Origin: Entomortierella parvispora E1425
Taxonomy: Eukaryota > Fungi > Mortierellomycota
NCBI GenBank assembly: GCA_020891255.1
Contig: BQFW01000014.1
Location: forward strand, 868,001 to 932,000
Length of the DNA stretch: 64,000 bases
Direction: 5' to 3'
In this document: piece by piece, positions 1 through 64,000 of the stretch
How the letters are laid out: each line of letters opens with the position of its first letter
Numbering within the stretch: the first letter of the stretch is position 1
Position numbers and translations under genes: made by a program
The notes under the pieces: generated by a model
Told to the model about the DNA's origin: nothing
Seen by the model: the letters and a program-made list of their open reading frames with translations, nothing else
Database searches by the model: none

Positions 1-797
1 GTTTACGACCCTGAGAACGGCAAAGTACATCTCGGCCCTGGCCCTCAACATTCCTCGTCTATCCTATCGATGGATCGATGCCTGCAGTGAAGCCGTAAGT
101 CATCTTTTGGAAAGGGGAGAAACATGCAAGAATAGGATGATCTTGCTCTTTGACTGAAGTTCTCTGACGCGCTTTGTTTCTGTCTTTCCATATCATTAGC
201 GCCAATTGTTGCCTCACCATTCCTACCATTTGCCAACTGGATTCTCCAATGAGCTTGAGACGATCGTGTCCAGTATTCCTTACATGCCTACAGGACTTTT
301 TGACGGACTCATCATTGGTCTTTGCGGAGGCTTGTCTATCAGGGTAAGTCTGACCACTGTTTATTTTGGAGACTCATTTCCCTCAACAGATTCGAGATGT
401 TTTGTAGATCTTTTCTAAATTCTCACTCTTTTTCCTCTCTTTCGTTTTTCTTGTCATTTTGTAACTCTAGAATGAATGGGAGCGTAATTTGTATGCTGCA
501 GGAGCAAAGAAAGTCAAGGTTGTCAATGCAAAGACAGGACCCATGAATTGCAACTACATTGTCTTTTTCAACACCAAGGCCTATCGAGCGTTTATCGAGT
601 CCAATAATTCTGTGCCTTCGCTCTGTGATGAATGGTTGATCCAGTGTCTAATCAACCAACGTATCGTTTCTATCCATGGTCACAAGAGTTACACGGATCT
701 TGCAAAGAAGGATAATCCTAACCAGCAGCAGCCCCAACAACAGCAATCCCATCATGCTGCCAACACCTCCTCGGCCTCTGGAGGACATTCCAGTTAA
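1..797 (+). CDS. 3' part (5'-truncated by the window) of a Rad9/Crb2/53BP1-like DNA-damage checkpoint protein, tandem BRCT; exons about 2-94, 200-343, 471-797
   Basis: Manual translation gives TLRTAKYISALALNIPRLSYRWIDAC (BRCT1), HLPTGFS, and EWLIQCLINQRIV (BRCT2), resembling the Crb2/53BP1 C-terminus. GTAAGT donors at 95 and 344. Confidence 0.8.
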
Positions 798-959
798 GAT
801 TATCAGCAGTAGAAAAAACCCTCCCGATCATCCCCCATGTCCTTTTTGTTTGTTTGTTTGTTGTAGTTGTAGTTATCATTAAAGTCGTTCTCATCATCCA
901 AGATACCGGACCCCCCTCCCCCCACGCGTTCTGTTCTTGTTCATTAACCTTTTTATTGC

Positions 960-1540
960 GTGCCATCGTCCTGGACAATTGTAATGACATTTGGCCTTGG
1001 ATGGTTCGAGAACTGGAGGTCCTCGCGAAACAGTCCAGGGTTATCAATTAGGTTGGCATGGGGGGGAGGGGGGTATCAGATACTGAGGTCTGCAAGGGTG
1101 CAGGCGTACAAGGTTCAAAGGCAATCGAGAACAGAGTGGATCCTCCTGTCAGTTCTGGCTGGCCTTGTCATTGAGAGTATTCAATTTGGAGTTGCAATTG
1201 CTCAGTCTGTAGTTGCATCTCTTCCTCTTGTCGTCTGCGCTATAGGTGGCTCTCTGCCATGCCTTGATCTGTAAGGAGGAATGGCCCTGGCTGCGACCGT
1301 GGCTGCTGCTGCTGCTGTTGTTGTTGTTGTTGTTGTTGTTGTTGCAGTAAGTTCAGGGCCAAGATCCTTTTTGATGGTTTCGTTGTCGTGTTGTTTTCTA
1401 AATTTCGAAAGAGCTCCAGATCCGTCTCGGACACGTTCATTTTTTCCCCTTGGTCTTCGCTTTGCAGAGGTGGATCGTCTCCCTGAACGGATTTTCCATA
1501 CGATGGCTGCGATCACAGCCAGGGTCGCCAAGAATCCCCG
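960..1540 (-). pseudogene. Degenerate C-terminal remnant of a single-pass membrane protein with a polyQ tail
   Basis: A TM-like segment (FLATLAVIAAIVWKIR) is followed by polyQ, RRQEEEMQLQTEQLQLQIEYSQ and LQFSNHPRPNVITIV, spread over different frames with in-frame stops. No upstream exons; it is cut off where the tandem duplication begins (about 1575). Confidence 0.35.
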
Positions 1541-1799
1541 CCAGGATCCCGTTCTGCAACTCTACCGCAAAGGTCTGTCTGTTATTCACTTTGATCAGAT
1601 TTATTGATAGCTGGTGGACTTGTATGGGTGGGTTGCGCAAAGTCACCATATCACGGTCATGAGATGCTGCGTCCTTATCAAAAGAAGATAAGATTGAACA
1701 AGCCTCGAGTCAAGAGAACTGGAGAGGCATCGAAAGAGTGTGGTAAAGCTGGAACATATGTACAGTACAAGAGCTTTTGGAAGAAGGGGTGTAGACCCA

Positions 1800-2231
1800 T
1801 TAGGGCGACCAGTCAATATAAGTCTTGCCCTTGACTTCAAAATCACCAACGGGGGATGGACCGACGATTTTGGCTCCGCTCTTCTTCCACTCAAGGACGA
1901 TCTCGCCTCTTCCAATGCGTCCGGAGAATTCACCTTCAAAATCTTCGGGGCGGTTCAGCAAAAAGGTCACGTCTTTAAAGAAAAAATCGTCGATGGGAAA
2001 CTTCTCTTCGAGCTGTCCTTTGATGTTCCAAAAAGTGTTGCCGTGGATTCGTGCCTGGATACGATTTTCATCAAAGAAGATCCAGCCGGGAATTTTTTCT
2101 TGGAGGTTGTACTGAGCGGGGCGGCCGAACAAGCCTCTCTCGTAGGTTTTCTCCTCGCAGAATGTCTCCTGACGGGCAAGAGAAGCGGCAGGGAGAATGG
2201 CAGCCAAAAGACAGACAAGGAAGGGACGCAT
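1800..2231 (-). CDS. Small secreted protein, copy 1 (143 aa, signal peptide, beta-rich), function unknown
   Basis: ATG at 2231 gives MRPFLVCLLAAILPAASLA (signal-peptide-like). The ORF is conserved in the paralog at 4389-4820 (about 81% aa identity by manual count). TATA box about 95 nt upstream. Confidence 0.85.
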   Translation of the reverse strand: MRPFLVCLLAAILPAASLARQETFCEEKTYERGLFGRPAQYNLQEKIPGWIFFDENRIQARIHGNTFWNIKGQLEEKFPIDDFFFKDVTFLLNRPEDFEGEFSGRIGRGEIVLEWKKSGAKIVGPSPVGDFEVKGKTYIDWSP

Positions 2232-2318
2232 CGTGGAGTTGGTTGGAAAAGGTTGAGGGTGATAGAGGGGGAAAGAAGTTGGTGAATAAAAAAGTAGGAT
2301 GTAGTCGAATGGGTCTAT

Positions 2319-2328
2319 CCTTTTATAC
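2319..2328 (-). promoter_or_regulatory. TATA box (GTATAAAAGG) upstream of secreted gene copy 1; equivalent at about 4907-4916 for copy 2
   Basis: The motif sits at the same distance from the ATG in both paralogs. Confidence 0.6.
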
Positions 2329-3987
2329 TTGAGGGAAACCAAGAAGTTACCACCCCCGAACGCGAAAACGTGTGCCATCATTGGAGAAAATCACCTCATG
2401 GTCGCATGGAAAAGGGGCTGTCTTGCTACCGTCGCGTAGAAATGGTTGTCTCCCGAGGCACCAGTCGATGCCCCGCAAGGAAGCGACGCGAGAAATCAAA
2501 CCACAATTCGCAATCCTCCCACTTCCCGTTGAGCAATGGCATGCAGGGCGATGAGGTAAGAAATCAAAATTGCACCTTTTCATTTTCCCACGTCCTTTCA
2601 GGAGGCATTCTTGACCAGTGTTCTGCAAGACGCTGAGGCAAGAAAGCAGGCTGGGGTTGTTTTTTTCTCACATCCTTCTCTGCGCCTGGCCAAAGCCATG
2701 CAAGATGAACCAAACCACATTCGTGCATTGTCCTCATTTTCCAGTTTGTGTCGTCACCCCACAGCTCATACCCCTGCCCATCTACGCACACATTTCCCAG
2801 AGGCTCCTCTGTCGCCGCCCATTGGCCTAGGAACAGGATCTATTCTTCGCGTTTCGATCTCCCGCATTTGCTCTTGCTCGCCTTTTTTTTTTTTTTTTTT
2901 TTTTTTTTTGCATATTATGCCTTGCACTGCACCCGAATTTTAGGGATGTGAATGGTACTCTGAGCGCCTGCCATTTTGTGCCCATGCACCTATGCAAAAG
3001 TTCTTGCTCCCAAGAGTTTTGATTTTTAGGTGAATGCACAGTGCAAGAGCGGAGAAAGATGGATTCTTCCTCAATGGAAAACTCCCACGAAGAACCTATT
3101 CAACTCAATTATAGGCTCATGTGACATGGTATCCATGTGAAGATCAAGAGTGCGCGAGTAAGTCGTTGTTGGTGTCACAGATAGATACGTAGAAGATGAG
3201 TAAAGAATAGGAGAAGGAAGACAAAGGAAAAAGCAGTCTTTGATGTTGGATGTGAGTTGCAAGTTAAAATAAGTAGGGCACGACCATACGGCTTTCGTTG
3301 TTCATAGGCGGGCAAATCCTGCATTGGCAATGCGTGGGAACAAATAAGTCTGATCGGGATGGATAGAAGGCAGTAGTTACTGCGAAATCAGGGGCCCCTG
3401 GACCTCTGAGTGAATGTCAGACGTGTTTTGACAATCAGCGGGGCGACAACGGGAGAAAGGATGATCGGGGACATCGAGGCGCAATGATAATCCGTCTGTA
3501 TAGAAATAGTGGGGTTAGTAGGGAACTGGGGCGTTGAGGGTTTGGTCGGGATATGAGGTGCTGATGCAGTGGGCTCGAGCGCAGGAGTAGGACGCGAAAG
3601 AAGATAATGATCTGGTGCGTGACAATATGCAGAAAGATCTCGCGCAAGAATGAACGCGCTCTCGAGATACTTTTTTTGTTCACTAAGAGCAGCAGTTGGG
3701 GTTTATCGACGGTCTCCATCATGTCTAGCTTGCAGTGCGCCTGATTCTCGTCGCTCTTGTTTACACCAAGTAGCTCTTGGAGACTTGTCATGTCAGAGGT
3801 GAGTGGTAGATCTAGAGATCGGGCTTGGATCCTTATTAAATCCACTACATCGCATTGCATGCGGCAATGAACGTGCTCGGAAAGAGTATGACTCATCCCA
3901 CAAGAGTCGCGGTTTGCAATTGATTGAACTTGTCGTTTGCAGTTGGATTCTTACCCCCCCCCCTTCTTCGCAACTTCTCTTCCCCCA

Positions 3988-3989
<2 letters not shown>

Positions 3990-4030
<41 letters not shown>
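3990..4030. repeat. (CT)n microsatellite
   Basis: Direct reading. Confidence 0.95.
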
Positions 4031-4034
<4 letters not shown>

Positions 4035-4388
4035 CTTGTATTATTTTTTCCGGCACATATAGACCGCCGGCGTTTCTGAGCGCTTTCTCAATGACGACAC
4101 CCTCAAAAATTTGCCTTGACTTCAACCTGACAAAAATAGGGTAGAACTCTCCTTTTGAAGACCACAGAGGGTCGAACACACATAGGTCTGTTATTCACTT
4201 TGGTTGAATTTATTGATAGATGCGAACTTATATACGTGGATTGTGTAAGGTTGCCATATCAGGATCATGGTGCTGCCTCCATATCAAAGAAAATTGAGAC
4301 AGGAGAGAAAATTGAAGAGGCCTCGAAGAAATTGTGGGAAAGCTGGAACATATGTACAAAAGCTTCTGGAAGAAGGGGTGTAGACCCT

Positions 4389-4820
4389 TTAGGGCGACCA
4401 GTCAATATAAGTCCTGCCCTTGACCTCAAAATCACCTTGGCCAGCTCGACCGATGATGGAGGCTCCGCTCTTCTTCCACTCAAGGACGATCTCGCCTCTT
4501 CCGATGCGGCCAGTGAATTCGCCATCAAAATCAGTAGGGTGGTTCAGAGAGTAGATGACAGGATCAAAGAACAATTCATCGACGGGAAGCTTCTCTTCGA
4601 GCTTTCCTTTGATGTTCCAATAAGTGTTGCCATGGATTCGTCCCTGGATACGATTTTCTTCAAAGTGGATCCAGCCAGGGATTTTTTCTTGGAGGTTGTG
4701 CTGAGCGGGCCGGCCGAACAAGCCTCTCTCGTAGGTTCTCTCCTCACAGAAAGTCTCTTGACGGGCAAGAGAAGCGGCAGGGAGAATGGCAGCGAGAAGA
4801 CAGACAAGGAAGGGACGCAT
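4389..4820 (-). CDS. Small secreted protein, copy 2 (143 aa)
   Basis: Intact ORF with ATG start and signal peptide; paralog of 1800-2231. Confidence 0.85.
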   Translation of the reverse strand: MRPFLVCLLAAILPAASLARQETFCEERTYERGLFGRPAQHNLQEKIPGWIHFEENRIQGRIHGNTYWNIKGKLEEKLPVDELFFDPVIYSLNHPTDFDGEFTGRIGRGEIVLEWKKSGASIIGRAGQGDFEVKGRTYIDWSP

Positions 4821-6419
4821 CGTGGAGTTTGTTGGAAAAGGGTTGGGCTTGGTGGAGAGGAAAAAAGGTGGTGAATAAAAAGTAGGATGTGGTCGAATGG
4901 GTCCATCCTTTTATACTAGAGGGAAAACAAGAAATTACTCCCGAACGCGAAAACGTGTGTTATCATTGGAGAAAATCACCTCATGGTCGCATGGAAAAGG
5001 GGCTGTCTTGCTACCGTCGCGTAGAAACGGTTGTCTCCCGAGGCACCAGTCGATGCCCCGCAAGGAAGCGACGCGAGAAATCAAACCACAATTCGCAATC
5101 CTCCCACTTCCCGTTGCGCAATAGCAATGGCATGCAGGACGATGAGGTAAGAAATCAAACTGCACTTTTTCATTTTCCCCACGTCCTTTCAAGAAGCACT
5201 CTCGACCAATGTCATGCAAGACGATGAGGCAAGAAAGCAAGCCGGGGGTTGTCGTTTTCTCACGTCTTTTTTTGCGCCTGGCCAAAGCCATGCTAGACGA
5301 ATCAAACCACATTTGTGCATTGTCCTCATTTTCCGCTTTGTGTCGTCACCCACAGCTCTTACCCCTGTCCATCAACGCGAACGTTTCCTTTTATTTCGAC
5401 ATCAAGGCCTGGAGGCTCCCCCGTCGTATCCCATTGGTCTGGGGACAGGATCTGTTCTTCGCGCTTCGATCTCGCGCATTTGCCTTGATCGCTTCCTTTC
5501 TCATGTGCATATTGTGCCCTTGCTAAAAGGTACCATGCACGCCATCATTTTGTGCCCGTGCACGTATGCGAAAAAGATTCTTGCTCCTAACAGCTTTGAT
5601 TTCTGGGTGAAATCCACCGTGTAAGAGTGGGAAGATGGTCTCTTCTTCGCTGGAAACACTTGCTCATCTCATTATATCCCCATATGATATGATGTCCACA
5701 TGAAGATCAATACTCTGAGAGAAGTCTTGATAGGTGTCGGGGATAGACACGTAGAAGGTGAGCAATGAACTGGATGAAGACAAAGGAAGTAGCGATCTTT
5801 GATATATGATGTGAGCTACAGGTTGGAATATGGAGGGTTCTACCAAGGGGCTTCTGTTAACAGTCGGGTAAAATCCTCTACGGGAACAAATGAGTCTGAT
5901 CGGGAAGGATAGGAGGCAGTGGTTACTGCAATCAAGGGTTCCCAGGTCTTGAAGGGAGAGTGAGAAGTGTTTTGACAATGAGCGGAACGACAATGGATGC
6001 TAAAGATCATCGGGAACATCGGGATGCAAAGATAATCCGTCTGTGTAGCAATAGCGGGCTAGGCAAAGAACTGGGGCATTGCGCGGTTGGTCGGGCTGAA
6101 CTTGCGCGAAAGAGGATACTGATCTCGGTTTGTGACAACACCCGCTATCCAAACTGTGCTGGTTGTAGGAGAAGAAATATCTGGGTCTGTGCAGAGGCAC
6201 AGGAAGCCAACGCCAGCGAAAAGAAAAACTTTTATCGCAAAGAGCCAGCCTCATTGTAGAATGACGAGAAAATGTCCTGCATGGATGAAAGTAAAGGGAA
6301 AAAAGAGAAAAGAGACAAAGGACATGCGTTGCGAGTTGAGGTCGAGTAAAGGTCACTTGAGCTAAGGTCCCACCTAGCCCTTCTTGGAGACAATGTTGGT
6401 GGGCCATGAAGGGGTGTAC

Positions 6420-6660
6420 TTTGGAAATTTCAAGGCACCATGGGAACCCCTGTCATTGTGATCGAGCTATTACAGCTAAACTTCCCGAAATGCATAAAGA
6501 CGTGAGAATAAATTAGTTGAAAATATAAAGCTTTGTGCTTTTGTCCTCGGATTTTCGTTGCACCTACCGATGCTGTAAAGAAGGTTGTGCTCATTCCACA
6601 TGAGCCTCACTCGCGCGAGTGAACTTTGGCGAGCGCTTTGTCGAAAGGCGCTGGCCATGT
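6420..6660 (-). ncRNA. Candidate Fanzor omegaRNA scaffold overlapping the ORF 3' end
   Basis: Position matches where TnpB/Fanzor omegaRNAs are encoded. Perfect 16-nt palindrome at 6607-6622, AGCGC-CTTT/AAA-GCGCT hairpin at about 6632-6652, AGCT/AGCT hairpin at about 6465-6477. No expression evidence. Confidence 0.35.
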
Positions 6661-9600
6661 CTGTGTTTGTAGTTGAGTACCCAGACATCTGGCGAGATTT
6701 TCGCCGGCGTTATGGTCTCTGTCGATGTCCCAACTGCAGTTTTCACAGAGGATGGATCTGCCTTGCTGAACTGCCCGGAAGCAACATCGGCTGCAGAACT
6801 GACTGGATCGAAACTCCGGGAGATTCACCGCTGGGATGCCATTGGCATTCGCCTATAATGTATAAGAGAACTAGATGTTAGATATAACACCCCTTACTCT
6901 CTTTGAAAATCGACTCCGGCAACACTTACTGTTCGCGCTAGTTCGTCCAAGGTTTTTTCCTTTCGGCCGCCAAAGTCCCCGTCACCTATTCCAAGAACGG
7001 CTGGCGTCTCTCGGTACTCTTGAACTTCAGTCGGTGGAATATTCGGGTGGGGAATATGCGCCATCTTGATGGCCGCTGCACAGACCAGGCTTCTGTCGCT
7101 TCGGATCGCCGTCTTCATATCATAGAGATCCTTCTTGAAACTGATTGATCCGTAAAAGGTCCTTAGCTTCTCAAATGTAGCGAGGCGAGGTCTGAGCCAG
7201 TCCAAGTGGTTACTATAGAGTGCGCTGGCAGCTGCCCTCCAATCGCAGACTGTTGTCCCATTTTCCTGTGTGACCTTCACTTGTACGGGAGCAACATCTG
7301 CAATCAATGTGTTCTCCAGTTTGTCGATCCCATGGGTCTTTTTCTTTGCGTTTAGACATCCCATGTATCGCTTTTGAATGTCTTTAGCCACGGTGTCGGT
7401 GATATCGAGGGTCTGTGAAAAGTCAGGGTACTTGGTGTGTACTGCGACCACGCTTGCAGGTTTCGCCGAGCCTGGATCTACCCCGATCCCGATAAAATGA
7501 GGGCCACCCAAAGACTGAACACGCTGCGCTGTTGAGAAGAGGTCCTGGACATACGGCAGGGTTTTCGCATGTACTGCTGCAGCCTTTACGCCTGTGAGGT
7601 TTGGCTGTACCACCTGTCCCTGCCCTGGATTTCCATATCCAACACTAGGACCCTCATTAGGATTTTCAGTCTCACTTCCAGGCGGGCTCTCCTCCAGCAC
7701 AGGATCAGGAGACGTCCAAAGCTCTGAGTCGTATATATCCAAGGATGAAGGTAAAGCGGAAGATGCAGCAAAAGGTAGAGCGGAAGGCAGAGCAAGAAAA
7801 CTTTCCTCTGGAGCTACGGCAGGGATATTGTGCTGATAACCACTGCTGGTAGGACTGGGGTTGCTCTTCGTATTCTTCTTTGGGCGTAATGTGGTCAAAT
7901 CAAAAGCCAACACATGGAGGTTATGACCGTCCGTCTTGATGACACCCGTCGGAACATAGTGTCTTCGAGGTGTGTTCTCGGCGCTACTGCTCGACCGCGC
8001 ATGCAGACCATGTAGAGTCACGTCTCGCAGTTGTCGTTGTTGTGTAGCTGACATGTTGCTTAAAATGTCCTTCAGCCGTTGTAATTCAACCTCCATCGAC
8101 TTTAGGGCGTTCGAGATTGATCCACTAGCCGTATGGATGTTCGCGATGGTGGGGGGAGGGTTACCAGGAAGCTGTGACCATTGCCCCTGAAACACCGAGA
8201 TGCGTTGGAGTAAGTCTTGAGAATCTGCCAGCCCAGGGTCCTGTTTTTTAGCCAAGCTGGAACATTCCCTCAGGAGAGCGCAGAGCGTTTTGTCGATTGA
8301 TGTGTATTCATCCAGGTGCTCCAGCTCTGTTTGAATCCTCAGGCGCGAATCAGGAAAGAACAAAGCGCGCTCACTGTTCATGGCTGGGTTCATGAGAGCA
8401 GTGCCACGTCTGTACGAAGTATTTTTCGACATGAAAAAGTTGAAAAATAGCTCCCCTCTGTGGGCGATTGCTCGTTGTTCAGCGGCCGCGACCGTTCCAC
8501 TGAAGATTGCACCTAGTGCACTCTTTGTAGTTTGTGTAGGTTTGATGTGTCGGCATGCATCAACGAACTCCCTTTCGGTGAGGTCCAGATCCCGGTCTTT
8601 GAAGGCGACTACAGGGAATAGCGCAACTTGACTGTCGGGTCGCAGTAGAGTGTTCAGGAGCAAGTGAACGGATATGGGATCGTGCAGCTTTGACCGACCA
8701 GTGCCTTCAATCGAATCCAGGAAAAGTCGTCCTTGCTCGGACTTTGAGAATTGTATCTGCTGGACAAGAACCTAGCGAACAGGACAGAGACAAGAGTGAG
8801 CGACGAGCAAAGACATAAAGACCATAAAACATCGCACTATGAATGTCAAGCACTTACTCGCTGCTTAAGTTCGCCGACGTTTCTCAGAACAAGGCTGCAG
8901 ATTAAGTCGTGTGCGCTGCGTGCGCAAGATTCCAAGAATTTGGCGCTGACTGCCTTCTCTGGTCTCTTCGTAAAGGGGTCGAATGGAATCCCGCTGGCCT
9001 GCTGGTTGCTATGCTTCTTTTTGAACTCCAGCACCACCGCAAACGCAAGCCGCTGTGTGCCTTCGCACTTGAGCTGAGCGAGGGTAGCGTCTGTAAGATC
9101 GTTCCATTTCCAAAGGGCTCGCACCACATGATATACGAAGATTTGACTTGTGTAGACTGGACCAAGTGCATCTTTTCTTTTCTTGACGTCGTCCTCGTCA
9201 AGAGTGGGGTAAGACTTGAAAATAGACAACGCATAGTCTTGCAATACCGCGATCGCCGACCAAATTGCGTCAGAGTTTGCTTTGACCAGGTCCATCATTA
9301 TTGTCCGCGTGGATCGGTACGTATTCTGTACTTCCAATGATGTCGATCCCTTCATTTGGCTTTCAAGCCCTTTGTAAAGTGTAGAGCACAGACTACCCGG
9401 CTGGAGTGCCACCTGGGAAAATGTTGTTTCCAGAGTAGCTTTAATGTGCGTGGTGTCGTGCTCCCTCCTTGTCGCAACGACTGAGCCAGCCGAAGACGCC
9501 AAGTCGCCCATCTGTTTGTTCACAGCATGTCGCGCCTTTCTGCTTGAACGGTTGTAAATGGGCTTGGAGGTAGCCGCCTTTTTTTCGTTCGTCTTTTTCT

Positions 9601-11517
9601 TCTTCTTTTGGCTTGCCTCCTGCGAAAGGGGACGCTTCTGACTGGTTGCGGCAGTAGGAATCGAGGATGAACCTGCTGGGTTGTCACCTTCCAAGTTCTG
9701 GTTGACTAGATCCGTCGCAAGTGGTGGGGATCCAGTTTGGTTGTCAGAGTTGCTGGTGTGGGTAGCGTTCGGAGTGACGGGGTGGACTTTTGGAGGGCCT
9801 ATGGACTGATCGTATAGCCCCACGGGTCTCTCATTCCTAGACCAGCCAGGGCGAAGACCCTCCAACCAAGCTGTGCGGTCATGATGGCGAATCTTTGAAA
9901 GGTAGTCTGGCCGCTTTCTATCCCTCATGAATCGCAGAAAGCTATTCATAAAGTGCAGTACTGTTTAGAAAGGGATATTCGGCAAGTTAGGCTTTCTCTC
10001 TGCATAGCAATATGATACCATACCCTTGCTGAGTCTCTGTCCGACTTGGGCTTCCTCCTTCCAGGACCACAGGCAATGATGAGGCGCTTGACCTGATGAA
10101 GGACGGATTGATGACATTCGTTCAGAAAAGAAAAGAAAAGAAAAGAAAAAAAAAAAGAGTGACAATTTGAGATATCTTACCTTGCGGTTGGTTTGGTCCG
10201 CTTGTTCCTGTTTGAGAGATCGCATAGGGGAGACAACAGGTCAGTACTGCTGGTCCTTGAGTGCCTTTCAATAGGACAAACGCTTGACACTTACCTATAT
10301 CGAAGCTTGGAGACTTCATTCACGATATGTAGCATCAAGTGGTCGACGAGCTTTGCCGCATTATCCTCCAAGATGATGCCGGCGTCTGTATCCTCCTTAT
10401 TGTCGATGAAGATATCCACGCTGTTCTCAAAGACAGCCTGATCAATGGAATTCTGAGAGCAGAACTTCTTGATGTAGTCGAATGCCTTTGGCATGTCTGG
10501 AATTTCGTCCATGTCGCGGATGGTCTCCACAATCTTTGTAAGGCTTAGGCCGGGGACCTTTCGATCGTAATCATTCTCTGCCAGAACTGCCACTGCTTGC
10601 CATTGTTCATAGGACAGTTCAAGGCTCCCGAGGATCGCCCCGACATCATATTTGTAATACCGGCCGCCTTGAGGACTCTTGCGCAATACATATGTTGCTC
10701 CGTGAAAAATATTATCGCTGTCAGCCGAAGCGACCACTGTGTCTTCCTGCTCTTCTTCAGCATGCCTACTGATGCAAACATCAGCCTCCCCTGTGCAGAC
10801 GTGCACCTTCCATCCCTTCGAGCCGAGTTGATTGCCAAGTGTGTCCCAGTCCTTACGAGTCATTGCCTTTGTATTTATCCACGCCTTGAGCAGTGGGCCG
10901 CGAATCCTCTTCACTAACCGAAGTAGTTGGTTCTTTGTTGGCTTGGCCTTTCCGGCTGCAGTTTTCAGGGACACTTGCGATTGCAAATGGGCGAGATGGA
11001 ACAAAACGGATGATGCCTTGTGGACAAACGCTGCAATCGCTCCGATTCGAGAACGATCTCTTTTCTGGCGGGCGTATGTCTTTTGGATGGTTCTGGCGCC
11101 GTCAAAGTGGAGTATTCCTTGGTCTTTAGAAAACTTTTTCGACAGTGTTTTGTCGATCGCCGCCGAGATGTCGATCTCAAATATTGCCGAGGGGACTGGT
11201 GGGAGCGTAGACTCGGAGCCGATCAGTGATAAAAACTCCGTGTTGCTCTTGATGGCATCAGTCTCAAGAGGAGGGACTTTGGTCAAAAAAAGAGAGATCT
11301 CAGCGGGAAGGAAGTAGGGCGCCTCGAGGTTGGCCGAGGAGTTCATGTGATTTTTCATTTCCAAAAAGATCTTGTTGCAGCGGATGCTTCTCGCAAGCGC
11401 AAACAAGATAGCAGGAATATCGATGTGGACTCTCGGGAAAACATCTTTGGGCACAACTTCGGGATACTCCAGGCCTTCGATGTTGGCCAAATACGGCCAG
11501 GTGCTGGTCACGCCCAT
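6607..11517 (-). CDS. Predicted 1,496-aa PIN(XPG/FEN1-like)-Fanzor/TnpB RuvC fusion; exons 11517-10295, 10207-10181, 10092-10024, 9941-8858, 8771-6930, 6852-6607
   Basis: Five GT-AG introns of 87, 88, 82, 86 and 77 nt keep the frame (4,491 nt in total). PIN motifs: MGV, HID, FDG, KxxxxxxR, GEAD, DSD, H3TH NDY. Fanzor motifs: TDG, GVDPG (RuvC-I), PEFRSSQFCSRC (RuvC-II and CxxC), CENC, DRDHNA (RuvC-III). The intron-3 acceptor (9942) is the least certain junction. Confidence 0.85.
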
Positions 11518-12061
11518 CTATGACACCAAAGACGATTAAACAGCTTCAGTTAGATGGATATGTACTACGCTGACTACAGTTCACTCTCCTGATGGAGTTA
11601 AGAGCCCAACTCAAAGAGGACAACGGCAGTTTGCGCTCTTTCCCCGTGCATATGCCAAAAGCCTTGTCTCGAAAAGATACACTGTTTTTGTACTTAGAGC
11701 GTGATCCTTACGTCAGTGACGGCAAGCTCTGAGTGTCCAAGGGCGGTGATAGATGATGAGTGCAGAAAAGTGGTAGTTTGTAATACTCAGTGAATAAAGC
11801 AGGGATGATGAGAAAGGAAAGGTGCGGGGATGGTGAGAAAGGCAAGGAGCAAGAAAGGACGAGTGGATGATCGATAGCTGATGGTTCTGGCCATCAGATT
11901 TCCAAAAAAAACTAGGATAATTTTTACTATTGATGCCCCTCGCAGTTGCATCCTACAAGCACAATAAACACTAATATGTTATACATAATGAACTCCATAA
12001 AGAGAAGTTCGTCTGTATCAATTTCTCTTTTTCTGCATCCTGCCCATTTTCCTTCTCCACT

Positions 12062-15000
12062 TTATCGCCGTTCGTTGACACGGAATTGAAGCCAGAGGAA
12101 AGCGACAAAGAAAAAGGTGCCGGCCATGATTCCCAAGTTTTGAACATCCTTCCAGTAGGCTCCCGAGTTGAATCCAAAGGTTGACAGGATGATGGCACCA
12201 GGGACATCGATTTCGAGTCCGTATTCCTTTTGGATCAGTTGCAAAAACGTAATCTCGTTCACCAACAGAGCCTCAAATGCAAAGTTGAAGAAGGACAGCT
12301 TTTGGAGCCAAGACAAGTTCTCTGGAATTGATTCTGTGAAAAAAAAAAAGTTAGAAAATACTCTGAAATCCAAACAGTGGCCATTGGTCTATCGTGCATA
12401 CAGAAAACAAACTCACCTTTGTTCAAGAGAAGACCGCCAAACAGCATGGAGAAGAGCATGACCAAACTGCTCATCAGATTGGCCACACCAACCTCTTCAA
12501 AAATGATGCCAATCATTAGGCAAACACCCGATGCTGTAAAGTTGAACAGGACCAGAACCAAGAAGAACTTTCCAAACTCGTTCCATCCCTCGACCAATCC
12601 GACCATGTTGTAAATGATCAGACCCATTAGCATCGGGGGAATCACTCGCAAAGGAACGATATCGAACAAGACCTTGGAGGAGAAGTAGGTCAGAGGCGAA
12701 TAATAGCCGTTGGCGCGCTCGCGGACAAATAGAATACGCTCATGAGCAAAAGACGGCAAGATGGACAGGCACGAGAATCCAAAGAGGGCACACATGAAGA
12801 AGAAGACACCCATACGATTCTGGAATCCAGGAATGTCGTTCGTGACCTTGTAAAAGAGTGCACCGCAAAGCAAGCCCAAAAAGATGGACATGCAAAAGTG
12901 AGAGAGCATCAACATGGGGTCGCGGTAAATGTTCTTTAGCGTCCTGTCGGCCAGAATCCTGAACTGGCTCCACCAAGAGGCTCTTCTGTAAGTGGAAACG
13001 GTCTTGCCATTGCTGAGTCCACTGTGAATCGATCCGGGGGGAGCTCCCTCCTCACCCGCACGACCGCCCTGGACGGCGAATTCGATCTGCTGCTCGACAT
13101 CCAACAGGAGATGGCTGTGTTTGAATCCATCGACGAGTGACTGAAGATGGGCGTTGGCAATACTGGGATCATCTGAGCCAGGTGCGTGTGTGTCACTATC
13201 GCTGGCTCCGGAAGAAACGGGATCAATGCCAATCGTGGTGTCTCCTGCTGGGTTGTTTCTAGATGTGGATGCCGCAAGTCCGTTGGTCCTAGGGCGATCA
13301 TGTTCGCGGGAAGCCAGCTCGCTCTCCCACTGAAGGGTGTCATCGATAATGCTGGGGGCACGAGTAAAAGATGGGCTGCCATTCGTAGAGATTCCTGCAG
13401 CTGGTCGGCTTTGATCAGTTCCAAAGAGCCGTTCTTCCTGCTCCTCCTGGACCGCATGAGAAGGCTCCAGCGTAATTTCCTCGTCACCGTTGGCGCGATT
13501 AGAGTGCTTAGAGCCCTTTCCATTGTACATGGTCAAATCAAGCATGTAGTCTGCCATGTTGTACCCTTCTGGGCAAGGGTGGCCAAGGCTCCTCAGGTGT
13601 CCGTTCAAATGCCTGGTCTCTCCAGAATACACGAGGTCTCCCTTGGCCATAAGGACAAGCTGATCAAAGAGCGCAAAGATGTTACTCCGGGGCTGGTGAA
13701 TTGTGCAGACGACGGTGCGGTTGTAGTTTCTAGCAAGCGTGACAAGACACTCGACCACGTTGTAGGCGTTGTATGAATCCAGTCCTGAAGTAGGTTCGTC
13801 CAAGAACAAGATTGAAGGGGACGTGACAAGTTCACAAGCAATAGACACTCTTCGCTTTTCGCCTCCAGAGATGGATCGCTGACCGCTGGCTCCAATCCTC
13901 ATGTCCTTGATAGCCAAGATTCCCAGCTCCGACATTGTCTCCATAACACGGAATCGCTTGGCATCAAAAGACATGTCGCGAGGCAAGCGAAGAAGAGCTG
14001 AGTAAAGAATGGTCTCGTACACTGTCAATGTGGGCATTAATGTATCTTCTTGATCCACATATCTACACAATTTAAAAAGACATGTGAGTGTTAATAGGTC
14101 CGCCCCTTTTTCTTTTCAATGATGCTGTTGCGCCAATATGGCCGCACTGTCCTGCTTACCCAACCACACGCTTGTACTCATGGTGAGAGATTGTCTTGCC
14201 ATTGACATAGATATGGCCATGAACAGTTCCAGACTTGTTACGCCTGGCAAGAATATCCAACAAACTGGTCTTTCCGGCACCACTGGCGCCCATAATGGCC
14301 ATGACCTGACCAGGCTTGACAAGACCGCTGACCTGCTTGAGCACTTCCTTGCCTCCGACTGTGTATCCCATGTTTTTGAACATCAATGTCGCAGGAATGT
14401 GTTCCGCCATCAGCTTGGCAGCCTCATCATCGGGCAGAGCAATAAAGCCATCTCCAGAAGAGTTGGATTTCTTGGCCAAATACCAGACTCCAAGGCCGAG
14501 GCCGATGAGGAACAAGAAAACACCAATGATTGAGAGGATGATTGCCAAGGTGTAGTCTGGTCGGGGTGGTCGCTTAAATCCTGGAACCTGAGTATAGTGC
14601 ACACACTCTCCGCTGTGACAGTTCAAGTAGATCGCTGGATCACCGAACATTGTCATGATCAATTCGTTCATGGCAGGCTCTGTTTGGTAGAAAAGTATCA
14701 AAGTCTGTCAGTCATTCCTTCCTCCAGCTTTTCATGTTCCTATTCTGATTGCAATAACCACAGTTTTACCTTCAAAGACACACTTCTTGTCATCTCCACA
14801 AACAAACTCAGCAGGTCCACGAATCTCCTCGTCCAAAAAGTCGTCAATGTCTGAATCAAATTTCAGTGACGACTATTAGTCTTGGGATATTGCATCCACG
14901 ACATGAATCACGCACGACATGACAATAATGACTTACTGACGCTTCCATCCTTGCCGCAAAGCATTCTATCAGGAATGCACGAGCATTTGATGTTTTTGCA

Positions 15001-16009
15001 CTTGTAGGTCGTCTTTGTGTCATCGTATTGAACATCTATGGTGCATACGGACGTTCCACTGTTAGACTCACTGCCAACTATGTTCGAGATTCATGATATC
15101 ATGATGCCGTGCTTTTCTGCTGGGGTTGTACCTTGGTCAAACGCACACTCGTCCAAATGGCAGTAAAATGACTCTTCTTCTGCCACCCAGACTGGAGAAC
15201 GGTTTCATAGCCAAAAAGGGAAAAGAAATTTGTGGTCAGTCGAATGAAAAAAAAGGGACATCGGTTAGGCAACCCTGTCGAGCCTTTTCGTTGGGGTATC
15301 CCATGCTTACACTGAAAGTCGCAGGTCTTGTTTTGCTGATTGCACGAAAATGTGATGGCTGGAGGTTGTTTGGGTCCCAATGTGTCCAGGATCTTGCGGT
15401 CTATTCCAATGGAGGCGGGATATATATATATATTGTATTGTCAGCGAGGCCATTGATGCGCACAATGTGATCCACAGGACGGATATTCTCTGTTTTCGTC
15501 ATATGCGAGGTGGTAGGTGGTACGTACTGGTGACATCGCACTGCTGAAAGTTCTCAAAGACGGTGAGGCCGCCCTTGTAGCAGGTTCCATTCTTGCCAGA
15601 GGGTACCAGCGAGTCGCACACGTTGTCAGACTCGCACACGTTACAGTTGATACCAGACCATCCGTCCTTGCACTTGCAGGACCCTTCCTCCCGCTGGGGT
15701 CGATCCTTTCCGTCGGCCAGGCCACCGCAGACTGGGGTGTGGCACAGCGATACAGCGGAAGGCGAGATCGCAAATAAGGGTAATAAGAAATAAGAAAGTT
15801 TAGTTTCTGTTGATCAGCAGGTCGTCCTGATCAGATCCGTGTCGTCTCTCTGGTTCTCGGTTGGTCTGTTGGGTGTCAGTCAGCCAGTTGCCCCCCCTGG
15901 GTGACTGGTATCCCTTTCTGGTGGAGGGCATGTCCTGCTTGGCTTGGCTTGGCTTGGCTTGGCTTGGCTTGGCATCTGTGGGGTGGATGGAAGGAGGGGC
16001 GTTGCGTGC

Positions 16010-16047
<38 letters not shown>

Positions 16048-16709
16048 ACGACGACACCAAGCCTGATCGGGGGCAAAGAAGCCCTGGTGCCACACACATG
16101 CCCATAAACACACACACAGAGGGATGACCGCATACGTGATCAGACACCACCCGCGCTGCTCTCTCCTTCTCTCTCTCTTTCTCCCTTGTCTTCTGGAGTC
16201 GACTCCTGTCTGTTCGCCCCTTCTGTGCACGATCGGATCATCGCTCTCAAGACGTTTGTCTTTCTCCTTCCCTCATCCTGTCTGTCCTTCCTTCTCTTGA
16301 TTCTCTTGATTCTCTCTCTCTCTCACGCTTGTTCTTTGTGCGTTAATACAGAAAGTCTGTTCTTATTACCTGGCACTGAACAGTTGTCTCCTGCAAAGCC
16401 AGGAGGACAGGTGCATCTCCCGTCGTATGGGTTGCAGGGTGCAAAGTGGGAGCAAGGGAACGCGTCCAAGAGACAGTTGAAGCAGGGTGGGCAGTCCTCG
16501 GGCCTGCGAGGGGCTGCTGCCAGCAATGGGTTGGCGAGGGTCATTCCCGTGGGGGACAACATCATGTCGGTGGAGCCAGCTTCAAGGGCGCGAATGGACG
16601 CCCGTCCTGTAAAGATGCCGGTCTCCTGGTCAGCAGTCGAGTCCAAGGCACCGGCCAGGACGGACTTTGCAAGGGCCAGCATGGCGATGGCAAGCCATGG
16701 TTGTCTCAT
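12062..16709 (-). CDS. ADP1: ADP1-like half-size ABCG transporter with N-terminal EGF-like Cys-rich luminal domain (multi-exon)
   Basis: Signal peptide MRQPWLAIAML; CPPCFNCLLDAFPC...CTCPPGFAGDNC; Walker A GASGAGKT; signature ISGGEKRR; Walker B ILFLDEPT; C-terminal ABC2 membrane domain. Confidence 0.9.
15938..16046. repeat. (GCTTG)n and (TG)n microsatellites in a long ADP1 intron
   Basis: Direct reading. Confidence 0.9.
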
Positions 16710-17049
16710 GGTGGCGAGAGTGGCAAGCAAAAGAGAGGAATGAGGGGTTGTTGTTGTTGTTGTTGTTGATGAGGATAGAATGTAATAAATATAAAAGAGA
16801 GAAAGAAAGAAAGAAGGAAAAGAGAGAAGAAGGAGAAGAAGAAAAAGAGACAAGAGAGAGAGACAAAGGACCAGAGGAAGGAGAAGAGGACAAAGAAGAC
16901 AAAGAAGAAGAAGAAGAAGCAAGGATTCAACCTAGAAAGAAAAGAAATCCTTCGCTCTGGAGCCGTGTGACAGTTGCCACTGGGCGGTTGGTTGCCCTGA
17001 GAATGAATCCACATGGGCAGAGTCTTTCTTTCTCTCTCTTTCTCTTTCT

Positions 17050-17093
<44 letters not shown>

Positions 17094-17282
17094 TTCTCGT
17101 TCTCTCGAGCGGGGCTGCTCCTACCCTTGCAGTATCGCGTTATGTTCTTTTCTCCTCTTGCTCTGTTTTTGCATCGTTCCTGTCCTCTTCGTCTTCGTCT
17201 TCCTGTTCCGCACCCTCTCCTCCTCTCCTCTCCTCTCCTCTCCTCTCCTCTCCGCAATTCATTCCAGTCACGAGACACGTAA

Positions 17283-17295
17283 TCACGTGACGTGA
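17283..17295. promoter_or_regulatory. Overlapping E-box/CRE-like motif TCACGTGACGTGA in a divergent promoter
   Basis: Lies between the ADP1 start (16709, minus) and the 17755 gene (plus), flanked by pyrimidine tracts. Confidence 0.45.
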
Positions 17296-17754
17296 GCCAG
17301 TCTTCCAGTCGGCCCGTGCTTTTCTTCTTCCTACTACAATACATACATACACACACACACACCACTCCATCCTTCATCCTTCTCTTCATTCGCATCCCTC
17401 TTCTCTTCTCTTCCCTTCTCTTCTCCTCTCCTCGCCTCTCCTCTCCTCTCCTTGCATTCTCCTCTGTTCCTCCCCCTCGGCGTTGACTGCCAGTCCTATC
17501 TTCCTACTCGACCCCTCTTGACCGTGCCTGCCGTTCCCCCCCCCCCCATCCCCTTCCTCCTTTTTCATCACAGGAACCCGCCCGTGTCTAGATCAGCCAA
17601 CCGCTTCTGCACCGAGGTCACATTGCTCTCACTCAAAGTCTCCTTTTCCTCCTTCGCACCATCTCGGACGCGTCCAACGATCCGCAAAAGGACCGTGCTC
17701 CTCCGTCCTTCCTTCCTGTCCTTCCTTCCTTCCTGTCGTCCATCCTGTCGACTC

Positions 17755-20550
17755 ATGTTGACAACCCCTGCACCGCCACCCCCGCCACCCCCGCCAGCCA
17801 AACCTTCATCCCCAGGCACGATCCCATCCAAGCAAGAAACCTCGACTAGGGTGCCCATGACCTCACTGTCCAGCTCTGGACTCTCGAATGGAGGAGGTAT
17901 TGTTGTCTTGATTGGCTTGTCATCTGGATCTCTTCATTCTTTGCCCACACAGCTGACCCTGTAACACCCTTTTCTAGATGTCAAGACAGAGCCGCAAGTA
18001 GAGGCAATACGGACTCTATCAGCACCTACCTCAGGATCAGGATCAGGATCAGGATCAGGATCCACAGAGATTGCCACTGCTGCAGGAACCTCAGAAACCA
18101 TGGATGCACCAAAGCCCGTTGCGCGTACACCTACGATGACACCTGCACTTTTGACAAAACAGGGGCCAACACCACCCGCACCCGCACCAGCATCAGCATC
18201 AGCACCAGCACCAGCATCAGCATCAGCACCAGCACCAGCACCAGCACCATTGTCCTCACTACCACCGGTGGTAATACCAACAGAGACGCCTGTGGACGCT
18301 TCTTATAGCCAGGTGGTGGAAATCGAAGACGATCCTGTTTCTGGACCGATGGACCCTCTTTCTCACCTGAGCACCATCTTTGACAAGATTCGACGACAGG
18401 TCATCGAGTGGGGCGAGGATGCCAACTGGAAGATTGACGTCTTTTTGCTCCCCAATGATGAGCCTGGATCAGCCAGCGGAGAAGCACCCACACCCCCGGC
18501 GCCACTGTTCCCCCCTGCTGCTCATCACACGCCGGCTCATCCACACGCCCGCTCGAACGCACCACCGCATCACTATTCACCTAGTCCTCAGCCTCCTCAT
18601 GGCTCCTACCCTCCTCCAAGCACTTCTCGTCACGGTCCTCCACCTCATTATGGTCCACCTCCCCACCCTCCCCCTTTCTCTGGACCTCCTAACCGCAGAG
18701 CCCCACCACCCCCAAGAGACCAGTTGAGCAGCGCAAGAGGATTGCCAGCCACGGAACGACCTGGTAGGATATCGAAAAGTAGCGTGGAGCGGTATCTCCG
18801 AGAGAATGTGTTTTCTTAACTAGCTCTTGAAATTGGCGACAATTAGGAACCGAAAATCCGAGTTTTGTATTACAACCACCACCCAGCGATCTACCCGGCG
18901 AAGATAACCCAGCTTCTCTGGTGGATGATACTATCAACGCTATGAGCGAGGTAGATGCAAAGAAGATGGTAGGGATTCATGGAAAAGCACACGGGATTCC
19001 AGAGGCTGCCGACAGGAGCTCAAGCTAATTATTTTTCATCTCGATGCATCGTTTTTCTTTTGGACGTTTTTAGCTCTCTGTCGCGGTGCGCCAGATTCGT
19101 GAACAGCAGACAACGATCGCCGAGACGGCACAGAGTTTTGAAGCAATACAGCGACATAGTGCACAACGGGTATGGTTTTGGCTTTTTTTTTTCCTCTTTT
19201 TTTTTTTTTTTTTTTTTTTACTCCCCGTGCAGGCAATTTGATGTTTTATATGGTCCATTCTAATGCCTTTTCTTTCTGTCTACAATAGGAACGCGACTTG
19301 ACTTTAAGACTGGAGGCGGAAAAGGCGGTCATGGAGCGGGATGCTGCCGTTTTGGCGCAGAAATGGAAGGAGAGCTCTGCAAGTCTGTTGGAAAGAGATA
19401 ACGAGGCAGGTGGCAGCAATGACAGCAACAACAGCAACAACAACAACAACAAAAGATCAACAAGAGGCGATGTGATGCCCTTTTTTCAGGTCTGGGGTCT
19501 CTAGGACTAACATGGTGGCGCCCTCTTTTTTTTTTTTTTTTTTTTTACTATAGGTGAGAGACATTTTCATGCAAATGGAAGCAGAGAAGGCACAGATCAC
19601 AAAACGGAACAACGACAGGCGAAAGGTGCGAACATCAGGAACTCTTTTCTTTATCTATTTCCCTTCCCAGCTCGAATTACCTTCTCACCCCCTCGCAAAC
19701 TTCATCTTTCTCATTCGGAATATTGTGCCATCTTTTTCTTTTTTTTTTTTTTTCCTTTTTCCTTTCTTTTTTTTTTCTTCTTTTCAATTCTGTTCATTAG
19801 AGAGTAGATGAACAAGTATACCCTCTCAAAGGTGCATCGGATCAAGCAGCATTCTCGCGTTCAGATTGTAGTCGACCCAACCATAACCACCGTCATCGAC
19901 ACGTGCATTACCACCGGCACCACCATCGGCACATGACCCTGACGCGTCGTGGCGATACCTTTGCAAGTGGCGCCGATTCTTTGGACAACCTGGCGACGTT
20001 GGCGGCCCAGGTCCTGACGGGAGAACCGTTGGTCTTGGCCAAGAAGGCTCATATCCCCGTCAAGAGGCAGTTGCCTTTGCCCGAGGACGTTATCGTGATC
20101 GAGGACACACCCGAGGCGGTCGACAGCACCGAGATGCTCGTGGATGAAAAGTCATTGCCCGTTAAAGACGAGGGTCTTTCGTTGCGACCCGTGGTCTTTG
20201 AGCGACAGCCCAGTCCAGTCGACGTTGAATCCGAGGACGAGGCAGAGGTAGAGTCAAGTCGGGAAAGAGGTGGAGGAGGCGACGCTCGTGAGACACGGTC
20301 CTCTGCGATCCCTTCTGGGCCAGCTCGGTCAATGGCCCGAACCATGGCGGGCCAGACCTCGGCCACAACAACAACAACAAGGGGGTCTGCTTACAACACA
20401 AACTTGCGATCGAACGCGATGACCAGCTTCAGCAGCAGTACCAGAGGAGCAGGAGCCAGTTTTTCTAGATCCACTCAGGAGATGAAGCATGGTATTAGTA
20501 GCAGTAGCCTGGGGAGGGATAGACAGGCAAGCAAGCACCGTCGTATCTAG
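17755..20550 (+). CDS. Unknown Pro-rich / coiled-coil / His-rich protein (multi-exon)
   Basis: ATG at 17755 (MLTTPAPPPP). GT-AG introns link to ORF 18100-18819, short coiled-coil exons (IREQQTTIAETAQSFEAIQR; LRLEAEKAVMERDAAVLAQKW) and a last exon ending at 20550. Family not recognised. Confidence 0.6.
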
Positions 20551-20968
20551 ACATCTCGACAATGCCTTTTGCTTTTCTCCTCTTCCTCCTTCCTCCCTAA
20601 GAAAGAAAAAAAAACATATTGCATCCTATCTTTTCAACATCCTCCCATGTGCTCTTCTTCCATGTACCTATAACTAAGAACAACAATAATATAGACATCC
20701 ATTGGTGCATTGCTCCCGTTTTTGTTCTTGCCCTTTGATGGGGACATGCAAAGCAACGCCAACAAAATACTTGATATTGTGTTTTTTTTTTTTTTTTCAT
20801 TCTTCATTCTTTATTGAGATCTTGAACGGTTGTATTGTATATGTGTGTGTTGTGTTTGGAAAGAGTGGAGAGAGAAAGAAAGAGAGAGAGAGAGAGAGGG
20901 GGGGGTGCTTGGGTAAGGGGGACCGGGAGATGGACCACATTCGCTTTTTTTTGTTTGTTTTTCAAAGT

Positions 20969-23900
20969 TTAGAGGGCGGCGTCCTTTTGTTCCTTGGCTT
21001 GGGCAATTGCGTAGAGGGCATCAAACTCTGTGGAGCGCTCACACATGGAACGGAACAGACCATCCTCCTTTTGCATCAACGTCAAGGGCTTGTCGTATTC
21101 GGCAATCTCTCCCGCATTCATCACCAAGACGCGATCGAAATCCGCAATGGTTCGGATACGATGGGCAATGGTGATGATGGTCGAGTCCGCCATCTCTTCA
21201 CGAATTGTGGTCTGGATCTTGAGATCCGTCTCAAAATCGACACTAGCGGTGGCCTCGTCCATGATGATGATCTTGGATTGACGGACCAAAGCGCGAGCCA
21301 GAGCAATCAATTGACGCTGGCCCTGAGAGAAATTAGAACCGTTCTCTTTGACGGGGGTATCAAGTGTGATCTTCGAGGGATCCACAATCTCGGCCTCAAC
21401 TCCCTTGACCGATCCAGCCGGCGACTTTTTCGTAGACTCTCCAGTCATCGAGGAAGCCTCGGATGGGACGGCCGTGGCGGCTGGGTCGTCCACGGTGAGC
21501 TTTGTTGTTTCGGGGATCAAGTGGCTGCGACGGAGAGCTTGCCAGAGTTCTTCATCCTCGCGCTCGCTGAAAGGATCCAAGTTGAATCTCAGAGTTCCCT
21601 TGAACAAAATCGGATCTTGAGGGATGATGGTCAAGTTGGATCTCAAGTCATAAAGACCAATCGAGCCAATGTCGATGCCATCGATTCGGATCGATCCATT
21701 CACTGGTTCCATAAAGCGGAACAGTGAAATCGCCAAAGTCGACTTGCCCGATCCAGTGCGACCCACTACTCCCACCTTCTCACCAGCGTTGATCTTGAAC
21801 GAGATATCCTTGATAACCTCGGGAGTGTCGGGGGCGTACTTCATGGTCAAATGATCCACGATAATCTCACCCGAGTGAGGCCACGACGCCGGGGGGCGAG
21901 ATCCGGCAATAATCGCATCGGGTTCCTCCTCCAAATCCATGTATTCGGCCACACGCTCCACAGAGTTCATGGCCATTTCGTTTTCGGCATAACTGCGGAT
22001 CAACCAAACAATTGTGTGTGTAAACATGAGGGAGTAGGTCATGCTGAGAGCGGCCCAACCGGGAGCCAAGGTACCCCAGCTTCCCAAGACCAACAAGCCG
22101 GTGGTGAAGGCAACAAGGGCTCCGACAATATCGACGCGCCAATGCAACCAGCGGTTGGTGGACCAGAGCAAGAAGAAGGTTCGGTTGTTGTCGTCCGTGT
22201 TGACCAAGTTCTTGGCCTGGAAGCGAGTTTCAAATCCATAGGCACGAATAGTGGCCAACCCGGTCAAAGTCTCGTTGATGTGGTTCAGGATGGGAGAGCG
22301 AGAGTTCGAGTTCAGACGTTTGAGATCGCGCGAAATAGGCACGTAAAGAGCACCAATGACACCGTAAATGGACACAATGCCGACTGCAGCGATCAAAAAT
22401 GAAGGAGTGTTGGTTGAGATGATGAAAATGATGCCAATCAAGTTCACAACTCCCTGCATAAACCACTGAAGTCCATGCATGACATTGTCGTCGATCGTGG
22501 ACATATCCGAGCTGAAGCGGTTAATGATACGACCAATGGGAGTAGTATCAAAGAAGCGGACCTTGGCACGGGAAATCTTGTGGAGGAGCTGTTCATGGAT
22601 AATTCTTGAGGCGCGAAGGGTTCCGTACAGAGTATAAAAGTTCATGAGGACCATAAAGACCATGGTAAAGGTAGAAATCAAGACATAGACCCCGATATAA
22701 AAGTTGACGCTGACAGGCTCGTTACTGAACAGGGACATGGTCATCGTGCCAGGCTCACGGCCATCGATCGGGGCAAAAGCGGCGTAAATCGAGAGGGCAA
22801 TGGGTTCTGGGGTGACGAGATGGAAGGCTTGGGAAACAAAGGCACCCGTGGACTCGGCCATTTTGTTGGCCCATACAGCGAGCCAGGCATTCTGACCCAC
22901 ATTGACAGCTTCTCCAATTAAAAAGACAATGACGAGTCCAAGCCAGTAGGGGATACCTCCAGAGGCCGAGACATAGGTCTGGTAGACCTTCCATGCAACA
23001 GCGCCCTCTACCTTCTTTTCGTCCTCAGTCAACTTGGTGGTGGTCTTTCTGTTGGGATCAGCCTTCTTGCCCTTCTTGGCATCAGCTCCTCCGTGCAGAG
23101 TACCGACTTCGCTATTTTCGTCCGAGACAGGGGCAGCCAAGGTAACATGGTCAACCCAACCGTTAGAAATCACTTGAGCGGGGGTGCCGGATCCAAGGAT
23201 CTCGCCCTTGTTCAGGACAACGACAAGGCTGGCGGCGTTCATGGTCAACTGAACCTGATGAGTGGCCATAAGAACTGTACGTCCCTCCAAAAGAGGTCCA
23301 GTCAGGGTCTCGAAGAGGTGCTTTCCAGTGTGAGAGTCAACAGCAGAGAGACAGTCATCCAACAGCAAGACTGTTGCGTCCGAATAGATGGCACGAGCAA
23401 GAGCAACACGCTGCTTCTGGCCTCCAGAGAGAGTAATACCCTGTTCACCAATCTCGGTGGCGTCACCAGATTCGAGAATCTCCATATCTGGGTTCAAGGC
23501 ACATCCCTCCAAGACGGCGTCGTAGCGGTCCTGGTCAAAGGGCTTTCCGAACAAAATGTTGTTGCGGATGGTGGTGTTTTGAAGCCAGGCAGTCTGGGCG
23601 GCGTAAGCGATTCCGGATCCACGATCGGTGGCCTTGTTCTCGCTATAGTCAAGACGGGGCATGAACATGGCCCCCTCCTCACGTTCGAGTTCGCCAAGAA
23701 GGGCCAACAAGAGGGCAGATTTTCCAGATCCAGTAGGTCCAACAATAACTGACAGCTGGCCCACGGGAAAGTCAACCGAGATGTTCTTCAACTTGAAACG
23801 TTCTTGAGGGGTGGCGACTTCGGGGACAGGCTCCTCAACCTTCTTGGGGGTCTTTGAGAACATGGACTTGAACCTCTGGAAAAGAGAGGCCTTCTCAGCA

Positions 23901-25257
23901 ACCTTGGCCTCTGCCTTCTCGTGCTCCTTGTTGGGCCAGACAAACGAAGCGTTGACGAATCCAATGATGGGGTCAGTAGAGACCTTGGCCTTGGCATCAA
24001 TCTTGGTCACTGTGGTATCGCGAATGATATCTTCCTCCTCCAAAAACCTGTTCATACGATCCAAGGAAACCATTGTCTGCATCAGATTCTGGATGTTCCA
24101 AGGGATCTGATTCAATGCCGACCGCATGATGTTGAACAAGGCCAAAGTCGTAAACATAACGGCGGCCGTCATTTCGTTTCCAAAGAGCTTGGTGTAAGCC
24201 AAGAACATGACAATGATGTTCAAGAGAGGAACAATCATCCAGGAGATGTTGGCAATGGTGATACGGATGAAGGTCCTCCTTTCCTGATCCAATTCCTTGG
24301 TACGGGTGGCCGTGATCTTTTCTACAAACTTGGACTCCCATCCAAAGAATTTGACAATACGGATCGCAGACAACATCTCGTTAATGCCATCCATACGCTC
24401 ATCCTTGGTCGTCATGATGGCCTTGAACAGCTTCATCATGGCAGAGAAGAGCATGGTGGGGACAGGGTACGAGACAAACATGAAGCCGATGCCAACCAAG
24501 GCGGCGTAACCGAGGAGCCAGTACAACTGGATCGAGGCAAAGATGAACTGAATAGGGTATCCGTAGACTTGGTGGAGATAACTGAACGCGATGACCATGC
24601 GGTTGAGATCGACGGCGACCAAGTCTAATTTTTAGAGTGGGCAAGGATGTATTTGGTTAGATGATCCGGTCATCACTGATACAGAAATATAGGTCCATGC
24701 AGGAACGCAAGAAGCAAAGAAATTAAAAACTCACTGGCAATGTTGATGCTCTTCTTCTTTTCGGCATCCTTGTCATCTCCTTTCTTGCCGCTGTCCTTCT
24801 CTTTGTCTGGGGCAGCAATATCCTTACGCCTCAACGACTTGTCGTAGATCTCTGAGCTGACGATCGACGTCAGGTGAACAAAAATACGGCGACCCTTGTG
24901 CAAGGCGGCCTGATAAAACATCGACTCGAAGAAAGAAGCGATCAGCAGTGCATAGACCCACTTGTAGTTGTCGAATGTAGGAGGACCGCAATCAACACAC
25001 TGCATGTACTGGATAATCTTGTTCATGCAGAAGGGCGAAGCATTGACGAGCAGGCACCAAGGCAAAGCCCAAAGCGCTTGAATTACAAATTCACTGCGGA
25101 GTGTCCAGAGGAGCCTGCGGGTGAACGTCTTGCCCCTAAAATGGTAACGAAACAGCAAACGAAGAGGTCGAGCGGGTCAATTGAGCGTTCTTGCCTGGTA
25201 TGATTTTCTTGAGAGCCATTTTTTCTGGCCCTTTTTTTTCCCTTCCCTAACGTCCGC

Positions 25258-25290
<33 letters not shown>

Positions 25291-26289
25291 GATCTCTTTC
25301 AATACTTACTTGACGGGTTTAAAAAGGCGGATAGAGTGCTTGGACTGGTCATCGTCCTCGAGGTCAGGAAGGTCAATGTCCTGCAATGAGCGTCTGTAAC
25401 CGAGGTAGATCAAGGGGTTGATCCAGCCAAAGACCATCTGCGAGTAAAACGAAGATGCATACTCGGACGAGGGCTGACGAGGTTCCAAAATCATAGCGCC
25501 CGTCTCCTTGTTCTTGACCAAAGACAGTCTTGGTCTCTTGGGTGCTGCAGCAAAAGGAAGGGCCGAAGCCGAGATCCAGAGAAGAAGGGTGATCACAAAC
25601 AGGGACATGCCCTCCATCTTGGCCCACTGGGGCCATTCTCTTATAGGCAGCACCAAGACCCCGGCTTCGTAAAGGCCAATGACGCCAAGGAACCACTCCA
25701 AAAGGTAGTAAAAGTCCATCACGGGACGGATGTAAAACTGACTCGCCACAGCAGGTTTCATCAGCAGCACAAAGGACAGACTCAGAGCAAAGGCCCAGGA
25801 CAGGGCCTGGCTCAGGTCGCCCAGGGTCGTATCCTTGGCAGGGATCTCTTCCTTGCCGGAATGGATCAAAATGATGGAGAACATGGTCAATCCGAACTGA
25901 AGGGCTGACAGACCCAGACGGCCCAAGTCGATGCTCATCCCCTTGGCCCTCTGAGCTTGATACTGCATCTGAAGCGCATGTTGTTCCTGAAGAAGAGTCG
26001 AGTCGGTATGACGGCGCTCATCGCTGTTCTGCTGTTGTTGTTGCTGTTCATATCCGTCTTGATCTTCGGATGGTTCAAGGTTGTCGTACTGGTCCAGATG
26101 GACAGGCTTCTTGGACAGGCGATAGATGAACGCAGCCGATGAGATGGTGTACACCAAAGGCAGCACCTTCTCGATCAACCTAAAAGTACAAAACAAGAGA
26201 TGTAGAAGAAAAAGGTCAGTGGGATGCCGATGGAGACAACGGACAATGCAGGCATATCCATCATCGGCTTACTCGACGGTGGTTCTCAT
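20969..26289 (-). CDS. Full-size ABCC/MRP (YBT1/YCF1-like) transporter, paralog A
   Basis: 17-nt first exon (MRTTVE), TMD0, two TMD-NBD halves; GPTGSGKS/LSGGQKQR and GRTGSGKS/FSQGQRQ. Confidence 0.92.
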
Positions 26290-27784
26290 TCGATGGCTTT
26301 GTTTTTCAGCGGTTGCTTGCTAAGGGTACTGGCGAGGGTGTGGGTTGCGAAAGAGAAGAAAAGAAGAGGGAGGGGATCGTGAGGATGAACAAAGATGAAG
26401 GAGAGTCAAGGGAAGGGTGAGAGGCGAGCACTGGGGAGCAAACAAGAAAAAAAGAAAAGATAAAACAAGAGAAAAGAGAAGAGAAGAGAGAATGAAAGAA
26501 ACAAGGAAGGGAAAATAAATACTCTCTCTCGAGATGAGATGTCCATTCACAGGGCGATATGGTGATTGTATGCCGCTCCCTCTTGGACACCCAAGCAGAC
26601 GGCGCCACAATAATCGGCGAAATGGGCTGGGTGAGGAAGTCATTGTTGTCGACCAATGGAAATTGCCCCTTGGAAAGAGGTCCATCGCTGGGCGCACCCT
26701 CGGATGGAGCACAAAACTAGAAAGGAAAGAAACTGTCGTTTCGTTTTGTTTCTTTAGGTTCTTCGCTGCGGTGCATTAGCACCACAATTACAAACTCCAC
26801 TGCTGCACTGCTGCCAGCAAGTCCCTCTCCTTCCCTACCTTCCCTCCCTCCTTCTATTCTCCGATCCCACGTCCGCGTGCCGAGGTGAATTTCCTCCCCC
26901 TGCTGACCTGTCGTCCTTTCTCGCGCTCGGACTTGCAGCGATGCCGACGTCCTTGTCCCTGTGCCGGTTTTCATGCCCTTTTGTTTGACTCGAGGAAAGG
27001 ATCAATTGGATGCCATAGACACAATGGAGTGGAGAGCACAGATCTGGTCAATCTCTAGGTCCACTGCATCCAAGCTCCAAGTGATCCACGAGATTCAGTC
27101 TTGAGGGCCGCCGCTTTCCTGGAGATGCTCCCCCACAAGGTCGTTAAAAAATAAATAAAAACAATTGATCTCCTCAGCCCCCTTTTCACCAAAAGTACAA
27201 GTCTAACGACCGCGGAGTCCCCATCCGAGAGAAATCGAGACCAAGATCAAGAAAAGAATTTTGTGAAGCTTTTGGGCATGCTTATTCGTAGTGTTGCGCC
27301 CTGGAGGTCAGCCAATGGCACTCTTTTATAGATTCACACCCCGATGGTCACGCTGTCAAACAGGATGGCAATGCACGGATCTCTCCGTCTTTTTTTTCTT
27401 ACGTTCTATGTAAACAAAAAGAAAATCCGCAGTGGATCACGAACACGCGGGGACTGCGGAGGACGGTCGGCTACACGTTCGCGGCGTCCAAGGATGGGTG
27501 AGCAATGAGCATGTCGACTTGATTTGACTGTCCGCTACTGCCGGCAAAGTCACCTGGATTGGACTTGGCGTAACAAAGTGTCGTAGACAAGAGCTCGTCA
27601 ACGAACTACCTTCTCCATCACCAATGACAGGATCGACTCCCGTGCTGGTTTTCAAGAGATTGTTCAAAATTTACATACTATATTTTGTGGACTACAAAGA
27701 CAAACACGCTCGTGTATCATATATTTCCTACGTTTCTCGCTCTTTTTATACTAGACTATATAACAGTTGCCTCATGGGAAAACA

Positions 27785-30700
27785 CTAGATCGCAGTCTGG
27801 GCCTCACGATCACGCTTGTCCTTCTCTTCCGCAATGGCGTAAAGCGCATCAAACTCGGAGGAACGTTCACACATAGAGCGGAACAGACCATCCTCCAAGT
27901 TCATCAACGTCAAGGGCTTGTCGTATTCGGCAATCTCTCCCGCATTCATCACCAAGACGCGATCGAAATCCGCAATGGTTCGAATACGATGGGCAATGGT
28001 GATGATGGTCGAGTCCGCCATCTCTTCACGAATTGTGGTCTGGATCTTGAGATCCGTCTCAAAATCGACACTAGCGGTGGCCTCGTCCATGACGATGATC
28101 TTGGATTGACGGACCAAGGCGCGGGCCAGAGCAATCAATTGACGCTGGCCCTGAGAGAAATTAGAACCGTTCTCTTTGACGGGGGTATCAAGCGTGATCT
28201 TGGAGGGGTCGACGGTTTCAGAATCTGTGGTCGAGCCCTTGACAGATCCAGCTGGTGAGGCTCCAGTGGTATCGGCAGCACTGGCAGCTACGGCCACTTC
28301 TGCAGAAGTTATTTCGAGACTGTTGCGCTTGCTAGGTAATGCAGAGCTGGATTTTGTATCTGGAATCAAGTGACTCCGTCTCAAAGCCTCCCAAAGCTCG
28401 CGATCCTCTCGTTCACCGAAAGGATCCAAGTTGGAACGAAGAGTACCCTTGAACAAAATAGGATCTTGAGGAATGATAGTCAAGTTGGATCTCAGATCTT
28501 GAAGTCCAATCTTGCAGATATCGATGCCATCAATCCGGATTGTTCCCTTGGCGGGATCCATGAATCGGAACAAAGAAATGGCCATGGTCGACTTGCCTGA
28601 TCCAGTACGACCCACCACTCCGACCTTCTCGCCGGCTTTGATGGTGAACGAGATGTCTTTGATGACCTCAGGAGCATCGGCGGCATATTTCATGGTCAAA
28701 TGGTCAACGACAATCTCACCAGAGTGAGGCCACGAGGCTGGTGGACGAGATCCAGCAATAATCGCATCGGGTTCCTCCTCCAGGTCCATGTATTCCACCA
28801 CACGCTCCACAGAGTTCAGGTTCATTTCGTTCTGGGCGTAGATGCGAATCACCCAGACGATCGTTCCAGTGAACATGAGCGAGTAAGTCAAACTGAGAGC
28901 AGCCCAGCCGGGAGCAATCTTGCCCCAGTTCTGAAGAACAAGAACACCGGTGGTGAAGGCAACAAAGGCTCCGGCAATATCGACGCGCCAATGCAACCAG
29001 CGGTTGGTAGACCAGAGCAGGAAGAAGGTGCGGTTGTTGTCGTCCAGGTTCACCAGGTTGCGCGACAGGAAACGCCTCTCAAAGCCATAGGCACGGATGG
29101 TGGCCAAGCCATTCAAGGTCTCGTTGAAGTGATTCAGGATGGGTGAACGCGAGTTCGAATTCAGCCGCTTGAGGTCACGCGAGATGGGTACGTAGAGTCC
29201 GGCAATGACGGCGTAGGCAGCGACAATAAAAACAGCGGGGATCAGGAACATTGGCATGTTGCTAGAGATGATAACAATGATACCGATAATCGTCACGAAA
29301 GAGCCAAAGAGACCCTGCAATCCGTTGCTGACATCGTCGTCAATTGTCGACATGTCTGAACTGAAACGGTTGACAATTCGACCAATGGGTGTGGTATCAA
29401 AGAAGCGGACCTTGGCACGAGTGATCTTGCGCAAAAGTTTTTCGTGCAGGACCTTCGATGCACGGAGACCCCCAATGACAAAGCAGTAGTTTGTCAAAGC
29501 GGCAAGGGCTATGGTGAAAATGTTCAACAGGACGTAGATGCCAAGGTAAAAGTTGACGTTGACCTTCTCGCCGTCGCCAAACAAGGCCATGGTGACAGAA
29601 TCATGTGCCCCACCGTTCACTGGGGCAAAAGCAGAGTAGACAGCAAGCGCCACGGGCTCGGGAGTGACAGCTTGGAAAGCGCGAATTGCGAAGGACCCAG
29701 TAGCCTCAGCCATCTTGTTGGCCCAGTAAGCCAACCAAGCGTTTTGACCAATATCAACAGCCTCACGCAAAAAGAAGAGGACCGTCAAACCAATCCAGAA
29801 GACCCAACCGCCAGAGGCAACCAAGTAGGTTTTGTAAACCTTCCACGAGACAGCACCCTCGGCCTTCTTTTCGTCCTCAGTCAACTTCACGCCGACCTTC
29901 TCCTTTTCGCTCTTCTTGGTCTTCGCCTTGTCCTTGTCAGTACCGTTCAATGTGCTGACCTCGCTACCCTCATCCGAGGGGGCAGTCAAGGAAACATTTT
30001 CGACCCAGCCGCTTCGAATAACTTCCTCCGGAGTTCCGGAACCAACAACCTCACCCTTATTCAACACAAGGACAAAGCTGGCGGCGTTGACCGTCAACTG
30101 AACTTGGTGAGTTGCCATGAGGATGGTGCGTCCTTCAACAAGGGGTCCGGTCAGAGTTTGAAACAAGTGCTTTCCAGTGTGGGTATCAACAGCTGAGAGA
30201 CAATCGTCGAGAAGTAGAACAGCTGCATCCGAATACACGGCACGCGCTAAAGCAACACGTTGCTTCTGTCCTCCAGAAAGAGTGATGCCTTGCTCTCCAA
30301 TCTCCGTCTTGTCTCCTGATTCCAGAATCTCAAAGTCGGTTATCAGAGCACATCCTTCAATAACAGAGTTGTAGCGCTCCTCATCGTACGCCTTTCCAAA
30401 TAGAATGTTGTCGCGAATAGTGGTGTTCTGGAGCCAAGCTGTTTGGGCAACATAGGCAATTCCAGATCCGCCCTCCGGGTTCTGACGGTTGGGTCCATAA
30501 TCCAAGCGAGGCAGGAACATTGAGCCCTCCAGACGTTCGAGTTCTCCGAGAAGAGCCAACAACAAAGCAGACTTTCCACATCCAGTGGGTCCAACAATGA
30601 CTGAGAGTTGGCCAACTGGGAAGTCAGCAGTGACATTCTTCAGCTTGAATCGCTCTTGAGGAGCAAGAGCCTCGGTGACAGGTTCTTCAACAGGCTTGGG

Positions 30701-33109
30701 TGCCTTGGAAAACTTGGCTTTAACCTTCTGGAACCAGGACTCTTTCTTGGCAGTCTTGGCAGCAACTTGCTCCTGCTCCTTGTTCGGCCATGTGTAAGAG
30801 GCGTTGACGAATCCAATGGTGGGGTGAGCTCCACTGACGGTCTTGGCCTTGGCATCAATCTTTGTCACGGTGGTGTCACGGACAATCTCCTCATCCTCCA
30901 GGAACCTGCCAATACGGTTGATGCTGACGTATGCCTGGATGGTCGATTTGATCTGCCAAGGAAGGGTATTGACAGCTTGTCGCATGATGTTGAATAGAGC
31001 CAGGGTGGTGAACATCTTGGAAGCCGAGATGTCATGTCCAAAGAGCTTGGTATAGGCGACCAAAACAACAACCATATTCAAGAGAGGCATCACCGTCCAC
31101 ACAATGTCCGCAAGAATAATCTGAGTGTATGACTCGCGTGTACGTTGCAGCTCCTTCTTGCGAGCGTTTGAAATCTTTTCCTCGAACTTGGCCTCCCAGC
31201 CAAAAAACTTGACGATGCGGATAGCAGACAGCATCTCGTTCAAGGCATCCATACGCTCATCCTTGGTTTTCATGATATCCTTGAAGAGCCTCATGATGAT
31301 GGAGTAAAGCTTGGCAGGGACAGGGTACGAGACAAACATGAATCCAATTCCGACCAAAGATGCATATCCGAGCAACCAGTAAAGCTGAACCGCAGCGAGG
31401 ACGAATTGGATAGGGAATCCATACAGGTAGAAGACGTAACTGAAGGGACTTTCGAGCTTCTTGACATCAACAGCAATCAAGTCTGTAAAGGATAATGGAG
31501 TGTTATTAGTTGAATACTCTGCAGTGTACCGAAAAACAGCGTCAACAATCTAACCAGAGCCATAGTGATAGTGTACTTACTGGAGATGTTGGCAGATCCA
31601 TCCTTCTTCTTCTTGTCATCCTCCTTTTTTTCTTCACCATCCTCATCCGTCTTATCAACTGGCGAAGCCATGTCCTTTCGGCGCAATGACTTGGCAAAGA
31701 CCTGAGCATTGCAGATCGAGACTGTGTGAACGTAGATACGACGACCCTTGTGAAGTGCGGCCTGCATCGTCAATGACTCAAAGATCGAGGCAAACAAGAG
31801 CCCAAAGACCCACATGTAGTTCTCTGTCGTTGGGGGTCCACAATCACTACACTCAATGTACTGGATGATCTTGTTGAGGCAGTATGGCGAAGCATTAACA
31901 AGAACACACCAGGGAAGCGACCACAAGAACTGGACAAAGAACTCTCGTCGAAGACTAATCCACAACCGACGGAGGAAGGTCTTGGATCTATCGTGTGAAC
32001 AAAGTGACCATGGAAGGAGGTGTCAATTGAGCCTGCTTGAATCAAGAGTGGCCGCATGGTCGCAAACACGTGTTTAGAACAACAACAAAAAAAAAACTTG
32101 TGCTTACTTCACAGTGGTCTTGTAGATGCGAAGCGAATGGTACGAATAGTCGGAATCCTCAAGGTTGGGAAGATCAACATCCTGCAGTGTTCTCTTGAAT
32201 CCCAGGTAAACCAAGGGGTTGACCCATGCAAACGTAAGCTGGGAGTAAAGCGATGAAGAGTATTCAGAAGCAGCAACTCGGGGAACTTCACCCTCCTTCA
32301 GCGATTTGGCGTGGCTCATATTGCTAAAGGGTCGGGTCACCAACGAGACCCAGATGAGGAGGGTATCCGTCACCCACATGGCCATATCCACCTTCAACCA
32401 CAAGGGCCATCCGGAGGCTGGGACTGTGAGCATGTCCGTGTTGTAAATGTGAATGGATGCAAGGACCCATTGAAGAACGTAGAACAGATCAAGCTGGGGA
32501 CGGATCCAGAACTGGTTCGAGAGGGCAGGACGGACGGCATGGGCAAGGGCAAGGACCAGGGCATACGACCAGACGATAGCCTGGATGATATCGCCACAGA
32601 GCGAACGCTGGCCGACAAAGGTATCATCATCCTCACGGAGGACAAGGATAGAGAAGAGTGTGAGGCCAAGCTGAAAGAACGTCAGGCCGAGTCTGGCAAG
32701 ATTGATGCTAAGTCCGGCGGATTGCTGGGCTTGGTATTGCAACTGGATGTGCTCGAGAGTATTGGGATCAGAGGAGTTCTCGTCGGGTCCTGGAGCAGAA
32801 TCCCTCAGGGCCTCATACTGGTCCAAGTTCACGGGCTTTTTAGAGAGGTAGACTAGAGTCACAGCCGAGGCGACGGTGTAGACTACAGGCAGGGCCGTCT
32901 GAACATCGCTGATCACATCAAAAGAAAGAGCGGAAGGACAAGGTCAGCAAAGGATTAGGGCGAGTGGTGCGCAGTGGAGAATGCATGTTTGTTTGTTCCA
33001 GTCGCTCGTTCTCATCAGATCGAGGGTCCTGGCCCCAGTCTATCATGGCCCTATCTTGGCGTAGCTTCTTGGCCAGCCTCCCAATGACTTACCTCAGGGA
33101 GACGCTCAT
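27785..33109 (-). CDS. Full-size ABCC/MRP (YBT1/YCF1-like) transporter, paralog B
   Basis: 17-nt first exon (MSVSLS), apparently the same exon layout as paralog A; GPTGCGKS/LSGGQKQR and GRTGSGKS/FSQGQRQ. Confidence 0.92.
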
Positions 33110-34523
33110 TATGCGTGAGTGTTGTGTCGTTCGAGAAGCACCAAACGAGTCGAGTTGGTGGCAAAATCAGGTCCGGTGTCTTAAATCGTTTTGTGTTTTT
33201 GGTCTCAGGACAGAATGGGGGTGACTGGAGACAGAGGCAGCCAAGTGAGGACGCAAAGAAACAGAAGGAAGGAGTGGAGAGAGAAGAGGGGAGGAAAGAA
33301 AGAAAGAAAGAAAGAAAGAAAAGCAATGCACCCAGGGAAAGCACAAAAAGGTGCGGATGAGCAAAAGGGAGGAAGGAACGAGAATGAGAATGAGAATGAG
33401 AATGAAAAAAAGGCACTGCGGATTCGGCCGATGATGAGCCGCGGCGTGGCCCTCTTTTTATGTGTAGTGTTCCAGAGAGTGCACTGACGGACGGACGGAC
33501 GAGTCAAAATGTCTCTCTCTGAAGGCGGACCAGGGGCGGCGTGGGCGATCAAGTGCTTCCCTTGGACTTGCATGCTTCTTGACTGACAAGAGAAAGAGCC
33601 CACCTTCCAAAACAGGGACAACAGGGCGAAAGATATCGTTCTCCTTCCTCCCGCTTGCTCCAACGGACACGCACGCCCTACCTGCGCGGCAAGGGCATCG
33701 TCATTCGTGTCGACGCGCCACGGACTCTGATTCACAGGCACGACATCCTGAGTCTTCGTGACCCTATTTCCCTATTTTTTTTTTTTTGTTTTTCGCTCAA
33801 ATAAATAATAGTCTTGCATCGCCCACGCCTAACTATCAAAACTGCCATGTTGCCGAAGGACTGTGCCACAGCAGACCACCTGTGCTTGCCGAGCACGCCC
33901 TCAATTGCAACTGACAACGTCGTCTTCGGCAACGACCATGAAAAAAAAAAAAAATAGAATCTTAAAAAAAAACGAGGTTCGGCAGAGTGGAGTTCTAGGC
34001 TGTCGGTGTTTTTTTTTTTTTTTTTTTTTTTTTTTCTGTCTGTCCGTCGGTCGGTCGGTGTCCCTGGTCAAGTGTTGGTCAATTGTTCTGTTTAGAAAGT
34101 TAAAAAAAAGTCAATGGATGGGATGGGTATTCTTGACAGTTACAGTGTCGCCATCCTTTCGTTCCCACACAAAAAAAAAAAAATCCCATCAAGGTTCTCC
34201 CTATCTCGTTCACTGCTATTTTCCCTTCTTTTTTTTTCAAGGGACCTCTTTTTTCAAAAATAAACGAAGGCTCTCTTGGCAACCCGTCCTAGGAGCGAAG
34301 CACTGTAAGGCTACAAAGGCAGGCAAGACAGATCAACCTACAGACACCCTGCTGTCTTGTCGTTTGCGGCAACCCTGCCATGCATCGGGTACTGTACCTC
34401 TCATTCGGAGAACGCTGGTGTTTGGTGGCGATCATCTTCTGTCGAGATTCCCCGAGGTTCAGATACCATCACACCTAGCAGTGAAGAGATCAAGCTTTAC
34501 TCTCTTGGGTCGTTAAACGCTCA

Positions 34524-34709
34524 CTAGTTCAGCCACTTTATTATCTCATCGCCTCCTCCGTTCCACACGTCCTTCATCTTGCCAGGGGCAATGTCGGCCA
34601 AATCCGCAGCGCCCATCGTGACGGTGGGATAGAAGAGCCAGCGTGCTTTGCCCTGCCAGTTGGCCATGTGGCCATCGGAGGAATGTCCACGCTCTAGTGG
34701 TTCTTCCAT
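34524..34709 (-). CDS. Possible small ORF or orphan exon (61 aa)
   Basis: ATG in good context (ACAAAGATGG), GC-rich third positions, protein-like composition. No family recognised. Confidence 0.25.
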   Translation of the reverse strand: MEEPLERGHSSDGHMANWQGKARWLFYPTVTMGAADLADIAPGKMKDVWNGGGDEIIKWLN

Positions 34710-36094
34710 CTTTGTGTTTTGAGTGTCGGTGTGTTGTGTCCTCTGTGTCGCTTCCTTCCCTTTCCCCTATCTCTCCTTTTGGGATCTGCATCGCCAACTT
34801 TCACATCACATCGACCTTGTTTCATTGCGCCCAGTCCAAACCTTGTTTCCTTTGTTTGTTTGATTTGCTTTGTCACCCTCTTGCAACCTTCTCTCAATTT
34901 TTTTTTGTTTGGTTCCTGTTCTCTCTCTTCATTTCCTCTGGACTTTTTGTTCCTGGAGGTTCATTTCCCCATTTGCCCTCTTCATTTTTGTTTCGCGGGT
35001 ACCACAACAACTCGCCCACAAAATGAAAAAAAAAAAACACACTACCCGCGTTGTGGAAACCAACCGTAAAGTCAAAAATAGAGGAGATAGAAAGGTCCCT
35101 TCTTCGCTCGCGTTTGTCCGCCACCGTGGTTTTGCGTGTGCCTTTCCTCCTTTCCTTATCATGTTCGTCTCCATTGGCTCCCATTGGCTTCTTGAAAATT
35201 CGGCAGAGGATCAACTGGAAAAAAAGAGAGAGTAAAGACAAGAAAACAGGAAATGAGCAAGCGGGTATGGAAGGACGCGTACCCTGACTAGAGGGTGAGC
35301 AAAAAAAAAACAAAAAACGGTTATCAGCATCAGCACCCCGATCTACGATCCATAATCTCCAGTTCGACATGCGCAGTGCCATGCATGTTCCACTCCGATG
35401 ATTCAAATTGGCTAACAAACAAATGGCCAGGCCAAGGTGTCCGGTTGGCAGCTATATTGATCTCTAGGCAAAAAGAGTCTTTAGCTGCCTCGGCGGACAA
35501 ATTTGCCAAAGACTCTGATCCGTCACTGGACCATCTTGCATTCTGCAGAAGAGGTAGTTCTATCTACTTCAAATTCGAGCGATACCCTGACGATGCGATG
35601 AGGCGAGCAGCATCTTGTCCATGATCATCCCTCATCCCTGTCTAATCAAGGTATATTTGAAAAGACTCTTGATAGTTGCAAGAAAAAAAAGTGCATCAAG
35701 ACGCGTTTGACTCGCTCTGTAACATGCAAACTACACGAGACCATGCGTAACCATGCAAGAATCGCCTGTGCCTGAAAGAAGAAAAAAAAATGGTAGGTAG
35801 GGTTGGGCGTTAAATTCATTTATTTTTTTTTTCTGTTCGTTTTTGTTTTTGTTCAGACAGGCATCATGCACTTTTGTGTTGTGAGTTTTTCTAATTTCGT
35901 CGCCATTTGAGGGAGGGCGTCGAGAGAGCAAAATAAAATAAAAGAAGGATGTCGAAAAGAAGACAGAGATGATCGATAGAATTGCTTCCCATTGTTGAAA
36001 AAAAAGATACAATGGGATCGCAAATGAACGAGAAAAGGGCGAAAAAACATGGCGACCATGCAACAAAAAAACACATGTAAATATTATCAAAAGT

Positions 36095-39000
36095 CTAAAA
36101 TACGGAGCCCTTGACGGTGACCAGCAGATCATCAAGTTCCTATACCGCAGAGAGAACGAAAAGAAAAAAGAAAAAGATTAGCCGTCTTTTCCCAATCAAT
36201 TGCACAATGGGCCCCATGGTTTGTAGAGTAAAAATAAGGCATAAGTGATAAACACAAACGGTTCCCGGATCGCCATCTTTTGTTTACCAAACAATCAGGG
36301 TGCAAGGGAACTGGAAAACAAATGATATTCTTACCCTTTCAACACGGTCTAGGTCCGCATCGACATCCTTCCAGCAGTCATAAACATCCGGGTGACATTC
36401 CTGTTGGACATCCTTCAGCGTCAACTCGCCCAACATCATCAATACCATCCTAGCTTGTTCCTCATTCTTGACATCGTTCGTGCCGTCATCGCTCCCAGTC
36501 GAATCGCCAAGGCGAAGTCCTGAGCTATCTCCAAGACGTCCATGCCTGTCCAACTGAGATAGTGATCCGGAACGATTTCGGTTTGTCGATGCCACAGCAG
36601 CTGCAGCGGCGGCAGCCGCAGCCTTGGAGTTGAGCAAGGATGCCTTGATGGTCGAGGGCAACGCGACGATGCGTCCATCTTTACCGAAAATAGGTCCGTT
36701 CAAACCTCCACTGTTGCCACTTCTAAAGGTTACTCCAGGAGATGTCGATCCTCCTTGCGAAGAGGAGGGCTGTGAGCTCACCGAGCTCGATCGGCCAGCT
36801 CGGACTAAAGTCAAGAGATCCTGCATGCCAGCATTGTAATCCGACGATAAGAGCCACTCCTTCCCATTGCCGTTCAGCTTAGCAAGTCGTGAGCTCTCTG
36901 TTGCTGCAGATGCACTTGCAGATCGGGCTCTTGCAGATGTTACCGATGAGACAGAGGCACCAGAGTTAGACCGCACTGACGCGGGACTAGCACGGCCACT
37001 CGTGACCGAAATCGTGTTTGCTGCAGGATCACCGGGACGAGGAGAGGGAGTTTTCTGTCTCATGGCAGGGGAGGGTGACTGAAGCCTCCGAGGAACAGGA
37101 GAGAATGACCGCGCCGTAGAGAAGCCATCCTGCGAGTTTGAGTCGTCCTTGAGTGGGGAGGAAGAAACGGATTTGGCATTACTAGATGTTCCATTGTTGG
37201 GGTTCAATTTTGGCCCACCAAAGGGGGATCCAGCACGAAGGGATCGAGGCGATCCAGGGCCATAGTCCGAATTGGCTCCAGCTGGACCCCGGGATCCGTT
37301 CTGTTCGACAATCATAGGGGAGGCTGAACGAGTGCTCAGAGTGGCAACTGAAGCTACCTGGATTTCAACATCGCTGTTGCTCCTCTTGTGGGATAGCTGA
37401 GGCTGAGGCGAAGAGTTGAGAGAGAGTGGGGATGCCAAAGTACGGCTTTGCTCCCCTTGATGCGAATGGGCAGGTGAGTTTGTCCTCGAAGTCGTCTGGA
37501 TCTTGTGTTCCGTAGCATCCGAGTTTCCTGCAAGGGCCTTTTCCAGTCTCAAGAGAGTGCTGCCTCCCCTCGCCGAGTTGGTAAGGAGCTCCAGGCCATC
37601 TCTGTCGATGGAAATGCGACCGCTGCGACTTCCATTGGACAGAGATCGAGCAGGGCCACTTCCAATTTGACGTTCCTTGCTAGCGTTAGAAACAGATGTT
37701 GTATTTCTACCGTCGTATTCATGATCTTCCATGTCCTCTTCGCCGCCATTTTCTTCTCCAAGGATGTCCTCAATTATTTCTGAAATATCAACTTCCTCGC
37801 CTCCTTTCAGAGGAATGAAGGAATACCGGTACTGTTTTGAAGGCAACAGCCTTGAAGATCGGATCACACCCTTGTCCAGAATAATATCCGTTCCTTGCGT
37901 TTCGTTCTTTTTGATGTTCAAAGGAGCAATTTTGTTGCGATCTGTCGAGTTACGGTTTCCAATGTTACCGCTGGTACTGCTTGTGTGTAGTGCGACTGCC
38001 GCCAAGGACAGTGGGGATGAGCCATGGGTCATGGATGGTGAAATGGCCCTCTGACGATCTGCCCTCTCTGGTCTTGAAGGTCTCTCAGGAGTCGAAGATC
38101 TGGGGATGCCTTCATGCTCACTGCCTCCTTGATTTGTTGATTGCAAAGATGACGGCGAGGGAGTCTGGCCAGGTCGCAGTCCTTGGCTCACACTAGGGGA
38201 CCGATTGCGACCCATAGCCGAATGACCAGGACCGCCATTCTCAGGAGTAGGGGTGCGCGCGTTCGCTAGTTGTTGATGTTGATGAATGCCTAGATTCTCG
38301 TGCGAGTTGGCGCGAATAGGGCTGGTCGGACTCATGATAACAGAATCGGTCCTACGTGGGATATGAATTCCTTCACCGCCTTGCATGGGTGTGCTACCAG
38401 CTCGGGGGCCTCCTGGTCCTGGGGGTTGAGTGCGTCCCATACGTCCCTGATGCAGTCCTGGCGAAGCTGGGCCGTTCATAAGACCATCAGACCCATTGGT
38501 ATCATCATAGCTACCGACGGATCGAAGGGACCGCGGGCTCGTCATTCCTGCAGGGCCTTGTGCGGTCGGACTCTGAAGGGCATCGTTCGAGGCGGACAGA
38601 CTTGAGTTTGATTGAAAATTCAATGGTGCAGGCGCCTTCTTTGGTTGAGATTGTTGCTTCTTTTCCCTCATTGCAATCGCATCCCGAATGCCCCTCTCAT
38701 GCTCGAATTCGATCTCAGCCTGTCGACTTTTGGCCGCTTTTCTTAGGAAGAAAACGTGGTCTGGGTTCAATGGCATAGACGCGACGTCAGCCTTGGGCGA
38801 ACGGCGAACAGGAGTGAGTTGATGGTCCTCGAAACAGCGGATTAAATCCGTCTGGGGAGGGAGAGGCAGTTCATTGCCTTGCTTAGCGCGACGAGAAGTC
38901 TGTCCATTCAAGAAGAGTCCGAGTTGGTATTCGATCACAAGTCCATTCGGAACCATTGCTCTCTTGGCGGCCAGGTCATGCTCAGGCACACCATCGACCA

Positions 39001-41821
39001 CGCCTGAGTGAATCTCCATCAGCTCCAATGTTTTGAAAATAACATCGCCAGCATTGGCGCTCGAGTGCATGGAGATCCAGTGTTCGACCTTGGCGGCTCC
39101 ATTCTGACCCAGAGCCCTGGGATCGTTTTTATCCAGAGCAGAGCTCAAGCCATCCAATAGAATCATCGACTGAGGTAATTCTTGTGCCTGACAGACAACC
39201 TTGACCCAAAACATATCATCATGAATGGGCGTTGTAGGAGTTGTGGGTGTACCCGGAGTAGAGGAGATGGAGCCTGGGCGACGAATCTTCTTATTCAAGT
39301 AAAATCGAATCGACCGTTGGTTGGGGTCAGACCGTCCAGAACCAATGCGTTTGACTGAGCTCGGGCTGGTGGGTGTTGAAGGTGGGTTAGAGGTATAAGA
39401 GCTTGTCGAGTTGACAGACATCATGGAGGAGACGGACGAAATCGAGAGTCGGTGGTTCGCAGGCAAAGGCGTCGTCAAGTGAGCTGTCAGCGACTGGTAA
39501 ATAGCCATGGGTTTGTCTGTTGGTTGCAGCACAATTTCATCTAAAATGACCATAAAAATATACAAAGGGTCAAGTACTGATCCAGGAAATATACCATATA
39601 CCTACAGCCAACCGAATCGAATGACACATAAGTCCTGTTCTCTTACCTCCATCGACCCCACGGACTGAAATGTAAAAGTCGGTACTGGAGGGAACATTTT
39701 CAGGCACAAATTTGAACTTGATCACAGCCTGGCTAGCGACCTCCGATGCCATGGTGGACGGAGAAACGACAACAGTCTTGTACATGGACACACCAAAGTC
39801 GACGTTGCCAGGGTACACGCGAAGTGCAATGATCTCTTGGTTGAACGTGTCCCCATTTTCGTTAACTGACGAAGGAGACAAAGGACCCGTGGATGTCGAG
39901 CTCGATCCAGTGGCGAAGGATCCAATGGAGCCATTAGAGTTGGTCCGAGTTCTGAAAGGCCCTTGGTTTCCAGGGCTGCTGTTGCCACCAGGACTACTGT
40001 TGGCAGAGGAGATGCCTTTGTTCATAGGGCGACCTTGACCTTGGTTCTGGAGCTTCTTTTCATTCTCAATGCGTTCCTTCTCCTTGCGTTCCTTCTCCTT
40101 ATCCTTGGATCCCTTGCCACCACCAAACAGATTTTTGAACATGCGAGGCTTCTTTGACTCTGATGGCGAACCAGTGTCGGACTCATCCTTACCAAGGATG
40201 GCCTCCAGTCTAGCCTCTTTTTGTTGTTGGATAGTTCGCTTCTGTTGACGCTCATCCTCATCGGAATCAAGGCTGGACCTGTTTCCGCCTGGTGATTGCT
40301 GGTTCTGTCTACCAAGCTGTGTTGGAGACCCTCCGGACCGAAGGCTGTTGAGTGATTCCTCGTCGGCTAGTCTCAGCTTCTTTGCACGACCTGGTGGTGT
40401 CTGCATCCGGATAATGCTGTCGTCCTGGGCAATCGAAGGCGTTAAGGAGATTTTGCGTGGCTCATCACTAAAAACCAGGTCGTCACCATCCAATAATTGC
40501 CTGCGGTGCCGACGCTCATCTTCTTGCGATTCTTCGTCCTGCATGCGGCCTTGGTCTGACCGAAGACCATGGTCATTACGAAGAGCTGATTGCTGGAGTT
40601 TCTGTTCGTTTAGAATCTCTTGCTCCATCCTTTCGGCCTCGAGTTGCAACGCAGACTTGCCAGAATGGCCATTGCCATTTTGATCCTGTTGCTCTTGCTC
40701 CTGCTGCTGTTGTTGCTGTTGCTGTTGGGATTCGTCCGGGTTGTCTTGTTCTTCTCCTTCATGACCTTCGTAATATTCTTCCATATCGTCGTCTTCTTCT
40801 TCATCCTCGTCATCCCATTCAGTCTCGCTCGCTCCAAAGTATTCGTGAATGTTGGTGAAGATGACTGATCTTCGATTCTGGTTCCTCTCTGCTGCTTTGG
40901 CAGGGTCCAAGGGTTGGATAAGCTCGTCCCGTGGACCCCATTCTGCCGTGGGCGCAGAGAGTCCAACGTTTAAGTATTTGTTCAATCGGGCAAGACGCTC
41001 AAATGGAGTCTAGTAGTCAAGCAGAGGCAGCCATGGGGTGGTGAGTGCTAGTACAAAGAGTTGCCACCAATTTTAGATTCCAAGGTACAGGGGAGTCTCT
41101 TTACCTCAATGTTTTCGGCTGGGATATATCCAATCACTCCAGTTTTAAGAACGCGGACGAGCCACCAGTATACATTCACGTCCTCCAAGAGCATCAGCGC
41201 GTCGTTTCGGACCACCGAAGCTTGACCTTCTTGTGTGGCCACGAAGGTATGGAAGGCATAGACCAGGTTAAAGTCGATATCGTCCTCGGTCAACGACAGG
41301 GTCTCGGAGCCATCCTCGTCCAGATCTTCATCATCTTCATCGAACGATTCTTCGTCCTCGTCCAAGATCTGGTTCTGACGCGCCTGGACCAGAAGGTTAT
41401 TGTCGCCTTGCAAACCCGTGTCGACAATGTCCATGGTGCTCTTGGCTGGGTGATCGGCCCCGTTGTGGTCATGCATGTCCTCGTCCTCATCCTCTCGGAG
41501 CATTTGACGAACATTCATGATGTTGCTTGGTTCACCGATATGGTTCTGGTGATGTCCTGGTTCCTGCCCCTGCATATACGAGTTGTAGTCTTCATCTTCT
41601 TCCGTGCTGTCATCCTCATCTGGAACGCGACCGTCCATGTCCTGCGAATATTGGCGTCGGGTGGCTCCATGATGATTGTGGTTATTGTGGTTGTTATTGT
41701 TGAATTGGATCGAATTATTTGTCAGCGTGGGCGAGGTCAAGGCTGCCTCATGCGCGGCAGATCGAAGGGAGGACGCCAAACCAGTCAAATTGCCTGGGCC
41801 GAGTCTTGTATTCGAAGCCAT
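36095..41821 (-). CDS. Tea4/Bud14-like SH3-domain cell-polarity protein with Ras-association-like domain(s)
   Basis: SH3 sequence FNLVYAFHTFVATQEGQA...YWWLVRV...GYIPAENIE, then TPFERLARLNK across an intron, typical of Tea4/Bud14. Last exon ELDDLLVTVKGSVF* ends at 36095. The start could lie further upstream. Confidence 0.82.
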
Positions 41822-43139
41822 GTTGACACCTCTGATCACTGGTGTAGTGTCGCAGATATATATTTGTGCATTAAAAAAATAGGGCAAGGTAAGTACATTG
41901 CCCAAGGTAATAAGCCAAGCAGTCCCATGGGCTTTACAACCACGGGGTCGAATTGCAATCGATTGGACGTACAACAGGAGTATTATACGCGGGGGTCCTG
42001 GTGATTCTCAATCGATGGATCCCAGAAATACTCTGCAGCTGCTGCAGGCAAAGAATAGGGGAAGGGGAGAAGGTCAATGGCGGTTAGCACAGGCCGCATG
42101 TGGTGGTGGTGACGAGTTGTTTTATCTCAATATCCCAGGCCCAGAAAAAAAAAAAATTAAGGAGGAAGCCAGTGTGGTTGCAGTCCCACGCGGAATGCAT
42201 GGACTCGGTCTTGAGCAGAGAAAAAAAGAAGAATGAAAAAAAAACCAGGAGTAGCCGTTCCCCTGCATGTCTGGGCCAGGAACAGAGAGAAGGGGAGATG
42301 ATGACCGATGTCATCCATGCAAGCATGGGATGCCATTCAATGGCGTGTTATAGCGTGGCAGATGAGACCGTGAAGAGGGAGTGTCTTACACAATCGAGAA
42401 CGAGTTAGATGGCTGTCGACGAGGGGGGGATGTCAAGCTAGAGAGATGAGAGGGAGGAGGGGGAGAGAGGGCTGAATGGAAAGGGAGGCGAGAGAGAGAG
42501 AGAGGAGAGGGAGAGGAGAGGGGGATGGGATGATGGGATGGAGCAAGGGAGGAAAGAGAGTGAAAGGGGACCCACCCATCCGTCCTTCCTTCCAGGTTCG
42601 CGGTCTCCGTTCCCTCTTCATTTATTTTGGGTTTACTGGTCTCTGCTCAATCAGCGCAGGGAAAAGAGCTTTTTGTGCCCCTGTCTGTCTTGTCTGTCTT
42701 GTCTGTCTTGTCTGTTCTGTCTGTCTGTCTGCCTGTTTGTCTTGCTCTAATCTGACCAGCCACTCGCTGGAGGGCTCTCCTTCCGCTGCCTTCCTTGCCC
42801 TGCCCTGGCTACTGCACCGTACCTATCTGCAATGGTTATACCCTACCCTGTCTTGCTGCTCTCCATTCACCTCCACAGAACCTTTGTACTCTTCCGACCA
42901 AACTCAAACTGACACACAGGACCACATCACCATGAACACACTAGATCTGCATGTACCATATCTCTTTTCTTTTTCTTATTTGCTAAGAGTGAGGTGGGCT
43001 AGAATACACATGGGGTGCACAGAAACTGAAAGTGGGTGGTGGTGGTGGTACAAGCGAAGGATGAAAAAACAACATAATCAAAAAAAAAAAATTAAAACCT
43101 CGGCAAGATCTTCTATAGAAATGGGTGCCAATTGGAGCC

Positions 43140-46100
43140 TCAAGACGACACAGACTCTTTCAAGATCTTGCGCCGAGAGTCGTAGGGCTGAAGCCGCTTA
43201 AGGATCGACGCTGAATCCTCGCCTGTCAAAAACCGAATCCGTCGAATGACCACATCCCACTTCCATTGTGGCCCGAGTTCAATCCCCGTCGCCTCGACCA
43301 GGCGCACAAGTCGGATGGCTTGCTCACATCTCTGTCGTACGTCCAGGTTTGCTTCAGAAGCCTTGCTTTCCACAGCCTCGCTGATCGGGAAACCTTTGTG
43401 TTTTCTGCGTCGTGGAATGGACGGCGATGTCAGGACATCCTCAGTCGCTCCTTTCGACGGTTTCGGCTCCTTGGTCTTGGCATCCCGTAAAAGGTGGTCC
43501 AAAAGTCGCCGAAGAAGACCATGCCTTCCTTTGACTTCAGAACTCAAAACGGAGTCCTTCTTTGTTGACAGCGGCATCGGTGGCTCATCAATACCCTTCA
43601 TCGTGATCCAGGACGAGGTCAATACCTTCCAGAGATAGTCATGAGCGACGTTCGTACCATTCTTCGCTTCCATGTCCTTGTCTGAGCACCGCAGCAGACC
43701 CTCGACGACAGTACATAATTCTTGCAGCACGATGGAAACTGGCTGTGGGCGTTTGGGGCTGTCATTATGATGGCTGTCACCCAAAGACGGTCGATAGAAT
43801 GAGCGGCTGTTCGAGTTGTACGATTTCGAGCGAATCCCAGCAACCGCCTGTGCCTCTAGTTCCAGGGCACACCTAAACAGACCCTTCCAGGCCTTGGCGT
43901 CGGCTTGAAGTCCAGACTCGGATCTCATTGTGCGAATAACAGAGACGCCTGATTCCACGTCTCGTCCACGAATGCAGGCAGCAATCAGATGAACATAGAC
44001 ATGTTGGCCAGGTACCAAGCCAGCTTGAATCATGGTCTCAAAAATATCCTGCGCCGATCGAAGGTCGTCCTGACGAGCATGGTACTTGATCAACGTTGTC
44101 ATTGTGACGGCATCCAGTGTCAACTTTGAATCTGTCTGGTGGCGACTCTTAGTTGCGCCAGCTCTATCATGAACTGCATCAGAAAGTAATGGATGAAAAC
44201 GAGGGTTCAAAAGGTCTTGCTTTCGCACGGGTATCTCAACCTCCTGGTCAGAGTCCATCGAATCGTGACGTCCAAATTCGGCAATCATACGGTCCAGTGC
44301 ATCTCGGATGGTCACTATGGGAGCGTTCATCTCTACCAAGCTGTTGAGAATCATGTTGGAGAGAGGTAATCCTGGATTCATGCGTCGATTTCGGGCTTCC
44401 TGCAAGACCCGATTTACAGACCGGAGGTCCCCTCGCTTCGCAAAGGCATGGGCGAGAATGGTGCAAATGAATTCATCTGGCTCAATGCCAAGGACCTTCA
44501 TCTCCCCAAAAAGCTCTGAGATAGACTCAATCTCGCCTCGTTGCGCAAAGGCCCCAAGTAGTATCGAAAATGTAAATGCATCCGGGGTGAAAGAAGTATG
44601 CTGAGTGAGCTCTGGATCCAAGACCAGGCTCTTGAGAGCAGTCGGAGAGTCCAGGTCCTGGCCCGAGAGTGTGGGCAATCTCAATGGTCGACCAGACTTG
44701 CGAGACACAAGGCTCTGAAATATCTCCCATCCTTCTTGCAGCTCCGAGCGTCCGTCGATCATTCCCGACTCGGATTGAGTTGCTGACATTCTTGATCGGA
44801 GCAACTGGCGGACCATTAGATCTCGGCCAAGTTCGCGCGTCTCGCTATTCGATCCGCTGCCCAAGGTCCTTGCGCCATCTCTAAATAGAGGAGCCAGATC
44901 AACCAAGGACTTGAGGAGTGTATTGTAAAACACCATATTGGGCTGAAGTCCCTGACGTTCCATGGTTTCGATCACATGTCGCAGTTGAGCAAAGTCGGCT
45001 CGTCGTGACCAAGCTCCTGCAAGCTCCGTCATAGTTTGAATGTCGATCAAGGGATGAAGGTCTGTGCCTTCAGTATAGCGTTCAGTCTCAAGATGTCGAT
45101 CCACGATAGATTGCGCCTGGTTGAGATGCTTCGGGTCCTGATCTGATCTTGCCAACGCAGAGACAAGCATTCCAATCTCTTTGGAGGAGGGCTTTGGCTG
45201 AGGGAAAAGCTCGTTTTCTGCGACATCCATCTGATCGTGTGCATCAAAGAGTCGGTACGCATTCGAGTGCAGTGTGGCAGCCAAGTCATACTCCTTGTCC
45301 TTGACCAAGGTCCAGAGGGCAATCTGATAAGCGCCGGATGCCGGGTCGAGCCTTCCTTGATATTGTAAAGCGCGAGCCATAGGTCCGGAACGAGGCAAAG
45401 ATCCAGCCATATCCATAAACCAGTCAGAGAATCGCCCTTTCCACTTGATATTCGACAATCCCGAGATGGCCACTGATGCTGCACACCACTTTGACAGGTC
45501 GGATGTTAACGAGTCCTTTACAAAGTTAATCGCATCACTAGAATGAACCGGATTTTTCAGCTCGATTGATCCTCCGGAAGGCCTGGTATCCCGTTTGGAG
45601 GCTAGTCTGGCAACTGACGACGTCCAAGATGCTTTCCCATGGAAGGCAAGAAATTTTGCTTCTGAGATTTGCGACAAAAGCCCCAAATGACCAAGTCGTT
45701 CGGCGACAGACTGAGAAACATCCAGCAAGAGATTTCTGTACTCAGTCATTCGATGATCTCTGTTCTTCAAGTTGTGACTAGACATCAAGTTTTGGATTGC
45801 CTTTGCCAATATTGCTTGAGCCCCTGTCTTTGAATGATCTCCTTCAGCCACACTCGTAGTTGCTGCCAGTTCAGAGTGGCTAGTGGATGCGATTGACTCC
45901 AAGTAAAGCGTCAATGGGTCCGAGTAGCTATTTAAAATTTGGGCATCGGCAGTGCGAAAATCTTGACGGTTATCGCGCTCATGCTTTATCGGCGTTCGGT
46001 GTTTGACTGACCGCAGAACATCGTCCAAAGTAAGATCCTTGGCGAAGACCCCGACCATCGTCAATTCGTTCCATAGATCGCGCTCTGCTTGGTTCTGTGC

Positions 46101-47810
46101 CTGCGATTTTGAAAGATCAAAGTGTCGGGCACCAATGATCCATGATTCCATTAGGTCCGTTCGTTCCAGCTTCAGGTCCTTATAAAATCGAAGCTTATGG
46201 TGGAAAAAGGTCGCGTCCAGGTCAGCAAGTTCGAATAAATTCGACAGAGACAGAGCTGGCGGTTCCATGACATGTGTCTCTACTGTTGCTAAAGTGACAA
46301 CAAGATCTTGGAGCCAATTGCGTCTTGATTTGTGTGATAGCCGTACTATATCTATCACGCAATCCTCCTTGCCAATGCGACAGAGATTCCTTGCCAACAG
46401 CTGCTTGAAATCGACATTGGACCAGCACTGAAGCCAGTCTGAGTAATCTCGCCAGCTCCAGAGCTTGATCCAATCCATGGCGCAGCGGTCGTCACCAGCA
46501 ATCAAGCACACCTCCAAGGCCATCTTACGGGGCGAGTCAAGCAGAGACGTCGCAGTGGTGTCCAATAATAGGGATGTGCTGGCTGGAAATAGTCTCCTCG
46601 CTGTGATTGCTTGAATAAAAGGAAGAAATGCGGTAGCCAAGGCGATCTGCTCTCTTGGCGTGGATGTAGCCAGATCCGACATCTGGGACATACTCAGGCC
46701 ATCCCATGTGTCAGTCCAGCTCCGCATGATTATAGCAAGAGTTTGATCTACAAGTGGGTCGTTTTGTTCCTGAAATGATGTCCTGAATCCCGGTGCGGTA
46801 ATAGGTGTGAAATTTCCGGCGGGTGCAAGTATGGCCGAGTTGAGCTGATTCATAGTACCGACCATATCGATGTTTCCGATCTGAGACTCATGAAGATAAG
46901 CGAGTTTACAGCAGTACTCAACAAGAGCGAGATCCTGCAGGTGCCAGCGAGACTGCTTTACCGAAGCAGAGTATTTTGGAAAGGTAGAGAGCATTGACAG
47001 GTAGTCGTGATCCCGAGCCTTCTCGATGACGCCCATTGCTTGCATATAATTCTGTCTCTTAAAGTGCTCTCTCGCCAGTGACAGTTGAGATTTGATCCAT
47101 TCCTTGATAACGCCTGCGGAAGAGGGTCGTGGGGTAGGAAGAGGTGTTTCAATAATCGAATGATAGTCGTCCTGTATTCCTGAGGGTGAAATTATTTCCT
47201 CAAAGAGTCTTGTACTGGACTGATGCGACATGGTGCGGAAGGGTATAGGGCGGTGTGAGCTGTAGGTGCTTCGTGATGCTCTTTCTTGCAGCGCGATTGG
47301 CGAGATCCGTCGTGGTAAGTTGCTGGGTTTGCGAAATGTTGCAGGTATCGTGGCTGATCCGCCATGACCTGTTGAATAAGTGCGACGGGGTGATATTTGA
47401 ACAGGATGTTCCCAGGCGCCGATGATCTGTTGAGGCTGGTATTGATATGGGGAGTCCGAAGGGGCAACAACTGATCGTGAGCGACCAGAGTTGCGTGATA
47501 GCTGGGCCAATGCGCGTCGAGATGGATGCTGGTTTGGATGATGGGTTGAGAGGTGGCGTTTCTCGAGTAGTGAGCGGAATATTGGATACAGATCAGAGAA
47601 GGTATGGTTCCGACCCTGCATATCCGACAATGGTTTCCTAGCTGCACGACGAGTATGACCCACAATTCCCCGTGTATCAAGCCGAGTCTGCATCAAACAC
47701 TGAGGCCCTGGAGTGTCGCTCCAGGGTATTGAGGGCGAAGCCATTCCATGACTGTGAAGGACAGGTTTCCGCTTGCTTGCCGGGTGCAGCACCCGACTCA
47801 AAAGCGGCAT
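43140..47810 (-). CDS. Intronless pentatricopeptide-repeat (PPR) protein, probably mitochondrial
   Basis: One ORF of about 1,556 aa from the first ATG. PPR motifs PNMVFYNTLLKSL, PDAFTFSILLGAFAQRG, DAVTMTTLIKYHARQDD. Basic, Ser-rich N-terminus. Confidence 0.88.
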   Translation of the reverse strand: MPLLSRVLHPASKRKPVLHSHGMASPSIPWSDTPGPQCLMQTRLDTRGIVGHTRRAARKPLSDMQGRNHTFSDLYPIFRSLLEKRHLSTHHPNQHPSRRALAQLSRNSGRSRSVVAPSDSPYQYQPQQIIGAWEHPVQISPRRTYSTGHGGSATIPATFRKPSNLPRRISPIALQERASRSTYSSHRPIPFRTMSHQSSTRLFEEIISPSGIQDDYHSIIETPLPTPRPSSAGVIKEWIKSQLSLAREHFKRQNYMQAMGVIEKARDHDYLSMLSTFPKYSASVKQSRWHLQDLALVEYCCKLAYLHESQIGNIDMVGTMNQLNSAILAPAGNFTPITAPGFRTSFQEQNDPLVDQTLAIIMRSWTDTWDGLSMSQMSDLATSTPREQIALATAFLPFIQAITARRLFPASTSLLLDTTATSLLDSPRKMALEVCLIAGDDRCAMDWIKLWSWRDYSDWLQCWSNVDFKQLLARNLCRIGKEDCVIDIVRLSHKSRRNWLQDLVVTLATVETHVMEPPALSLSNLFELADLDATFFHHKLRFYKDLKLERTDLMESWIIGARHFDLSKSQAQNQAERDLWNELTMVGVFAKDLTLDDVLRSVKHRTPIKHERDNRQDFRTADAQILNSYSDPLTLYLESIASTSHSELAATTSVAEGDHSKTGAQAILAKAIQNLMSSHNLKNRDHRMTEYRNLLLDVSQSVAERLGHLGLLSQISEAKFLAFHGKASWTSSVARLASKRDTRPSGGSIELKNPVHSSDAINFVKDSLTSDLSKWCAASVAISGLSNIKWKGRFSDWFMDMAGSLPRSGPMARALQYQGRLDPASGAYQIALWTLVKDKEYDLAATLHSNAYRLFDAHDQMDVAENELFPQPKPSSKEIGMLVSALARSDQDPKHLNQAQSIVDRHLETERYTEGTDLHPLIDIQTMTELAGAWSRRADFAQLRHVIETMERQGLQPNMVFYNTLLKSLVDLAPLFRDGARTLGSGSNSETRELGRDLMVRQLLRSRMSATQSESGMIDGRSELQEGWEIFQSLVSRKSGRPLRLPTLSGQDLDSPTALKSLVLDPELTQHTSFTPDAFTFSILLGAFAQRGEIESISELFGEMKVLGIEPDEFICTILAHAFAKRGDLRSVNRVLQEARNRRMNPGLPLSNMILNSLVEMNAPIVTIRDALDRMIAEFGRHDSMDSDQEVEIPVRKQDLLNPRFHPLLSDAVHDRAGATKSRHQTDSKLTLDAVTMTTLIKYHARQDDLRSAQDIFETMIQAGLVPGQHVYVHLIAACIRGRDVESGVSVIRTMRSESGLQADAKAWKGLFRCALELEAQAVAGIRSKSYNSNSRSFYRPSLGDSHHNDSPKRPQPVSIVLQELCTVVEGLLRCSDKDMEAKNGTNVAHDYLWKVLTSSWITMKGIDEPPMPLSTKKDSVLSSEVKGRHGLLRRLLDHLLRDAKTKEPKPSKGATEDVLTSPSIPRRRKHKGFPISEAVESKASEANLDVRQRCEQAIRLVRLVEATGIELGPQWKWDVVIRRIRFLTGEDSASILKRLQPYDSRRKILKESVSS

Positions 47811-48606
47811 CCAGATACGATCCAAGCCTGTGATCCTGGCCGACGACTACTGGATGGTAAAAGTTTGTTGCAGTCCTGATCTACGCGATCTATAGTAAAG
47901 ATACCATCAGAATCAAATACTGAAGATGGTGTGTGCTCGGAGATATGTTTTCTAGCAAGTCCTACCTGCTGCGTTATATCCGTAAAGAAACCAAATTGGA
48001 TCACAGACTGTTCAATAAGGAGATATTCTCTAGCAGTGCGACTTGCCCATGTCTTCCTGGCTGTAATGAGTGAGGTGTATAGGTTGGACTGGACAAAAAA
48101 AAGGCGGCGGGATCAGTATGAATGACCAGTAGAAGCATAACAGCTAAATTACTACAAGCAAAATTGCCGAGATGTCGATTGAGATGAACGTACATTGTCT
48201 TTTGTAGTACAATTACAAAAAATGCTGGGAGGAGTCGGGGATGAAGGGTAGTAATTCCTGCTTTGAGAGAAAAGGAGGACAAAGAGAGTGAGGAATGTGG
48301 GGCGATGAAGGTAATAAAGATGATGGCAGTGGAGGAGAAGGTCCTTCTTTCGGCTTGTTCGTCCATCGCGGTCTTCGCAGCCGCGAGAGGTGCCTGTGTG
48401 GCTTGGCTCTGTTTTGAGATGGGATGGCCTACCCCTTAAACGCCACCAATTGCATCATTTTCAGGGTTGTTTCTCGCTGTATTGTTGGAAAAAAGGTCAT
48501 CGTGCGATGATGGGCATATTAGGGTAGGTTTTATGATTATGATTAGACTACAAGAGAATAGGTGTTCTACAAAGCAATACAAGAGGAGATGGATTTCTCA
48601 CACTTC

Positions 48607-51600
48607 TCAAAAGTCAAGAAGCGGCTTCTGTCGCCGGGGTGAGCGAGCTGAACGTGGTCCCGAAGTATTATTGCTGGAGGCATTGGTCAAAAGGCCCGGC
48701 CGGATCACGTCCTGGCTCGTGTTCAGGTTGCCAAGATCTACCAACGGTTTGGCACGACTTCGACCATGGCCTTGCTGTTGCTGATGATGTTGCTGTCCCT
48801 GATCAGGCTGTCGGCCTCGAGACTGTTGCAATTGTGGGTTGCCCATGCTGCGTGGCTGTGCACTGCTGCCGTATCCACCATTGTATCCATTCGTCATCGC
48901 AGAGGACGAGGGCGACACGGACTTCTTGGATGACTTGGCCCTGTCCAGGAGCAAGCCAGGCTGAATCATTGCATCTTGATCCGCAAAGTGCAAAAGGGGA
49001 CCTTGAGGCATTGGTGGCGTATAGGACTGGCTTGGGAAGCCTGTTAAACCCGGGGAGTGTGGCGAAGTAGACCGTCCCTGGTACGGCACTCGATCTTCTG
49101 AAGGTCCACGACTCTTGGATCTCGAGCGCGAATAGCCACTGGTGTTTGCCCCGTTATTTGGGCGAAGCAGGCCTGTGCCTGCGCTTTTAGACCGCTCTAG
49201 TTGTCTAGCCTCTCCTTGCTCAATCAGCGTACCTGGTCCTCCAAAGAGCTGGGGCTGAGATTGTTGGTGGTGGAGTGAGTGTGAGGGTGTGGACGATGCA
49301 GCTGATGTCAACGAGGCGGAGGACCCAGCAGAGGAGATACCACGGCCATGACCTCCTTGGTGGGTGTACGATGACCCTTGCCTGTTGTTGTCGGCATGCT
49401 GGCCACGCACAGCGCCAACGATGCCAGCCTGCTCTCGCAGCTTGAGTTGGTACTTCATGTTTTCAATCTCTTGCTTCTCGGCGTCGGCGCGTTGTTGGAG
49501 AAGACTACCTGCCATGAAAGGCGTCTTGTGGCTACTGGCCATAGTTGCCATATCGTTAGCTGGACTGAGCAAAGGTGCCTTAGTGGTAGAGGTAGAGGCG
49601 GAGGTGGAGTGGGAGGTGAGGGCAGAGGTGGTGGTGGAGGAATCTGAATGCGTTTGAGTGTGAGGAAGATGAGATGCTGAATGTGGCTCCAAGCTTATAG
49701 TCGAGGTCGGAAGAGCATCAGAGTAGGTGAAGGTCGCGTTCTCCGTGTCCTGGGACTTGCTGACGAGTGGTTCTGTGGTCGCGGAGACTGCTGAATGAGC
49801 TCCCTGCGTGTGAGGTGCGGATTTGGAATCGGTCGTTGGGAGCTAATGAGGAGAGGAGAGGAGAGGAGAGGAGAGGGACAGACGGACAGAGAGAGAGAGA
49901 GAGAGAAAGAAAGAGAGATAGAGAGAGAGAGAGAGATAGATAGATAGAAAGTGGAGATAGGCAGACAGAGAGAGACAGAGAGAGGAGGAAGGAGTGAGCA
50001 CAGGTAAAAAAGAATGCAAAAAAGAGGAGCGACGCATTGGGCGCTTGTGGGCTGGGCCAGGGCGAGGGAGAACAGTGCAAAGGAGACGCCCACAGTGTCA
50101 CAGAGGCACAAAGGGAAACATCCCCAAAACGAGGCCAGATCAGATCTTATGTGGGCTGGGCCGTAGGAAAAGGCAGAAGGCACGTCAACGACACTGTATG
50201 TGGTCTTGATCCCAACGTTACAGAGTGCAGCTTTGAGTAAGCAACTGCTTTTCATACCGGCTTCGACAATCATGTTACTGATGTCGAATTTTTCTTTCTT
50301 TCTGCTACCAGCCCAAGAACTGAACAATGGTCATACAACAAGGAACAGCAGCTCGTGTGATCGTGGTTGCTGTTCTTCCCGTCCTCCCAGAGCAGCAGGA
50401 TATTCCGGAGGATGAACGCGTAGTAGGAATAGAGTGGAACGAAACAAAACGAAACGAACGACCGTAGACATGCAACGACGCTCAACTGGAGATCAACCGG
50501 GAGCGATGCGATTGGCACGGAGACAGAGGTGGAAGAGGAAGACGGAGGAGAGGAAGGAAGAAGAGGAAGGAGGAGGAGGAGAGAGAGCAGGAATGCAAGG
50601 GAGATGTGCGATGGAAGTCCCGAGTCCTTTGTCCTGGTCTTCCTGGTTGTGGTTCTCGTTGTCTGAGGGTCGTCAAGGTCCAGGTGGTCGATGTGGTCTA
50701 TCTCATCTCTTTCGTCTTCGTTGTCTAACTCTCGGCATGTCATCAGCCAAGTTGCTTGTGAAAGATGCACCGTTGCGTAAAGGAAGGACCCTTTCGAGAT
50801 CCTTTTGTATCTTCAATCCGCCCTCCGTTGTTGCTTCGACAAGATAAAAACAAGGAGATCCAAATGGTGCAAAGATGCAAAAAGCAAAGCTGCTGTCTGT
50901 CTGTCTGTTATTTCGTCTTCTTTTGTTTTGGGAGGGTATCTCAAGGTGGCCAAGGATGTGGTAGAGTGAAGAGGGTATGAGGAAGGGAAAAAAAAGAGGG
51001 GGAAATACTAGCGGGGTCTATTGCTGTTCAACGCACCCCAGCCAGCCAGTTTTGCTTCGGCCATACTAACCTGTTCTTCAGTCAGGTTCCCTCTTGTAGT
51101 GGATGTGAGCAGTTCCGCGGCGTGCTTCTGTCCTTCGCGGATCATCTCGGGGTTGGCATGGTACATAAACATTCCCTGTTGAGCATGATCATTTAAGCCT
51201 TTTAGTTCACATTCCTGCAAGATGATGCATTATCCCTTCAACCAACAAGCCTTATTTACCTTGGCAGCGCGCAAACCCGCCAACCATTCGCGCAAAGATT
51301 CGCCAGACTCGAGGCAGACATAGTGGATGTAGTCGTCCTCCGGAGTTTCAAACAGATGAATCTTGTCCGACGACTTCAATGCGAAACCAAACTTAGTTGG
51401 TGCCTTCTTGCGAGGGACTTGGACCGCATACACATCAAAGTTCTTGAGCAAGCAAAGCATGCGCTCTCCAGAGCCCTAAGGAGGCGCAAAAAAAAAAAAA
51501 AAAAAAAAGGTTAATGGCCATGCACAGCATTCCGGTGGAGGTTTCATGCAATTGTTTGTCAGTGCGTTGTACCTTGCTATCCTTTGCGTGGTAGACAGCA

Positions 51601-54600
51601 GTGTCAGTGGCGTGCAGGTATCGCTTTTCCCATTTGCTTTTCTTTGTCTCCAAATACACCATTCCTTGAGGTCGAACAAAGCTTGCTTGGCCTGCCGGTC
51701 CCACCAAACGCGCCACCTCCTTGGCCGAAAGCTCATCGCGCGCAGGAAAACTCTTGCAAATCATTTTGTTGTCCTTGTCCGCCTCCCACGTCTTGATCAC
51801 GTCCAAAATCACTTCAAAGTCACGCAAGGGACGCTCAATCAAAAATTCTTTGGAGTATTCAAAAATAGTCCATCGGTCGTGGTAGCGTCCATCGCCAGGT
51901 TCTCCAAAACATCCTCGCTGCTGCAACATTTGTAAGGCGTCAAGGGCGGTGGTGTCGGACGCCAGATTCAACGACCTGAAGTCCGTCTCTGTTTGGATAT
52001 ATATGCGAGTCGCCACTAATCGTTGAGTGGGAGGTGCCGCCGCTCCTGCAGTCGGTGAGAGAGGTCCTTGGGAGCCATTGAATTGGTTGTGAGAGCTGCC
52101 TGGTGTAGCAGGGGGGGATGTTGAGCTCACCGCCGCAGCCAATATCTGTTGCTGTTGCTGAAGATGTTGCATCTGAGCTTGCTGGAGCTGTTGGTGGCGT
52201 TGCTGCATCTGTAAATCACTCGAACTGAGGGCTCCATCGTCCTTCATCATTGCAAGCGCAATTCCCCTGGATGGTCCACTGGAAGGGGATGTAAAGGGTG
52301 AGGCGCCAGGAGAAGACAAGGGAACCGATGGCTGAGGAGTGAGTAGCACTGCAGGAGAGATTGGAGTGCTGCCCATACCCATGCCGCGGACCATATTCTC
52401 ATGGTGGATGGTGCTCTTGCTCACCTTCAGTGATGAGCCGAAGGGTACAGGGTGGTCGCCTACTCCATTAGATCCAGTCACTCCCAATTTAAAAGACTTG
52501 CTCCTCTGATGCAACATGCCTTCCTGAAAGCCATTAGCCTGGAAGTTCGGGTTTGATGGTTTCCTAGGAAGCGATTTGTCGCGAGCAGAGCTTGTGCTCC
52601 GGCTTGGGATCAGGGCAGGGTTGTATTCGCTGTAAGTAGGCTGTTCAGGGACAGGGTGGGACTATTCGTGATTTACAAGTGGAGTGGTTAGTCGTTGATT
52701 TCTCTTTAGCTAATATCAATATCTGAGAGTGGAAAGCATACCGTGTCATAGGTAGGGCGAGTTGAAGGCGCATCCCTTGATTTACTACGAGAGCGAGCCC
52801 ATGAAAAAAAACCTCCTTTAGAAGAATTTTCGTCAGATGTTTGAGAGCGTCCTCGTTCTTGGGCTCCAACGATCTCATGGGTTGGCTCTCGCGAACGTCC
52901 TCCTTGTCCAGCATTGGATTGTTGTCTTTCCCTATTAGGTCTGCGTTCTGATGCATGTCTGCTAATGGAGGGAAGGTCTCGCGCCATGTGATCCTGCGAC
53001 TGTTGACGGTACATTGCCGCAGGGTCCACTGATTTCTGCTTGCGGAGAACTGGTCGCGCCCCAAATTCCACATCGTCAGACGTAGGAGACCTCTGTGGAC
53101 GCCTTTCGCTTGAGGATGGGATAGGTTCGGCTGGTAGGAGAGAGGGAGCGAGCGTGTGGCCGACTGACTCGTTCATTTCATCCATAGGCTGCAAGACGTT
53201 GCTAGAGCTCTTCTTGCGTATGTGACCGGGGCTGGCAGGTGGAGCTTCCGCTGCGTTTGATTCCCGAGGCTCCTCTGGTACAGATGATCTTGGATGTTGT
53301 TCCTGAATTGGCGATTGACCTTCATATCCCTCAGAAATGGCAGGTGTTGCATGGGTATGAGCATGTTCTGCTACAGTTTCCGGCCTGTTCAGAGTGTTGG
53401 AGCGGCTCAAGGACCTTGACGCAGACCTGGCTCTTGAGGGAATGACCGGTGGCGCTCCTCCACCAAACAAAGGGCTTGGAGGTGCAGAGTCAATTGGCGT
53501 CGATTGAGACCCTGCTGCTGCAGTGCTCCTTACGCTTCTACTGTTGGATCTTGCAGGAATGCGAGGCGAGGCGGGAGCCAATTGGCCATTGGCGGTGCTG
53601 AGCGACGGTGAGGATGGATAGGGTCTAAGGAAATTTCGAGGCGCCGCCAGTGGACTAAGAGGGGCTGAGGCCTCCTGCGAGGGCGAATTCAGTCCATCTT
53701 GAGCGTTGCTTTCGCCAGAGATCTGTGAGAGTCGACTAGAGTTGTGGGAGATGGATCGCGATCGTTGTGCAGATTTTGGTGGCAATGGAACAGCTGGTGT
53801 GATACTCCTCCGGCTTTCCGATCGCACAAGGTTAGTGCTGGTGTCGCCCAGTGCGGCACTGTCCAGAGAGGTGTGCGTGTGTGGGTTTGGCCCGTTGCTG
53901 TGGAGTTGAGAATTGTCGACTGGCGGATTTGCAACGGGGTGAGGCTCCTGGCTGTTTCGGTCTGCCTGTTCAGTCTGCTGATTTTGTTCCTGAATCAAAG
54001 GCTCACTTTGATCCTGATCCTGACCATGAGTCTGGGCCTGGTCCTTTTCATGTACTAGATCGCGCTGCCCTGCTGCTGTGGTTACAGACCGCTTGAGAAC
54101 TGGCGAGGAGGGAGAGGGCACTGCTGGGACATTGGCGACAGACAGATTATGGACATCCTCATCTGAAGCCAGGGACAGCTCTGGTCTAGGTTCTGTTGCA
54201 GCTCTTCTTAAACGGGTTCGTCGAGGCTCACCATCGGCTCCTGCGACGCGCGGGGTCGTTGGTCGCGATCCAACGCGGTTTGCTTGCTACAATGACCGAA
54301 TAAAAGGAGTTGTCGGTACACACAAAGGAGAGACGGAAGAGACGGATTAGGTGAGTCAAATGAACGGTGAAAAGCTTCCATCGTTAAACTCGTCTATCTA
54401 GTCAAATAACACCGCGTGCAGGGTTCCTTGTTTTTTTTCTCGTTTTTTCTTCGTTGTTGATCCTGAAGTCCAGATATTGTTTCCTCTGTGCAGTCTGTCT
54501 AGCGCTGGTTCTAAAATTAAACAACCCTTATTGCGCCGCGAGCGGCTCTAGTTCTAGTTACCCTGTTGGCGAGGTCTGATTTCATGGCGGCGAGTTCGCC

Positions 54601-54651
54601 CATCATCTGCTCAAAATCCAGATCTGCATTCTGGCTCGTCTCGCGTGACAT
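48607..54651 (-). CDS. Ras-association (RA) plus PH domain adaptor with long disordered flanks (multi-exon)
   Basis: Start MSRETSQNADLDFEQMMGEL; RA-like segment ATRIYIQ...ERPLRDFEVILDVIKTW; PH segment QGMVYLETKKSKWEKRYL...REWLAGLRAAK; GT-AG junctions. Confidence 0.75.
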
Positions 54652-55863
54652 GGCGGATGGGAATGAAAATGATAAGCTCGGGTCGTGAAGGGATCCAGGG
54701 ACGAGGAAACAGTTCAAGGGCGGTCACCGAGAATAGAGTGTAAATAAAAACGAGTAGGCGAGAAACGAAAGTCGGGATCGGAACGTGGGGGGTGCAAGGT
54801 TCCAGGCACAGTCGAAATGTGCGGATGAAGACAGAAAAGAGAAAAGGCTGCAAACGGGATGCAGGGTCGGTAGATGGACCAAAGAACACAGGGATGGAAA
54901 GATGGAAGAGAGGAGGAGAGGAAGGGAAGGAAGGAAGGGAAGAGAACGAAAGAAGGAAAGGGCCCAAAACAACGCCCTCTGTGGGCAACGGACCTGACTC
55001 TTTGTCTTGCGACCACAGATTTGCACAACGTCGGTGTTCTCTGTTCTATTTCTTCTTCTTTCATGAGAGCACATATTAATTTCTCGCTCCACTCTTCCTC
55101 TCGTCTTTGGCTCTGGGGTCCCCGCTTTGCGAGCCCTCCTCCTCTCTTCTTGTCTCCTCTGTCCTCTGTGCTCGCATTAACTCTATGCTTCCCCCCGACT
55201 CAAGGTCGAACTGCGAGTGATAAGTCGTTTGCGAAAACTCAGCCTTGGATTAGGCGCTCAGCTCTGCGCACCTGCCATGGGTACATCTCATTCTGCTCCT
55301 TTACCATTGAAGCGAGAACAGGAAGGAAACGATTTTCTCTCTTCGTCCTGGATCTTTGGCAATAGATCGTCCAACCGAGTCCCTTGTTCACAAAGAATAT
55401 CGGTGAATCTGGAACCCGTTGCAGAACAGGAACATTTGAGAGCAAGAATATCACTAGCTGGCGTAAAGCGAGGTGCCCCCGATCATCTTGGTCTCATCAA
55501 TGGGCTCTCTCTCAGTGCCTCCAGCCGCAATTCTCAATGGGAGTGGTGAAGGACCTTATTGCATGGATGCTAGAAAGCCCACTTGTCCACAACTCTAACA
55601 GACAAACGTATTCCTAGGGTGATGCAGGAACAAGAATAACTTGACATCAAAAAAAAAAAAAAAAAAAAAAATGGAAGTTTTGGCGTACATTTCCCACAGC
55701 CTGCAGCGTGGCATGGAATTTGCTCCGCCCTTTTCATTGTGGCGATTGCTGGCGGCTGTGCGGTGTCATTCATTCAGCAGTGCGTTCCCTCTCGAATATA
55801 TTCGAAGTATCATTCAATGAGGAACTGCTCCTTTATTATAATTTCGTCCGACCTTATTAGCTT

Positions 55864-57829
55864 TTACAGCTCCACATCACTTTCAGCTACAATATATGTC
55901 CAGGTGGCCATAACTGCAGCAGAGCGCTTGACTTGATCTGGCGTGAAAGCACCCATGGTATCGCCTTCAGTGTGGTGGTAATAGAAATAGCCCTCGTCAA
56001 CTGGACGCCTAGGCTGATCATGGTCACCATAATGGCGACGATCATGGCGACGATGATAGCCCTGGCGGCCAGGGTGGTTATGGTGGCTGTGATGCTTAGC
56101 CTTCTTGACATTGCTCTTGTCTGGTTTAGGGAGAGCGTAGGGAGAGGTAGAATATGGAAGCGGGAAGGGATCTGCCGGCGTGAAGTGAGCACACGCCACA
56201 CCACGATCACAGAGTGGCTGAATATCAGCACCATGTCCAATGGGAAGGACATGCTGACCGGCACCAGGGTACCCCAGATCCTTGCGGGAACCCATGAAGT
56301 GCTTCCCTGCTGCAGTCATAAAGTCAAAGGAGTGTACCCGAACAGTATCTCCACTGCGGCCAGGGGTGAACCGGATGCCATACGGATCAAACACTCCAAT
56401 ATCCGACTCGAATGCAAACACATGCCGGCTGACATTGGTTTCTGGATGGTTCTTCGCATATACCACACCCCCTGCAGAAGTTTTGACTTCTTCTGAGGTC
56501 CAGAAAACGGCACGTACTGTGCGTCGAGGGGACCTCTCCAGTCTGCTCAGTTGGCGGATGGTTTCCCAGGCAATGAAACATCCAATGCCGTCATCTACTG
56601 CACCACTGCCAACATCCCAGCTATCGCTGTGGCCTCCAATAACCACGACCTCCTCCGGTTTCTCTCGGCCCTTCAGCTCAATTATGATGTTTCTGGAAAT
56701 TTTGGCATCCAGCTCCATGGTCGCTCCCATCACCAGCCTCACCTTGGGCCAATCTGGGAATTTTTCTGGGTCCTGCTGATGGCGTTTAAGGGAACGCTCT
56801 AGCAAATCGCCATCTTCAGCAGAGATGGAGGCTCCTGGGATTTCGGCATCATCCATGCCTCCTGTATGTGGCGATTGCAACGAAAATGGACCAAGAGACC
56901 GCATCAGTGCTGCGACAGCACCGTACCTCTGAGACCACAAAGCACCCCAAACGCGGATAGCACTCTCATTATCGTAGGATTCGAATGGCTTGTTCCACAG
57001 CACAATGCGACCCTTGATGTCCCCTGCTTCGCCAAGTCGCTCGAGCTCTTCCATTGAGTGGACTACGATAACTTCAGCTTCAATGCCCTTGACAGCGTCT
57101 GGGGTTGCAACACTACCACCTAGTCCAAGCATGTGCAACTTGACCGGTCCACGTGTTGGAGAGAGAAAGTGGAGAGACTCATGATTACGTTGCCAGTAGT
57201 CCACGACAACGTCCTCTGTTGTGAAGTTCAGGTTGTCATCCTTGAGTCTTTCAAGGACCCAGTCAATGGACTAGTGACAATGACAAGTCGGCTATGGGTT
57301 ATCATGCTTTGCTCAAAGGAACACATGATACTGCATCAATTACCTTCTCAAGCGCCTCGGATCCAACGATACGGGGCCCGTAAGTATCTGTCATTTCTGC
57401 GAGACGGTCCCACACAATTCTTCGGTGAATGAAAAATTGTAACGTTGTTAGTTTCAGGATTTCCTAAATTAACGTTTTTTTTTTTTTTTTTTTTTTTTTT
57501 GCGTGGATGGTTACAACTTACGATGACTCCAGACTTCCAGCCACAAGCTTATCGACATCAGCCTGCATATGTTTCTCAAAGTGGTATTTGTGAATCTTGG
57601 ACTTGAGGCTCCTGTGGTTGAACTCTAGTGTGTTGCTACTATCGTCATCATCCACGAATGGGATCGAAAAGAAGTAGTAGAGAGCCAACGAGAAGAGGCA
57701 CAAGTGGAAGAACCCTCTTTGGCGTCTTGATCGGACACTGGTGGTCGTATGGGCCACAGGGAGGATATTCTGCGCGTCTGTGGTATGGGCCACGGTCGGT
57801 GGTCTCTCCGGAGTTCGTTTTTCGTTCAT
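55864..57829 (-). CDS. Carboxypeptidase Q / plasma glutamate carboxypeptidase-like M28 metallopeptidase with PA domain and N-terminal TM anchor
   Basis: GGHSDSWDVGSGAVDDG, WTSEE, ESD and HHTEGDT zinc/catalytic motifs; YGPR and LGLGGSVATP motifs; ATG at 57829. Confidence 0.88.
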
Positions 57830-57871
57830 GGCGAAGGTTGAATGGCTGAAAGGTGCGAATGCACCCTGGAG

Positions 57872-57902
<31 letters not shown>

Positions 57903-58032
57903 TCCGTCACGTGCGCCAACGGTCTTTTTTGTCCGCGCGTCCTTGAAGAGAACGAGGCATGCTCGTTCACCCCTTTCATTCTTCGACAAAAAACAGACAA
58001 AGAGACATCAATCGCATCGCTTTTCATCGACA

Positions 58033-59178
58033 ATGGTCATCACACAATCAGAACTCATGACGAAGGCGCAGGCGCTCATGAAGCAAAAGGATGATTTGGA
58101 AGCAGAGATTAAAACACTGCAGGACAATCTCAAAGCTGTACGCCACTTGTGGACATATCCTCCGTGAATTTATTGTGCAGGAGAGATTTCATTCTGAATT
58201 TACCGTTACCCTATGTATTTCTGTAGCAAAAAGTGGGAATGTCAGAGAGACTAGTAGATAGCAGTGGATTTCCTCGGTCCGATATCGATCTAGTTGTTGT
58301 CACAACGGCACGGTCCGGTATCATCAGTAAGTGGAAACTATCTTCGACATTCACGGAGCAAACTATGGGCCAGATTTGACCAAATGATACCCAACTGTTG
58401 AATTCTAGAACTCCAAAATGACTTGAAATCCGTCATGTTGCAAATCGAGGAGGCGCTACATGCAGTTCACGCAGAGGCTATTGCAGAGAAACAACGGAAA
58501 GAGCAAGAAAAGAAGTTGCAGGCACAATCAAGCCCCGAGTCTGCATCTACTTCAGCATCAGCTTCCACCACAACCGGTGCCAGCGGCTCTGAGGCACTTG
58601 AAGTTTTGAAACCATTTGCAAAGGTCAACATGGTTGCCCCTGACTCTCCTGCACGGGAAGCTGTAAGCTAGCAAGATGTTGGAATTGCCCATGTAGGATT
58701 GCATCCTTTTTCTCTAACTCTTTTTTTTTTTTTCATCGTACCGCATGCTTCACTCCGCAGGGACTCCTCCAACATGATCGCATTGTCTCATTCGGTACTG
58801 TAACGGAAAGGACGCCAGACACTTTTGCGGCACTAAGCAAGCATGTCATGGAACGCGAAAACGTAAGCAACTGTTTCAACGCGACTCCACTCCGTGGGAA
58901 ACATGAAGACGACCAATGCATTAACCCTCTATTATCGCAATTGGTTTTCACGATAGAAACCGATTCTGGTCAAACTTCTGAGGGGTGACTCGACAAACCT
59001 GGTGTCCGTCATTCTTGTTCCTAGTCAAGGCTGGGGCGGTCGCGGGCTTCTTGGGTAAGATAATGCTAACTGAAGGAAATGTCTCGCGACAGCAAGACCT
59101 CTATGGCCATTGAGTAACCATACGCGTCTTCCTCGATTCCTCCATGTCCCTTGTAGATGTCATATTGTGCCAGCATGA
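58033..59178 (+). CDS. NAS2: 26S proteasome assembly chaperone Nas2/p27 (PSMD9)
   Basis: N-terminal helical domain with LVDSSGFPRSDID; PDZ-like domain FAKVNMVAPDSPA; ends GWGGRGLLG|CHIVPA*. Confidence 0.92.
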
Positions 59179-59375
59179 AGAAAACACCACCAGGAAACGC
59201 GCTTCTTTCATTATTGTTCACGCGTTGACTTGCAATAAAAAGGCATTCGTGATATGTGACTGCCGTCCCATCCCTTGCACGAAACGTGGCAGCACATCAT
59301 CTCTTTTTTTTTTTTCTTTTCGGTCCTTCGCTCTTCATCTTCATCTACCTCCACTCTCTCCCATCACCATACAAC

Positions 59376-60292
59376 ATGTCAAACATTGAGGACGATGATT
59401 ACGAGTCTGTCCTTTTGGTCATTCGTGAATGCTATGGTATGCGTTCCTGCTCGCAATTGATGAGCCGACAGACAACCACTTATTGGGTGACACGGACACA
59501 GACTGACTTTTTGCTCTGGATTCTTCTATCTAGTCTACAAGGTTCCACCACTGACCTCGAGCCGTGGACACAAAGCAGCAGACTGGGGAAATGTAGACAA
59601 ACCTCTCTGGAGTGGGCGACTTCGGATCATTGCTGTGGGCAAAAAGTGCTTTATCCGACTTGAGGATGGCAAGACGGGTGAGCTCTTTGCCAGCTGCCCC
59701 TATGAAGAAAACAAGGGCTGTGTCGAGCCAGTGACAGACTCGAGTCGCTATTTCGTAGTCAGGATTGAGGACCAGGGCCGGCATGCCTTCTTGGGCTTGG
59801 GGTTCTTGGATCGGAGCCATGCTTTTGACTTTAACGTTGCGTTGCAGGATCACTTCAAGTACGAGTTTACCATGGAGAAGCATATGCAGTTGGAAAAGTC
59901 TCGTTATTAACAGCTTGTCGTGTTTTACCTCTTCTTTATATGGCAGGCATCTCGCTGCTGAACAAAAAGCAGCCGAACAAAAGAAACTAGGCACTCAGCA
60001 GCCCAAAATGGACTTTTCTCTGAAGGAGGGGCAAACCATCAACTTGACCATTGCAGGAGGAATTGGCTCTGGAGCAGGATCATCCCAACGTCGAACTCGT
60101 CCAGCAAGACCCGCTGTACCTGAGCAAGAAGGTGGTATGTGTTGGTCATTTTCACTATTGTCTTTATTTTGCGGACACACCCGCAATATATAACTGACAT
60201 TATTATCATATTATCATCATTATACCTTTTGATTCCTGATAGCTCTCCCACCGTTGCTTCCTCCTCCACCACCACCAGGCAAAAGAAAGTAG
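59376..60292 (+). CDS. NECAP (adaptin ear-binding coat-associated protein; PHear domain)
   Basis: [12 protein letters not shown]|[18 protein letters not shown]; [15 protein letters not shown]; AFLGLGF; [12 protein letters not shown]; [13 protein letters not shown]. Confidence 0.92.
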
Positions 60293-60398
60293 GTAATGCC
60301 ACACAGGACCAGTTTAATAAAGGCGATTGAACCTAGCCTTTTGTTGTGAACTATTGCAAGTGTGACTAGGGAAGGCATGGTTGGACAAATAGTTGATT

Positions 60399-62859
60399 TT
60401 ACAACTTGCAGGCGATGGTGGACATGGTAGGGGGTCGGTGGGTCGTACGGGAATCAGCGAGTCCAAAGAGCATCAACTTGTCTTCGTCGTACTTAGAGTC
60501 ATGACACAGAGACTGGATCTGAACTGCAATCTTGTTATTCAAGTTCTCACACCATCTCTGAGCCGACAAGAGATCGACCTTAGCCTCATTGGCGACTACG
60601 TTGTTGGACACGTCCGACTTGGCCTTGGCCTCAGACCAAGCAGCATGTTGGCAAAGGAGGGCGCCCGCCAAGACATCGGCCATGGCAAAAGTCAAACCGC
60701 GAGCCGAAGCTTCCAAAAGATGGCGAGTTTCGATGGTAGCGTAGGTCGTGAAATGGGTTGCAATCAGAGTCAGAGACTCCTCGATACTCTCAGCCGACTT
60801 GACGAAGTGGGGCCGACCCTTCAGTGGCTCCAGGATACCGCGAACGGTCTGAGAGGCAAAAATAGGAGGTTAGGATCGGATCGCTTTGCTTTTCCGAGCA
60901 CATGAAATCAACCATTCAGGTCTTTTTTTTTTTACCTCGGCATACAACTCCAAAGCATCTCCTCCTGTTTCAGCCATCACGCGGAGAACATCAAGGGAAA
61001 GGACATTGGTTGTACCCTCCCAGATGGTGTTGACAAGAATGTCTCTCATGGCTCGGCCCAGGCCAGTCTCTTCCATGTAACCTTGTCCTCCAAAGGCCTC
61101 CATGGCCTCCTGGGACATGGCAAAGGCATTCTTGGCGGACCAAACCTTCAAGATAGGAGTCAAGAAACGCAAGAGCGGGATGTCCCGCTCCTTGACCTCG
61201 GGTAAGTTGTTGTCCAAGGTTTCGATTCTTCCGAGCATGGCAATGCAAAAGAATGTGAACTGGCTTGTCGCGCGGTACTGCAGTTCCATGTTGGCGAGAG
61301 TGGCCAGGTGAAGTGGCTGGTCCCTAAGAAGCGCGCCGAAAACCTATAGAATACGAACAGTAAGTTTCTGCACCGCACAAACATTTCCTGCTATGGCGCT
61401 TAATTGAGAACAACAATATTACCTCGCGGCGGCGAGCGTAATCCTTGGCTCCAAGAACAAATCGCTGCATGGCAGCCGTGCATCCCATTCCGCAATAAAC
61501 ACGAGTGATGTTCAAAATGGAAGAGATGTTCTTGACTCCTCGATAATTATCACCCACCTGCTGTGCTAACATGCCATCCAGCTCCAACTCAGCCGTGGGC
61601 AGAGCCTTGGTTCCAACTTTGTCCTTCAATCGATGAATTCGAACTCCATTCAATTTGCCATCGTCATCCCTGACTTTGGCGAGATAGAGCGACAGACCTT
61701 TGCTTCCATCACGCATCGAGTTTGGAGCAGCACCAGGGGTGGGGTCGTGCGTACGGGCCAAAAGCATTGTCACATTCGCATCCGTCGCACTTGAGAACCA
61801 CTTGAATCCAGAAACGGACCAAGCTTTCTTTTGCTCATCCCAGACAGCTTGCGTCTCAGTGCGGCCAACATCGCTGCCTCCTGGGCGCTCAGTCATCCAC
61901 TGACCACTGGTAATGAACTTTTGGGGGTCGCGGCTGCGTAGAAAATGGGAGTATTCACTAAAGATTAGCATTACAATCTTTTTCGGCGACTCTTTGATCT
62001 CTCGAAATCAGGGGGAACTTGCCTGATAAGACGGCTGTAGACTTGGTCCTTCATCTCCTGAGTTCCATGGAGTTCGATGACACGAGCACAGCCGTCTGAA
62101 AGGTGTGTTAAAATAAGAATGTTGATAAAGTTAGCGAATTATCCATTGCCCTACTTTACAAACCTAAACACAAAAGCTGTAGATATGGTTCTTTTACCAG
62201 TCATGGCAATGGGGCAACTGTAAAGACCAGAGCCAGAAGTCCAAAGCATGAGCTTTGCCATTTGGTAAATTCGCGAGAACTGGCCATACTTGCGTTCATA
62301 GGCGATCGCAACAACGCCCTCGCGGGCTGCGATCCCCTTTTGTTTGTTCCAGGCTTCCGTCACGAGCAACTCGTCCACGCGTCTAGAGAGGAAAAGAACT
62401 GTTATTTTATGATTCCCATGCTCCCTATTTCTGTTGATTATAGACTTGCCTGCACCATGAATCGTATTGACGGAGTCTCGGCTGGTCCTCTTCCATACGT
62501 GCAGTCAAGGTAACTCCCTCTAGTGTAGTTGCAGGCAAGTTTGGTAACATGCGGGTGAGTAGCGGTCAATACACATAGCAAGTACAATACTTTATATTAC
62601 CAGTGTTTGCCCAATCGCAGATCTGAATGAGATCACTGGGTCAATGGAGCAAAGACAGAGAAAACCAGGAAGTTAGATACTTTTTGGAAGCGGGGACATT
62701 GATAAGTGCGGCTATGTGGACTCACGGCTTGATCTCATTTAGGACATTGCCGGGTAAGTATCTCTCAAGGACACTGATCATGACAGGGTCTTCAAGGAAC
62801 GTATTCTGAACGTCAGGGACATCTTGTTTAAAACCGACATCGGCGGTAGCAAAAACCAT
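60399..62859 (-). CDS. AidB-like acyl-CoA dehydrogenase (multi-exon)
   Basis: SGQWMTERPGGSDVG, GFKWFSSA, RLKDKVGTKALPTAELEL, NTIWEGTTNVLSLD; ATG at 62859. Confidence 0.9.
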
Positions 62860-64000
62860 GATGAAAAAACGATCGAGGAGTGAAGGGGATAGAAATAAAA
62901 AAAAAATAAAAAAAAAGATGGGAAGAAAAGGCGAACCGAGAGAGAGAGGACGGGTATTTAAACTAGATCTGAATGAGAAATGAGAAGCGGGGAATGGGGA
63001 GAATGAGATGGTCGAATGAGAAGTGAATGTCACTGCTGCATGAGGCGAGGACCCCTTGTGGGGGAAGAAGGTGGAGCGAACTGCTCTCGCGCATGCTTTT
63101 GGCACTTGCTTTGTGCCGCCCGAGCCGACGGGCGAATTTTGAGCGGGAAACCTGTCGGTGGCTGACGGCTGTCTGGACCACACGCGACGCGTCACTGAAG
63201 CAGAGACTAGGACGCGTGTGGCATTGAGGCAAAGCTTTCCGGGAAAAGAACGATTGTGCTGTGCAGCTGCAGCTGCAGGCCCATGTGTGCTACTCCAGTC
63301 CCTGTGGTGTGGTCCTTGTTGCCTTGGACTTGGATCCGCACTTGCTGCACCTTTGCAGGCCTCGCTGTCCCCTTGACACTGTCATGTTTGCATTCTTCTC
63401 TCTCTGTCTGCTCCATGCCACCCCTTTTCTTTTCCCTCCATTATTCCATCGTACGGTCGTCTCAGCATCAATCGCTGACTGAAGATCATTCACTGGGAAC
63501 CTTACCGCTGGTCGGATATCTATTGGAGGCACACACATGAGTATGACTGTGCTGCTGAGCTGATTGTCCATCACTCCTGTATGGATCCAGATCGACCCCT
63601 TTGTATATTAACAAAGCACAAAGAAAGAAGGGGTGTGGAAGGATGCGTTCATTTCCAGAACACAGACACAGGAAAACACGCAAAGAGAAGGGGGAACAAG
63701 GAGCTTCTGGCCATGTTCCCAACTCCTTCATTTCCCTCTCAATGACCGGCCAGATGGATGGGAAATGAGACAGACAGGCACCGAGAGACTGCCAGACGGA
63801 CGCCCGATAGATGGATGATGGCAAAGGGAGGGTGGAGCGATGCGATCCCAAGAGTCCAAGATAGTAGGTAAGGAAACCACACTCGAGTCTTTTGTTCTTC
63901 CTTCCCTCCACTGATAAAGCGGGGGAGGCAGCTCTCTCCCTCCCTTCTCTTTTTTCTCTCTCTCTTTCCTTCTATCTCTTGTGGGCTTCTATCACTCTGT

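Follow-up and report, generated by a model that had tools for sequence, protein, structure and literature searches.

Two predicted nuclease modules, a FEN1/EXO1-family 5′ nuclease (PIN domain) and a candidate Fanzor, are encoded by one spliced gene in the window, the 64,000-nucleotide stretch of the Entomortierella parvispora E1425 genome analyzed here (all features lie on the minus strand and are given in window positions). Our best explanation, which we consider probable though far from settled, is that a transposase-less element carries this gene as its cargo, with the PIN and Fanzor modules fused and coupling cutting to repair. One polypeptide is the ancestral and family state. At this locus, the product depends on which of two acceptors, spaced 19 nt, is used, and use of the one at 9942 would give a fusion of 1,473 or 1,496 aa.

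The N-terminal 407 aa, encoded by exon 1 (10295..11517), are a predicted FEN1/EXO1/XPG-family 5′ nuclease (PIN-like) with every catalytic residue, and profile, fold, and active site all support the PIN assignment of the first-pass annotation. The catalytic residues (D33, D139, E244, D246, D266, D268, and D316) were invariant in alignments A1 and A5 and are accompanied by gateway residues K146 and R153. Pfam XPG_I matched at E = 6e-4, which is under the cutoff, and XPG_N was not detected in the Pfam search of the domain. Searching the PDB with the family profile retrieved FEN1, EXO1, XPG, GEN1, and Rad2 (E = 1e-5 to 1e-3), and an AF2 model of the domain (pLDDT 88.3, pTM 0.85) matched human FEN1 (3q8k) in Foldseek at E = 1e-9. 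The fold matches human FEN1, EXO1, XPG, and Rad2 over its full length. The domain shares with the superfamily an MGV N-terminus and all seven acidic residues, and its K...R pair has the K93/R100 spacing of FEN1. Unlike the superfamily, it has ~50–70 extra aa between acidic residues one and two, a longer helical arch (helices 144–182 and 195–215 in the AF2 model), and no PCNA-box-type tail, and it resides on a mobile element, fused to or co-transcribed with a predicted RNA-guided nuclease.

Sequence and structural models indicate that the C-terminal ~725 aa are a Fanzor1-type module. The module starts in the last ~30 aa of exon 4 and continues through exon 5 (6930..8771), which encodes Fanzor WED/REC and the first part of RuvC (phmmer family hits, alignments A2/A4, AF2/Foldseek), into exon 6 (6607..6852, stop at 6609–6607; Pfam, profile A3 vs. 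PDB). RuvC-I is D1233 in GVDPG (7478–7476) of exon 5. The canonical RuvC-II position, IGDGDFG (6989-), has a glycine instead of the glutamate, and exon 6 encodes the relocated catalytic E1428 (LPEFRSS), the C1435xxC/C1451xxC zinc ribbon, and RuvC-III D1461 (DRDHNAG). The catalytic set is complete in this module too. Exon 6 matched Pfam PF07282 (Cas12f1-like_TNB) over the gathering score (E = 1.1e-7), and profile A3 matched ApmFz2 (9b0l, E = 3e-8), ISDra2 TnpB (E = 1e-5, TNB/RuvC-III), and Cas12f in the PDB, aligning the relocated family glutamate with E467 of ApmFz2. A rearranged RuvC-II glutamate is a typical Fanzor trait, and E467 is essential in ApmFz2 (10.1101/2023.06.13.544871). For the fold, the evidence is from P0013, a homolog of 31% identity, the window's own RuvC being intron-split; an AF2 model of P0013:600-1160 gave SpuFz1, GtFz1, and PpFz1 as top Foldseek matches, and SpuFz1 aligned to this ~560-aa module over ~530 columns (E = 4e-9). 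With that qualification, the earlier TnpB/Fanzor RuvC assignment holds by profile, fold, and catalytic residues. Beyond the SpuFz1 alignment of the homolog, the element resembles Fanzor1 in a RuvC split by a CCCC zinc ribbon, a RuvC-II glycine with the glutamate relocated ahead of that ribbon, a gene with a basic NLS-like stretch and spliceosomal introns, multiple copies, and a conserved, structured non-coding 3′ end adjoining the right end. It differs in a ~770-aa N-terminal extension with a complete FEN1-family nuclease, in a diverged protein that matches PDB Fanzor1 solely in the TNB/RuvC-III part, in a candidate omegaRNA that holds a conserved spliceosomal intron, and in that no transposase was seen with it.

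Both modules share one polypeptide in distant homologs. Two-module proteins were found in Mortierella, Benniella, Modicella, metagenomes, and one AlphaFold DB entry (A0A507C583, which matches both the PIN and Fanzor models); the PIN match was E = 2e-13 in P0013, which also has TNB, and E = 1e-29 in P0021. In L011 (the P0010 locus), ORF 1899–5405 is unbroken from PIN through RuvC-I to GDGDFG, and a single intron separates it from the Zn-ribbon/RuvC-III exon. The distant homologs thus make the fusion a real and old family, and the uninterrupted ORF makes the dual-nuclease architecture real. As had been suspected, members are already catalogued as hypothetical proteins (KAF9146337.1, A0A507C583, and others). 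The searchable literature held no linkage between Fanzor/TnpB and XPG/FEN, in keeping with the earlier remark that no characterized system of this kind is known.

The first-pass annotation had proposed six exons at the locus. All four of its large ORFs are present on the minus strand with the motifs it named, and five GT-AG introns (87, 88, 82, 86, and 77 nt) join exons 11517–10295, 10207–10181, 10092–10024, 9941–8858, 8771–6930, and 6852–6607 into exactly 1,496 aa. There are 1,152 in-frame GT..AG paths from ORF1 to ORF2, so joinability by itself is weak evidence for the exon model; comparative data back it better. L001, a metagenome homolog (62% identical), shares the six-exon structure with every splice site and has an open fused frame of 1,508 aa. 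Its micro-exons measure 27 + 87 nt, against 27 + 69 nt in the window.

Transcript joints were taken from run X1, whose contigs are cDNA-like (the library label, "DNA?", is the tool's guess). A 194-nt intron in the 5′-UTR (11518..11711; joint 11517->11712, CT..AC ends) has donor AC/GTAAGGAT and an acceptor, TAG/, immediately adjoining the ATG; donor GTAAGGAT and acceptor TAG/ATG also occur in L001 and L006. Intron 1 (10208..10294; 87 nt, GTAAGT...ACAG, branch-like TACTGAC; joint 10206->10294, cut +1) keeps its splice sites in the same two relatives. Micro-exon 2 (10181..10207; X1 contig record 3) encodes the basic, NLS-like NKRTKPTA and keeps its 27-nt length in three species (RNKRTKPTA, RHKRTKPLS, and RRKRTRTVS), with synonymous changes. 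The predicted cassette micro-exon 3 (10024..10092) is open and a multiple of three in window and L001, which also share its flanks, CAG/ and /GTATGG, and the peptide S-A-S-(S)-L-P-V. Exon 4 (8858..9940; X1 contig record 3, zero differences) encodes a basic disordered linker (KKKKKTNEKK at aa 552, and a conserved YNRSSRKAR motif) and a helical domain; it is conserved across all long homologs and had no match in Pfam or Atlas. The ~650-aa helical/basic middle proposed earlier does not hold at that length: linker plus helical domain come to about 360 aa, with Fanzor WED/REC beginning near aa 770. Intron 4 (8772..8857; 86 nt; joint 8769->8856, cut +2, CT..AC) keeps its position in L001. The phase 0 intron 5 (6853..6929; 77 nt; joint 6851->6929, cut +1) interrupts the RuvC domain at a position common to L001, L011, and other Mortierellomycota-type homologs.

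The unit is mobile and multi-copy, and is probably a ~5.5-kb transposase-less element extending from about 12001 to 6471. X2 DNA depth was multi-copy to about 11912 (590–860 vs. 79/215 in the flanks), and element depth was about 5x that of the flanks. A paralog contig departs from the window sequence at 12001, and an X1 contig runs unbroken from 12100 to 11712 and is then spliced. These observations place the 5′ untranslated exon and a tentative, imprecise left end at 11712..12001, ~61 nt past the stop (12062) of the ABC-transporter gene that lies upstream. No motif was common to the left flanks of L001 and L002, and no TAM was derived. The right end (6471..6475; ...AGCTGTA/, last base 6471) is where homology to L001 ends; it recurs with differing flanks in the window, L001, L002, L009, and L010, and three more contigs of the same organism have loose ends at 6471/6467, for eight different flanks altogether. 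In line with the transposase-free spread suggested earlier, a transposase was seen neither in the element nor beside the window copy, and L001's upstream block (1.7 kb) does not code for one. A look at the element ends revealed neither terminal hairpins nor inverted repeats.

At its 3′ end the unit is conserved and structured in a way that resembles an omegaRNA. The candidate scaffold (6471..6700, three hairpins; conservation, fold z = −2.1 to −2.6) overlaps the last codons and stop and extends to the right end. Here, nucleotides are near-identical between the window and the L001 family (CDS ~65%), and codon identity is 71% vs. 33–47% elsewhere. There was no match in Rfam and no covariation, diverged copies being too few. 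Within it lies a 92-nt 3′-UTR intron (6476..6567; GTAGGT...TTTAG/; joint 6475->6568, CT..AC), which stops 5 nt short of the right end and keeps donor and acceptor in L001 (96 nt), L002, L009, and L010; its contig continues into the flank to 6200.

In X1, the whole unit is one spliced RNA (5′-UTR intron, introns 1, 4, and 5, and 3′-UTR intron) that extends beyond the right end into flanking DNA. Introns 1, 4, and 5 were exactly as predicted. Micro-exon 3 was skipped, no joint was seen at its borders or at the 9942/9941 acceptor, and the acceptor used lay 19 nt upstream. Contig record 3 (depth 6.9) joins exon 2 to 9960 with no space for exon 3, defining a 220-nt intron (9961..10180; joint 9960->10181, CT..AC; donor GTAAGA) whose AAACAG/ acceptor is the first AG downstream of the CTAAC branch. 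The frame-deciding segment (9941..9960; sequence, X1 contigs, L001) separates AAACAG/T at 9961/9960, observed and out of frame, from GAATAG/C at 9942/9941, which keeps the frame whether exon 3 is included or not, and it holds both ATG 9949 and the PIN stop TAG 9945–9943. Use of 9961/9960 breaks the frame, and the PIN ORF ends at that TAG. The observed isoform therefore encodes a 423-aa PIN protein with a basic micro-exon peptide at its end (sequence-derived translation ...RNKRTKPTASTALYE*), then a separate 1,059-aa Fanzor ORF. The claim of a single polypeptide at this locus is not supported in its original form: there is one continuous transcript, but its sole assembled isoform is out of frame. 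Since assembly into contigs loses rare isoforms, the absence of the fused form from X1 does not exclude it.

It is possible, though distinctly less likely than fusion, that in this species the nucleases are made solely as separate proteins from an effectively dicistronic transcript or an internal start, a shifted acceptor having split the ancestral fusion; a 423-aa FEN-like enzyme with a basic C-terminal tail and a 1,059-aa Fanzor from ATG 9949 would then cooperate in trans. The exon 2 to 9960 joint, its position as first AG past the branch point, and the overlap of ATG 9949 with the PIN stop fit this, and a PIN-deleted paralog in the same organism (X2 joint 9984->11484) shows that a Fanzor-only copy can persist. 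Yet L001 has TCG in place of that ATG and still conserves GAATAG/C and, downstream, F-L-R-F ahead of its first Met through three synonymous changes, which suggests that the fused frame is under selection. X1 also covers PIN exons and Fanzor exons to a similar depth and shows no stronger internal transcript, and contigs would hide minor isoforms. In eukaryotes, reinitiation behind a 423-codon ORF is inefficient.

It is unlikely that the FEN-like domain works on RNA, or on the ends of the element itself, instead of the cleaved target. In that case it might mature the omegaRNA from the 3′ end of the mRNA, or stand in for a transposase by cutting structured single-stranded ends. Enzymes of the FEN superfamily recognize structure, and RNA flaps are cut by some of them; the candidate omegaRNA sits inside the mRNA and needs processing, and no transposase was found. 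Against this, the active site and K146/R153 gateway match DNA 5′-flap and 5′-exonuclease enzymes, TnpB-type enzymes themselves process the 5′ end of their omegaRNA, and neither hairpins nor inverted repeats were seen at the element ends. That X1 is genomic DNA with joints from a processed retrocopy, uninformative on splicing, as the "DNA?" label could imply, is very improbable given its depth of 3 to 150 over 6 kb, its adapter tails, seven joints that are all GT-AG on the gene's strand (UTR introns included), one joint running on into an exon of the neighboring ABC gene, and the absence of all these joints from X2 (same sample, about 400x).

The fused, repair-coupling element is favored by the domains, fusion in homologs, the single transcript, selection on the fused frame, mobility, the omegaRNA-like 3′ end, and the rearranged RuvC-II glutamate. 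Counting against it are the out-of-frame X1 isoform, the guessed library type, the imprecise left end without a TAM, an omegaRNA candidate without Rfam family or covariation, Fanzor fold evidence from a 31%-identical homolog, and the new flanks, which need a transposition mechanism and are not explained by homing alone.

Under this explanation, the fused isoform would be the route for Fanzor translation, since the 1,059-aa ORF otherwise needs reinitiation, and splice choice would then meter a dangerous nuclease. The 3′ hairpins and adjoining flank would serve as omegaRNA scaffold and guide. As with IS200/IS605 and IS607 TnpB, one expects the guide-RNA gene to lie at the 3′ end of the nuclease ORF and extend to the right end, and the proposed role is to cut the empty site and let recombination bring the element back; unlike them, the element is eukaryotic, intron-bearing, and ~3.5x larger, with an added 5′ nuclease and no TnpA partner. 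Fanzor would cut the empty site that matches the guide and produce 5′ overhangs of the Cas12/TnpB type, and the FEN/EXO1-like domain would take off the 5′ flap or displaced strand, or resect 5′->3′. The resulting 3′ tails would channel repair to homologous recombination with a copy that carries the element, giving homing or retention. Fusions of Cas9/Cas12 to exonucleases (T5 exo, EXO1, and similar) are artificial, engineered to bias repair; they share the concept alone, the tethering of a 5′->3′ nuclease to an RNA-guided cutter, whereas this gene is natural, transposon-borne, and sequence-unrelated. On balance, we think that in a small fungal family a Fanzor1-type RuvC nuclease gained an N-terminal FEN1/EXO1-family 5′ nuclease, which may serve homing by linking RNA-guided cutting to resection or the removal of flaps.

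The gene model was assessed on the minus strand, where an ORF scan returned four large ORFs (11517-10291, 9949-8846, 8663-6894 and 6828-6607). Joining the exons at 11517-10295, 10207-10181, 10092-10024, 9941-8858, 8771-6930 and 6852-6607 gave a coding sequence of 4,491 nt and a protein of 1,496 aa, with introns of 87, 88, 82, 86 and 77 nt. This reproduced exactly the ORFs, micro-exons, five GT-AG introns and protein length of the first-pass annotation. Open-frame joinability is cheap and by itself poor support for a gene model, because 1,152 in-frame GT..AG paths were enumerated between the first two ORFs. A variant with exon 4 beginning at 9960 and exon 3 kept in was out of frame and was rejected.

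Comparative support came from relatives of the first ORF, of which a word-indexed search found only two (68% and 62% identity). Metagenome contigs with the 62% relative (locus L001) conserved the order of the ORFs (418 aa, 350 aa and 646 aa). Exon-versus-intron nucleotide identity between the window and L001 was uninformative, as unrelated flanks score 0.51 with the same aligner; consequently, we used protein-level and synonymous-site evidence. Splice donors and acceptors were conserved at all junctions of the alignment. The 27-nt micro-exon encodes RNKRTKPTA in the window and RHKRTKPLS in L001, with synonymous changes, and the second micro-exon, of 69 nt in the window and 87 nt in L001, is open and a multiple of three in each. 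Micro-exon identity between the two loci was 48%, similar to the remaining variable parts, and L001 under the same six-exon model is an open protein of 1,508 aa. A third relative, L006, also carries a 27-nt micro-exon, encoding RRKRTRTVS. Intron 5 (window 6853-6929; ~5330-5420 at L011, the locus of the homologous protein P0010) is in phase 0 and splits RuvC just past GDGxFG...KKK/ART. Its position is common to the window, the soil relatives and the Mortierellomycota-type homologs, which marks it as a long-standing intron, here within a gene carried by a transposon. The intron separating the micro-exons contains a T-rich and CTTTT microsatellite at 10116-10162, where reads appear cut.

The two domains were also found together in homologs. 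Seven phmmer matches of 1,104-1,211 aa aligned with the start of exon 5 at approximately residue 740-775, and these proteins begin MGVEGV.../MGIGD..., which is XPG-family-like. The N-termini of long homologs matched the window PIN ORF at E=1e-29 and 2e-13. One of the homologs, P0013 (Mortierella sp. GBA39, KAF9146337.1), has a PIN match and a Pfam TNB domain in one protein. At the P0010 locus, an ORF at 1899-5405 is unbroken from the PIN start via GIDPG to GDGDFG...KKK, and is followed by one intron, at the position of intron 5 in the window, and an exon with DEWRTS..CCQC..DRDHNGAHN. In the AlphaFold DB entry A0A507C583 (855 aa), residues 5-286 matched the PIN model and residues 410-841 the Fanzor model. 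As a domain architecture, the PIN-Fanzor fusion outside the window is thus solid. Additional members were found in Mortierella sp. GBAus27b, Benniella and Modicella. The family is small, with a few dozen sequences from indexed and exhaustive searches, and the suspicion that it was already catalogued as hypothetical proved correct: its database labels are "hypothetical protein", "5'-3' exonuclease" and "Cas12f1-like TNB domain-containing protein".

The N-terminal domain is a divergent member of the FEN1/XPG (Rad2) superfamily, in agreement with its original description as an XPG/FEN1-type PIN nuclease. Pfam XPG_I was sub-threshold on the N-terminus (20.6 bits vs. a cutoff of 24.9), and no Pfam match to XPG_N was reported for it. 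The family profile, searched against PDB sequences, matched FEN1, EXO1, XPG, GEN1 and Rad2. In alignments A1 and A5 of the family, which include distant homologs, D33, D139, E244, D246, D266, D268 and D316 were invariant or nearly so. We take these to be hFEN1 D34, D86, E158, E160, D179, D181 and D233, a mapping that combines established hFEN1 numbering with profile alignment against PDB sequences. K146 and R153, also invariant, lie seven residues apart at the beginning of a long helix (144-182) and match the hFEN1 gateway-helix pair K93/R100. The 407 N-terminal residues of the window protein itself, modelled with AlphaFold (pLDDT 88.3, pTM 0.85), matched human FEN1 at E=1e-9 in a Foldseek search of the PDB, with 83 matches at E<=1e-3 and FEN1, EXO1, XPG or Rad2 structures in all of the top 50. 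By Foldseek and profile comparison with solved superfamily members, the model has a predicted PIN-like alpha/beta core plus H2TH.

The C-terminal module was likewise examined for its assignment as a TnpB-like RuvC nuclease, and domain, profile and fold evidence all upheld it. PF07282 (Cas12f1-like_TNB) matched exon 6 at E=1.1e-7 (32.4 bits vs. a cutoff of 26.3), and a zinc ribbon (C1435xxC and C1451xxC) is present ahead of RuvC-III. RuvC-I contains D1233 in GVDPG, of which D-P-G is nearly invariant across the family alignment, and RuvC-III contains D1461 in DRDHNAGEN, aligned with DRDENAAKNI of ApmFz2 and with TnpB/Cas12f. The canonical RuvC-II site reads IGDGDFG, and 32 residues downstream lies E1428 (PEF in LPEFRSS), which aligns with ApmFz2 E467 in the profile alignment. 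E467 is an essential relocated RuvC-II residue in vitro, and Fanzors hold Gly or Pro at the canonical position (10.1101/2023.06.13.544871).

Only 33 relatives were returned by phmmer from the whole library with exon 5 as query. The A2 profile, made from the whole Fanzor-module alignment, gave no TnpB or Fanzor match among PDB sequences because its C-terminal columns were dropped. The C-terminal A3 profile, made from four homologs with complete C-termini, matched mimivirus Fanzor2 (9b0l) at E=3e-8 and further matched ISDra2 TnpB, Cas12f and Parasitella Fanzor1. Since intron 5 splits the window RuvC, P0013:600-1160 was folded in place of the window protein (31% identical; 34-row alignment; pLDDT 77.6). 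The top Foldseek match of this model in the PDB was Spizellomyces Fanzor1 (E=4e-9, ~530 aligned columns), and its top five matches were SpuFz and GtFz structures (E=4e-9 to 3e-7). Guillardia and Parasitella Fanzor1 followed Spizellomyces Fanzor1, and then CasPhi, Cas12f and TnpB. The predicted fold of this 31%-identical homolog was WED-REC-RuvC-TNB, like that of SpuFz1. On the basis of these matches to Fanzor1 structures, the Fanzor module occupies roughly aa 770-1496. The region between the two nucleases had been described as helical/basic and ~650 aa long; its character held, and its length did not, since a Fanzor module starting at ~aa 770 leaves ~360 residues. These comprise a basic linker, in which KKKKKTNEKK and YNRSSRKAR occur, and then a helical domain, and gave no match in Pfam or the Atlas.

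Transcription was investigated with contigs from X1 and X2, two sequencing runs of one sample of the same organism, aligned to window 6200-12100. Both runs had been tagged "DNA?" by guess and came from an unrestricted run search; a dedicated search for RNA runs with the whole gene found none. X2 was genomic-DNA-like, with a depth of ~400 and zero intron-skipping joints. X1 was cDNA-like, with adapter tails, depths of 3-150 and seven GT-AG joints on the strand of the gene. It confirmed intron 5 (6853-6929), intron 4 (8772-8857) and intron 1 (10208-10294), and a single 1,532-nt contig ran through exon 1, exon 2, exon 4 and exon 5, which places the PIN and Fanzor parts on one RNA. These parts of the predicted spliced dual-nuclease gene were therefore supported by X1, while the in-frame joining through both micro-exons was not: the contig joined exon 2 (end 10181) straight to 9960 and left no room between them for the 69-nt micro-exon.

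X1 used the acceptor AAACAG|, which precedes that of the model (GAATAG|) by 19 nt. The choice of 9961 is expected, as it is the first AG past the CTAAC branch site. From the ATG, the X1 isoform encodes 423 aa with the terminus ...RNKRTKPTASTALYE and a TAG stop at 9945-9943, and a possible ORF of 1,059 aa begins on the same isoform at ATG 9949. Acceptor 9942 restores the frame, giving 1,496 aa with the cassette exon and 1,473 aa without it. As minor isoforms drop out of contigs, the fused isoform is simply unobserved among those of X1. L001 carries TCG at the position of ATG 9949, still encodes N-S-F-L-R-F ahead of its first Met, with three changes that are all synonymous, and also retains the in-frame acceptor, all of which favour the fused frame. 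An in-frame fusion at the window locus is consequently plausible, supported by evolution but contradicted by the sole transcript seen. One X1 contig of depth 150 continued from the last exon and 3' UTR of the upstream ABC-transporter gene to 11712 and was spliced to the PIN ATG exon (11712-12100 and 12062-14070, minus strand). This reflects either read-through of ABC-transporter transcription into the element or a merging of overlapping transcripts during assembly.

The gene lies in a mobile element, for which the evidence is solid. Homology between the window and L001 was restricted to 11538-6471. The right boundary was sharp, with ...AGCTGTA| followed by unrelated DNA in the window, L001 and three further relative loci (L002, L009 and L010). 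Contigs from the same organism left the window sequence at 6471 (two from X2, one from X1) and at 6467. X2 depth was ~400-860 over the element compared to 79 and 215 in the flanks, about 5x, and X2 contigs were 95-97% identical to the window; several close paralogs are therefore present in the organism. A domesticated single-copy host gene was ruled out by this excess depth and by eight different right flanks. No further copy was found inside the 64-kb window. One X2 DNA contig (depth ~70) had TGGTA in place of window 9985-11483 (1,499 bp) and represents a paralog without almost the entire PIN domain. Judged by multi-copy depth together with a loose end, the left end was tentatively placed near 12001, 61 nt past the stop of the ABC-transporter gene. 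The termini showed no inverted repeats, and no transposase ORF was found within or beside the element, in line with the earlier suggestion of spread without a transposase.

Upstream of the gene, L001:4907-6593 and L002:179-1866 share a 1.7-kb non-coding block (99.7% identity), to the left of which their DNA differs. The block contained low-complexity ORFs only and had no counterpart in the window, which indicates that the left part of the element varies by lineage. Outside the block, and in L001 only, an NDC10_II ORF of 392 aa (L001:921-2099, minus strand) precedes the PIN-Fanzor gene at a distance of 4.5 kb. NDC10_II has a fold resembling that of tyrosine recombinases, such as is found in Crypton elements; the L001 protein may act as a recombinase in trans, or may have no connection with the element. 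The left flank of L002 (140-178) contains a degenerate right-end-like stretch, CATTTAGACACTTTCTA, followed by 12 nt, CTGGTGATCATT, identical to those past the right end of L001 (L001:11706-11717). A nested insertion, a tandem one or a target preference may account for this.

Over the stretch ~6700-6471, nucleotide sequence was nearly identical between the window and the L001 family, even though the proteins are only ~64% identical. Over the last 41 codons, conserved four-fold residues used the same codon in 71% of cases vs. 33-47% elsewhere (a small sample). The region folded as three hairpins (z about −2.1 to −2.6) and matched no Rfam family. X1 showed a 92-nt 3'-UTR intron (6567-6476) whose acceptor is 5 nt short of the right end, and a transcript extending at least 270 nt past the element into the flank. 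The donor and acceptor of this intron were conserved in L001, L002, L009 and L010. In the spliced RNA, pairing across the junction is possible between UUACAG and CUGUAA; in the window, TTACAG (6576-6581, upstream of the donor) and CTGTAA (6470-6475) form a 6-bp hairpin solely once the intron is removed. TACAG/CTGTA is retained in L001. By its sequence features, the region looks like a candidate omegaRNA locus, with the expected appearance plus an unexpected intron.

TnpB cuts the empty donor site, after which recombination restores the transposon. Cuts of the Cas12 type give 5' overhangs, and FEN/EXO1-type enzymes take off 5' flaps and resect 5' ends. By analogy with TnpB, the RNP would cut sites matching a flank-derived guide, and the FEN/EXO1-type domain, tethered or co-expressed, could make 3' tails that favour recombination with an occupied copy. 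Because homing of this kind leaves the many different flanks unexplained, insertion would still require a transposase acting in trans or some other route. Taken jointly, these features might describe a naturally occurring homing or "gene-drive" cassette that is self-contained, in which an RNA-guided cutter and its own 5' resection/flap nuclease, in one polypeptide or one splice-regulated transcript, enable the element to be copied by recombination into empty sites without a transposase. Its guide RNA would mature through spliceosomal intron removal 5 nt from the end, and an alternative 3' splice-site switch would decide whether the complete dual nuclease or just a harmless PIN protein is made. 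We consider this joint reading rather unlikely.

In the searched literature, no natural fusion of Fanzor or TnpB with XPG/FEN was found. Fanzor with "PIN domain" occurred only incidentally, TnpB with XPG returned no description of such a fusion, and Fanzor with Mucoromycota had no match. Fanzor surveys and a 2024 structure paper list HTH and COG0675 as the only extra domains, or none. An intron in a putative omegaRNA, an acceptor abutting a start codon and a frame-switching acceptor pair were also absent from the Fanzor literature consulted. The coupling itself occurs in Mortierellomycota, the window genome, soil relatives and one AlphaFold DB entry. Fanzor and TnpB are compact Cas12 ancestors under development as genome editors, and a natural Fanzor-FEN coupling would supply a ready design for editors biased to templated repair or to defined deletions. 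As the same organism contains several copies at 95-97% identity and a transcript, the system is probably active and open to experiment. A conserved Fanzor together with a FEN1/EXO1-type nuclease that is catalytically complete by its residues would offer a testable answer on the biological role of Fanzor/TnpB in eukaryotes and on the spread of the elements that carry them, namely end processing that steers repair to recombination.
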